Source of the DNA: a virus
DNA length: 10,955 nucleotides
UHGV virus genome: UHGV-2150205
Reading direction: 5' to 3' (one strand)
Made by a program: the position numbers and the translations under genes. Shown here one piece after another: positions 1-10,955 of this stretch. How positions within the stretch are numbered: position 1 is the stretch's first letter; every line of letters starts with the position of its first letter. The notes under the pieces were generated by a model, which ran no database searches, was not told where the DNA came from, and saw only the letters and a program-made list of their open reading frames with translations.

Positions 1-683
1 AGCATCGTGGCAAACTCGCTTGCCGTACCCCTGGTAGTTTTACGCCATTCCCTGAACTGTGTTCTGAATGCCGAAGCCGCGTTTTTCTTCCCGGCTTTCC
101 GCATGCCTGCACACCAGAATATTTCCTCGAATGCCTTGTCGGTTTCTTCGTGACGGTCAGGTGATTTTTCACACTCCGTCCGAACACTTTCGGACATAGT
201 GTTTTTATTATTTCTTTTTTCTTTTGTAATAGTTTCTTTTGTGTGTCCCTGTTTTGGTGACAGCGCTGTCACCGTTTTGGTGACACTTTTTGTCACCAAT
301 GCAGTGACATTATCACCAGAGTAGTGACACCCTTCGATTTGCCATTCCTCGATGTTCTTGTTAGGCCCGATTTGCTGGCCTTCGCGAAGGATAACCTTCA
401 TCGCGATAAGCTCATTCTTGGCCTTGTTTACCTTCTGTCTTGGCAGCCTGGTAATTTGAGCTAACTGACTATCAGAGATGCGATCCATCTTTTTACCGTA
501 GCCGTATGTTTTACGGCATATGGCGTGGGCAACCTTGCTCTGATTTTTCGTTAAATCTGCGCCGATAAGCTCTTCATACAGGGCATTTGCAAGACGGGTA
601 TAACCATCTTCAACTTCTGCCACACGACGCTCCACAGGCCGTTGTGAAGGCCTTAAATGTGTTACGGTTGCAAGATTACTCAT
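1..683 (-). CDS. O: Lambda O-like replication initiator, partial (C-terminus lies beyond the window start). Hand translation from the ATG at 683 gives [81 protein letters not shown]... with no stop down to position 1.
   Basis: Open minus-strand frame of about 227 codons reaching the window edge. The N-terminal domain resembles lambda O as I recall it (DDGYxRLxN, GADLTKxQxKV, RKTYGxxKxMDRIxDSQLxxITxLP, GPNKNIxEW). Iterons lie inside the gene, as in lambda. The ORF track omits it, presumably because it is edge-truncated. Confidence 0.85.
203..335. repeat. Origin of replication: iteron array with adjacent AT-rich tract, inside the O gene. Palindromic GGTGACA...TGTCACC iterons at about 256-273, 279-297 and 303-318, a half-site near 323-329, and an AT-rich tract at about 203-245.
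   Basis: Directly visible: ggtgacagcgctgtcacc is a perfect 18-bp palindrome, ggtgacactttttgtcacc is a near-palindrome, and gtgacattatcac follows, at roughly 23-bp spacing. The T/A-rich run lies on the downstream side in O-sense, matching lambda ori architecture. Confidence 0.7.
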
Positions 684-822
684 GACCTTTCTCCTTCTGC
701 ATCAGCTTCACTTTTTCCAACTCAGCCCGGAATCGACCAGGCTGCTTGAAGCTGGACAGGAAGCGATCACGTAGTATGTGTTTGTGAATTTTGTCCTGGT
801 AAGGACTGAGTTGTTTTGTCAT
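676..822 (-). CDS. Small basic hypothetical protein, 48 aa ([48 protein letters not shown]), between cII and O. Its 3' end overlaps the O start by 8 nt.
   Basis: AGGAG sits 5 nt upstream of the ATG at 822 (minus sense), the frame is open, and the overlap with O suggests translational coupling. It is below the 60-aa cutoff of the ORF track. No homolog recognised. Confidence 0.5.
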
Positions 823-898
823 AATGACTCCTGTGGATTGATCCAGTCTTTCTACATCAGGCCTCGAAGAATTCGCCGTTCTTCGGGGCTTTTTCTTT
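817..898 (+). ncRNA. oop: oop-like short antisense RNA, predicted. An extended -10 (TGtCATAAT, 817-825) would start a transcript near 832 that ends at the intrinsic terminator at 861-898, antisense to the 3' end of cII.
   Basis: The plus strand carries an 11-bp stem (861-871 pairing with 879-889, loop ttcgccg) followed by tttttctttt, opposite the last codons of cII. This is the arrangement of lambda oop and its terminator. The promoter assignment is by eye only. Confidence 0.45.
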
Positions 899-1144
899 TG
901 TCAGCATTCTGGCTACTTGCTTAGCCAGTTCCGCCAACTCCTCGTCTTCAACACCCCATTCCAGCACAGCCAGAAGCATGGCCATCTTTGGGATAAAGCT
1001 GTCTTTCCATCGCGAAATTTGCGATTCATTAATCCCTAACGCGTCGGCAACCTTTCGCTGACCACGTACAGCAATTCGATTCAGGATGTTAAGCAACGCA
1101 CTCTCGATTCGTAGAGCCTCGTTGCGTTTGTTTGCACGAACCAT
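857..1144 (-). CDS. cII: CII transcriptional activator, 95 aa ([95 protein letters not shown]).
   Basis: Strong similarity to lambda CII as recalled ([19 protein letters not shown]..., [17 protein letters not shown]). The start was moved to the internal ATG at 1144, which has an AAGGA RBS and matches the lambda cII start context; the track ORF begins 29 codons upstream in frame. Confidence 0.9.
861..898 (+). terminator. Rho-independent terminator on the plus strand, overlapping the cII 3' end in antisense (tO-like).
   Basis: gcctcgaagaa / ttcttcggggc stem with a 7-nt loop, then a T-tract at 890-898. Confidence 0.65.
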
Positions 1145-1162
1145 ATGTAAGTATTTCCTTAA
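1122..1162 (+). promoter_or_regulatory. pRE-like CII-activated promoter: TTGC-N6-TTGC (1122-1125 and 1132-1135) embedded in the 5' end of cII on the opposite strand, directed toward cI.
   Basis: The plus strand reads cgTTGCgtttgtTTGCacgaaccatatgtaagtatttcc, which matches the lambda pRE/CII-binding region as I remember it. Confidence 0.6.
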
Positions 1163-1175
1163 CAAATAAGAAGTT

Positions 1176-1196
1176 ATGCGCATCAACTTATGCGCG
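1176..1196 (-). terminator. tR1-like hairpin between nutR and cII (GCGCAT-loop-ATGCGC in cro-sense); probably a weak or Rho-dependent pause or termination site.
   Basis: A 6-bp self-complementary stem is visible, but there is no strong U-tract. The call rests on position by analogy to lambda tR1. Confidence 0.3.
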
Positions 1197-1202
1197 TTGT
1201 AT

Positions 1203-1245
1203 TCCCGCATTTCGGCGGGAATGAGGACCATGACTGTTAAAGAGC
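1203..1245 (-). promoter_or_regulatory. nutR: boxA (GCTCTTTAACA, plus-strand coordinates 1235-1245) and boxB hairpin (TCCCGC-CGAAAT-GCGGGA, 1203-1220), just downstream of the cro stop.
   Basis: boxA matches the rrn-type consensus. boxB is a 6-bp stem with a GAAA-containing loop. The identical boxA and boxB recur on the plus strand upstream of N (nutL). Confidence 0.7.
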
Positions 1246-1252
1246 GGTGTTA

Positions 1253-1447
1253 CTATTTGTTTTTCTTGTTGCTTGGGAAAGGACGAACTTCCTCTCCAAT
1301 CACACTGCCATCAGGCTTTACCGTAACCATAATGTTACGGCCTGCCAGAATGGCCTTGCTGATAGCGCACTGGATTACACCAAAGTCACTGGCTGCTTTA
1401 GCCTGTCCATGGATTTTGGCGTAATCGGCAAGTGTCATTCGAATCAT
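1253..1447 (-). CDS. cro: Cro repressor, 64 aa from the ATG at 1447 ([64 protein letters not shown]).
   Basis: Similar to lambda Cro as recalled (ITLKDYA, SAINKAI, ADGSV, EEVKPFPSNKK). GGAG lies 7 nt upstream of the ATG at 1447; the track ORF starts two codons earlier at a GTG. Confidence 0.85.
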
Positions 1448-1478
1448 ATGCACTCTCCGTTATTAACCATGAACAAAG

Positions 1479-1547
1479 AATACTACAGGTATTCAAAGCA
1501 ATCAATACTCAGGGTATTTTTAGTTTAAGTACCTTAGCTATTAGAAT
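1479..1547. promoter_or_regulatory. OR operator region with divergent pR and pRM. Three AATAC-N5-GTATT-type sites at 1479-1493, 1504-1518 and a weaker one at 1529-1543, about 25 bp apart. pR (minus strand) has -35 TTGATT and -10 TATTCT; pRM has a putative -10 TAGAAT at 1542-1547, which would give a near-leaderless cI mRNA.
   Basis: Repeated palindromic half-sites ATAC/GTAT are visible, and the same family recurs at OL. Promoter hexamers were assigned by eye. Confidence 0.6.
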
Positions 1548-1553
1548 TAAGCT

Positions 1554-2270
1554 ATGGAAAATAAAAAATCACTGACGACAGAACAGCTCGAAGACGCTAA
1601 GCGGCTTAAGGCTTTGTATGAGTCAAAAAAGAAAGAATTGGGAATAACCCAATACTCAATCGCTGATGAACTGGGTATCACCCAAGGAGCGGTAGGGCAT
1701 TATCTTAATGGCAGAAACGCGCTAAACGTTGAGGTCGCATCTGGTTTTGCACGATTGTTGCAAGTCTCAATTGCTGATTTTAGCCAGTCAATTGCTGCCA
1801 AGGTTGCAGAACAGGCAGAAAGCCTTAAGAGCGATGCCAACGTAAGGTATGCAGGGGAATACAGAGCAGGAAAGAGGTATCCGGTGTTAAGCAGTATCCA
1901 GGCTGGCTCGTGGTGTGAAGCATGCGAACCATACACCATTAAAGACATAGATGTTTGGCTTGAGTCTGACGCGCATATTCAAGGTAATGCGTTCTGGCTT
2001 AAAGTAGAAGGTGATTCAATGACGGCACCGGTTGGGTTAAGCATTCCAGAGGGAACATTCGTTCTTTTCGATACCGGAAGGGAGGCGATCAACGGCAGCT
2101 TGGTCATAGCAAAACTTTCTGACTCTAACGAAGCAACATTCAAGAAGCTGATAATCGACGGCGGAAATAAATACCTCAAGGGACTTAATCCTGCATGGCC
2201 TCTCGTGCCAATCAATGGAAACTGCAAGATTATAGGCGTTGCAATTGAGACAAAACTAAGGCTGGTTTGA
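1554..2270 (+). CDS. cI: CI-type prophage repressor, 238 aa, with an N-terminal HTH and a C-terminal S24 (LexA-like) autopeptidase domain.
   Basis: Close to lambda CI at both ends as recalled (KKxLTxEQLEDAxRLKAxYExKKxELG, NALN, FWLxVEGxSMTAP, TFKKLI). A candidate Ala-Gly cleavage site (RYAGEY) and the catalytic Ser (GDSM) and Lys (FKKL) are present. Confidence 0.95.
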   Translation: MENKKSLTTEQLEDAKRLKALYESKKKELGITQYSIADELGITQGAVGHYLNGRNALNVEVASGFARLLQVSIADFSQSIAAKVAEQAESLKSDANVRYAGEYRAGKRYPVLSSIQAGSWCEACEPYTIKDIDVWLESDAHIQGNAFWLKVEGDSMTAPVGLSIPEGTFVLFDTGREAINGSLVIAKLSDSNEATFKKLIIDGGNKYLKGLNPAWPLVPINGNCKIIGVAIETKLRLV

Positions 2271-2287
2271 TCACGCAAGGGGCGCTT

Positions 2288-2656
2288 ATGGTTGGAACCG
2301 CTATAGCAAGCTTTTTTGGGATGTTGGCAATCTCGACAATTTACGGCTTAGCGCATGCTGTTATTGCGAAATCTCTATCAGAAAAAATAAGCCAGGCTTG
2401 GGCGCATAGATCAGCTCGTTTCATGATTCTGGTGATCATAGCAATACAAGGGATATCTGCATTTATCCTCTATGGATCAAGCTTATACCTATTGTATCAA
2501 GGCGCGACATTTACGCCTTACACCAGTGATTACGGAACTCTATACGATGGTAGTGAAGACATCACTGTGGCTTGGATCGTCTTTGGTTTATCTATGGCCG
2601 TGTCTGTTGTAGCAGACATCATTAAGGTAATTCTCGTCTTAACCTTCGCTGACTAA
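2288..2656 (+). CDS. Small integral membrane protein, 122 aa with about three predicted transmembrane helices, immediately downstream of cI and probably co-transcribed with it (rex position). Function unknown.
   Basis: AAGGGG RBS 5 nt before the ATG at 2288; the track ORF starts at an upstream TTG at 2267. Hydrophobic segments are VGTAIASFFGMLAISTIYGLAHAVIA, FMILVIIAIQGISAFILYGSSLYLLY and ITVAWIVFGLSMAVSVVADIIKVILVLTF. Only 18 nt separate the cI stop from this start. Confidence 0.7.
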   Translation: MVGTAIASFFGMLAISTIYGLAHAVIAKSLSEKISQAWAHRSARFMILVIIAIQGISAFILYGSSLYLLYQGATFTPYTSDYGTLYDGSEDITVAWIVFGLSMAVSVVADIIKVILVLTFAD

Positions 2657-2787
2657 CCTATAATCCCGGCAGCAATAGCTATCGGGATCCACTTCACATA
2701 TCCCGCATAAAAAGCACTGAACAAGCAGACACCGAAAAAATAAATATCCTTTGTATTCATTTGCTTATCATTATTTCATCAAAAACA

Positions 2788-2829
2788 AATACCTTGGGTA
2801 TTTACACAATAAAATACCTACAGTATTCT
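2788..2829 (+). promoter_or_regulatory. OL operators and pL. Sites AATACCTTGGGTATT (2788-2802) and AATACCTACAGTATT (2813-2827), with -35 TTTACA (2801-2806) and -10 TATTCT (2824-2829) directed toward N.
   Basis: Same operator family as OR at the same 25-bp spacing. The -10 overlaps an operator, as expected for repressor control. Confidence 0.6.
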
Positions 2830-2874
2830 TTAGCCATCAGCAGGACGCTGGCAGCCAAACGGAACAGATTGGCA

Positions 2875-2916
2875 GGCTCTTTAACATTGATGGGATTGTC
2901 CCGCCGAAATGCGGGA
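2875..2916 (+). promoter_or_regulatory. nutL: boxA GGCTCTTTAACA (2875-2886) and boxB hairpin TCCCGC-CGAAAT-GCGGGA (2899-2916).
   Basis: boxA and boxB are identical in sequence to the nutR copy on the minus strand and lie downstream of pL and upstream of N. Confidence 0.7.
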
Positions 2917-3087
2917 ACCAAAGAGTAGTTGGCTTTGGGGTGTGGTGAAGGGTTCATGGACGGGAATATGTCGCACGTAAAGCGGCGAGGCCTGCGGGAC
3001 TATTCCCGAATTGAAGTCGGACGAAGCGGGTCGAAATGGGTCTCCCACCTACCACACCACCAAAGCTAATCATCTGAGGAACAGAAA

Positions 3088-3207
3088 ATGTTAGACATCA
3101 TGACCAACCCAATTCTCGGTGGTTTAGTTACCACATTCGCCATCTGCTTCGGTTTCACTATCTGGTCTGAAGTAGATGACTGGATGTGGGAACGCAAAAA
3201 CAAATAA
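3088..3207 (+). CDS. Leader micro-ORF, 39 aa (MLDIMTNPILGGLVTTFAICFGFTIWSEVDDWMWERKNK), a predicted single-pass hydrophobic peptide between nutL and N.
   Basis: GAGGA RBS 7-8 nt before the ATG at 3088. The hydrophobic core is ILGGLVTTFAICFGFTIW. It is below the track cutoff and coding status is unproven. Confidence 0.4.
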   Translation: MLDIMTNPILGGLVTTFAICFGFTIWSEVDDWMWERKNK

Positions 3208-3247
3208 TCATCGACACACAAGGATGTGTACCTTCCCGGAGGTCAAC

Positions 3248-3547
3248 ATGACAGTAGTCATTACATATCTGGCTGACGATAACGCCAGAAATCGCCGCAG
3301 AGCACGCAGACAGGCTCAACGTGAACAGGCAATGCAAGAGCAGCGACTGGCGCGAAAAATTGCGCTAAAGCTCTCTGGTTGCGTCAGAGCAGATAAAGCA
3401 GCATCACTCGGAAGCCTTCGCTGCAAGAAGGCAGAAGAAGTTGAGCGTAAACAGAATCGTATTTACTACCGCAAGCCACGCAGTGAAATGGGTGTGACTT
3501 GTGTTGGTCGCCAGAAAATGAAATTAGGCAGCAAACCACTTATTTGA
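3248..3547 (+). CDS. N: N-type transcription antiterminator, 99 aa, with an arginine-rich motif near the N-terminus (NARNRRRARRQAQ) and a lambda N-like C-terminus (YRKPRSEMGVTCVGRQKMKLGSKPLI).
   Basis: GGAGG RBS 6 nt before the ATG at 3248. The N-terminal MTVVITY resembles P22 gp24 and the C-terminus resembles lambda N (SKPGERGITCSGRQKIKGKSIPLI), both from memory. The track ORF (3176 start) extends upstream into the micro-ORF. Confidence 0.85.
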   Translation: MTVVITYLADDNARNRRRARRQAQREQAMQEQRLARKIALKLSGCVRADKAASLGSLRCKKAEEVERKQNRIYYRKPRSEMGVTCVGRQKMKLGSKPLI

Positions 3548-3555
3548 GGTGAGAT

Positions 3556-3807
3556 ATGGAATTTCATGAAAGTGCGATTTGTGATTTTCGCGCTAACGCA
3601 AATTCAGTAAAACCACAGCCAATTGCAGTTCTTTTTAAAACAATGGGTGCGTGGGCTGTTTTATGCTTCGCCTCTGATGACACTGACGCAAGAATGGCAA
3701 TAGGCCAAGAGATGGAGATGGACCCGACAAACGATGAATTCATAATTTATGGCGCTCCATCTAATTACTTACTTGATACCTGCAACATTTACAACAAGGC
3801 TGCCTGA
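3556..3807 (+). CDS. Hypothetical protein, 83 aa, first gene after N.
   Basis: GAGGTGAG RBS before the ATG at 3556; the frame is open and tightly packed after N. No family recognised. Confidence 0.6.
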   Translation: MEFHESAICDFRANANSVKPQPIAVLFKTMGAWAVLCFASDDTDARMAIGQEMEMDPTNDEFIIYGAPSNYLLDTCNIYNKAA

Positions 3808-3846
3808 TGGTGGCCTTTATTTTTGGCGTAAACAACAGAGGCTAAC

Positions 3847-4143
3847 ATGGAATTTAAAGGTACTGAAGGTAAGTGGGAAATAATGATGGATGGCGATGAG
3901 ATTAAAATCATCCAGGCAGACTCACTTGAAAATGGCGCAGGATGGCGTTCGTATATTGCAATCTGTGAGGAAGTTCAATGCATTGAAGATGCCAATCTAA
4001 TAGCGGCAGCACCTGACCTTCTCGAAGCACTTCAGTTATTACTTAAGCAAACCAAAAATAGAACAACGACAACATATCCAGAATGGTATGGAGCTGTTAA
4101 TAAAGGTCTCGCAGCAATAAGAAAAGCTCTTGGGGATAAGTAA
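3847..4143 (+). CDS. Hypothetical protein, 98 aa, containing the motif NLIAAAPDLLEALQ.
   Basis: AGAGG RBS before the ATG at 3847. I recall the LIAAAPDLLEAL motif recurring in enterobacterial prophage early proteins, but I cannot assign a function. Confidence 0.6.
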   Translation: MEFKGTEGKWEIMMDGDEIKIIQADSLENGAGWRSYIAICEEVQCIEDANLIAAAPDLLEALQLLLKQTKNRTTTTYPEWYGAVNKGLAAIRKALGDK

Positions 4144-4331
4144 TGAAAGTAAAAATAACTGCTTCTAATACCAGTTTTGTTAGTGTTGGTGATATTACAG
4201 AAGTAATAACAAACCATGATGGAACACAAGTTATGTGGTCTGATTTTTGTAAAAGATATGAGCGAGTCACTTGGTGTAAACTCGTATGGGGCGTCGAATA
4301 CGAAGAATTACCTGAAATGCATGACGAATAA
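4143..4331 (+). CDS. Hypothetical protein, 62 aa; its start overlaps the upstream stop (TAATG).
   Basis: Stop/start overlap with the preceding gene and AT-rich composition. No family recognised. Confidence 0.55.
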   Translation: MKVKITASNTSFVSVGDITEVITNHDGTQVMWSDFCKRYERVTWCKLVWGVEYEELPEMHDE

Positions 4332-4426
4332 GCACTGTGTATTCATTCCAACGAGTGAATACACGGAGCAATGTCGCTCGTAACTAAACAGGAGCCGACT
4401 TGTTCTGATTATTGGAAATCTTCTTT

Positions 4427-4450
4427 GCCCTCCAGTGTGAGGGCCTTTTT
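4427..4450 (+). terminator. Rho-independent terminator (GCCCTC-cagtgt-GAGGGC followed by CTTTTTAT), tL-like and presumably read through under N antitermination.
   Basis: Perfect 6-bp GC-rich stem followed by a T-tract. Confidence 0.65.
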
Positions 4451-4516
4451 ATATGCATACCAATAACGCTTCACTCGAGGCGTTTTCGTTATGCAATCAA
4501 ACAGAAGGAGCATCCT

Positions 4517-4687
4517 ATGCAACAGTTCGCTATTGCAGGGGCGGCATCGGTTCGCCCTTTCAACCCGATTTTATCGGTACAGCATTCACGAAAAAATATT
4601 TTAACCGGAGCAGACTTTAAACAACCAAGAATGAAAAGTTTGCTCGAAAAGCTTTGGGATATTTTGAAACAACAAGGCCGTCCATGA
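4517..4687 (+). CDS. cIII: CIII-like small protein, 56 aa (MQQFAIAGAASVRPFNPILSVQHSRKNILTGADFKQPRMKSLLEKLWDILKQQGRP); a possible FtsH (HflB) inhibitor.
   Basis: AAGGAG RBS 6 nt before the ATG at 4517. It resembles lambda CIII as recalled (N-terminal MQYAIAG and C-terminal SLLExxxxxLxDILxQxG). The track ORF (4412 start) is longer; the internal start was chosen on the RBS. Confidence 0.45.
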   Translation: MQQFAIAGAASVRPFNPILSVQHSRKNILTGADFKQPRMKSLLEKLWDILKQQGRP

Positions 4688-4794
4688 GTTTTACAGATAA
4701 CTGGTCAGACGAAGAATTCATTCGTCATATGAAAGAATTAATCGGTAACGAAGGAGATATTCATGTCACTTGCAACCACAGTGAAGGAGAGTAA
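4684..4794 (+). CDS. Small ORF, 36 aa (MSFTDNWSDEEFIRHMKELIGNEGDIHVTCNHSEGE), with an ATGA overlap on the cIII-like gene. It is in the position of kil, but no similarity is claimed.
   Basis: ATGA start/stop overlap and AAGG 5 nt upstream. Below the track cutoff. Confidence 0.3.
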   Translation: MSFTDNWSDEEFIRHMKELIGNEGDIHVTCNHSEGE

Positions 4795-4941
4795 GTTACA
4801 GAGACGCATGTACACGCAGAAAGCTCTCTGGTATCGCCATAATGGCGACCGCGAAGGAATGCGGGTATGCCTTAATTTGTCCCGAGTCGAAGTATTAAAT
4901 CAGCGTTATTTCCTTGGGCCGTGTCCATTCTGAGGTGAATT

Positions 4942-5649
4942 ATGGATTTGAATAAATTCGATGAGCCATTCAGCCCTGAAGATATCGAATGGCGAATACA
5001 GCAAAGCGGTAAAACACGCGATGGAAAGGTGTGGGCTATGGTGCTGGCTTATGTCACGAACAGGGCAATCATGAAACGCCTGGACGATGTTTGCGGCAAA
5101 GCAGGATGGCGCAATGAATACCGCGATATTCCCAACAACGGAGGCGTTGAATGCGGCATATCAATCAGGATTGATTCCGAATGGGTAACCAAATGGGATG
5201 CTGCTGAAAACACGCAGGTAGAAGCCGTAAAAGGTGGTCGTTCCGGTGCAATGAAGCGCGCTGCCGTTCAGTGGGGAATCGGTCGGTATCTGTATAACCT
5301 TGAGGAAGGTTTTGCACAAACATCTCTCGATAAAAAGCAGGGATGGCACAGGGCAAAACTCAAGGATGGAACAGGATTTTACTGGCTCCCTCCATCGCTG
5401 CCGGGATGGGCAATCCCAGCATCAGATAACAAACCATCACCAGAAAATACCAACCAGAAATCTCCATCGGTTGACTGCGAACAAATCCTGAAAGACTTCA
5501 GCGATTATGCGTCAACAGAAACTGACAAGAAAAAACTCATCGAGCGTTATCAGCGTGACTGGCAATTAATGGCTGGCAACGAGGAGGCGCAGGCTAAATG
5601 CGTTCAGGTAATGAACATCAGAGTTAACGAACTAAAACAGGCGGCATAA
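4942..5649 (+). CDS. Rad52-family single-strand annealing protein (Sak-like recombinase), 235 aa.
   Basis: Motifs typical of Rad52/Sak proteins (GKAGW...GGVECGISI and KGGRSGAMKRAAVQWGIGRYLY). It occupies the bet position in the pL operon and is followed immediately by ssb. Confidence 0.8.
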   Translation: MDLNKFDEPFSPEDIEWRIQQSGKTRDGKVWAMVLAYVTNRAIMKRLDDVCGKAGWRNEYRDIPNNGGVECGISIRIDSEWVTKWDAAENTQVEAVKGGRSGAMKRAAVQWGIGRYLYNLEEGFAQTSLDKKQGWHRAKLKDGTGFYWLPPSLPGWAIPASDNKPSPENTNQKSPSVDCEQILKDFSDYASTETDKKKLIERYQRDWQLMAGNEEAQAKCVQVMNIRVNELKQAA

Positions 5650-6165
5650 ATGGCAAGCAGAGGCGTAAATAAGGTGATCATTATTGGTCGCCTTGGGCAT
5701 GATCCAGAAATCAGATATTCACCATCAGGAACGGCATTTGCAAACCTTACCGTTGCTACGTCAGAACAATGGCGTGATAAGAAAACTGGAGAGCAAAAGG
5801 AGCAGACGGAGTGGCACCGCGTGGTAATGAGCGGGAAACTGGCAGAAATTGCCAGCGAATATCTGCGAAAAGGCTCTGAGGTTTATCTTGAAGGCAAATT
5901 GCGGACAAGAAAATGGCAGGATCAAAGCGGACAGGATCGGTTCACTACCGAAGTCATCGTGGGCGTTGGTGGAACCATGCAAATGCTTGGTGGCAAGCAA
6001 GGAGGCAATGAACAGTCTTCACCTCAGCGAAATAATGGTCAGCAACAAAGACAGCAACCTCAGCAGCAGGGAAATCACAGCGAACCACCTATGGATTTTG
6101 ACGACGATATCCCCTTTGCACCAGTAACTCTCCCCTTCCCTCGTCACGCTATTCACGCAATTTAA
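5650..6165 (+). CDS. ssb: Single-stranded DNA-binding protein, 171 aa. The OB-fold N-terminus is near-identical to E. coli SSB; the C-terminus reads DFDDDIPF followed by 15 extra residues ([15 protein letters not shown]).
   Basis: [23 protein letters not shown]...TEWHRVV...LRTRKW.DQSGQDR.TTEV matches E. coli SSB, with a Gln/Gly-rich linker and acidic tip. The start follows the upstream stop directly. Confidence 0.95.
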
Positions 6166-6173
6166 GGACTTAC

Positions 6174-6722
6174 ATGAATCACTTGATGGTTGACCTTGAA
6201 ACAATGGGCAACGGGCCATACGCGCCAGTTATTTCTATTGGGGCGGTATTCTTTGACCCGAATACCGGAGAAACAGGAGAAGAGTTCTCGGTAAATATCT
6301 CGCTTGAGTCATCAATGCGATATCGGGCGCGTCCTGACGCTTCAACGATTTTATGGTGGCTGGAACAGAGTGAAGAAGCCAGAAAATCGCTAACCAGCAA
6401 CACTCAGGAGCTTTCAACGGCTCTTTCATGGTTATCTGAATTCATCATAAAGAACGCTAACCACAAATTCGTTCAGGTTTGGGGGAATGGAGCATCATTT
6501 GACTGCGTTATTCTCCGAAACAGTTATTCGCTGACAGGGCAGCCAGTTCCATGGCAGTGGTGGAATGACCGCGACGTAAGAACAATCGTCGAGCTTGGAA
6601 AGGTAATAGGATTCGACCCTAAGCGAGATATGCCATTCAAAGGAACTCGCCACAACGCTCTTGATGATGCCATTCACCAAGCCAAATACGTTTCAGCGAT
6701 CTGGAAAAAGTTAGCTAAATAA
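6174..6722 (+). CDS. DEDDh-type (DnaQ-like) 3'-5' exonuclease, 182 aa.
   Basis: Exo I-like motif VDLETMG, central motif VWGNGASFD and Exo III-like motif HNALDDAIHQA. AAGGA RBS before the ATG at 6174. Confidence 0.75.
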   Translation: MNHLMVDLETMGNGPYAPVISIGAVFFDPNTGETGEEFSVNISLESSMRYRARPDASTILWWLEQSEEARKSLTSNTQELSTALSWLSEFIIKNANHKFVQVWGNGASFDCVILRNSYSLTGQPVPWQWWNDRDVRTIVELGKVIGFDPKRDMPFKGTRHNALDDAIHQAKYVSAIWKKLAK

Positions 6723-6738
6723 TCAACAGGAGAAAACC

Positions 6739-7035
6739 ATGCCAGCGCCTCTGTATGGTGCGGATGACCCGCGCCGCTGTTCCGGCAATTCCGTATCGGA
6801 GGTGCTGGATAAATTCAGAAAAAACTACGATCGGATAATGTCGCTACCGCAGGAAACGAAAGAGGAAAAGGAATTTCGCCACTGTATATGGCTTGCAGAG
6901 AAAGAAGAACGCGAGCGAATTTACCAGACATCAATCCGACCATTCCGCAAAGCCACATATACCCACTTCCCTGAATATATCGACCCGCGCCTGCGTAATT
7001 ACCGCTCACGCTATGGCACTATCAGTAATGACTGA
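6739..7035 (+). CDS. Hypothetical protein, 98 aa.
   Basis: AGGAG RBS before the ATG at 6739; open frame in the operon. Confidence 0.6.
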   Translation: MPAPLYGADDPRRCSGNSVSEVLDKFRKNYDRIMSLPQETKEEKEFRHCIWLAEKEERERIYQTSIRPFRKATYTHFPEYIDPRLRNYRSRYGTISND

Positions 7036-7045
7036 GGAATTAACA

Positions 7046-7336
7046 ATGAAAACAATGAAGCTAAACATCGACCTCGGAAAATACGTTATTACCGGAACAA
7101 AACACGATCTGATTCTTAGCGAAAGAGGAATTATCAAAGAAGGCGAGAATGCAGGGAAAGAAACACTAAGCCGTATCGGTTATTACAGCAAGTTTGAGCA
7201 TCTGGTTAAAGAGTTATGCAACCGTGAAATCCTGTTATCTCAGGCGCAGACGCTACAGGATATTCAGCAACATATCGAGACTTTAGGTGTGTCACTTAGC
7301 ATGGCTATTGACCAGTTCGTGGAGAGTAAATCATGA
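7046..7336 (+). CDS. Hypothetical protein, 96 aa ([17 protein letters not shown]...).
   Basis: GAGGA RBS 7 nt before the ATG at 7046. The track's 6893 start would overlap the previous gene by more than 140 nt. Confidence 0.6.
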
Positions 7337-7497
7337 GAGGGCTTGCATACAATCCCGGCATTCTTCCGGCAGAAATGATTATTCGCCAACGCGTAAAGCC
7401 AATGCCATCGAGAGAGGAATTGCTCAAGAGAAATTCTTTTCCATCAGTAAATCAAAACAAATATCTGAATGCGATGTGGCGGAGTGGGAAGAAATGA
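7333..7497 (+). CDS. Small ORF, 54 aa ([54 protein letters not shown]), coupled by ATGA overlaps at both ends.
   Basis: ATGA overlap with the 7046-7336 stop and a second ATGA overlap with the 7494 start. It conflicts with an alternative 222-aa reading (7287-7955). Confidence 0.4.
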
Positions 7498-7955
7498 AAC
7501 AAATGTCACTAATTGAGATGGATGGTTTTCTGAAAGGTAAATGCATCCCACGAGATTTAAAGGTTAACGAAACAAACGCTGAATATCTGGTGCGTAAATT
7601 TGCTGAATCAGAGGCCAAGTGCGCGGCACTGGCAGCGGAGAATGCGGGGCTGAAGTCTGGCGCTATGGACGAAATCAAGGTTATCAACCGTGGAGGGCAG
7701 GCATATTGCGTAAAAGATGGAGTGCAAGTTAATCCCATGTATGCAAGAGGGTGGAATGACTATCGCGCAAAGTATATACAATCAGACACCCCAGCCACCG
7801 ATGCTTTCCTGACTGAAATTGAACGCAAAGCAATCCGAAAGTTCATTAACAGCATTGAGCACATCCTGCGTGACAAGCTGTCTCCGTATGACACCGAAGA
7901 GATGCTTGAGGCTATGCGTATTTTTCTGGAAGAACAGGAAGGTGAGCAAAAATGA
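7494..7955 (+). CDS. Hypothetical protein, 153 aa, possibly Ead/Ea22-like (carries a [15 protein letters not shown] motif). The alternative start is 7287.
   Basis: ATG at 7494 with GGAG upstream. The C-terminal two-thirds is the same in either model. Confidence 0.55.
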
Positions 7956-8257
7956 CGATCACAAAACAACGTGTAGAAGAAATCATATCCCGTATTGAAA
8001 TGTATGGGCATGGTGCCGGGTATACCGCTGATGAGGTTTATGACCTTGCTGTACTGGCGCTGAATTTATCAAATATCGCAAAACTCAAGCGATACGAGCT
8101 TGATATGGATGGTTGTGACTCGTTCGGTCAGGATTGTGGCGCTGACATGACTGAAGATTCTGATGGCGATTATGTCCTGTTTGATGACGTAGTTAAGTTG
8201 TTTGAGTTTGATACATTCGAAAGCCCAGCAAAGGAGGCAACCAGTGAGCAAGATTGA
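7952..8257 (+). CDS. Hypothetical acidic protein, 101 aa.
   Basis: ATGA overlap with the upstream gene and a purine-rich RBS. Confidence 0.6.
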   Translation: MTITKQRVEEIISRIEMYGHGAGYTADEVYDLAVLALNLSNIAKLKRYELDMDGCDSFGQDCGADMTEDSDGDYVLFDDVVKLFEFDTFESPAKEATSEQD

Positions 8258-9026
8258 TTATCAGGCACTGCGTGAGTTAGCAAAACAGGCAACACAAGGA
8301 GAATGGGTTGCATTTATTTCGACGGGTACTGGTACGTATGCGGTGCATACGCCCGGTGATAAACGATGTGAAGACGTTATCAAATGGACCGGCTTTGATG
8401 GACAGAAAAATGCAGAGAACAACGCTCGTTATATCGCAGCTTTCAACCCAGAAGTAGTGCAGGCGTTGCTGGACGAGCTGGAAGGCAAAGACAAACTGAT
8501 TGCCGAGCTTGGAAAACAATGCGCCGAATGGGAGCGAAAAGCATTAAGTAACTTTGAAGAGTGTGCTGCGATGGCTGAACGTATCGAAGAGATGCAGACA
8601 AAATCTGCACCAGATTCGTTTGGCATCATCGGTGAAAATATTCGAACACAGGATAATCGAATAGCATCAGACCCTATGTTTTGTGTGTATCAAAAGCGCG
8701 AAATCGTTGTTGATGCTGATTATGACTATGACCGGATTGTCTGGGTTGATGAAGATGGCAATGAAGCCAATAAACGCCAAAGTCGTCGTCTCGAACTACT
8801 TCATGAAAACTTTCGGGAGCCACCAGAAAAATGGCGGCGCGTTGCTGTGAAAGATATTGATGAATTCGTGACCTGCTGTTTCACCGAGCAGGGTTGTAAA
8901 GACTACCTGGCAGCCAATGGTCACAATCTTCGCTTGCCTTTTATATATGTAAAAAGCGGTTTCAGAAACGCTGAATATATCGGCATCAGAAACTGGCTTG
9001 CTGGCATTCGCATCAAAGGAGAGTGA
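8244..9026 (+). CDS. Ead/Ea22-like prophage protein, about 260 aa from a GTG start (MSKIDYQALRELAKQATQGEW...).
   Basis: AAGGAGG RBS 6 nt before the GTG at 8244. The N-terminal IDYQALRELAKQATQGEW and NNARYIAAFNPEVVQALLDELE resemble Ea22-like proteins as I recall them. The track ORF starts at an upstream ATG (8202) inside the previous gene. Confidence 0.6.
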   Translation: MSKIDYQALRELAKQATQGEWVAFISTGTGTYAVHTPGDKRCEDVIKWTGFDGQKNAENNARYIAAFNPEVVQALLDELEGKDKLIAELGKQCAEWERKALSNFEECAAMAERIEEMQTKSAPDSFGIIGENIRTQDNRIASDPMFCVYQKREIVVDADYDYDRIVWVDEDGNEANKRQSRRLELLHENFREPPEKWRRVAVKDIDEFVTCCFTEQGCKDYLAANGHNLRLPFIYVKSGFRNAEYIGIRNWLAGIRIKGE

Positions 9027-9027
9027 T

Positions 9028-9237
9028 ATGGCTATCGCTGCAAGTTACACCATGCATCTCTATTGTGACTGCCTCCAGTGTACAGATGGCAAATATAAGT
9101 CGCCAGACTTCGGTGAGTATATAGGTACGTCATGGGCTGGCTGTGCAAAAGAGGCGCGCAAGGATGGCTGGCGAATAAGCAAAGACAAAACACGTACTTT
9201 TGCGCCCGGGCATAAAGTTTTGAGGATTAACACATGA
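9028..9237 (+). CDS. Small Cys-rich hypothetical protein, 69 aa (MAIAASYTMHLYCDCLQCTDGKY...).
   Basis: AGGAG RBS before the ATG at 9028. Contains a CDCLQC motif and a further Cys. Confidence 0.55.
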   Translation: MAIAASYTMHLYCDCLQCTDGKYKSPDFGEYIGTSWAGCAKEARKDGWRISKDKTRTFAPGHKVLRINT

Positions 9238-10052
9238 CCACTATTACCAAAGAACGTATTGAATTGTTCATTAAAAATCCGCTTGAAAACGGGCTTGCCC
9301 GTGGCGAACAAATGGAACTGGCGCAGATTGCACTGGCCTCACTGGCAGCAGAGCCGATGGCGTGGAAATGGCGGCTTACTAGTCTTTTTGACGGTGTGCA
9401 GATTGGCCCGTGGCGGGTGTGTCTTGCGCCACTATCACCCGGCAAGGGGGATGGGTGCAAGACAGAAGCTATTCCACTTTACACCGCCCCGCCAGTACCG
9501 TTAGTACCTGCTGCATTACCTGAGAACGACGATGAGGACGGGCATGACATTGATTATCTTGAGCCATCTGAAGTTTACGCGCTTGGGCGAACATCTGGCT
9601 GGAACGCCTGCCGCGCTGCCATGCTTCATAGTGCCGAACCTGTAAGCCAAACTTACAACTTGCCACAAACGGAGTTTGAACAGGTTGCTGACCTCTACAA
9701 AATGCAATTTGATGACGGTCGCACTTGTGCCTTTCACACTGATGCGCAAAAGGCTGCTCAATGGCTTCAGACGTGCGACGGAAACAGAGTTCAGGAATAC
9801 GTGAAGCTGGAACGGTTGCAGAATGCGCTGTCTGGCAACTATCCGGTAACTCCGGATGGTTGGATAAGCTGTAGTGAGCGAATGCCAGATGATGGTCAGC
9901 ACGTAATTATTTTATGTGATGGCGCATTCGTTCTTTATGCGCAATATCGAGACGGTGAGTTTTTTGATGTTGTCCGCAATGGTGAGGAGTTCTTCGAAAC
10001 GCAGAGCCGCAATGTAACCCACTGGATGCCGCTACCAGAACCGCCGCTCTGA
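9234..10052 (+). CDS. DUF551-domain protein, 272 aa.
   Basis: The C-terminal region (DGWISCSERMPDDGQHVIIL...FVLYAQYRDGEFF...VTHWMPLPEPP) is characteristic of phage DUF551 proteins. ATGA overlap with the upstream gene. Confidence 0.7.
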   Translation: MTTITKERIELFIKNPLENGLARGEQMELAQIALASLAAEPMAWKWRLTSLFDGVQIGPWRVCLAPLSPGKGDGCKTEAIPLYTAPPVPLVPAALPENDDEDGHDIDYLEPSEVYALGRTSGWNACRAAMLHSAEPVSQTYNLPQTEFEQVADLYKMQFDDGRTCAFHTDAQKAAQWLQTCDGNRVQEYVKLERLQNALSGNYPVTPDGWISCSERMPDDGQHVIILCDGAFVLYAQYRDGEFFDVVRNGEEFFETQSRNVTHWMPLPEPPL

Positions 10053-10073
10053 TAGCGAATCTTATACATATCT

Positions 10074-10101
10074 TTTACATCAACAATATATTGTTAATTT
10101 C
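10074..10101 (+). promoter_or_regulatory. Putative internal promoter (-35 TTTACA 10074-10079, -10 TAATTT 10096-10101) with a perfect 14-bp palindrome AACAATATATTGTT (10082-10095) in the spacer.
   Basis: The palindrome is directly visible; the hexamers were assigned by eye. It sits in an AT-rich 96-nt intergenic gap upstream of the zinc-ribbon gene. Confidence 0.35.
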
Positions 10102-10148
10102 CAATCAATGTTACGTTGTCATCTCACTCATGCTTTGGAGGTAGTGAT

Positions 10149-10328
10149 ATGTCTTGTCCAAAATGCGGTTCTGGAAATATTGCAAAAGAAAAAACAAGGC
10201 GTGGATGGTCTGGAGATTATGTGTGCAGTGATTGCGGATACAACAACTCTAAAGACGCATTTGGAATGCGCGGTAAAAACGAGTTTAGTAAAAATAATAA
10301 AGAACGCGGAAGCAACGAAAAAAGCTAA
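10149..10328 (+). CDS. Small zinc-ribbon protein, 59 aa (MSCPKCGSGNIAKEKTRRGWSGDYVCSDCGYNN...), with two CxxC pairs and a Lys/Asn-rich tail.
   Basis: GGAGG RBS 7 nt before the ATG at 10149. The gene is AT-rich and bracketed by a promoter-like element and a strong terminator. Confidence 0.6.
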   Translation: MSCPKCGSGNIAKEKTRRGWSGDYVCSDCGYNNSKDAFGMRGKNEFSKNNKERGSNEKS

Positions 10329-10393
10329 ATTATTTATTCATATATGAAAACAATGTAACCAATATTCGAATTGAAGAACTGAAAGAACACTAA

Positions 10394-10418
10394 GCCGCCT
10401 GATGGCGGTTTTTTATTG
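10394..10418 (+). terminator. Rho-independent terminator (GCCGCC-tgat-GGCGGT followed by TTTTTTATT).
   Basis: GC-rich stem followed by a T-tract immediately after the zinc-ribbon gene. Confidence 0.8.
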
Positions 10419-10428
10419 GAGACAAGAA

Positions 10429-10773
10429 ATGTCAGATTTGGCTATGAAGATTTTGAAATGGCAATCGACTGGCGATGTCGGCATCAGTAGCGCAACTCTT
10501 GCCTCAATCGCATGTGGACTGAAAAAGAATATCTATGGTCATGGCTTCGGTGCTCCACATGACGCAGCCGATTTCCGGCGATGCGTTGCACTTGTTGAGC
10601 AGATTCCAGAAATCAGAGATTCATTCGACAATGTTGCAAAGCGCGTTCCGGCATTCAAAGGCATCCTCAACGAATGGGATTCTCTCGTTGCTCTGTTGAA
10701 GTCTGAAATGAAGATACACGGAAACAAAGCACCAGAGACTTACAGAAGAATCAGCGAGCTACGCAAGGACTAA
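10429..10773 (+). CDS. Hypothetical protein, 114 aa (MSDLAMKILKWQSTGDVGISSATLASIACGL...).
   Basis: GGAG RBS before the ATG at 10429, open frame. The track ORF starts upstream inside the terminator. Confidence 0.6.
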   Translation: MSDLAMKILKWQSTGDVGISSATLASIACGLKKNIYGHGFGAPHDAADFRRCVALVEQIPEIRDSFDNVAKRVPAFKGILNEWDSLVALLKSEMKIHGNKAPETYRRISELRKD

Positions 10774-10897
10774 CCACAGTCTCACACTCGATGAGGCCTG
10801 TTCATTTCTCAAGATATCCAGACCTACCATTGCTGCATCAATGCGGCTTTTTATTGCCTGATTTGCAGGTTCGATTCCATATTCGGAGATAGCACTC

Positions 10898-10955
10898 ATG
10901 CAACACGAACTACAACCTGATTCACTGGTTGATTTGAAATTCATCATGGCCGATA
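10898..10955 (+). CDS. Start of a hypothetical gene (MQHELQPDSLVDLKFIMAD...), truncated by the window end.
   Basis: ATG with GGAG 9 nt upstream; only 19 codons are visible. Confidence 0.3.
   Translation, partial: MQHELQPDSLVDLKFIMAD

Follow-up and report, generated by a model that had tools for sequence, protein, structure and literature searches.

What kind of gene follows the cI repressor in this viral genome, and could its product serve the lysogen by keeping other phages out? The question is raised by the window, i.e. the whole stretch of 10,955 nucleotides of the virus genome UHGV-2150205 that was analysed here. A first inspection of the letters and open reading frames (the sequence-only reading) had described a small membrane protein encoded just behind the repressor and had considered it as a candidate exclusion or abortive-infection factor. 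The following elements define the gene and its immediate upstream neighbourhood.

Positions 1554 to 2270, plus strand: cI repressor gene, 238 amino acids, with Pfam HTH_3 and Peptidase_S24 domains and in agreement with the HK620 annotation.
Positions 2277 to 2282, plus strand: Shine-Dalgarno sequence AAGGGG of hkaS, read from the sequence, 5 nt before the ATG.
Positions 2288 to 2656, plus strand: hkaS, coding for a predicted inner-membrane protein of 122 amino acids with three transmembrane helices (PHROG 6534 match, hydropathy, AlphaFold2 model and dN/dS).

The reading frame comprises 122 codons from the ATG at 2288 to the TAA at 2654-2656. It is separated from the cI stop codon (TGA, 2268-2270) by a gap of 17 nt, so the ATG starts 18 nt after the stop; this spacing and the gene's own ribosome-binding site had both been described correctly in the sequence-only reading. 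In all lineages examined the gap measures 17-20 nt and includes a ribosome-binding site, which has the form AAGGA at comparable distance from the start in every diverged homologous locus (L005, L009 and L012). A TTG codon at 2267 that would extend the frame to 129 amino acids was discarded as the start, and the conserved ATG preferred, since the homologues share an M-(V/I/M)-G start together with the Shine-Dalgarno sequence. All homologous proteins, down to 52% identity, have exactly 122 residues with zero indels. hkaS is a genuine gene and not a chance open reading frame.

It is also not a new gene. In the record of coliphage HK620 (AF335538) it has been annotated since 2001 under the name hkaS with the product "unknown", which the sequence-only reading had missed, and the HK620 protein is known as GenBank AAK28867, RefSeq WP_000233126 and PHROG 6534. 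The protein of the window is 98.3-99.2% identical to HkaS of HK620 and to the mEpX2 homologue, and it matches PHROG 6534 (unknown function) with E = 2.1e-78 over residues 1-122 of 122. The HK620 gene and the open reading frame of the window are thus the same gene, with 98-99% identity, equal length, the same neighbours cro, cI and OL/pL and no difference of substance. Neither a published function nor experimental or transcript data for hkaS were found in the searchable literature. The cI protein of the window is 100% identical to that of mEpX2, and positions 1500-2950 are 98.5-99.3% identical to the immunity regions of mEpX2, HK620, HK630, HK140, HF4s, HZ41, 611R6, phi296/phi367 and two Stx2c phages. 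This HK620 immunity cassette (cro, OR, cI, hkaS, OL/pL) is common to P22-like, lambda-like and Stx phages, and hkaS is an accessory gene of it.

Near-identity to the HK620/mEpX2 cassette ends at about position 2950, just after nutL, and the N-like open reading frame at 3176-3547 (plus strand) encodes a different N-type antiterminator (PHROG 271, with a weak Pfam N_peptide hit). The mosaic junction separates the nut site from the N gene whose product must recognise it. Further downstream in the pL operon two large open reading frames of the Ea22/PHROG 60 type with unknown function are located at 8202-9026 and 9234-10052 (plus strand); their PHROG matches are mosaic and involve multiple families, as is usual in so variable a part of the genome. 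The coverage of the whole window by any single phage of the collection compared does not exceed 49%, and this limited coverage is typical lambdoid mosaicism.

The known extent of the HkaS family is small. Among 5.8 billion proteins it forms 12 clusters at 90% identity, and a profile search over all 1.84 billion representative proteins yielded two hits, corresponding to two clusters at 50% identity. The more distant members share 82% (Hafnia and metagenome contigs), 61% (Salmonella), 55% and 52% identity with the protein of the window. The gene is present in 146 of the 5426 complete E. coli genomes (about 2.7%), at 147 places that are always chromosomal, and genomes with Stx-converting prophages are among them. 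The cI allele of the window also occupies 147 places in the same 146 of these 5426 genomes, and hkaS and cI are found together every time. In HK620, HK630, phi296 and 611R6 hkaS directly follows an HK620-type cI and precedes OL/pL; this layout recurs in an E. coli prophage, in Salmonella contigs and in contigs from metagenomes and read archives, and every diverged homologue examined has the order cro, cI, hkaS, N. Such perfect linkage is expected because the gene sits between cI and OL, and for the same reason it is uninformative on function.

More can be learned from the rates of evolution. Between the window and its 82% homologue dS is 0.69 for hkaS and 0.73 for cI, and from this equality it follows that both genes diverged together. 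In the same comparison dN/dS amounts to 0.14 for hkaS and 0.03 for cI, and in more distant pairs, where dS is saturated, dN is 0.33-0.42 for hkaS versus 0.07-0.08 for cI. These figures mean that HkaS is under purifying selection, yet evolves 4-5 times faster than the repressor. In the protein database the clusters of intact HkaS hold about 620 member sequences and those of truncated or frameshifted forms are only a handful of singletons. That hkaS is a functionless hitchhiker of the immunity region is unlikely, given its dN/dS of 0.14 and its strictly conserved length.

Whether the gene is expressed in a lysogen depends on the regulatory elements that flank it, which are listed here in the order of their positions.

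Positions 1121 to 1160, plus strand: pRE, the cII-activated establishment promoter, with coordinates transferred from the HK620 annotation.
Positions 1253 to 1453, minus strand: cro, the divergent partner of cI (Pfam Cro, E = 3.6e-26; HK620 annotation).
Positions 1478 to 1543, no strand assigned: operators OR1-OR3, with coordinates transferred from the HK620 record.
Positions 1542 to 1547, plus strand: the hexamer TAGAAT, resembling a -10 element and a candidate for pRM, about 7 nt before the cI ATG and conserved in four lineages.
Positions 2663 to 2688, plus strand: stem-loop 7 nt after the hkaS stop, a candidate 3' end, terminator or stabiliser of the cI-hkaS transcript.
Positions 2738 to 2768, plus strand: tIMM ("termination of cI transcript"), transferred from AF335538 and downstream of hkaS.
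Positions 2765 to 2836, plus strand: operators OL3-OL2-OL1 and pL (HK620 annotation), the end of the cassette's regulatory region.
Positions 5381 to 5421 of L005, 5383 to 5412 of L009 and 1832 to 1859 of L012: hairpins in the corresponding place behind hkaS, none of them with a U-tract.

The gene of cI is presumed to be the first of an operon served by pRM and pRE. The conserved TAGAAT suggests a leaderless or near-leaderless pRM transcript as in lambda; a simple promoter scan missed this hexamer because its -35 element is poor. A transcript starting from the predicted pRE would run through cI and hkaS as well. The terminator scan of the interval between cI and hkaS found no terminator-like site. 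The short gap, the ribosome-binding site, the lack of a terminator between the genes and the hairpin downstream of them are all compatible with a cI-hkaS operon, and hkaS is most likely co-transcribed with cI from pRM in lysogens, as far as such signals allow a prediction.

The hairpin at 2663-2688 has a folding energy of -13.7 kcal/mol (z = -3.5) and is not a canonical intrinsic terminator because it has no U-tract. Although the lineages are unalignable for about 80-95 nt past the hkaS stop, a hairpin is found there in all four of them, with z between -2.5 and -4.7, and in the Hafnia-type copy a G·U pair of the stem is replaced by an A-U pair. This element may act as a 3' stabiliser or form part of the real transcript end; an Rfam search of the region gave no match. 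The annotated tIMM of HK620 differs from it, being weaker and located 50-80 nt further on, and this A/T-rich stem escaped the terminator scan. It may be necessary to map the real 3' end of the cI transcript afresh. The region of pL is marked by a promoter scan hit at 2801-2829, its OL operators are conserved in all lineages, and the HK620 record also annotates OR1-3, pR, OL1-3, pL and nutL. All lineages have the operator half-site consensus ATAC-N6-GTAT in common and therefore probably have one immunity specificity. On the minus strand a strongly hydrophobic open reading frame of 35 amino acids (MNTKDIYFFGVCLFSAFYAGYVKWIPIAIAAGIIG) is found at 2653-2760, antisense to the hkaS stop and reaching into OL3. 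It is probably no gene, having no clear Shine-Dalgarno sequence and lying in a region that is non-homologous in the Salmonella-type and L009-type loci.

The sequence-only reading had placed the gene in the rex position and had stated that in other temperate phages the site next to cI often carries exclusion or defence cargo. The positional side of this holds: hkaS is part of the immunity module and, like rexAB of lambda, is flanked by cI and OL, with pL next to it, and related phages as well as the literature show unrelated genes in this place. In lambda rexA and rexB are found between cI and OL. Among the nearest other cI lineages, the slot is empty in mEp213, and in phage Huey it contains a gene for a protein of 134 amino acids with a signal-peptide-like N-terminus that is annotated as PagP-like in the record. 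Enterobacter phage ENT1 (locus L018) has two genes there, coding for a Cys-rich protein of 127 amino acids and a membrane-anchored protein of 109 amino acids. The ENT1 cI (2470-3186) has a near-identical C-terminal domain and a different DNA-binding domain, and its cargo shows CxxC...CxxC motifs in the first protein and a coiled coil with C-terminal membrane anchor in the second; this pair represents a further uncharacterised candidate in the slot next to cI. From the literature, Hex of phage 434 is cotranscribed with cI, excludes P22 and shields the repressor from RecA-stimulated cleavage, and deletion of hex leads to more spontaneous induction (PMC3564112). BstA of BTP1 is an abortive-infection protein encoded downstream of cI, and the interval between cI and N has been described as a hotspot of mosaic diversity that includes rexAB and bstA (PMC8585504). 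The contents of the slot across phages indicate that it is optional, variable and enriched for lysogen-expressed functions, several of which are anti-phage. The idea that the site adjacent to the repressor accommodates exclusion cargo is already established.

Not all of this cargo needs to be directed against phages. HkaS could be a lysogenic-conversion moron that alters the membrane physiology of the host independently of phages, possibly by stress or antimicrobial-peptide tolerance, by modulation of a transporter or by immunity to a pore-forming bacteriocin. Bacteriocin immunity proteins are found among the polytopic inner-membrane proteins of about this small size, and other cargo of the slot, like the secreted PagP-like protein of Huey, looks related to the envelope. 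The lysogen E. coli LF82 strongly expresses an uncharacterised prophage transmembrane protein that is listed beside the CI repressor; the LF82 prophage Gally resembles HK620 only in part, and no moron is given for it (PMC9928086). However, no Pfam or NCBIfam family of such a kind matches HkaS, and the family, restricted to a single immunity lineage of phages, has not spread as a general fitness gene might have done. We assign a low probability to this explanation.

What the protein could do is further constrained by its topology. The 122-residue protein with three strongly hydrophobic helices proposed in the sequence-only reading was recovered with coordinates, hydropathy and structure prediction. 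Kyte-Doolittle windows place the hydrophobic stretches near residues 3-27, 44-70 and 93-121, and AlphaFold2, run with an alignment of seven sequences, predicts long helices at 2-29, 41-73 and 89-121, a helix at 31-38 and a short hairpin at 78-86 with a mean pLDDT of 92. Loop 1 (residues 28-44) contains K28, E32, K33, R41 and R44 with a net charge of +3, loop 2 (residues 71-92) contains D81, D87, E90 and D91 with a net charge of -4, and the N-terminus is uncharged. By the positive-inside rule these charges predict a periplasmic N-terminus, a cytoplasmic loop 1, a periplasmic loop 2 and a cytoplasmic C-terminus. A cleavable signal peptide with the motif AHA at residues 22-24 was rejected, since this motif is not conserved; cleavage would also breach the positive-inside rule. 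The protein is predicted to be nearly completely embedded in the membrane with about 17 residues in the cytoplasmic loop.

The invariant residues fall into three clusters. The first, in the cytoplasmic amphipathic stretch, comprises K33, I34, Q36, W38, H40, A43, R44 and F45; the second, at the outer end of TM2, consists of S65, Y67, L68, L69, Y70, T74, F75 and Y78; the third, at the end of TM3, includes D110, K113, I115 to T119 and A121. Within the helices Asp110 and Lys113 of TM3 as well as Gln54 of TM2 are invariant. The most conserved parts, loop residues 31-45 and the C-terminus, are predicted to be cytoplasmic. The most variable regions are the predicted periplasmic loop 76-100, which is the least conserved of all, and parts of TM1 and TM2. 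Such a periplasmic loop is what would be expected if it met changing phage components, and the conserved cytoplasmic parts could equally point to an intracellular partner, for instance the switch machinery or a host protease.

This leads to an explanation in which HkaS would modulate the switch between lysis and lysogeny or the induction of the prophage, its cytoplasmic face binding cI, RecA or a membrane protease of the FtsH type. It has in its favour that the loop and C-terminus just mentioned are the best conserved parts of the protein, that HkaS has diverged together with one cI lineage at equal dS, and that Hex in the same operon position restrains spontaneous induction, as seen from the hex deletion (PMC3564112); in addition, RexA and RexB of lambda have been proposed to aid the transition from lysogenic to lytic growth, which is the subject of a preprint. 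On the other hand, mEp213 works with an empty slot, which means that cI of this related lineage needs no partner. Moreover, an evolutionary rate 4-5 times that of cI would be odd for a tight partner of the repressor, and HkaS, predicted to lie almost wholly in the membrane, has only about 17 cytoplasmic loop residues. A role in switch tuning appears improbable to us.

Homology searches did not connect HkaS with any described mechanism. In Pfam only a sub-threshold similarity to Cation_ATPase_C was obtained (E = 0.013, 15.7 bits versus a cutoff of 27.3), NCBIfam and the PDB sequence search gave no match, and PADLOC-DB 2.0 contained no defence family at E <= 1. Structural relatives that point to a mechanism were not found, and remote homology searches revealed no relative beyond the close family members. 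That no PADLOC, Pfam or NCBIfam model matches HkaS counts against a function in exclusion.

Taking these observations together, we tentatively favour exclusion: by analogy with other cargo and other membrane proteins of phages, HkaS could quite possibly be a lysogen-expressed inner-membrane factor that excludes other (heteroimmune) phages. In lysogens pRM would drive the gene along with cI, as would pRE while lysogeny is being established, and translation would start from the gene's own ribosome-binding site. The protein would form a bundle of three helices in the inner membrane, its conserved basic amphipathic loop facing the cytoplasm and its variable acidic hairpin loop facing the periplasm, and would there protect the lysogen from heteroimmune phages. 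As first choice we suggest superinfection exclusion by a lone protein that would hinder genome entry at the inner membrane, like T4 Imm, P22 SieA or HK97 gp15; the second choice would be a membrane-permeabilising effector of abortive infection. Blocking of entry is preferred over abortive infection because there is no partner gene, because almost no soluble domain is available for sensing an infection, and because the fastest-evolving part of the protein is predicted to face the periplasm. Against this stands that the cassette moves among phages with different virion types, so that HkaS is not matched to one particular DNA-delivery apparatus.

A bolder form of the exclusion proposal, which we consider rather unlikely, would see in HkaS the founder of a new family of stand-alone inner-membrane anti-phage proteins of 122 residues that exclude heteroimmune phages. 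Such a protein would be the fixed passenger of one repressor lineage, its mechanism would be unrelated to Rex, Sie, Imm and the catalogued defences, and its working parts would be the invariant intramembrane pair Asp110/Lys113 and the fast-evolving periplasmic hairpin.

For the present it is reasonable to regard hkaS as an ordinary uncharacterised accessory gene in a recognised hotspot, namely a membrane ORFan of narrow distribution and a reasonable candidate exclusion factor. If the operon is as proposed, the gene would be expressed whenever the prophage is silent. If HkaS does exclude phages, the known cargo of repressor operons would gain a new membrane mechanism based on one gene, with possible effects on the host range in phage therapy and on how Stx phages spread; if it tunes induction instead, it would have a bearing on the stability of Stx prophages. 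In the lambdoid prophage NC-SV a paper from 2026 locates svsR, a proposed anti-phage sRNA, at the end of cI, on its 3' side (PMC12803456). Should the cI of NC-SV be of HK620 type, phenotypes ascribed to the svsR region could involve hkaS.

Among known systems RexB of lambda is closest in position. As is predicted for HkaS, it is a polytopic protein of the inner membrane; its gene, too, lies between cI and OL, and it is expressed with cI in lysogens (PMC8585504). In contrast with the three predicted helices in 122 amino acids of HkaS, RexB has four helices in 144 amino acids and acts with RexA in an abortive infection that involves loss of membrane potential, an example being the exclusion of T4 rII. 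HkaS has no RexA-like partner; the sequence-only reading had noted a lone gene, and in fact no other open reading frame is found between cI and OL in any lineage. Its failure to recognise similarity to RexB or SieB was also justified, with hhalign probabilities of 0.7% for RexB and 1.8% for lambda SieB.

Class I holins such as lambda S105 have three helices and an N-out/C-in topology, and HkaS agrees with them in helix number and in predicted topology. They differ in that these holins are encoded in the lysis cassette and possess a charged cytoplasmic C-terminal tail, whereas hkaS belongs to the immunity region and its product ends one residue after TM3; furthermore, no holin family of Pfam or PHROG matches HkaS. 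Both comparisons bear on the explanation that HkaS forms a holin-like or RexB-like pore and is a lone abortive-infection effector, where a cue from the infection would open the pore and the membrane potential would collapse. Besides the holin-like helices and topology, the invariant Asp110, Lys113 and Gln54 within the membrane and the occupation of the rexB position speak for such a pore. The negligible hhalign probability with RexB, the fourth helix of RexB and its need of RexA in the face of a locus with no partner gene, the missing holin family match and charged tail and the absence of an obvious sensor domain speak against it. This explanation overlaps with exclusion and is kept apart for its distinct prediction; we judge it distinctly improbable.

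Nearer to the favoured function in exclusion are T4 Imm, P22 SieA and HK97 gp15, small membrane proteins of phages or prophages that act alone as is predicted for HkaS. Their genes, unlike hkaS, sit elsewhere in their own genomes, and with Pfam and PHROG no homology of HkaS to families of this type was detectable. Hex of 434 and BstA of BTP1 share with HkaS the location of their genes directly downstream of the repressor gene; both are expressed in lysogens and have been tied to heterologous exclusion or abortive infection (PMC3564112; PMC8585504). Both behave like soluble proteins, which sets them apart from the predicted membrane-embedded HkaS: a soluble fragment of Hex was purified, and BstA is found where phage DNA is replicated.

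Follow-up and report, generated by a model that had tools for sequence, protein, structure and literature searches.

The window, that is, the whole stretch of 10,955 nucleotides of virus genome UHGV-2150205 that was analysed, comes from a lambdoid phage and represents its immunity-left region, in which pL is transcribed along the + strand. Besides the genes listed here together with the transcription and leader features between them, PHROG scans identified cIII, Erf, SSB and exonuclease:

857-1231, minus strand: cII (PHROG scan)
1554-2270: cI repressor (PHROG scan)
2267-2656: hkaS-like gene (PHROG scan)
2801-2829, + strand: pL promoter, sigma-70-like, -35 TTTACA, 17-nt spacer, -10 TATTCT (consensus scan)
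2876-2886, + strand: nutL boxA GCTCTTTAACA, read directly; the nutL is identical to that annotated in HK620
2899-2916, + strand: nutL boxB hairpin tcccgccgaaatgcggga, read directly; same identity with the HK620 nutL
2928-2947, + strand: 5' arm of the closing duplex (fold; identity with lambda, 933W and HK620; covariation)
2948-3049, + strand: variable interior of the 933W/HK97/phi80 type, 102 nt, ~57 % G+C
3050-3070, + strand: 3' arm of the closing duplex, A3059 bulged (fold, lambda homology, covariation)
3076-3081, + strand: Shine-Dalgarno sequence GAGGAA preceding the 39-aa ORF
3088-3207, + strand: small ORF encoding a hydrophobic product of 39 aa, stop codon 3205-3207 (phrog_7482, E = 8e-25)
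3238-3242, + strand: N's own Shine-Dalgarno sequence, GGAGG
3248-3547, + strand: N antiterminator (phrog_271, 'anti-termination protein N-like', E = 5e-37)

The pL promoter aligns collinearly with OL/pL as annotated in HK620, where the homologous stretch bears the label pL/OL1-3. The transcript is predicted to start at about 2836, since the start region of the window, catcagcaggacgc, matches that of lambda, ATCAGCAGGACGC. The boxB of nutR (minus strand, 1203-1220) is identical to that of nutL and is preceded by the boxA cgctctttaaca. At nutR (1203-1245, minus strand) boxB is followed by the hairpin gcgcataagttgatgcgc, and the G/U-rich boxC-like run present at nutL is absent there. Thirteen nucleotides in the 5' flank of the nutL boxB (2892-2904) are 85 % complementary to positions 2994-3006 farther downstream, and their pairing could in principle compete with boxB folding; this complementarity is not conserved with other nutL types and so was treated as probably due to chance.

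Downstream of the nutL boxB the pL transcript enters a hairpin of 143 nt, in which a G+C-rich interior of 102 nt is closed by a long duplex; the first ATG (3088) lies 22 nt beyond it. The complementarity between 2932-2947 (gctttggggtgtggtg) and 3050-3066 (taccacaccaccaaagc), from which a structured leader element had been proposed on the basis of the letters alone (hereafter the sequence-only reading), was confirmed, and RNAfold lengthened the duplex to 20 bp between 2928-2947 and 3050-3070, including three G-U pairs and leaving A3059 bulged. The basal duplex thus provides about two helical turns (at least 20 bp) around a large loop. Its conserved cores are CTTTGGGGTG at 2933-2942 in the 5' arm and CCACCAAAG at 3057-3065 in the 3' arm. 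Folding of 2925-3075 gave a stable structure with an MFE of -63.1 kcal/mol (z = -4.0; none of 200 shuffles was as stable), compared with -55.4 for the minus strand. Of 1081 sliding windows of 150 nt over the whole sequence, none folded as stably as the one with the hairpin, at -62.7 (mean -35.8, sd 7.8). The G+C content, said to stand out from AT-rich surroundings, is 0.54-0.57 over 2840-3079, compared with 0.28-0.44 just upstream and 0.43-0.48 downstream.

That the segment is a small protein gene, or an intrinsic terminator or attenuator, is scarcely credible. A TTG-initiated ORF of 46 aa is listed at 2929-3069, and in one phage record the matching stretch is annotated as a hypothetical protein, but the start codon is missing in the commonest context, that of 933W, almost every substitution is non-synonymous and in-frame stops interrupt two variants, so that the coding ORF was rejected. 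A terminator was rejected because no T-run follows the 3' arm and none was detected on the + strand.

The excess stability of the hairpin comes entirely from the closing duplex. The interior alone (2948-3049) has an MFE of -32.1 kcal/mol against a shuffle mean of -31.3 (z = -0.22), and interiors taken alone, including those of the lambda, 933W and HK620 types, give z values between -1.4 and +0.3. In an alignment of 23 distinct variants of the interior class, the MFE structure of the window interior is 90 % paired. The sequence-only reading was right about some 100 nt of GC-rich sequence inside the duplex but not about the ggga-ctat-tccc hairpin that it named there: the central G-C pair of this hairpin needs C3005 and is found in only one of the 23 variants. 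RNAalifold of these little-varied sequences preferred another arrangement, 98.9 % paired, in which one helix (columns 63-68 / 101-106) contains two compensatory pairs; these come from a single divergent sequence and are equalled in 6 of 500 shuffles. The interior is probably a spacer or loop, whose secondary structure is probably weak, poorly conserved and unimportant.

The sequence-only reading had suggested that the element could be the counterpart of the RNase III-processed leader of lambda, and the direct homology of both arms with lambda, 933W and HK620, joined by the covariation of the helix described below, supports this. The lambda N leader has the equivalent two arms in the equivalent position (ggctttggggtgtgtg...ccacacaccaccaaagcta), and its stem arms, ggctttggggtgtgtg / cacacaccaccaaagcta, are homologous to both arms of the window. 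Lambda, 933W and the window agree fully in CTTTGGGGTG and CCACCAAAG, and lambda and the window share the bulged A; in a four-way alignment of the window, lambda, 933W and HK620, CTTTGGGGTG is invariant and the interiors are unalignable. In lambda as in the window the hairpin begins about 90 nt from the pL transcript start, just after boxB, and a start codon lies about 20 nt beyond the end of its 3' arm. The sizes are also alike, the distance from CTTTGG to CCAAAG being 119 nt in lambda and 133 nt in the window. The differences lie in the interior, which is unrelated in sequence, in the upper stem, which is GTGTGGTG/CACCACAC in the window and GTGTGTG/CACACAC in lambda, and in the downstream cistron, which in the window is the 39-aa ORF.

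The lambda leader is reportedly cut by RNase III at +88 and +197. We take these cuts to map to UUUGG^GG and CACC^AAAG, with a 2-nt 3' overhang, inside the conserved base. By homology, the 5' arm of the window would be the strand that receives one of the two cuts. This arm, GGGGUGUGGUG, overlaps what lambda workers call the nutL boxC (GGTGTGTG). In RefSeq the lambda N CDS (L001, NC_001416 35037-35438) is annotated from an upstream ATG within the leader hairpin; the protein then begins MCQSRGVFVQDYNC... and not with the accepted MDAQTRRRERR, so this start looks over-extended.

In other lambdoid phages the closing base is combined with both similar and unrelated interiors. The leaders of 933W, HK97, HK106, mEp234 and phi80 are 88-96 % identical to the window over the whole hairpin including the interior (interior identity 95 % in 933W, HK97 and HK106, and 88-90 % in phi80), and the records of these five phages carry no annotation of the element under the match. 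The 933W leader differs from the window in its nutL and in having an H-19B-type N 17 nt after the hairpin. HK620 shares the base, which encloses a short unrelated interior, and its N, nearly identical to that of the window, follows at 19 nt. The element was found in 98 phage records and in 499 of 5426 complete E. coli genomes (~9 %), with a median of one copy per carrying genome and in a single position only.

Pattern scans of IMG/VR for the base gave 240 loci, from which chance matches were then removed. Inside the shared base of these loci about 20 unrelated interior classes of 40 to ~200 nt were recognized, and the hairpins stood 15-22 nt upstream of N genes of three families (lambda-, 933W- and HK620-type). 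Since sampling by the base pattern forces a constant base, loci were also retrieved through the N protein alone. In this N-anchored sample 156 of 160 N leaders contained the hairpin, with 69-229 nt from CTTTGG to CCAAAG and in most cases 17-19 nt between its end and the ATG of N; the four leaders that lacked it were truncations or sequence errors. The closing helix was present in the MFE structure of every interior class tested.

Across 56 distinct arm pairs, 89 % of the cells of the 22-pair helix were paired, in comparison to 33-46 % in slid controls, and compensatory changes on both sides were found in 11 of the 22 pairs (102 cells), which none of 500 shuffles reached. The duplex proposed by the sequence-only reading is therefore backed by compensatory base changes among homologues. 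Natural variants of the base also covary, GGGATTGGATG occurring with CATCCAATC in the N-anchored sample, and the frequent G-U pairs are tolerated only in RNA of the + (transcribed) strand. As the stem is conserved and covaries while the interiors are unrelated to one another and fold like shuffled sequences, the closing duplex is the functional element, in support of the lambda-counterpart reading. The near-invariant sequence of the base exceeds what a generic double-stranded RNA target would need, which hints at an additional constraint.

A pattern scan of genome contigs returned mostly chance matches. Seven passed the filter, of which two look like chance and five look genuine, namely one from Superficieibacter (L431) and four identical to lambda. 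The lambda hairpin stands at 100 % identity on tiny contigs of 314-1119 bp (L417, L430, L451 and L466) in assemblies of Marinifilum breve, Limosilactobacillus vaginalis, Nocardioides marinquilinus and an alphaproteobacterium, most likely through contamination with lambda DNA.

The conservation of the base in sequence, beyond what pairing requires, could also mean that the arms are kept mainly as DNA recombination junctions through which nutL, interior and N modules are exchanged, the RNA helix being incidental. One and the same base joins different nutL types, different interiors and three N families, and in phage CUS-3 the region between cI and N bears the annotation 'boundary sequence'. We nevertheless consider this very unlikely, given the published RNA function of the lambda stem and given that the changes seen in both the upper and the lower helix, whether compensatory or to G-U, and those in the variants of the base point to selection on RNA pairing. 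A DNA-junction role may coexist with the RNA role but cannot explain the covariation.

The same samples bear on the notion that a miniature transposable or palindromic repeat (MITE, ERIC-like), bounded by terminal inverted repeats, has moved into the leader. The hairpin does form a well-delimited unit of ~140 bp whose ends are inverted and whose G+C content differs from that on either side, but it always occurs in N leaders, at one position, and it is the interior alone, not the whole unit, that is present or absent between phages. With no dispersed copies, and no N leader among the 160 without the arms beyond the four truncations or sequence errors, this origin was rejected as extremely improbable.

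The sequence-only reading had left room for a distinct regulatory RNA. A form of this idea is that the hairpin serves as a launching pad from which RNase III frees the interior with the upper stem as a stable functional small RNA, tRNA-like or a decoy, the interiors then being RNA 'morons'. It would fit the occurrence of the interiors as discrete cassettes that are ~90-95 % identical across many phages, the loop motif GAUCAGCAC common to several short classes, and the D-arm-like and T-arm-like (GCTGGTTCGACTCCAGC) hairpins of another class, for which a compensatory variant exists in Superficieibacter. If cleavage occurs as in lambda, the excised RNA would end in ...CACC-A-CC. For the window class the well-paired RNAalifold consensus and its two compensatory pairs could be added, were these pairs not owed to one divergent sequence and matched by shuffles. 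Moreover, the interiors of the window, 933W and lambda fold no better than shuffled sequences, and interiors ranging from ~40 to ~200 nt share no architecture. Rfam gave no gathering-score hit in the window, and at E values up to 10 only chance-level matches outside the element; ARAGORN detected no tRNA or tmRNA in the window or in 20 related loci. A tRNA-like nature of the window class was rejected, both T-arm and D-arm being absent from it and confined to another class. The distinct-RNA suggestion was accordingly not borne out: the interior is one of about 20 interchangeable fillings, and nothing supports an excised functional RNA for the window class specifically. The launching-pad explanation as a whole is judged unlikely. 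Its generalized version, in which the base GG/GGUG...CACC-A-CC/AAAG is a universal excision socket that frees the cassettes, at least some of them being functional small RNAs (RNA-level morons of the earliest transcript), is given little credence. If it were true, the freed RNA would begin with a paired G and end 3' in ...A-CC, resembling a tRNA minihelix, and this end could be completed by the CCA-adding enzyme; the class with D- and T-arm-like hairpins would be the strongest candidate and the 933W/HK97 class of the window a possible one. The 102-nt interior of the window is one of many interchangeable fillings, and its sole role is most likely that of a loop or spacer for the duplex.

Several interior classes other than that of the window have structure of their own. 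In one class the 5' arm is immediately followed by a D-arm-like hairpin, GCTCAACGGCGAGC, and the 3' arm is immediately preceded by a canonical T-arm-like one, GCTGGTTCGACTCCAGC (L011 7891-8035; L025, L120, L122; and L431 from Superficieibacter electus). The Superficieibacter copy (L431) has a compensatory stem change, GATGG...CCATC. ARAGORN was negative for this class, and Rfam gave only a chance-level tmRNA T-arm (E = 7.7). Short interiors that otherwise differ share a 3'-proximal hairpin with the loop GA(U/A)CAGC(A/G)C, whose stem covaries (CCGG/CCGG, GCCG/CGGC, CUGCG/CGCAG) and which is missing in the window class; it was seen in IMG/VR classes 0, 3, 6, 15, 21 and 35 and in the 107/159-nt classes (e.g. 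L003 975-995, L276). One short class (L283, L300, L315, L319, L323) has a poly-C tract whose length varies from 6 to more than 13 residues, with an N in one assembly, and is combined with the base variant CCGCTAAAG, which places a G-U pair in the conserved stem.

The published work on lambda provides the frame for the function of the closing duplex. The citing articles state that RNase III processes the leader RNA of lambda N (Steege 1987, cited in PMC5371410), that this enzyme positively regulates, or activates, N synthesis (Kameyama 1991, cited in PMC9032294), and that N together with Nus factors, when bound at NutL, represses translation of N across an intervening leader that is 'highly structured' (Wilson 1997, 2002, summarised in PMC5725501). 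Literature searches on leader processing in 933W/HK97-type phages or H-19B found no report of cleavage.

The element of the window is very probably a lambdoid-phage hairpin for processing of the N leader. It varies in sequence from a regulatory hairpin that has long been known, and is as such ordinary, though modular. Its cleavage and its role in translational control would follow the lambda scheme. During transcription from pL (start at about 2836) the boxA and boxB of nutL would be made first and the 143-nt hairpin next, with the N/Nus-modified polymerase remaining attached to nutL. The duplex would then bring the ribosome-binding site 3' of the hairpin close to the nutL-bound complex of N, Nus factors and RNA polymerase, and with this proximity N could act in cis as a repressor of translation. 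The RNase III of the host is expected to cut both strands of the basal duplex and so to detach nutL from the downstream message. The cut would relieve the repression, and expression would in this way track RNase III activity and the growth state of the host.

A related arrangement is found in the rrn operons, where boxC follows boxA and supplies the 5' strand of the leader-trailer helix that flanks 16S rRNA and is cut by RNase III, and where the antitermination complex has been proposed to hold the boxC strand for pairing with its later-made partner (PMC10250234; PMC8632103). In both systems a nut-like boxA/boxB site precedes a strand rich in G and U, namely boxC UCUGUGUGGG in rrn and the 5' arm GGGGUGUGGUG in the window, each being the 5' strand of a long duplex. 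The rrn helix differs in its loop, which is the 1.5 kb 16S rRNA as against ~100 nt in the window, and in its purpose, rRNA maturation and not translational control; beyond the G/U richness it has no sequence homology to the window.

The position of the hairpin with respect to N needed correction. The sequence-only reading had placed the element upstream of N, and it does lie 5' of N, but not directly, since the 39-codon ORF (3088-3207) intervenes. The first cistron after the hairpin is this ORF, and N starts 40 nt beyond it, so that the hairpin abuts the ribosome-binding site of the ORF and not that of N. The usual rule, with the hairpin 17-22 nt before the ATG of N, thus fails in the window, where N lies 182 nt downstream, and any control of N itself would be indirect. 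The N-terminal part of the window N is identical to that of HK620 N, and its C-terminus is lambda-like. In HK620 and 933W the 39-aa ORF is missing and N directly follows the hairpin; compared with HK620, the window has an insert of ~160 nt between aatcatc and ggaggtcaac. The ORF-before-N arrangement occurs in 7 of the 80 loci with the window type of N, the six others showing conservative amino-acid changes in the ORF.

Elsewhere the slot between the hairpin and N holds unrelated ORFs of 44 and 46 aa, and in 24 of 80 loci with HK620-type N it is filled by ~205 nt in which no clear ORF is seen. Besides the window (3088-3207), slot insertions were seen in L015, L068, L076, L081 and L118, in L048/L122 and in L216. 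The inserted ORFs each occupy a position 14-22 nt after the hairpin. Small-ORF insertions at the 3' edge of the hairpin would mean that a regulated ribosome-binding slot is reused by accessory genes.

With the lambda-counterpart reading, an unannotated and very common element of 933W, other Stx phages, HK97 and phi80 would come under a known mechanism. It also gives a simple rule for annotating N leaders, in which a base of ~20 bp is near-invariant and covarying and the interior is freely swapped. By the parallel with lambda, the dosage of early-left genes in Stx phages may likewise depend on the RNase III of the host.

One other unusually stable local RNA fold was noticed in the window, at 9800-9975 on the + strand, inside the ORF 9234-10052 (phrog_60, unknown function). 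It has a folding energy of -65.5 kcal/mol at ~46 % G+C (z = -4.65), and none of 200 shuffles was as good.

Follow-up and report, generated by a model that had tools for sequence, protein, structure and literature searches.

The N leader of this lambdoid prophage holds a short open reading frame whose pattern of conservation marks it as a genuine gene, protein-coding and subject to purifying selection, and not as a chance ORF. It occupies positions 3088-3207 of the window (the whole 10,955-nt stretch of viral genome UHGV-2150205 that we analysed), in the context of an immunity and early-left region written in the pL direction. The interpretation that we consider probable is that this micro-ORF is a true gene on a cassette of about 160 nt, encoding an inner-membrane protein that would be made immediately early, independently of N, and that would act on the host envelope. 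The family to which it belongs is already known from a PHROG of uncharacterised proteins and from virulent phages, where its genes are listed as hypothetical; its placement in an N leader is unusual and of practical use for experiments.

Organization of the early-left region

The micro-ORF is the first cistron after pL, with cI, an hkaS-like gene and N as its neighbours. The features on which the following account draws are these:

1554-2270: cI-type repressor (phrog_4; Peptidase_S24 and HTH)
2267-2656: hkaS-like ORF (phrog_6534)
2801-2829, + strand: pL, TTTACA-17-TATTCT, overlapping the OL operators; from a promoter scan, and identical to the annotated pL/OL1 of HK620
2876-2915, + strand: nutL, base-for-base the same as the annotated nutL of HK620
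2876-2886, + strand: boxA of nutL, GCTCTTTAACA, which aligns with lambda boxA
2900-2915, + strand: boxB hairpin of nutL, CCCGC-CGAAAT-GCGGG
2931-3066, + strand: structured leader element of 136 nt, multi-branched, with a closing helix of 16-17 bp (GGCTTTGGGGTGTGGTG / CTACCACACCACCAAAGC) and a variable interior
3067-3074, + strand: 8-nt direct repeat TAATCATC, copy 1, at the left cassette junction as read from the sequence
3076-3080, + strand: Shine-Dalgarno GAGGA of the micro-ORF, 7 nt before its ATG, as read from the sequence
3088-3207, + strand: micro-ORF, 39 codons plus TAA; predicted product a small membrane protein with a single helix, from PHROG family 7482
3205-3212, + strand: second copy of the direct repeat, containing the micro-ORF stop codon
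3216-3229, + strand: ACACA-AGGA-TGTGT, a conserved motif or small hairpin located past the micro-ORF stop and ahead of the N Shine-Dalgarno
3238-3547, + strand: N gene with its own Shine-Dalgarno (GGAGG 3238-3242, ATG 3248, stop 3545-3547), of the phage 21/HK620 type
3796-3826, + strand: first intrinsic-terminator-like site, tL1-like, from a terminator scan

Between pL and the micro-ORF start the promoter scan returned no promoter-like site, and the micro-ORF, N and an ORF at 3556-3807 lie upstream of the terminator-like site. The leader element has a predicted folding energy of -57.5 kcal/mol (z = -3.8), and alignment with lambda and HK620 equates its closing helix (GGCTTTGGGGTGTG.../...CACACCACCAAAGCT) with the lambda N-leader stem, which we take to be the RNase III site of the N leader in lambda. 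Kameyama and co-workers in 1991 and Wilson and co-workers in 2002 are said to have described the N-leader stem as such a site, and the latter group reportedly described the translational autoregulation of lambda N in 1997 and 2002. The same closing helix is kept at the other loci, around an interior that ranges from about 20 to 250 nt. A tRNA-like, RNase P-like or tmRNA-like nature of this element was suggested by a PGAP 'tRNA-OTHER' feature and an ARAGORN tRNA-Pro(tgg) call in L002/L003; 'acceptor stems' with ACCA at their end, whose changes looked compensatory, pointed the same way. As a general explanation this was ruled out, as the ACCA belongs to the helix homologous to the lambda N-leader stem, and L010, which has no CCA, also speaks against it. 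The ARAGORN call was confined to one interior variant (L002, L003, L038 and L040); ARAGORN found no tRNA in the window, and Rfam returned no match to the element, tRNA included.

The order of elements (pL, nutL, stem, and then a translation start about 20 nt after the stem) is that of the lambda N leader, as is the closing helix. The difference lies in which gene owns the stem-adjacent start. About 20 nt past the closing helix, lambda and HK620 have the start codon of N, whereas in the window it is the micro-ORF start that stands there, at 21 nt, and N is displaced by 160 nt, behind a second Shine-Dalgarno and a hairpin. N itself (phrog_271, E 5e-37) begins at 3248, in agreement with the N annotation of HK620 and with the PGAP coding sequence in strain E200086 (L001), and the 'in-frame extension' of N from an ATG at 3176 is, on this comparison, merely a mechanical ORF. 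As N starts at 3248 and not at 3176, the micro-ORF ends 40 nt before N and there is no overlap; the initial annotation, which had the 3' end of the micro-ORF overlapping an upstream extension of N, was mistaken on this point. Its description was otherwise accurate. The ORF and its well-spaced GAGGA are present, and pL, nutL and N all map so as to place it in the pL leader between nutL and N. Hydropathy and AlphaFold2 both agree with the single-pass hydrophobic peptide that was proposed, and comparison bears out the statement that lambda has no ORF between nutL and N, as is also the case in HK620 and phage 21.

Conservation, homologues and predicted product

The frame that opens with the ATG at 3088 and closes with the TAA at 3205-3207 is translated as MLDIMTNPILGGLVTTFAICFGFTIWSEVDDWMWERKNK. 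Its properties as an ORF (39 codons, hydrophobicity) do not in themselves put it beyond chance: 150 ORFs of at least 30 aa are found in the window in total, and 5 of the 92 window ATG-ORFs of at least 30 aa are more hydrophobic than the micro-ORF, whose highest 19-residue Kyte-Doolittle window, at residues 9-27, averages 1.74. We place it above chance because of its conservation and because protein homologues exist in unrelated phages.

Reading-frame conservation in related prophages, one of the checks that the initial annotation had proposed, bears strongly on its suggestion of a chance ORF. About 48 prophage-type copies were gathered from E. coli RefSeq genomes, from Logan, ENA and JGI assemblies, and from IMG/VR, and these loci resolve into 19 distinct DNA alleles. 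All 19 are exactly 39 codons long, at amino-acid identities down to 67%, and in the one allele where the TAA stop has become TGA its position is unchanged. Every allele has an ATG preceded, at 6-10 nt, by GAGG or GGAG, despite the differing leader sequences around it. Nei-Gojobori dN/dS against the window allele ranged from 0.05 to 0.50 in the 16 comparisons that had any synonymous change; L010, for instance, differs from the window at 16 synonymous and 12 non-synonymous positions (dN/dS 0.055). Variable sites at codon positions 1, 2 and 3 numbered 16, 10 and 32, respectively (of 38). No frameshift or stop was found inside the micro-ORF among the 19 alleles, the broken copies all being large deletions or rearrangements. 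Two candidate frameshifted variants were rejected as such: P0006, from a defective prophage, has lost the stretch running from codon 22 as far as erf, and P0005 is a rearranged contig of 2.4-fold coverage. With frame, length, start and Shine-Dalgarno all retained, dN/dS low and a match to a PHROG family, a chance origin is no longer a tenable description of the micro-ORF.

That match is to the profile of phrog_7482 (E 8.1e-25, 87.5 bits), with residues 1-39 of the product falling on profile positions 1-39 of 46. By tblastn and alignment, homologues of 45-46 aa, with 34-41% identity, occur in the virulent, non-lambdoid genera Mooglevirus (Ounavirinae; carriers Sf13-Sf19, Michonne and Mordin) and Avunavirus (Vequintavirinae; carrier Av-05). 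The tblastn hits to these homologues had an E value of 0.02 alone and of 1e-6 within candidate stretches. Their genes are annotated as hypothetical, or as a 'putative membrane protein' in the case of Sf18 gp86; the Av-05 gene is Av05_0034. The micro-ORF product and the virulent-phage members have in common an ML[DE]I.[TK]NPIL.G motif, a single hydrophobic helix and an aromatic-basic tail with SE[IV][DS]D, and M1, N7, P8, G12, E28 and D31 are invariant across the prophage and virulent-phage subfamilies, L10 being nearly so. Members of the family, the micro-ORF included, all look like small early genes of enterobacterial phages. The prophage form differs in being 39 rather than 45-46 aa long, in its tryptophan-rich tail DWMWERKNK, and in its lower hydropathy (1.74, against 2.6-2.7 over 19 residues in the virulent-phage homologues). 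It also lacks a promoter of its own and sits in the pL/N leader of temperate lambdoid phages, whereas the virulent-phage genes are self-promoted; in both virulent genera a promoter-like, sigma-70-like TTGCAA-17-TATAGT stands about 40 nt upstream of the homologue.

The family is small and confined to phages of enterobacteria. A profile search of 1.84 billion representative proteins yielded 13 matches, 11 of which belong to the family, as N-terminally extended gene calls or as truncated or rearranged copies; the other two are weak matches to low-complexity repeats. Against Pfam the only hit was TrbC, below threshold (E 0.064), and searches of NCBIfam, PADLOC and PDB sequences with the micro-ORF product returned no match. 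Literature searches on the peptide motif, on phrog_7482 or on any ORF in an N leader found nothing specific.

Structure prediction with AlphaFold2, based on the family alignment, gave a helix at residues 2-6, a break at Asn7-Pro8 and a long helix from 8 to 38 (mean pLDDT 85). We picture the product as an N-terminal turn, MLDIM, an invariant Asn-Pro helix cap and one transmembrane helix at about residues 8-27, followed by an acidic-aromatic-basic C-terminal tail, SEVDDWMWERKNK. Together, the hydropathy profile and the model support the prediction that the micro-ORF encodes a single-pass (bitopic) small membrane protein. Lysine and arginine residues number 0-1 on the N-terminal side of the helix and 3-4 on its C-terminal side, a distribution that suggests an N-terminus-out, C-terminus-in topology.

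Cassette junctions, neighbouring N types and distribution

Compared with HK620, the window has about 160 nt of additional DNA, bounded by the direct repeat TAATCATC and comprising the Shine-Dalgarno, the micro-ORF and the small hairpin; HK620 has a single CAATCATC immediately before the GGAGG of N. The micro-ORF precedes at least eight types of N, including those with arginine-rich motifs of the phage 21, P22 and H-19B types and several others, and the cassette is found in at least four distinct junction contexts. One locus, L042, has it on the upstream side of the leader stem, between the stem and boxB. With such varied junctions and neighbours, the micro-ORF behaves like a mobile cassette, some 160 nt in size. 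In this it resembles phage morons and accessory cassettes, which are likewise compact units, present or absent between homologous flanks and found beside many neighbours, with an 8-nt direct repeat at the borders in the present case. Classical morons, however, bring along a promoter and a terminator and are active in the prophage state; the micro-ORF cassette is devoid of both, and no expression of it is expected in the lysogen.

A script was used to scan 21 flank types, in 20 of which an N start was detected. Among these 20, the micro-ORF stop and the N ATG are 37-40 nt apart and enclose a conserved hairpin in 18; in the remaining two the gaps are 52 and 57 nt, with other structures. The hairpin, which in most alleles reads GCACA-AGGA-TGTGC, is absent from HK620, which is without the cassette. 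In the alignment 93% of its cells are paired, and there is a single covarying pair, on which ground we found the case for a selected structure unconvincing.

The micro-ORF is rare: of 5426 complete E. coli genomes, 31 carry it, strains SCU-308, E189 and ET479 among them, whereas 1872 match some part of a 911-bp leader/N query. Among isolated phages of the GenBank collection, cassette DNA gave only 30-nt flank matches, and scans of species-representative genomes by protein pattern or DNA pattern found no copy. NCBI PGAP omits the micro-ORF at all five RefSeq loci that were inspected and, from the feature lists, it appears to be unannotated in all 31 E. coli genomes. One E. albertii record (P0003) does annotate it, with a spurious N-terminal extension of 22 residues.

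Proposed early role and rival explanations

Early expression independent of N is proposed because the micro-ORF lies between pL and the first terminator-like site, with no promoter-like site intervening. From this position its product would be made from the very first leftward transcripts upon infection or induction, without any need for N antitermination, and the gene would be silent in the lysogen. We propose that the peptide has a job of its own because the same family is independently promoted in non-lambdoid virulent myoviruses; from this distribution, it most likely acts early on a component of the host inner membrane, in takeover, exclusion or anti-defence. Lambda Kil (47 aa) and CIII (54 aa) offer a partial parallel, in that they too are very small early-left products acting on host machinery, and the cIII and kil genes are found downstream in related loci. 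They differ from the micro-ORF product in lying beyond tL1, and hence in being N-dependent and delayed-early, in not being transmembrane, and in having no sequence similarity to it.

Non-coding accounts, by which the frame would be a by-product of a conserved RNA element or would mark a true gene on the opposite strand, seem highly unlikely. They draw on an internal hairpin (AUCUGGUC/GACUGGAU) that recurs in predicted folds, on the lack of a PGAP annotation, and on an antisense frame, with coinciding wobble positions, that is free of stops in all 19 alleles. Because that frame has the same wobble positions, third-position variability alone cannot pick the strand. We settled on the sense strand because a conserved start, Shine-Dalgarno, length and stop are found there only, the antisense frame having no conserved start, Shine-Dalgarno, length or end across the alleles; the tblastn homology to virulent-phage genes is also in the sense frame, and an open antisense frame is the expected by-product of a hydrophobic sense frame. 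An RNA element, for which there was no Rfam match, would moreover fail to explain the protein identity to annotated genes of unrelated phages, given that the DNA has diverged. Very unlikely too, in our estimation, is a membrane-damaging toxin, akin to a type I toxin or to a holin or pinholin, that depolarises or permeabilises the inner membrane. The product does have the right size and shape, being a short peptide whose single hydrophobic helix is accompanied by a charged tail at the C-terminus, as in type I toxins (Hok, Ldr, TisB, ZorO), holins and pinholins, and many small hydrophobic single-helix peptides are toxic if overproduced. However, a consensus scan around the micro-ORF detected no antisense promoter or antitoxin RNA signal (over 2500-4300, the minus strand had no promoter-like site nearer than 4100, and around the micro-ORF only a weak terminator-like hairpin at 3232-3213), and there was no match to a toxin or holin family in Pfam, NCBIfam or PADLOC. 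Nor is the tail strongly basic, its net character being acidic to neutral, and a collapse of the membrane at the predicted immediate-early time would harm the phage. The holin-like variant, raised alongside a toxin in the initial annotation, sits especially poorly with the position of the gene as the first cistron of the immediate-early pL transcript, outside the late lysis cassette and with no endolysin, spanin or other lysis gene nearby.

A regulatory upstream ORF, also foreseen in that annotation, would control the synthesis of N by translational coupling, by melting structure at the N Shine-Dalgarno or by insulating N from nutL repression, the peptide being incidental. In favour of this are the constant place of the micro-ORF just upstream of so many N types and the replacement of the N start by its own beside the leader stem. 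For lambda, PMC5725501 describes how N, together with Nus factors, represses its own translation from NutL, across a leader called 'highly structured', so that regulation of N translation through nutL and the leader has a precedent. In addition, the minimum free energy fold of the window pairs GGAGGUCA of N with micro-ORF codons 5-8, leaving the N Shine-Dalgarno with an unpaired probability of 0.23. Across N types, however, this probability ranges from 0.13 to 0.63 and the pairing partners differ, so that the predicted sequestration of the N Shine-Dalgarno by the micro-ORF is inconsistent from one N type to the next; because the GGAGGUCA pairing is not conserved in other N types, we regard an effect on N translation by this route as no more than possible. 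Covariation in the hairpin is all but absent, and the place before N is equally well explained as the sole N-independent immediate-early slot on the pL side. Above all, purifying selection on the peptide, its invariant N7, P8, G12, E28 and D31, and the stand-alone, promoter-driven homologues in virulent non-lambdoid phages argue against a purely regulatory leader peptide, which we judge unlikely. A combination, in which the cassette both supplies an immediate-early membrane peptide and rewires N autoregulation, strikes us as rather unlikely. By that scheme, repression of the micro-ORF by N and Nus factors would yield a brief pulse of peptide, ended by N itself, and N, 160 nt downstream, would be either free of autoregulation or translated only with ribosomes crossing the micro-ORF, which in their passage would open the pairing of GGAGGUCA with codons 5-8. 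If true, lambda-type N feedback would have in this cassette a naturally occurring modifier that is mobile.

Our preferred reading remains that of an immediate-early membrane protein acting on the host envelope, and it accommodates some consequences for N. With its start in the slot that N occupies elsewhere, about 20 nt after the stem, the micro-ORF may be expected to come under N/Nus-nutL repression, and ribosomes that complete the micro-ORF may affect how N is translated, probably as a side effect of position. HK620, which is without the cassette, and similar prophages that carry it constitute natural pairs for the study of N autoregulation and of the role of the peptide, and they allow one to ask in what way N autoregulation depends on which cistron comes first after nutL and on how far off it lies.

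With the micro-ORF, the very closely studied lambda-type immediate-early region gains a conserved gene that routinely goes unnoticed, and PGAP-style annotation overlooks it in the E. coli genomes that carry it. The 'non-coding' N leader can thus carry cargo. An early membrane protein of 39-46 aa connects the temperate lambdoid phages to virulent phages of the FelixO1-like and rV5-like kinds, and the sharing of this family across them suggests a general target in the host envelope.

Borders and insertion points of the cassette

The micro-ORF (3088-3207, plus strand), which encodes a small single-helix membrane protein, lies within a cassette of ~160 nt relative to HK620, and is flanked on both sides by an 8-nt direct repeat, TAATCATC, at the following positions.

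3067-3074, direct repeat, copy on the 5' side of the micro-ORF
3205-3212, direct repeat, copy on the 3' side

HK620, a lambdoid phage without the micro-ORF, has a single copy, CAATCATC, immediately 5' of the GGAGG of N; this pattern fits acquisition or loss of the cassette through recombination at a microhomology. The repeat is absent from the P22-N-type variant (L002). L042 (1501-1680), a prophage whose N is H-19B-like, carries the micro-ORF downstream of boxB but on the 5' side of the leader stem (TTTGGTGGTGG...CCACCACCAAAG) rather than on its 3' side; entry of the cassette into the leader has therefore occurred at more than one site. A broken copy was also found: in L055 (2501-2675) a deletion extends from codon 22 in the micro-ORF to a point just short of erf, with loss of N and the other early-left genes in between, and this N-less prophage is presumably defective.

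Downstream of the micro-ORF stop, a conserved 14-nt motif, GCACA-AGGA-TGTGC (window 3216-3229), occupies the same position in most loci; it is kept mainly as sequence, with one covarying pair, and its loop is Shine-Dalgarno-like (AAGGA).

Antisense, homologous and neighbouring reading frames

A minus-strand frame at window 3066-3221 has the same wobble positions as the micro-ORF and contains no stop codon in any of the 19 distinct micro-ORF alleles; neither its start nor its end is conserved among them, and it probably stays open as a side effect of the hydrophobic sense frame. Homologues of the micro-ORF in Mooglevirus Sf18 and Avunavirus Av-05, members of two different virulent phage subfamilies, are both preceded, ~40 nt upstream, by promoter-like hexamers.

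L007 1433-1461, promoter-like TTGCAA-17-TATAGT
L009 1439-1467, promoter-like TTGCAA-17-TATAGT

Because the same hexamers occur in both, promoter and gene may have been transferred between these subfamilies as a unit.

Elsewhere in the window, the ORF at 2267-2656, directly downstream of cI, is a homologue of HK620 hkaS (phrog_6534, E 3e-78) with a strongly hydrophobic N-terminal segment. By position, it would share the cI transcript in the lysogen; the product is a candidate for a membrane or exclusion protein expressed in that state.

The N-leader stem and its interior

The N-leader structure (window 2931-3066) is closed by a helix (GGCTTTGG.../...CCAAAGC) that is homologous to that of lambda and conserved among lambdoid prophages (the window, L010, L020, L030, L044, L045 and L047), while the interior that it encloses ranges at these loci from ~20 nt to ~250 nt, with unrelated sequences, as though the stem served as a landing pad for RNA cargo of various kinds. 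ARAGORN identifies one interior variant (L002 1421-1502; also in L003, L038 and L040; window equivalent ~2948-3049) as tRNA-Pro(tgg), and PGAP labels it 'tRNA-OTHER'. Its D and T arms are canonical, its anticodon arm exceeds the canonical 17 nt by ~8 nt, and it scores below threshold with the Rfam tRNA model; it may be a tRNA-derived insert within the N-leader stem.

Follow-up and report, generated by a model that had tools for sequence, protein, structure and literature searches.

Three small AT-rich genes in the ral slot of a lambdoid early-left operon as candidate exchangeable accessory cargo

On balance, we favour the view that the three small genes g1, g2 and g3, at positions 3,556 to 4,331 of the window (the whole 10,955-nucleotide stretch of virus genome UHGV-2150205 that was analysed), are distinct accessory genes, spread by horizontal exchange, that lie in the hypervariable "ral slot" of the lambdoid early-left (PL) operon and encode small binders that would act early in infection. 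Considering that their products are small, acidic and devoid of catalytic motifs, these proteins are most likely stoichiometric binders, which would attach to host or rival-phage proteins at that early stage; that they are non-enzymatic binding proteins is our best guess from the absence of enzyme features. A conflict-related role, such as anti-defence or anti-exclusion, is the single most likely category of function, if still a tentative one. The locus is in other respects ordinary lambdoid mosaic cargo, since its genes are known from sequenced phages and their families have been catalogued. The features of the window on which the argument turns are as follows.

3176..3547, + strand: N-like antiterminator (phrog_271, E 6e-38; weak Pfam N_peptide match), left border of the variable slot
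3556..3807, + strand: g1, 83 aa, acidic (pI 4.2, charge -7), phrog_2471
3791..3839, + strand: junction block A, 92% identity to lambda 34,055-34,103 (end of ral), with a hairpin inside
3847..4143, + strand: g2, 98 aa, putative XkdD/Y8K6 family (PF27050) member and P22 Orf78 homologue, phrog_1273
4036..4110, + strand: hypervariable tip of the predicted g2 helical hairpin (residues 64-88)
4143..4331, + strand: g3, 62 aa, acidic small domain in a swappable slot directly 3' of g2, phrog_10407
4332..4454, + strand: junction block B, 97.6% identity to lambda 33,923-34,045 (between ral and ea10)
4465..4494, + strand: terminator-like hairpin with a T-rich tail, ahead of cIII
4517..4687, + strand: cIII-like gene, 56 aa, MQQFAIAG...LLEKLWDILKQQGRP, right border of the slot
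4684-4794: Arf-like ORF
4763-4933: kil-like gene
6739-7035: Abc2 (PF11043, E 1.6e-61)
8202-9026: Ea22-like protein

The initial annotation described three tightly packed genes of 83, 98 and 62 codons, and they were recovered at exactly these coordinates on the + strand: the g1 start codon lies 8 nt past N, g2 and g3 overlap by 1 nt (TAATG), and Shine-Dalgarno-like sequences precede both g1 (GAGGTGAG) and g2 (AGAGG). All three are genuine coding genes under purifying selection, with dN/dS values of 0.12 for g1 (against a Salmonella phage homologue), 0.13 for g2 (0.55 when compared with a mosaic allele) and 0.24-0.27 for g3, synonymous divergence being saturated in these comparisons. Each matches a PHROG profile over its full length (phrog_2471 at E 2.9e-61, phrog_1273 at E 5.2e-32 and phrog_10407 at E 1.5e-45, respectively) and all three profiles are labelled "unknown function". 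The trio is also the most AT-rich part of the window, and the earlier impression that it is poorer in GC than N and the recombination genes was correct: GC is 0.42, 0.40 and 0.35 for g1, g2 and g3, against 0.48 for both N and erf and 0.455 for the whole window, and the overall value of 0.398 falls within the lowest 1% of all 776-nt windows, every equally low one of which overlaps the trio. The predicted products are acidic (pI 4.2-4.8) and soluble-looking. Such short, low-GC frames with no functional annotation might be taken for chance ORFs or the decaying remnants of AT-rich spacer DNA. This is hardly credible, however, given dN/dS of 0.12-0.27 at saturated synonymous divergence, full-length homologues (50-84% identity) that extend to other genera and to phages of unrelated type, a confidently predicted fold for g2 and a g2 family of 8,734 clusters, and we regard this explanation as effectively refuted already.

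With respect to position, the gene orders of P22 (24(N)-sieB-ral-orf78-orf87-17-terminator-c3) and lambda (N-sieB-orf28-ral-ea10-cIII) bear out the assignment of the slot to the ral region, as do the DNA blocks beside g1 and beside g2-g3, which are 92-98% identical to the end of lambda ral and to the sequence just downstream of it. Because its flanks are so lambda-like, the trio can be placed in the ral accessory region and has the look of cargo that was swapped in, in agreement with the suggestion that it had been acquired horizontally. Relatives with the same flanks (N7, CUS-3 and ECP1) carry ral here, and the ral region is a top-ranked "accessory region" for diversity in the work of Silas et al. 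Block A contains a terminator-like hairpin (3796-3817, with a T-run to 3827; dG -13.9 kcal/mol) that overlaps the g1 stop codon, and the equivalent site in phage mEp234 is annotated as a rho-independent terminator. Block B contains a 14-bp hairpin (4334-4368; dG -21.9, z -7.7), which also lies 3' of many different genes and in lambda itself, and, as a second element, a terminator-like hairpin (4427-4444) with a T-run, at the site 4427-4453. A search for structured RNAs gave no Rfam match within 2600-5000. From these alignments, g2 and g3 are an insertion between two lambda-conserved junction blocks. The N-like gene at the left border has its likely true start at 3248, directly ahead of the Arg-rich motif; the cIII-like gene at the right border matches regions annotated as CIII in HK106, mEp234 and others, and has 79% DNA identity to the lambda cIII region. 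Each member of the trio is found without the other two in sequenced phages, and the three are independent mosaic cassettes and not one functional unit.

The product of g1 corresponds to Sap20 of VT2-Sakai, to mEp234_034 and to "orf60" of Silas et al., and the gene was already known from O157 Stx2 phages, mEp234 and HK106. It has only 16 homologues, all in Enterobacteriaceae, and is present in 403 of 5426 complete E. coli genomes. Like lambda Ral, it sits directly after N, and its last four residues (NKAA), stop codon and hairpin are homologous to those of ral, but beyond these C-terminal four residues it has no sequence similarity to the Ral of either lambda or P22. Since g1 carries the last four codons of ral together with the terminator-like hairpin, it lies ahead of the first terminator; it replaces ral, fused to the ral 3' junction and terminator, and is therefore predicted to be co-transcribed with N. 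Its expression would probably begin as soon as infection or induction sets in, while g2 and g3, 3' of the first terminator-like hairpin, should require N antitermination. The initial placement of the entire trio between N and a tL-like terminator accordingly holds for g1 but not for g2 and g3, which lie past the hairpin at 3796-3827.

None of the three genes had been recognised at first, but g2 proves to be a homologue of P22 Orf78 and, by annotation, a member of the XkdD/Y8K6 family. The evidence for the family assignment is strong, if indirect, and comes through close homologues: PF27050 is precomputed on nearly all of the 120 listed g2 homologues (60-100% identity), and the PGAP name XkdD/Y8K6 is attached to proteins that match g2 at 96 of 98 residues or, in DNA, at 99.7% identity. 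In keeping with the XkdD/Y8K6 architecture, g2 is a stand-alone protein of about 100 aa with all three motifs (N-terminal FKGTxGxW, central NAxLIAAAPxLLEAL and C-terminal AxxAIxKALG) that are near-invariant in 122 diverse members; the tie to XkdD of Bacillus subtilis PBSX is by family name alone. The motif that had been singled out as conserved-looking, LIAAAPDLLEAL (g2 residues 51-62, nt 3997-4032), is indeed a near-invariant signature in the alignment columns of a very large family, whose profile gathers 8,734 clusters at 50% identity, mostly of 90-110 aa, from many bacterial phyla including Proteobacteria, Planctomycetes, Bacteroidota and Chloroflexi. P22 Orf78 (NP_059602.1), annotated as a hypothetical protein, matches the family profile at E 3.7e-12 and has the AAPELLEAL and C-terminal ARAA motifs in common with g2; its gene, between ral and orf87, likewise lies between the N-analogue and c3. 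It differs from g2 in its length of 78 aa and in having another beta-module and tip, the identity (~39%) extending over the C-terminal half only. The g2 gene was already known from phage mEp043 and occurs in about 160 E. coli genomes, and its beta-module is also seen in ~145-kb virulent phages of Klebsiella, Cronobacter and Salmonella. Among ten long ORFs of the family, one (a fusion in L179) has a DUF551 domain and nine have no Pfam domain. Our literature search found nothing relevant on PF27050, XkdD/Y8K6, the PHROG families of the trio or P22 orf78. The AF2 model of g2 (pLDDT 94.1) consists of a beta-meander (residues 10-43) and an alpha-hairpin (46-70, 77-94), and neither the model nor the family alignment contains conserved polar residues of a catalytic type. 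Fold searches with g2 returned generic helical hairpins or uncharacterised family members only, and no solved structural relative.

The genomic surroundings of the family could suggest that g2, g3 or both assist the phage recombination module, whether as Arf/Abc-like helpers or as modulators of host nucleases. In 63 diverse viral contigs the g2-family genes are placed between CI-like repressors and RecT/Erf/Sak4/Gam/SSB/integrase genes; RecT, Erf, Sak4, Gam, a RecE-like exonuclease or SSB is encoded within 3 kb 3' of them at diverse loci, and in our window a Rad52/Erf-like protein, SSB, exonuclease and Abc2 are all encoded 3' of the trio. Nevertheless, early operons of temperate phages are generally arranged in this way, and the g2 family accompanies recombinases of every type, is also found where there is none, and is present in virulent phages. 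Moreover, terminators and the cIII and kil genes intervene between the trio and the recombination genes, and an Arf-like ORF is already present at 4684-4794. We consider such a role very improbable. The abc- and kil-type functions that had initially been proposed as alternatives for the slot no longer apply to it, the window having its own Abc2 and kil-like gene downstream.

Our preferred reading, that of exchanged cargo, is most clearly illustrated by the internal mosaicism of g2. Among 34 enterobacterial homologues, the tip of the helical hairpin falls into 20 sequence clusters, against only 2 types of beta-module, and in 131 homologue pairs beta-modules that are at least 85% identical are combined with tips that are at most 30% identical. 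Abrupt breaks in DNA identity mark the start of g2, its central motif, its stop codon and block B, and the segment 3997..4032 that encodes LIAAAPDLLEAL is both the conserved core motif and, as a DNA identity breakpoint, an intragenic recombination joint. These comparisons show that the N-terminal, central and C-terminal hydrophobic motifs are kept while the beta-module, and above all the hairpin tip, is swapped by recombination. Mutagenesis of the tip by a diversity-generating retroelement-type mechanism is unlikely, as the alleles differ in length and the recombination breakpoints are sharp. The variable finger would then be the specificity determinant of the protein, although hypervariability at the surface may instead reflect weak constraint plus recombination and not selection for specificity towards a target.

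A second protein of the window bears on g2. In hhalign comparisons the Ea22-like protein aligned with g2 through its N-domain at 92% probability (E 5.7e-7), and none of the 20 other window proteins exceeded 1.5%; the alignment runs from GTxGxW through NAxxIAAxxP...AL and points to remote homology, at the domain level, of g2 with the N-domain found in Ea22 proteins of Stx type. The two differ in that the helix of Ea22 runs on into a long coiled coil followed by variable C-terminal domains, whereas that of g2 folds back into a hairpin; both kinds of protein are early, non-essential and mosaic. The Ea22 proteins of lambda and Stx phages are pro-lysogenic (PMC10834534, PMC7093339), raising the idea that g2, perhaps with its neighbours, tunes lysogenisation or induction via a host factor, as Ea22 and the exo-xis genes do. 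Besides the homology itself and the lysogeny-favouring effect of Ea22, this idea draws on the location of the g2 family beside the immunity region in diverse temperate phages and on a repeated association with DUF551 (the adjacency of P22 orf78 and orf87, the L179 fusion and the Ea22 V2 variant; PMC10834534). On the other hand, lambda Ea22 lacks a 63-aa segment found in the Stx variants (PMC10834534), which probably corresponds to the g2-like domain, so that the lysogeny phenotype is independent of this segment. Furthermore, the g2 beta-module is found in virulent phages, and the Pfam Ead_Ea22 model (PF13935) does not match g2 and yields a single match (E 0.031) among the 122 family members. 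An Ea22-like modulation of the lysis/lysogeny decision thus seems rather improbable, while being the next most likely role for g2 after the conflict-related ones. A more sweeping proposal, also unlikely but somewhat less so, would make the XkdD/Orf78 family a universal phage scaffold, whose hypervariable alpha-hairpin "finger", shuffled by recombination, reads polymorphic targets in phage-host or phage-phage conflict as a cassette-switching specificity protein would, with conserved motifs doubling as protein core and DNA joints and the Ea22 N-domain being the same module mounted on other effector domains.

The third gene, g3, is one among numerous small genes, unrelated to each other, that can fill the slot after g2; in other phages this slot is occupied by a 52-aa family, a 67-aa family, a TraR/DksA zinc finger or many singletons. 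It has 21 homologues, is present in 94 of 5426 E. coli genomes, and also matches the C-terminus of phrog_16117. Its relatives extend to RB49-like and 9NA-like virulent phages and to Aeromonas phages: RB49p076 and its T4-like Krischvirus homologues, as well as SP069_00240 (9NA-like), have a g3 domain that is 54-59% identical and keeps the conserved pattern ITxSNxxFVxVG...WS...YE..SW...WGVEYEEL. In RB49p076 (119 aa), unlike g3, the domain makes up the C-terminal half, and SP069_00240 stands by itself among tail genes, on the opposite strand; RB49p076, its homologues and SP069_00240 are all uncharacterised. That g2 and g3 form an obligate pair or a toxin-antitoxin-like couple can be dismissed, since at least five unrelated families plus singletons follow g2 and near-identical g2 alleles precede different genes. 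Two other candidate links were discarded: the 150-aa gene of phage Gally is not a g3 fusion and encodes an unrelated membrane protein, and the N-terminus of RB49p076 gave no HMM match that would make it an XkdD domain (a Rosetta-stone link). The occurrence of g3 and the g2 beta-module in virulent phages argues for a role during infection and not one confined to lysogeny.

Such a role could be a dedicated one in anti-defence or host takeover (by anti-restriction, modulation of RecBCD or escape from exclusion), comparable to that of ral, gene 17 and abc, which is what was originally proposed for the trio. The trio occupies the exact slot of lambda/P22 ral and gene 17, relatives with the same flanks have ral there, and the ral accessory regions stand high in the diversity ranking; g1 is predicted to be immediately expressed, as are the known early anti-restriction genes, all products have an acidic pI, and virulent phages share g3 and the g2 beta-module. 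Neither sequence nor fold lent this identification support, however, as g1, g2 and g3 gave no match to any known anti-defence, defence or enzyme family, or to any family with a solved structure. In BLASTP against the lambda and P22 proteins nothing fell below E 0.8 except g2 with orf78. The Pfam models, including Anti-RecBCD_p2 and Lar, gave no match, the trio being unlike Ral, Abc1, Abc2, Gam and gp17; nor was there any similarity to the SieB of lambda or P22, any PADLOC match at E<=1, or any likeness in sequence or fold to the solved anti-defence representatives (Ocr, ArdA, Acr, Tad, Gad, Acb and others). The supplements of two other anti-defence papers contained no match to the trio. In addition, the g2 family spans phyla with very different defence repertoires.

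The screen of 200 phage accessory genes in wild E. coli by Silas et al. is also pertinent, as their library includes orf60, the g1 orthologue (82/83 identical), and two members of the g2 family, orf110 and orf123 (HMM E 2.7e-28 and 6.3e-16); g3 is not among the 200 genes. None of the three appears in their list of "all AGs that produced phenotypes" (counter-defence, conditional-lethal), whereas Ral scored in the same screen. An absence of phenotype in such screens had been named beforehand as evidence against an anti-defence role, and the list of scoring genes accords with it in part, for the g1 orthologue and these two g2-family members within the limited phages and hosts of this screen; because of that limited scope, the anti-defence interpretation is weakened only. 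It now stands on position only, and we view it as possible but doubtful.

If the trio does consist of exchangeable early accessory genes, as we favour, its members are of interest for somewhat different reasons. The gene g1 adjoins N in many Shiga-toxin phages and, being there and probably expressed very early, any effect that it may have on induction or host range would matter to the biology of Shiga-toxin-producing E. coli. The g2 family is one of the most widespread families of small phage proteins, with a confident fold and a conserved place in the early operon, and the ties of g2 to P22 orf78 and to the Ea22 N-domain open the way to tractable genetics in P22, mEp043 and the Stx phages.

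With respect to gene content, the window corresponds to a lambda/P22-type prophage early region. The three small genes considered here, g1, g2 and g3, lie behind the antiterminator N, in the frequently exchanged position we call the ral slot.

Features of the window (coordinates, strand, description)
857-1231, minus strand, cII-like gene
1253-1453, minus strand, cro
1554-2270, plus strand, LexA-type cI repressor
2267-2656, plus strand, membrane ORF of 129 aa with 3-4 predicted membrane helices (phrog_6534, unknown function)
3176/3248-3547, plus strand, N-like antiterminator
3556-3807, plus strand, g1 (83 aa)
3847-4143, plus strand, g2 (98 aa)
4143-4331, plus strand, g3 (62 aa)
Between g3 and the cIII-like gene, hairpins and terminator-like sites
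4517-4687, plus strand, cIII-like gene
4684-4794, plus strand, Arf-like ORF of 36 aa, MSFTDNWSDEEFIRH... (phrog_2123 'recombinase', E 2e-27)
4763-4933, plus strand, kil-like gene
4942-5649, plus strand, Rad52/Erf-type annealing protein
5650-6165, plus strand, SSB
6174-6722, plus strand, Rv2179c-like 3'-5' exonuclease (PF16473, E 2.9e-73)
6739-7035, plus strand, Abc2, P22-type anti-RecBCD protein (PF11043, E 1.6e-61)
Downstream of Abc2, 'ea'-type region, including the Ead/Ea22-like and DUF551 proteins
8202-9026, plus strand, Ead/Ea22-like protein (PF13935, E 3.8e-26)
9234-10052, plus strand, DUF551 protein of 272 aa, with DUF551 at its end
10116-10328, plus strand, zinc-ribbon protein of 70 aa

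The host-takeover gene known for this operon, abc2, sits elsewhere in the window, outside the trio. It has 89% DNA identity to P22 abc2, but the gene ahead of it here encodes the Rv2179c-like exonuclease and not Abc1. The membrane ORF has a 4-nt overlap with the cI stop codon and, since it occupies the rexA/rexB position of lambda, it is a candidate for a prophage-expressed exclusion or defence gene. The 36-aa ORF and the cIII stop codon overlap. Its product has a weak match to the Erf cofactor Arf (phrog_2445, E 0.029) and SDEEFI in common with P22 Arf; it is probably an Arf analogue serving the downstream Rad52/Erf-like protein. The zinc-ribbon gene is in the stretch of the window that ranks second in AT content (10051-10350, GC 0.34), and one of the sub-threshold matches of its product is to Lar restriction alleviation (PF14354, E 5.9e-4, short of the cutoff). 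For an anti-restriction function this protein may be a stronger candidate than the three genes of the trio.

The initial annotation placed the three ORFs exactly where we find them, with 8 nt between N and the g1 start, 39 nt between g1 and g2, and a 1-nt overlap of g3 with the g2 stop codon. Its description of them as AT-rich also holds. GC content is 0.42 in g1, 0.40 in g2 and 0.35 in g3, compared with 0.455 in the window as a whole. No other 776-nt stretch is richer in AT than the trio, which ranks in the lowest 1% for GC, and all 776-nt windows as low in GC overlap it. The dN/dS ratios are 0.12 for g1, 0.24-0.27 for g3 and 0.13 for g2, the last rising to 0.55 against a mosaic allele. All three genes are under purifying selection, and a non-gene reading of these ORFs is effectively excluded. 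The trio had been placed between N and a single terminator; it does lie behind N, but a first terminator-like hairpin is already found at the end of g1. This 9-bp hairpin with a T-run (3796-3827, dG -13.9) overlaps the g1 stop codon, and the equivalent site in mEp234 is annotated as a rho-independent terminator. Consequently, g1 precedes the first terminator while g2 and g3 follow it. Gene g1 would be expressed immediately, together with N, and expression of g2 and g3 would depend on N.

Two stretches of lambda homology delimit the slot. Block A (3791-3839) matches lambda 34,055-34,103 at 92% identity and comprises the last ral codons and the ral hairpin, NKAA being the C-terminal end common to g1 and lambda Ral. 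Block B (4332-4454) matches lambda 33,923-34,045, the sequence immediately behind ral, at 97.6% identity. These two junctions are only ~10 nt apart in lambda, whereas in the window g2 and g3 lie between them. We judge this alignment decisive in indicating that g1 replaces ral and that g2-g3 were inserted between two conserved junctions. The layout is the same in P22 (24-sieB-ral-orf78-orf87-17-terminator-c3). Block B also contains a perfect 14-bp hairpin that lacks a T-run (4334-4368, plus strand; dG -21.9 kcal/mol, z -7.7). The identical hairpin closely follows ral in lambda (about 34,012-34,041) and, in other phages, a wide variety of genes. Its possible roles are those of a mosaic junction, an RNA processing/stability element or a component of the lambda tL2 cluster. 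Sliding DNA identity against four relatives breaks sharply at the g2 start, at its central motif, at the g2 stop and at block B.

None of the sequenced phages in the collection searched carries the whole trio, and each gene is found travelling alone: g1 right after N in VT2-Sakai, many other Stx phages, HK106, mEp234 and Gally, and g2 in mEp043 and APC_JM3.2. At >60% identity, g3 is absent from deposited phages and occurs only in prophages. Among 5,426 complete E. coli genomes, g1 is present in 403, g2 in 160 and g3 in 94. The trio, initially regarded as one block, is more modular than that: these are three real accessory genes, exchanged independently in the ral slot.

Both g1 and g3 belong to narrow families. 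That of g1 has 16 database clusters, all from Enterobacteriaceae, and among deposited phages it is confined to lambdoid and P22-like ones. The protein is acidic (pI 4.2), has no match in Pfam, NCBIfam, PADLOC or PDB, and has no similarity to Ral beyond the terminal NKAA. The g3 family has 21 clusters, and yet its domain is shared, with 54-59% identity, by three unrelated contexts: RB49p076 of T4-like Krischvirus phages, whose C-terminal half it forms; 9NA-like SP069, where it is a single gene on the opposite strand among the tail genes; and an Aeromonas phage. In prophages g3 always follows a g2-family gene, even where the g2 homolog is only 32% identical. Nevertheless, g3 is not an obligate partner of g2, for no fewer than four further unrelated families, and numerous singletons, are found in the same slot after g2.

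The middle gene is a member of a very large family. Searches with g2 gave no match in NCBIfam, PADLOC or a Pfam set lacking PF27050, but PF27050 is precomputed on nearly all of its close homologs, and PGAP names a 96/98-identical one 'XkdD/Y8K6 family phage-associated protein'. The conserved-looking central motif noted initially, LIAAAPDLLEAL, is real and is the signature of this family. P22 orf78 matches the family profile (E 3.7e-12), and a profile search of 1.84 billion representatives gave 8,734 clusters at E<=1e-3, nearly all stand-alone proteins of 90-110 aa. Scanning species genomes for the motif with a degenerate DNA pattern gave at least 120 loci; 115 of the 120 listed encode a full family member, their hosts including Enterobacterales, Rhizobiales, Burkholderiales, Planctomycetota, Bacteroidota, Acidobacteriota, Chloroflexota, Verrucomicrobiota and Saccharibacteria. 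The beta-module of g2 also occurs, at ~50% identity, in ~145-kb virulent phages of Klebsiella, Cronobacter, Salmonella and Proteus. Two family paralogs are present in six IMG/VR loci (L031, L053, L065, L073, L083, L087) and seven genome loci (L094, L107, L125, L137, L194, L202, L206), some in tandem (e.g. L065:4992-5318 and 5320-5646), a pattern that fits diversification through duplication and the exchange of cassettes. Across 63 diverse viral contigs, the g2-family gene lies downstream of CI-like repressors, with RecT/Erf/Sak4, Gam, RecE-like exonuclease, SSB and integrase downstream of it; this place in the early operon is conserved. A recombination-helper role, in keeping with such neighbors, seems to us very improbable.

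Conservation in the g2 family is confined to three short motifs of mostly hydrophobic or small residues (F3 G5 T6 G8 W10; A49 L51 I52 A54 A55 P56 L58 L59 A61 L62; and, C-terminally, A90 I91 K93 A94 L95). AlphaFold2 with a deep alignment (pLDDT 94.1, pTM 0.81) gives a five-strand beta-meander at residues 10-43 and, after it, a helical hairpin formed by residues 46-70 and 77-94. Foldseek against the PDB gave no match at E<=1e-3, sequence searches of the PDB gave none, and a viral structure library yielded only uncharacterised family members; by these fold and sequence searches g2 has no solved structural relative. We infer that the conserved residues form a structural core with free surfaces and not an active site. 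The tip of the hairpin is hypervariable: 34 enterobacterial homologs have 2 beta-module types against 20 unrelated tip types of differing length (residues 64-88), and in 131 homolog pairs the beta-modules are >=85% identical and the tips <=30% identical. These data establish the family membership, fold and intragenic mosaicism of g2. Its variable finger would set target specificity.

A relative of g2 is found within the window itself. Profile-profile comparison with the N-domain of the Ea22-like protein gave 66% probability with a single sequence and 92% (E 5.7e-7, 57 columns) with a small alignment, against <=1.5% for each of 20 other window proteins; by HMM, g2 is not a member of PF13935. 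At the level of sequence profiles, this demonstrates homology between the two. The N-domain (about residues 28-94) is a remote paralog of g2, so this phage has two copies of the domain, one as a protein of its own and the other joined to a coiled coil and an unknown C-terminal domain. Ea22 has a pro-lysogeny effect by a mechanism that is not understood, and an Ea22-like developmental tuning by g2 is conceivable, though we think it rather unlikely. A 63-aa segment of Stx-type Ea22 proteins that is missing from lambda Ea22 (PMC10834534) appears to be a g2-like domain. Moreover, DUF551 accompanies the g2/Ea22 N-domain in three cases: in P22, orf87, which is DUF551-like by eye, comes after orf78; one genome locus (L179:5966-6520) encodes a fusion of the two; and the Ea22 V2 variant carries DUF551 (PMC10834534). 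This repeated pairing may reflect a functional link.

The initial annotation proposed anti-defence or host-takeover functions. Location and the general behavior of such regions favor this, but a published screen weakens it. Silas et al. used wild E. coli strains to express 200 accessory genes of phages, which they scored for conditional lethality and for sensitisation to phages T2-T7, P1 and lambda (bioRxiv 10.1101/2023.04.06.535777). Their library (UDP number = orf number) includes UDP0060, which is mEp234 AFM76313.1 and 82/83 identical to g1; UDP0110 and UDP0123, of the g2 family (HMM E 2.7e-28 and 6.3e-16; 35-42% identity to g2); and UDP0149, a 52-aa gene in place of g3 in APC_JM3.2. None of these four is mentioned in the text or is among 'all AGs that produced phenotypes' (orf7, 24, 48, 63, 92, 98, 116, 126, 143, 145, 148, 184), and ral was a hit in the same experiments (bioRxiv 10.1101/2023.04.06.535777). 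This is real but limited negative evidence: genes were expressed singly, with heterologous phages and about twenty hosts, the g2-family members were alleles other than g2, and g3 was outside the screen. That at least one of the trio is conflict-related is a possibility to which we give roughly one chance in three. All three products are probably non-enzymatic binding proteins that act early in infection. The locus is ordinary lambdoid mosaic cargo of already-catalogued genes whose functions are unassigned; of its parts only g2 merits follow-up, on account of a fold without a solved relative, the size of the g2 family and the hypervariable finger.

Follow-up and report, generated by a model that had tools for sequence, protein, structure and literature searches.

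A predicted DexA-like 3′-5′ exonuclease encoded by an optional cassette in a P22-type phage recombination module

Recombineering builds on phage annealing systems, which also rank among the main drivers of phage mosaicism. Those of lambda Red (Exo-Beta-Gam) and Rac RecET encode their own 5′-3′ double-stranded DNA exonuclease. Why, then, does a module with the same operon position and the same purpose, single-strand annealing recombination, encode a nuclease of predicted opposite polarity? Such an arrangement runs against expectation, since recombination by annealing is usually reduced by host enzymes of this polarity. The locus lies in what we call the window, the whole 10,955-nucleotide stretch of the viral genome UHGV-2150205 that was analyzed. 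An earlier note on this DNA had read three of its genes as a recombination module made up of a Rad52-like annealing protein, a single-stranded DNA-binding protein (SSB), and a DEDDh 3′-5′ exonuclease, the last being taken as the only nuclease source of the module.

Profile searches identified the content of the window as the immunity and early-left (PL) region of a lambdoid prophage and confirmed a cII-cro-cI-N...cIII operon context around the module (Table 1). The three open reading frames (ORFs) lie on the plus strand at the coordinates claimed for them, and the span 4942–6722 given in the earlier note is matched exactly. However, the module boundaries drawn there were incomplete, since an Abc2 gene follows downstream and two small ORFs (4654–4933) precede the annealing protein gene. 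These ORFs, which resemble HK97 gp42.1 and gp42, are syntenic with mEp235, Sf6, and HK75; the first, whose likely true start is a Met at ~4684, occupies the slot of arf in P22. Packing is tight: the ssb start abuts the stop of the single-strand annealing protein (SSAP) gene, the exonuclease gene follows ssb after 8 nt, and the Abc2 gene lies 16 nt beyond the exonuclease stop. In scans for a promoter or terminator belonging to the exonuclease gene itself, candidate sites were no more numerous than in shuffled sequence, and promoter-like sites were fewer than shuffled sequence gives.

Table 1. Features of the immunity and early-left region in the window, with strand and basis of assignment.
Feature	Coordinates	Strand	Basis or remark
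cII-like	857-1231	-	profile search
cro-like	1253-1453	-	profile search
LexA/S24-type repressor	1554-2270	+	facing cII-like and cro-like genes
N-like antiterminator	3176-3547	+	downstream of repressor gene
cIII	inside 4412-4687	+	downstream of N-like gene
Small ORF, HK97 gp42.1 type	4654..4794	+	phrog_2123 (labeled 'recombinase'), E=2e-27
Small ORF, HK97 gp42 type	4763..4933	+	phrog_1723, E=9e-36; conserved upstream neighbor of SSAP
Rad52-like SSAP	4942..5649	+	PF04098, phrog_1097
Bacterial-type SSB	5650..6165	+	PF00436
DEDDh 3′-5′ exonuclease, DexA/Rv2179c-like family	6174..6722	+	PF16473
Abc2, RecC-binding RecBCD modifier	6739..7035	+	PF11043; next gene after exonuclease

The identities proposed for the annealing protein and the SSB were borne out by Pfam, with support from PHROGs. 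Residues 4–136 of the SSAP match the Rad52_Rad22 family (E=7e-26; 91.4 bits against a cut-off of 20.3), and the protein matches its PHROGs family with E=6.5e-130. Its last 79 residues share 63% identity with the C-terminal domain of P22 Erf. Given that a Rad52-like N-terminal domain is joined to an Erf-type C-terminal domain, the SSAP is chimeric; the same domain swap was described by the authors of the epsilon34 genome (PMC2629481). The SSB has the OB fold of its Pfam family (E=3.7e-38) and matches TIGR00621 with 183 bits against a cut-off of 54. It carries an acidic DFDDDIPF motif, with DDDIPF at residues 151–156 of 171 and a 15-residue extension behind it. No acidic tip was found at the extreme C-terminus of the SSB, and all SSB models stop at residue 156.

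The gene that follows the exonuclease bears directly on the question of resection. Its product matches the Abc2 family with E=1.6e-61, shares 92% identity with P22 Abc2, a protein studied both biochemically and by structure, and conserves P68, the proline that has been placed in the active site of PpiB (PMC9836394). Abc2 binds RecC and has been proposed to alter RecBCD so that it works as a Chi-independent 5′-strand nuclease and feeds single-stranded DNA to the annealing protein (PMC5928155, PMC9836394); this proposal is that of Murphy (2000) in the form in which these two papers summarize it. Phages with Abc2 typically do not encode an exonuclease themselves (PMC9836394). In tblastn searches of the window, lambda Exo, Beta, and Gam and Rac RecE and RecT gave no match (E>0.5), in agreement with the earlier claim that homologues of lambda Exo, RecE, and RecT are absent. 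The pairing typical of lambda Red and RecET, an SSAP with a YqaJ/lambda Exo or RecE PD-(D/E)XK nuclease, is thus not found in the window. What is found is the P22-type combination of an SSAP in the early-left operon, no phage 5′-3′ exonuclease, and Abc2 with P68. Because Abc2 adjoins the module, the "missing" 5′-3′ exonuclease is accounted for: its absence is what one expects in a P22-type module and presents no paradox. The view of the DEDDh enzyme as the sole nuclease source had overlooked this neighbor. By analogy with P22, the window Abc2 would likewise hijack RecBCD. The PL operon of this lambdoid/P22-like E. coli prophage carries a P22-type Rec module.

The likeness to P22 (arf, erf, abc1, abc2) extends to the place in the operon, flanked by cIII/kil and the ea genes, and to the Abc2 and the Erf C-terminal domain already described. 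Neither module encodes a 5′-3′ exonuclease, and hijacked RecBCD is proposed to serve both. They differ in the N-terminal annealing domain, which is Erf in P22 and Rad52-like here, and in the abc1 slot, which in the window holds ssb and the DEDDh exonuclease. Lambda Gam blocks RecBCD, whereas the window module is proposed to co-opt it. The architecture of annealing protein, cognate SSB, and Abc2 is also that of HK620 (hkaM, sak4, ssb, abc2), whose SSB stimulates annealing in vivo (PMC5928155); HK620, however, lacks an exonuclease, and neither its annealing protein nor its SSB is related in sequence to the window counterpart.

The location of the exonuclease beside a manipulator of RecBCD could also point to counter-defense or host manipulation. 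The enzyme would then remove 3′ single-stranded DNA or fragments that would otherwise trigger RecA/SOS, CRISPR adaptation, or DNA-sensing defense while RecBCD is being manipulated. Defense systems are known to sense RecBCD antagonism, as described in PMC12407980 and in the bioRxiv OLD preprint, and the module itself is targeted by an E. coli CRISPR spacer. This idea is purely contextual, has no specific link to the exonuclease family, and found no supporting publication in our literature search; we consider it very unlikely.

The arrangement as such is already known and published. An identical four-gene order is present in mEp235, mEpX2, epsilon34, g341c, and Bas106, and the module DNA is 86–92% identical to that of the first four of these. 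Compared with epsilon34 (genes 33–36), mEp235, and mEpX2, order and spacing are the same and nothing essential differs. The exonuclease protein is 100% identical to the version in CurroJimenez_Bas106, although Bas106 and one metagenomic locus (L030) have an extra HNH endonuclease between ssb and the exonuclease gene. The epsilon34 genome paper of 2008 called the nuclease 'unusual' for its context (PMC2629481). A later survey judged the DnaQ-like gene of epsilon34 'very likely' to be a legitimate member of the Rec module, defined a functional type composed of anti-RecBCD, SSB, nuclease, and SAP in 25 phages (the 'ES18 functional type'), recorded sporadic DnaQ-type genes close to int, and remarked that enzymes of this type 'curiously' tend to inhibit homologous recombination (PMC12315714). 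A literature search found no experiment on the window exonuclease, and searches on Rv2179c/PF16473 in phages, on ydfE, and on DnaQ-like anti-defense genes returned nothing relevant. What is left of value is the function of the exonuclease together with comparative facts. Those added here beyond the literature are the exact cassette that HK75 lacks, the SSAP-SSB adjacency of the exonuclease clade, the sister clades near int, and the domain swap on a RecE scaffold.

What kind of enzyme occupies this position? The protein, of 182 aa, is a full-length member of PF16473 ('Rv2179c-like 3′-5′ exoribonuclease'; E=2.9e-73; 245.7 bits against a cut-off of 27; profile positions 1–177 of 177). Its DEDDh motifs are intact (D7-L-E9, F109-D110, H160-x4-D165); D7, E9, D110, H160, and D165 align residue for residue with the catalytic residues of T4 DexA and are invariant or nearly so among 20 homologues. 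In sequence and profile searches of the PDB, T4 DexA (8KEL/8KEN) was the sole match (E=1e-13 to 1e-16). An AlphaFold2 model of the exonuclease (pLDDT 92.4, pTM 0.89) again returned DexA as the top Foldseek match in the PDB (8KEN/8KEL; E=2e-12, TM 0.79), followed at E ~1e-5 by RNase T, Orn/REXO2, Cap18, and RNase AS (Rv2179c). All of these matches had a probability of 1.00, which places the model in the RNase H-like alpha/beta fold. Rv2179c itself was rejected as the closest relative, given that the PDB searches yield only DexA and that RNase AS ranks far lower by fold. NCBIfam holds no model matching the exonuclease, the SSAP, or Abc2. Since the nearest characterized relative is DexA, the substrate is probably DNA despite the Pfam name, and family, fold, and catalytic residues together predict that the enzyme acts in the 3′-5′ direction. 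The earlier reading of the protein as a DEDDh enzyme of this polarity therefore holds up at the level of sequence and model: DexA is the closest solved relative by sequence, profile, and fold searches alike, and the fold found is DEDDh/DexA-like rather than a different one.

T4 DexA, or exonuclease A, is a 3′-5′ DNA exonuclease that prefers single-stranded over double-stranded DNA and serves both in scavenging of host DNA and in recombinational intron homing (PMC12153337). The two proteins share ~27–31% identity with identical DEDDh residues, but the window protein lacks two surface insertions of DexA as well as the tetramer residues S87/D90, and D169 appears not to be conserved. Their contexts differ too, as T4 is a lytic phage in which no SSAP adjoins dexA.

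A second DexA homologue raises the possibility of a defensive function. EcD of E. coli protects against T4 even when its expression is leaky (PMC12153337), and with this precedent the window enzyme might act in 'HREX'-type inter-phage defense, degrading the 5hmC-modified DNA of superinfecting T-even phages as EcD does. The residue comparison partly agrees: the equivalent of W152 is kept (W130), and the tetramer residue D90 is replaced by T82. The equivalent of D169, however, aligns to V144 in a gapped region, and PADLOC returned only weak generic DEDDh matches for the exonuclease. The position of the gene also speaks against such a function, as it lies directly behind ssb in a repressed PL operon with no promoter-like excess in the scan. 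We judge this explanation highly improbable. The window protein is not EcD itself: the EcD primers encode MIDTE.../...TIPETY, compared with MNHLMVDLE.../...KKLAK in the window. The EcD accession was not seen in cluster look-ups.

Comparison with relatives that lack the exonuclease indicates how the gene is carried. HK75 has SSAP-SSB-Abc2 without it, and there the abc2 ribosome-binding site directly follows the ssb stop codon. Both the window and mEp235 carry the exonuclease gene precisely at the junction of these two elements, with flanks that can be aligned base for base with HK75; in Sf6 the same slot holds an HNH endonuclease. The exonuclease gene is thus an optional, precise cassette that is dispensable for the module. 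Among 5426 complete E. coli genomes, the exonuclease allele occurs in 173, the SSAP allele in 402, and Abc2 in 1099, and a contiguous ssb-exo-abc2 block is present in 144.

The gene also behaves like a mobile cassette beyond annealing modules, which would suit a metabolic function. In such a role, the enzyme would degrade single-stranded DNA or oligonucleotides, such as those set free during unwinding of host or phage DNA by RecBCD-Abc2, to dNMPs for phage replication, and its position in the Rec module would be incidental. It is present across many types of phage that have no annealing protein (PY54, P2-like phages, Jedunavirus, and T4-likes); in one prophage type the exonuclease gene lies two genes (~1.4 kb) downstream of a dNMP phosphatase-like gene. 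Homology to DexA, for which scavenging is the documented, classical role, points the same way. Against this, degradation of the host chromosome is not known from temperate lambdoid phages, and scavenging leaves unexplained a strict adjacency to SSAP and SSB that persists through changes of partner family. We therefore regard it as unlikely.

This adjacency emerged from a GTDB scan (one genome per species) that gave 80 exonuclease loci, the flanks of which were searched by tblastn with reference recombination proteins. In a neighbor-joining tree of the exonucleases, drawn without bootstrap values, the window protein falls in a clade (≥67% identity) of 11 species-level loci plus the window, ranging from Escherichia to Photorhabdus and Providencia. 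Wherever upstream sequence was available, at most 90 nt separate the end of an SSB gene from the exonuclease gene behind it, and an annealing protein precedes the SSB (10 of 10 loci in both cases). The partners themselves vary: the annealing protein is Rad52-like, Erf, Sak4, or a second Sak4-related family (phrog_1366), and the SSB is of the bacterial or the HK620 type. In the Sak4/SSB-2 modules of Kluyvera, Pantoea, and Photorhabdus, an orthologue of the window exonuclease sits in the same slot. Our main argument is that an adjacency which survives the exchange of both partners for non-homologous analogues reflects a functional link; as far as gene order can tell, it argues for the exonuclease clade working with recombination proteins. 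Abc2 was considered as a universal partner and rejected, being found (as phrog_656) downstream in just 5 of the 12 clade members; in the remaining members the downstream small ORFs are unrelated and have no recognizable family. Sister clades (54–63% identity) lie next to xis/int, at ~250–330 nt upstream of int, and neither an SSB nor an annealing protein was found within 6 kb of them.

How might the three activities cooperate in the window? Upon induction or infection, the whole block would be co-transcribed from PL. Abc2 would bind RecC, leaving host RecBCD as a Chi-independent helicase and 5′-strand nuclease that generates 3′ single-stranded DNA. Coated by the phage SSB and annealing protein, this DNA would be annealed by them to a complementary strand, for genome circularization or recombination-dependent replication. 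The DEDDh enzyme would add an optional third activity, most likely trimming of 3′ single-stranded ends rather than resection. It could remove non-homologous 3′ flaps so that annealed ends prime synthesis, or it could allow RecBCD-Abc2 to load by blunting 3′ tails. The comparable job of T4 DexA in intron homing provides a precedent for such a step, and by this analogy we infer that accessory 3′-end processing is the most likely role of the exonuclease. Several observations count against trimming. The enzyme is dispensable, as judged from HK75 and from the unequal genome counts given above; its sister clades reside near xis/int with neither SSAP nor SSB; and host 3′-5′ single-stranded DNA exonucleases generally lower annealing-type recombination (PMC12315714). 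In the same vein, PMC13048471 reports that an xonA mutation enhances RecET assembly. Weighing these points, we give an even chance to the explanation as a whole, namely a P22-type Rec module with resection by Abc2-RecBCD and the DEDDh enzyme as an accessory trimmer of 3′ ends. If 3′ heterologies are indeed trimmed or ends blunted, this would explain how such phages recombine diverged sequences, and trimming might be exploited in better recombineering cassettes for double-stranded DNA with imperfect ends.

A competing recombination role reverses the direction of resection. In this reading, the DEDDh enzyme would itself chew the 3′ strands of duplex ends and leave 5′ tails to be paired by SSB and SSAP. 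Annealing itself has no polarity requirement, and the 3′-5′ exonuclease of poxvirus DNA polymerase, acting with the I3 SSB, is reported to resect with reverse polarity. Seven of the 12 clade members have no detected Abc2 or other nuclease near SSAP-SSB-exo, which leaves room for such an activity. Further support comes from many E. coli prophages, in which an 813-aa 'exonuclease' is encoded between dicB/ydfD and xis/int. This protein shares 59% identity with residues 50–591 of RecE, but its residues 632–803 form a DEDDh domain (PF16473) in place of the RecE PD-(D/E)XK 5′-3′ nuclease domain (PF12684, residues 615–850). By sequence, two nuclease polarities have been exchanged on one scaffold, with the DEDDh domain exactly at the position of the 5′-3′ enzyme. 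We found no RecT-like gene or other annealing protein adjoining the fusion, which weakens its value as a model for resection. In the window, moreover, resection could be supplied by Abc2-RecBCD; modules of this type work without an exonuclease gene in HK75 and HK620; and T4 DexA favors single-stranded over double-stranded DNA (PMC12153337). For the window enzyme we hold reverse-polarity resection to be decidedly unlikely, with accessory trimming preferred. It gains plausibility in the seven clade members where Abc2 was not detected and in the RecE-scaffold fusion.

Taken more broadly, DexA-like DEDDh exonucleases could form a general third component of temperate-phage annealing systems, acting with SSB on 3′ ends or resecting with reverse polarity, and interchangeable with the nuclease domain of RecE. 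We put this forward tentatively, as possible rather than probable. Were it true, 3′-end processing would be a regular, selectable part of how phages recombine in most E. coli strains. A query of 1041 nt comprising the linker and DEDDh domain of the fusion was covered over at least 80% of its length in 4072 of the 5426 complete E. coli genomes (~75%), with a median of 2 copies per genome.

The DEDDh domain of the window exonuclease also occurs fused to the RecE scaffold. An 813-residue prophage protein annotated as an exonuclease joins RecE residues 50–591 (59% identity) to this same domain, which stands where RecE carries its 5'-3' PD-(D/E)XK nuclease domain. The gene lies between dicB/ydfD and xis/int, and no RecT accompanies it at this locus. 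Of 5426 complete E. coli genomes, 4072 carry the linker-plus-DEDDh segment (1041-nt query, at least 80% covered), the median copy number being 2.

Exonuclease homologues at 48–56% identity directly adjoin an SSB gene in Aeromonas (L076, L077), Tolumonas (L085) and Photorhabdus kayaii (L078); the two Aeromonas loci have the reversed order, exo then ssb, with 24 nt between the genes. In a Photorhabdus heterorhabditis prophage, a gene of family PF10108 lies directly upstream of Sak4 in a Sak4-SSB-exo module, thus placing two 3'-5' exonuclease-like genes in one recombination module. In the homologue from ST16-OXA48phi5.4 the DxE, FD and His motifs are gone, and this family member is probably catalytically dead.

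Features discussed, with positions in the window or in compared phage, prophage and genome loci (L-numbers)
Feature	Position	Remarks
129-aa ORF	window 2267-2656	overlaps repressor stop codon
33-nt CRISPR match	window 5089-5121	SSAP gene nt 148-180
SSAP C-terminal domain	window 5410-5649	residues 157-235
SSB C-terminus	window 6106-6165	residues 153-171; also L001 5421-5927, L003 3908-4414, L002 4859-5821
'3'-5' exoribonuclease' (annotated)	L007 3001-3567	Klebsiella P2-like phage ST16-OXA48phi5.4; 29%-identity homologue of exonuclease
813-aa prophage 'exonuclease'	L112 4600-7041	frameshifted copy L005 1088-3555
Second predicted 3'-5' exonuclease, PF10108 (DNA_pol_B_exo2)	L022 2008-2694 / L038	Photorhabdus heterorhabditis prophage

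The annealing protein (SSAP) is itself a chimera: its N-terminal domain is Rad52-like, whereas its C-terminal domain shares 63% identity with the corresponding domain of P22 Erf. It may be through the latter that the protein fits the shared partners (Abc2-RecBCD or SSB). Within the SSAP gene, 33 nt are 100% identical to a CRISPR-annotated sequence of E. coli JNE151685 (NZ_AP027258.1), and the gene thus appears to be the target of a natural spacer.

In the phage SSB, the canonical acidic tip DFDDDIPF is internal, followed by 15 more residues; IPF is the end point of every SSB family model. The ssb gene of Sf6 stops at IPF, and an HNH endonuclease gene starts directly after the stop. This endonuclease itself ends in the same tail (14 residues), and the extension is therefore either ancestral or a scar left by HNH gain or loss. 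Masking of the C-terminal Phe might alter the choice of partner proteins bound by SSB.

Given its overlap with the repressor gene, the 129-residue ORF probably shares a transcript with cI in lysogenic cells. PADLOC and Pfam gave no match for it; its sole match was phrog_6534, annotated as of unknown function. Prophage exclusion genes of the rex/sieB type occupy the same position.

Follow-up and report, generated by a model that had tools for sequence, protein, structure and literature searches.

A zinc-ribbon gene at the xis end of a lambdoid early-left operon corresponds to phage P22 eaG and is followed by the lambda t'I terminator

Organization of the locus

The window, by which the whole analysed stretch of 10,955 nucleotides from UHGV virus genome UHGV-2150205 is meant, carries every large ORF between position 1554 and its end on the + strand, the last of these being a TorI-like xis, and the same gene order was found on the annotated maps of P22, HK620, Huey and 434. 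The gene considered here, eaG, stands second from the end of the early-left (pL) operon, ahead of xis. Its place after a DUF551 gene, which the earlier note had given, is borne out by both the window layout and the annotated phage maps. Further terminator-like hairpins within this operon were located at 3796, 4427 and 4465. Features of the locus are as follows.

9234-10052, + strand: DUF551-domain gene, P22 EaA-like, 272 aa (PF04448, E=2.2e-21; TGA at 10050-10052)
10020-10354, + strand: eaG-specific mosaic cassette, from the 3' end of the DUF551 gene through the 96-nt spacer and eaG to nt 26 of the 3' UTR
10053-10148, + strand: AT-rich spacer, the 96-nt eaG 5' leader, constant in length in 81/83 close homologues
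10063-10092, + strand: weak sigma-70-like match TATACA-18-TATATT, 9/12 (mirror match on the - strand, 10114-10085)
10082-10095, no strand: perfect 14-bp palindrome AACAATATATTGTT, a lineage-specific variant
10098-10141, + strand: candidate leader hairpin, UUUCCAA (10098-10104) with UUGGAGG (10135-10141), the 3' arm holding the Shine-Dalgarno (SD) sequence GGAGG at 10137-10141
10149-10328, + strand: eaG, 59-aa C4 zinc ribbon with GWSGDY motif and Lys/Asn-rich disordered tail
10337-10348, no strand: 12-bp palindrome TTCATATATGAA in the eaG 3' UTR, kept by most relatives
10355-10391, + strand: relic of the lambda orf55 3' end (…VTNIRIEELKEH), now non-coding 3' UTR, identical to lambda and 434 but for one C->T at 10391
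10392-10414, + strand: lambda-type t'I intrinsic terminator, stem AAGCCGCC/GGCGGTTT, loop TGAT, T6 (hairpin possible on the - strand too)
10429-10773, + strand: ORF114, 114 aa, phrog_1229, of the phage 434/HK022 ORF114 module
10832-10852, + strand: a further terminator, T'I of the 434 type, with one stem position substituted (434 record: 'terminator PMID:6305007')
10853-10865, + strand: HK620-type cII-binding site in the pI promoter (TTGCCTGATTTGC), located by alignment with the cII site and 'phage integration' promoter of the HK620 annotation
10898-10955, + strand: start of the TorI-like excisionase gene (MQHELQPDSLVDLKFIMAD…), which runs off the window end

Identity and conservation of eaG

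Sequence comparison identifies this gene for a small zinc ribbon as eaG, catalogued earlier in phage P22, and the finding is to that extent largely ordinary. The ORF extends from an ATG at 10149 to a TAA at 10326-10328 behind a GGAGG ribosome-binding site and encodes a 59-aa product, MSCPKCGSGNIAKEKTRRGWSGDYVCSDCGYNNSKDAFGMRGKNEFSKNNKERGSNEKS. In tblastn searches this protein was 83.1% identical to P22 EaG over 59/59 aa (E=2e-24), and identities of 83-86% over the full 59 residues were noted for P22 eaG, HK620 hkaD, ST64T eag, Sf101 and the HK629 'Eag protein'. The profile phrog_2945 matched with E=1.7e-26 over profile positions 10-67 of 68, and the NCBI entry 'Eag protein [Escherichia coli]', found on 201 contigs, was 100% identical. 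The gene was present in 327 of 5426 complete E. coli genomes (about 6%) and in the classic model phages P22, HK620, L, ST64T and Sf101. E. coli E4 (NZ_CP104516) carries a cassette identical to that of the window.

The zinc ribbon with a Lys/Asn-rich tail described in the earlier note was recovered as a real, conserved gene, with the correction that the cysteines (C3, C6, C26 and C29) are spaced CxxC-X19-CxxC rather than CxxC-X17-CxxC. The signature CPxCGS … GWSGDYxC..CGY is present, and residues C3, C6, C26, C29, G19, W20, G22 and Y24 were invariant in family alignments. An AlphaFold2 model (overall pLDDT 68.5) placed a beta-hairpin at residues 11-26 and gave the tail a pLDDT of about 50. The ratio pN/pS was 0.24 in the ribbon and 0.36 overall, and the four cysteines and GWSGDY persisted in homologues from different genomic contexts with as little as 37% identity. 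The ribbon pN/pS and the persistence of the motif identify eaG as a real coding gene. The ORF was intact with a consensus GGAGG in 76 of the 83 close loci. An alternative 79-aa frame at 10108-10347, annotated in phage Huey, was rejected because the zinc-ribbon frame is conserved as protein down to 37% identity.

Window EaG differs from the common HK620/majority type by 8-10 aa (M17R, C27S, D33N, E40M, V47S, I49N, E53G and G54S) and by a few more from P22 EaG; at the nucleotide level, 10 of the changes that separate the window and majority alleles are non-synonymous and 3 are synonymous. P22 eaG, HK620 hkaD and ST64T eag come with the same 96-nt spacer, ribosome-binding site, 3' UTR and terminator, and likewise lie after a DUF551/eaA gene, near xis-int, in the pL operon. 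Compared with P22/HK620-type spacers, the window spacer carries 5 changes, of which 2 perfect the palindrome and 1 weakens pairing between SD and anti-SD. The next downstream element is ORF114 in the window, eaC in P22 and pI in HK620.

Frameshifted variants of eaG (P0015-P0017 and P0021) were found, as were, in 55 E. coli records, copies without the spacer in decayed prophages. An exhaustive HMMER search of 1.84 billion representatives yielded no more than 10 clusters at E<=1e-10, and no function could therefore be transferred from distant relatives. The single match among GTDB species representatives, on a 1.1-kb contig of a Kocuria assembly, is probably contamination.

Terminator and cassette boundaries

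The lambda t'I terminator was reportedly described by Benedik, Mascarenhas and Campbell in 1983. In the window, a canonical intrinsic terminator stands after eaG as the earlier note had said, with a stem at 10392-10411 and a T-run at 10409-10414 (RNA dG -12.9 kcal/mol, z=-4.06, 0/200 shuffles as stable). Its attribution to eaG as the gene's own terminator did not hold, since the hairpin and the preceding 37 nt are lambda orf55-3'end/t'I DNA that is common to phages without eaG. Window positions 10355-10414 were identical to lambda 29106-29165 at 59/60 positions, the same piece was present in lambda, 434 and HK022, and a longer segment, 10355-10866, was shared by HK022, 434, mEp213 and Stx phages, all of them without eaG. 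In the P22 record L06296 this sequence bears the label t'I on account of its identity to lambda 29106-29165, and BK000583 annotates the opposite strand of the hairpin as the terminator of the antisense aI RNA. The frameshifted database variant P0017 reads through the orf55 relic as …NVTNIRIEELKEHQAA. The hairpin GCCGCC-TGAT-GGCGG with T6 is the same in lambda and the window, and in both it lies upstream of the integration module; lambda t'I, however, follows orf55 and directly precedes pI, whereas that of the window follows eaG and is parted from pI by ORF114 and the second, 434-type T'I. The terminator came after eaG in 83/83 close loci, and beyond the T-run at least 6 different continuations were seen.

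Sharp limits were also noted for the roughly 335-bp mosaic cassette in which eaG travels. Per-position variability among 61 haplotypes dropped from about 0.45 to <0.05 at window position ~10020, and megablast matches began at 10014-10020 in phages with eaG as opposed to 10355 in phages without it. The final ~11 codons of the DUF551 gene (from ~10020) already belong to the conserved cassette, diversity is very low throughout, in coding and non-coding parts alike, and the lower GC content claimed in the earlier note was confirmed (0.37-0.40 across 10000-10500 compared with 0.45-0.59 upstream). Sharp as the boundaries are, the cassette takes turns with orf55 at one slot and does not look like a simple insertion.

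In divergent homologues (47-66% aa identity), the gene is followed by ninB or by a LexA-box gene. Of these, 4 were scanned and none showed a terminator directly after the gene; two (L112 and L146) had one weak terminator match each about 120-150 nt further on, at chance frequency. The arrangement that the earlier note had named as speaking against an autonomous unit was thereby found, in the form of homologues that belong to a contiguous operon of the nin type, or precede a LexA-box gene, and have no terminator directly after them.

Spacer, palindrome and promoter match

The AT-rich gap of 96 nt at 10053-10148, directly after the DUF551 TGA, and the perfect 14-bp palindrome inside it (AACAATATATTGTT, 10082-10095) were both present as reported in the earlier note. 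The two exceptions in length among the 83 close homologues, L056/L057, have unrelated upstream sequence. At the palindrome site, AACAATATATTGTT was seen in 4/83 loci, AACAATCTATTGTT in 2/83 and AGCAATCTATTGTT in 77/83, the last of which pairs at 5/7 palindrome positions. The window holds 3 perfect palindromes of 14 bp compared with 0.8 expected, and a post hoc test puts the chance of one within the 96-nt gap, given the composition of that gap, at about 0.011. Both perfecting substitutions fall on the only two mismatched pairs, for which the chance is about 1e-3 as a rough and likewise post hoc estimate; in the window lineage, the palindrome-completing substitutions also create TATATT.

The claim that the palindrome controls a promoter fared poorly, given the rarity of the perfect form and a promoter match that is allele-dependent, at chance level and absent in P22. 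The + strand sigma-70 match is the sole one in the spacer, depends on a window-specific C->A change and scores exactly the scan minimum of 9/12, and in the P22 spacer the match is missing, the -10 position reading TCTATT without the key A. The scan returned 2 matches compared with 3.0 expected in 9000-10955 and 10 compared with 18 expected in the whole window, although consensus scans of this kind may miss weak or non-canonical promoters. A conserved antisense promoter was likewise not found. Judged from these comparisons, neither the perfect palindrome nor the weak promoter match is a conserved control element, both being peculiar to this allele.

Early operons are tightly packed, and a non-coding gap of 96 nt is of unusual length for one. 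All divergent homologues retain an upstream gap, of 87-147 nt, and for this reason the eaG leader likely holds some regulatory content. The window and P22 spacers gave RNA stability z-scores of +0.26 and +0.79, and Rfam at E<=1 had no match over 9800-10955. An operator shared between the group A palindrome and the CAATA-N6-TATTG of distant leaders was considered and rejected, the 8-mer/5-bp-arm matches lying, by our own estimate, within AT-rich chance.

Predicted leader hairpin over the ribosome-binding site

In five leader types of differing sequence, the predicted minimum free energy (MFE) hairpin places the SD in its 3' arm. The probability that the SD pairs with upstream bases was 0.99 for the P22/HK620 allele (reached by 2.5% of shuffles) and 0.99-1.00 for the L112, L146, L109 and P22 types (reached by 0-2.5% of shuffles), compared with 0.07 for the window allele, in which the candidate hairpin is the MFE structure but is unstable (z=+0.37). 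The equivalents of the window anti-SD at 10098-10104 are AUCUCCAA in P22 and CCCUCCGG in the L112 type. The shuffle baseline for occlusion of the SD was high (0.5-0.7), and covariation in the hairpin was thin (1 double change). These predictions are consistent with a leader hairpin that, by pairing with the ribosome-binding site, may damp eaG translation in most relatives.

Searches for function

No paper on EaG function or transcription was found in the published literature, nor was a published transcriptome covering an eaG prophage. Membership in the Lar/RalR family was rejected as sub-threshold in both Pfam and NCBIfam for EaG of the window, P22, HK620 and ten divergent relatives. Thus, window EaG scored 21.1 bits and relatives 20-23 bits against PF14354 Lar_restr_allev (cut-off 28.6 bits), and the score against TIGR03655 was 17.1 (cut-off 39.6). 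Rac YdaE did not match EaG, a PDB profile search returned only generic zinc knuckles (best E=0.022) and Foldseek of the AlphaFold2 model against viral structures gave nothing at E<=1e-3. PADLOC defence models were likewise set aside, the only matches being spurious ones to the Cas12 zinc-finger region (E about 5e-3). At eaG, no RalA-like antisense RNA was found and Rfam gave no match. As our best guess, EaG may serve host takeover or anti-defence as a small accessory factor with nucleic acid or protein as its binding partner.

Discussion

The locus is probably best explained by eaG being an accessory early gene of P22-like and lambdoid phages, expressed from pL through antitermination, while t'I insulates pI-xis-int; the terminator is that of lambda and the palindrome and promoter match belong to the allele. 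The pL operon, including eaG, would be transcribed by antitermination-modified RNA polymerase during infection or induction. Because t'I and the second, 434-type T'I (10832-10852) would stop unmodified polymerase, transcription into xis and int would have to start at pL and be antiterminated, or start at the cII-dependent pI promoter. The hairpins, by their T-rich tails, may double as joints for module exchange.

An alternative concerned with function, and compatible with transcription from pL, is that EaG is a distant relative of Lar (RalR) of the Rac prophage, an effector whose mRNA would be silenced by an occluding leader hairpin until a signal or processing opens it. Rac Lar (RalR) has two reported roles, in the alleviation of restriction and as a toxic DNase. 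Like EaG, it is a zinc ribbon of about 60 aa near the xis-int end of the early-left operon, in the order recT-ralR-rcbA-xisR-intR, and is weakly similar in sequence. PF14354 recurred as a near-top match (21-23 bits, E about 1e-4) when the EaG proteins of the window, P22 and HK620 were searched, and was also precomputed for many cluster members, but every score fell under the curated cut-offs and generic zinc-ribbon models scored equally. In BLASTP, EaG and RalR were 28% identical over 54 aa, including a C-terminal N-K-x-x-x-N, although the pairwise E-value was 0.04 and the Trp of the RalR W-N-K-R stretch is missing in EaG. The structure searches gave generic ribbons only, and the lack of an identified antisense RNA partner also speaks against this relationship. 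Hairpins occluding the SD, predicted in 5/5 leader types, would suit such gating; the low pairing probability of the window allele and the high shuffle baseline do not. Taken together, a translationally gated, Lar/RalR-like effector is unlikely.

Morons are autonomous promoter-gene-terminator inserts. Read as one, eaG would have a sigma-70 promoter in the spacer under control of a palindrome-binding protein and a monocistronic transcript ending at the hairpin, with expression from the prophage possible. The earlier note had proposed this pattern, of which the lower GC, the discrete cassette with sharp mosaic boundaries and the terminator after the gene stood, and the promoter and a private terminator did not. 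Lambdoid morons are likewise small accessory genes of lower GC in a discrete cassette with an intrinsic terminator at the end. One example is HK97 gp15, cited in PMC10883804. Every close homologue of eaG ends at the terminator, as a moron would, the long upstream gap is conserved family-wide, and the window-lineage substitutions, in completing the palindrome, produced a -10-like element in a promoter-like layout. Against this, eaG differs from lambdoid morons in that its promoter is not supported, its terminator is part of a neighbouring shared module, it is co-oriented within an antiterminated early operon and it alternates with orf55 and does not look like a clean insertion. The near absence of the perfect palindrome from the close loci, a promoter match at or below chance frequency that P22 does not have, the presence of orf55/t'I in phages without eaG and the contiguous operons of divergent homologues all argue in the same direction. 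The prophage-expressed systems of P22 that PMC10883804 lists are c2, gtrABC, sieA and sieB, a list restricted to superinfection-interference systems, and eaG is not among them. We therefore regard an autonomous moron as quite unlikely.

On a further reading that we hold to be distinctly unlikely, EaG-family leaders (87-147 nt, of group-specific sequence) would bury the ribbon's ribosome-binding site and so gate, after transcription, a possibly toxic zinc-ribbon effector, Lar/RalR-like or otherwise, and the window lineage would have been rewired by loss of anti-SD pairing and gain of the palindrome and -10-like TATATT. That eaG is a decaying passenger, its ORF conserved merely through recent spread of the cassette and its protein and flanking DNA functionless, is very improbable, since the low diversity across the cassette, the excess of non-synonymous changes in the window allele, the frameshifted variants and the spacer-less copies in decayed prophages are outweighed by the low pN/pS, the motif kept across genomic contexts and the largely intact ORF with its GGAGG.

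With eaG taken as an ordinary accessory gene of the pL operon, the result is one of housekeeping, in that it prevents a known P22 gene and the known lambda t'I from being taken for a new regulatory unit and shows the palindrome to be peculiar to the window allele. If the occluding leader is real, it would illustrate in compact form how a phage can gate the translation of an accessory gene. The hairpin tails of t'I mark precise module joints, and terminators may thus double as recombination boundaries in lambdoid mosaics.

Features of the eaG locus

The window has the organization of a lambdoid early-left operon, with all large ORFs from 1554 onward on the + strand and a TorI-like excisionase gene (start 10898) as the last gene of the operon. 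The features listed here surround eaG, the gene for a 59-aa C4 zinc-ribbon protein.

Features of the eaG locus
9234-10052, +, DUF551-domain gene (PF04448, E=2.2e-21; stop codon 10050-10052)
10053-10148, 96-nt spacer between the DUF551 gene and eaG
10082-10095, perfect 14-bp palindrome AACAATATATTGTT inside the spacer
10137-10141, +, Shine-Dalgarno GGAGG of eaG, 7 nt ahead of the ATG
10149-10328, +, eaG ORF (ATG at 10149; 59 codons)
10392-10414, +, hairpin and T-run 3' of eaG

An earlier note had described this locus as a moron-like unit, and the sequence features on which it relied were confirmed: the 96-nt gap, perfect palindrome, small zinc-ribbon ORF and hairpin with T-run were each present, as was the lower GC content (0.37–0.40 as opposed to 0.45–0.59 upstream). 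The sole slip was in the cysteine spacing, which is CxxC-X19-CxxC rather than CxxC-X17-CxxC. As RNA, the hairpin at 10392-10414 had a predicted energy of -12.9 kcal/mol (z=-4.06), and 0 of 200 shuffles were equally stable. A second AT-rich palindrome, TTCATATATGAA, centred like the upstream one on ATATAT, was noted in the eaG 3' UTR (10337-10348), where it is kept by most relatives and replaced in some by TTCATATATTAA.

Identity, coding status and distribution of eaG

Database comparisons showed the gene to be the already known eaG of P22. EaG matched 40 phage-genome records by tblastn, 39 of them at 81–86% identity over at least 80% of the protein and most of these over all 59 residues; among the records were P22 eaG, HK620 hkaD (“Eag protein”), ST64T eag, phage L, Sf101 and HK629. 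The identical protein in NCBI is “Eag protein [Escherichia coli]”, from 201 contigs. In P22 records, eaG lies between eaA (DUF551) and eaC-xis-int and is labelled “EaG(?)” and “putative”. Of 5426 complete E. coli genomes, 327 carried the eaG unit, and four of these had the window allele (at least 99% identity). The family is very small: HMMER, run exhaustively against 1.84 billion representatives, gave 10 clusters at E<=1e-10.

By sequence criteria, eaG is a genuine coding gene: the ribbon has a pN/pS of 0.24 and the tail one of 0.42, and the signature (CPxCGS…GWSGDYxC..CGY) is retained in homologues down to 37% identity. Phage Huey is annotated with an overlapping 79-aa frame (window 10108-10347, +) in place of eaG; for these reasons, that annotation is a mis-call. 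Four database variants (P0015, P0017, P0021 and P0022) are chimeras in which a frameshift joins the two frames, and one of the four translates through the eaG 3' UTR into a relic of orf55 (…NVTNIRIEELKEHQAA). In 55 of 329 E. coli records, eaG lacked the spacer and ribosome-binding site. These records are remnants of decayed prophages; in the one inspected (E. coli MB1, L153 2412-3185), a deletion joins eaG to a truncated late-region metallophosphoesterase gene beside a pseudogenised integrase.

Protein function was a matter of inference. EaG reached none of the curated family cut-offs (Lar_restr_allev, 21–23 bits against 28.6; TIGR03655, 17.1 against 39.6), and the scores of generic ribbon models (TFIIB, HVO_2753) equalled that of Lar_restr_allev. 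The best PHROG, 2945 (E=1.7e-26), is listed as of unknown function. Pairwise comparison with RalR (Lar) of Rac gave E=0.04, and the place of RalR in that prophage (recT-ralR-rcbA-xisR-intR) is comparable to that of eaG. An AF2 model (pLDDT 68.5) predicted a zinc ribbon with a β-hairpin, a short helix and a disordered tail; fold and PDB searches returned generic ribbons only, PADLOC and Rfam searches nothing useful for eaG, and a literature search no publication on EaG.

Origin of the terminator and boundaries of the cassette

Window 10355-10414 was identical at 59 of 60 positions to the 3' end of lambda orf55 with its hairpin, and the segment is also present in phage 434, where the stem has one additional substitution. 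P22 record L06296 names the hairpin t'I “from identity to the t'I sequence of bacteriophage lambda” (lambda 29106-29165), and in BK000583 its opposite strand is annotated as terminating the antisense aI RNA. By megablast, 10355-10866 (t'I and ORF114) was common to HK022, 434, mEp213, mEp043 and many Stx phages, all without eaG, whereas matches to eaG phages began at 10014-10020. The eaG-specific DNA therefore extends roughly from 10020 to 10354 and holds no terminator, and the eaG 3' UTR is an orf55 relic. Thus, the strong terminator of the earlier note is a genuine t'I hairpin but belongs to an adjoining, widely shared module rather than to eaG.

The boundaries of the cassette were evident among 83 close eaG loci. 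Variability, about 0.45 farther upstream, fell below 0.05 at window ~10020, in the final 11 codons of the DUF551 gene, and stayed low to the T-run, directly after which at least six different continuations occurred (ORF114 in the window, HK620-type pI with TorI, P22 eaC, lambda pI with xis, and two other genes). ORF114 (10429-10773) is flanked by lambda-type t'I (10392-10420) and 434-type T'I (10832-10852; 10832-10856 including the tail), the latter an annotated feature of the 434 record, which cites PMID 6305007 for it. Since both end in TTTTTATTG and HK620 has a hybrid joint, with the lambda-type hairpin directly followed by pI without ORF114, the sequences suggest that terminator tails are recombination joints between which modules may be gained or lost.

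Further terminator-like hairpins were noted within the operon at 3796-3817, 4427-4444 and 4465-4484, the first of which (AAGGCTGCCTGATGGTGGCCTT) has a CCTGATGG core in common with t'I. Two overlapping terminator-like hairpins (255-285) at the window's left end, 5' of the cI-like gene, enclose a perfect palindrome of 16 bp (GTGACAGCGCTGTCAC, 257-272).

Palindrome, promoter match and leader

The proposal of a palindrome-controlled promoter was not borne out. The promoter-like TATACA-18-TATATT (10063-10092) matched at 9 of 12 positions, the minimum score of the scan, and such matches were no commoner than in shuffles (2 versus 3.0 expected locally; 10 versus 18 in the whole window). The -10-like TATATT was limited to the window allele, P22 reading TCTATT at this place, and the scan found no promoter-like site in the P22 spacer; the match is therefore not a conserved promoter. 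Nor is the palindrome a conserved operator, since it was perfect in only 4 of the 83 loci (the window and L008-L010); AACAATCTATTGTT occurred in 2 and AGCAATCTATTGTT, with 5 of 7 pairs, in 77. The window contains three perfect 14-bp palindromes versus 0.8 expected, and the chance of one in the 96-nt gap, judged post hoc, was about 0.011. The two perfecting substitutions fall exactly on the only two mismatched pairs, which is mildly surprising, so that palindrome and promoter match may be a lineage-specific gain.

Five leader types, unlike one another in sequence, had predicted minimum free energy structures in which the 3' arm of a hairpin contained the Shine-Dalgarno (z-scores: L112, -2.3; L146, -4.1; L105, -2.1; L108, -3.9). 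The probability of its pairing with upstream bases was compared with 200 shuffles of each leader.

Predicted pairing of the Shine-Dalgarno with upstream bases (probability; shuffles reaching it)
L112: 1.00; 0/200
L146: 1.00; 0/200
L109: 1.00; 0/200
P22/HK620 type: 0.99; 2.5%
L107, L108: 0.94–0.95; 6%
L089: 0.74; 48%
Window type: 0.07; 93%

Covariation of the stem was thin (one double compensatory change and several wobble-preserving changes). In the window allele, C->U at 10100 weakens the stem, with which the palindrome competes. An occluding leader hairpin is a family-level lead from structure prediction and is not supported for the window allele.

Divergent homologues

Among divergent homologues (47–66% amino acid identity), all of which retain an upstream gap of 87–147 nt, ORF maps of L105 and L112 placed the gene upstream of ninB-ninE-ninG-like ORFs identified by eye; L146-type loci have the same downstream sequence, and in L089-type loci the gene precedes a promoter with a LexA-box-like sequence. 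A terminator-like hairpin directly followed the gene in none of four divergent loci scanned; L112 and L146 each gave one weak hit, at chance frequency, about 120–150 nt farther downstream, and only L112 had a 9/12 promoter match upstream. Homologues in a contiguous nin-type operon or before a LexA-box gene, with no terminator directly behind them in the four loci scanned, are the outcome that the earlier note had named as refuting its reading.

In L089 (2684-2745) and L090-L104, TTGACA-17-TACTGT lies directly 3' of the EaG-like gene and overlaps a near-consensus LexA box (TACTGTATATAAATACAGT); downstream is a gene of about 84 codons (MSKDSDYLIIYRGEIHH…), the whole resembling an SOS-controlled unit. 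A mini-ORF of 20 codons is conserved in the upstream “leader” of L089-L104 (~2423-2485), reading MPKSAAERKAALTQPFQFSAA in most of these loci and MAKSAAERKAALTQHFQFSAA in L089. It carries a GGAGG of its own, and its start overlaps the stop of the gene before it in TGATG. In L105, L112 and L146 (2680-2708), a promoter-like TTGATT-17-CATAAT, conserved in three leader groups, covers the stop codon of the eaG homologues; an imperfect GC hairpin and an ORF judged ninB-like by eye lie downstream of it. The gene before the nin-region EaG-like gene has an apparent DUF551-type C-terminus (L107 2361-2412, …THWMPLPAAPQQ; L105 ORF 1607-2413); if this is truly DUF551-type, the DUF551-eaG pairing would predate a move between operons.

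Interpretation

The moron interpretation was partly supported. A discrete low-GC accessory cassette ending at a genuine terminator held; the palindrome-controlled promoter and own terminator were not supported, and neither was autonomy. Both eaG and lambda-type t'I were already known. The locus is best explained as the known P22 gene, probably transcribed within the antiterminated pL operon, with lambda-type t'I a putative insulator of pI-xis-int that would double as a module joint.
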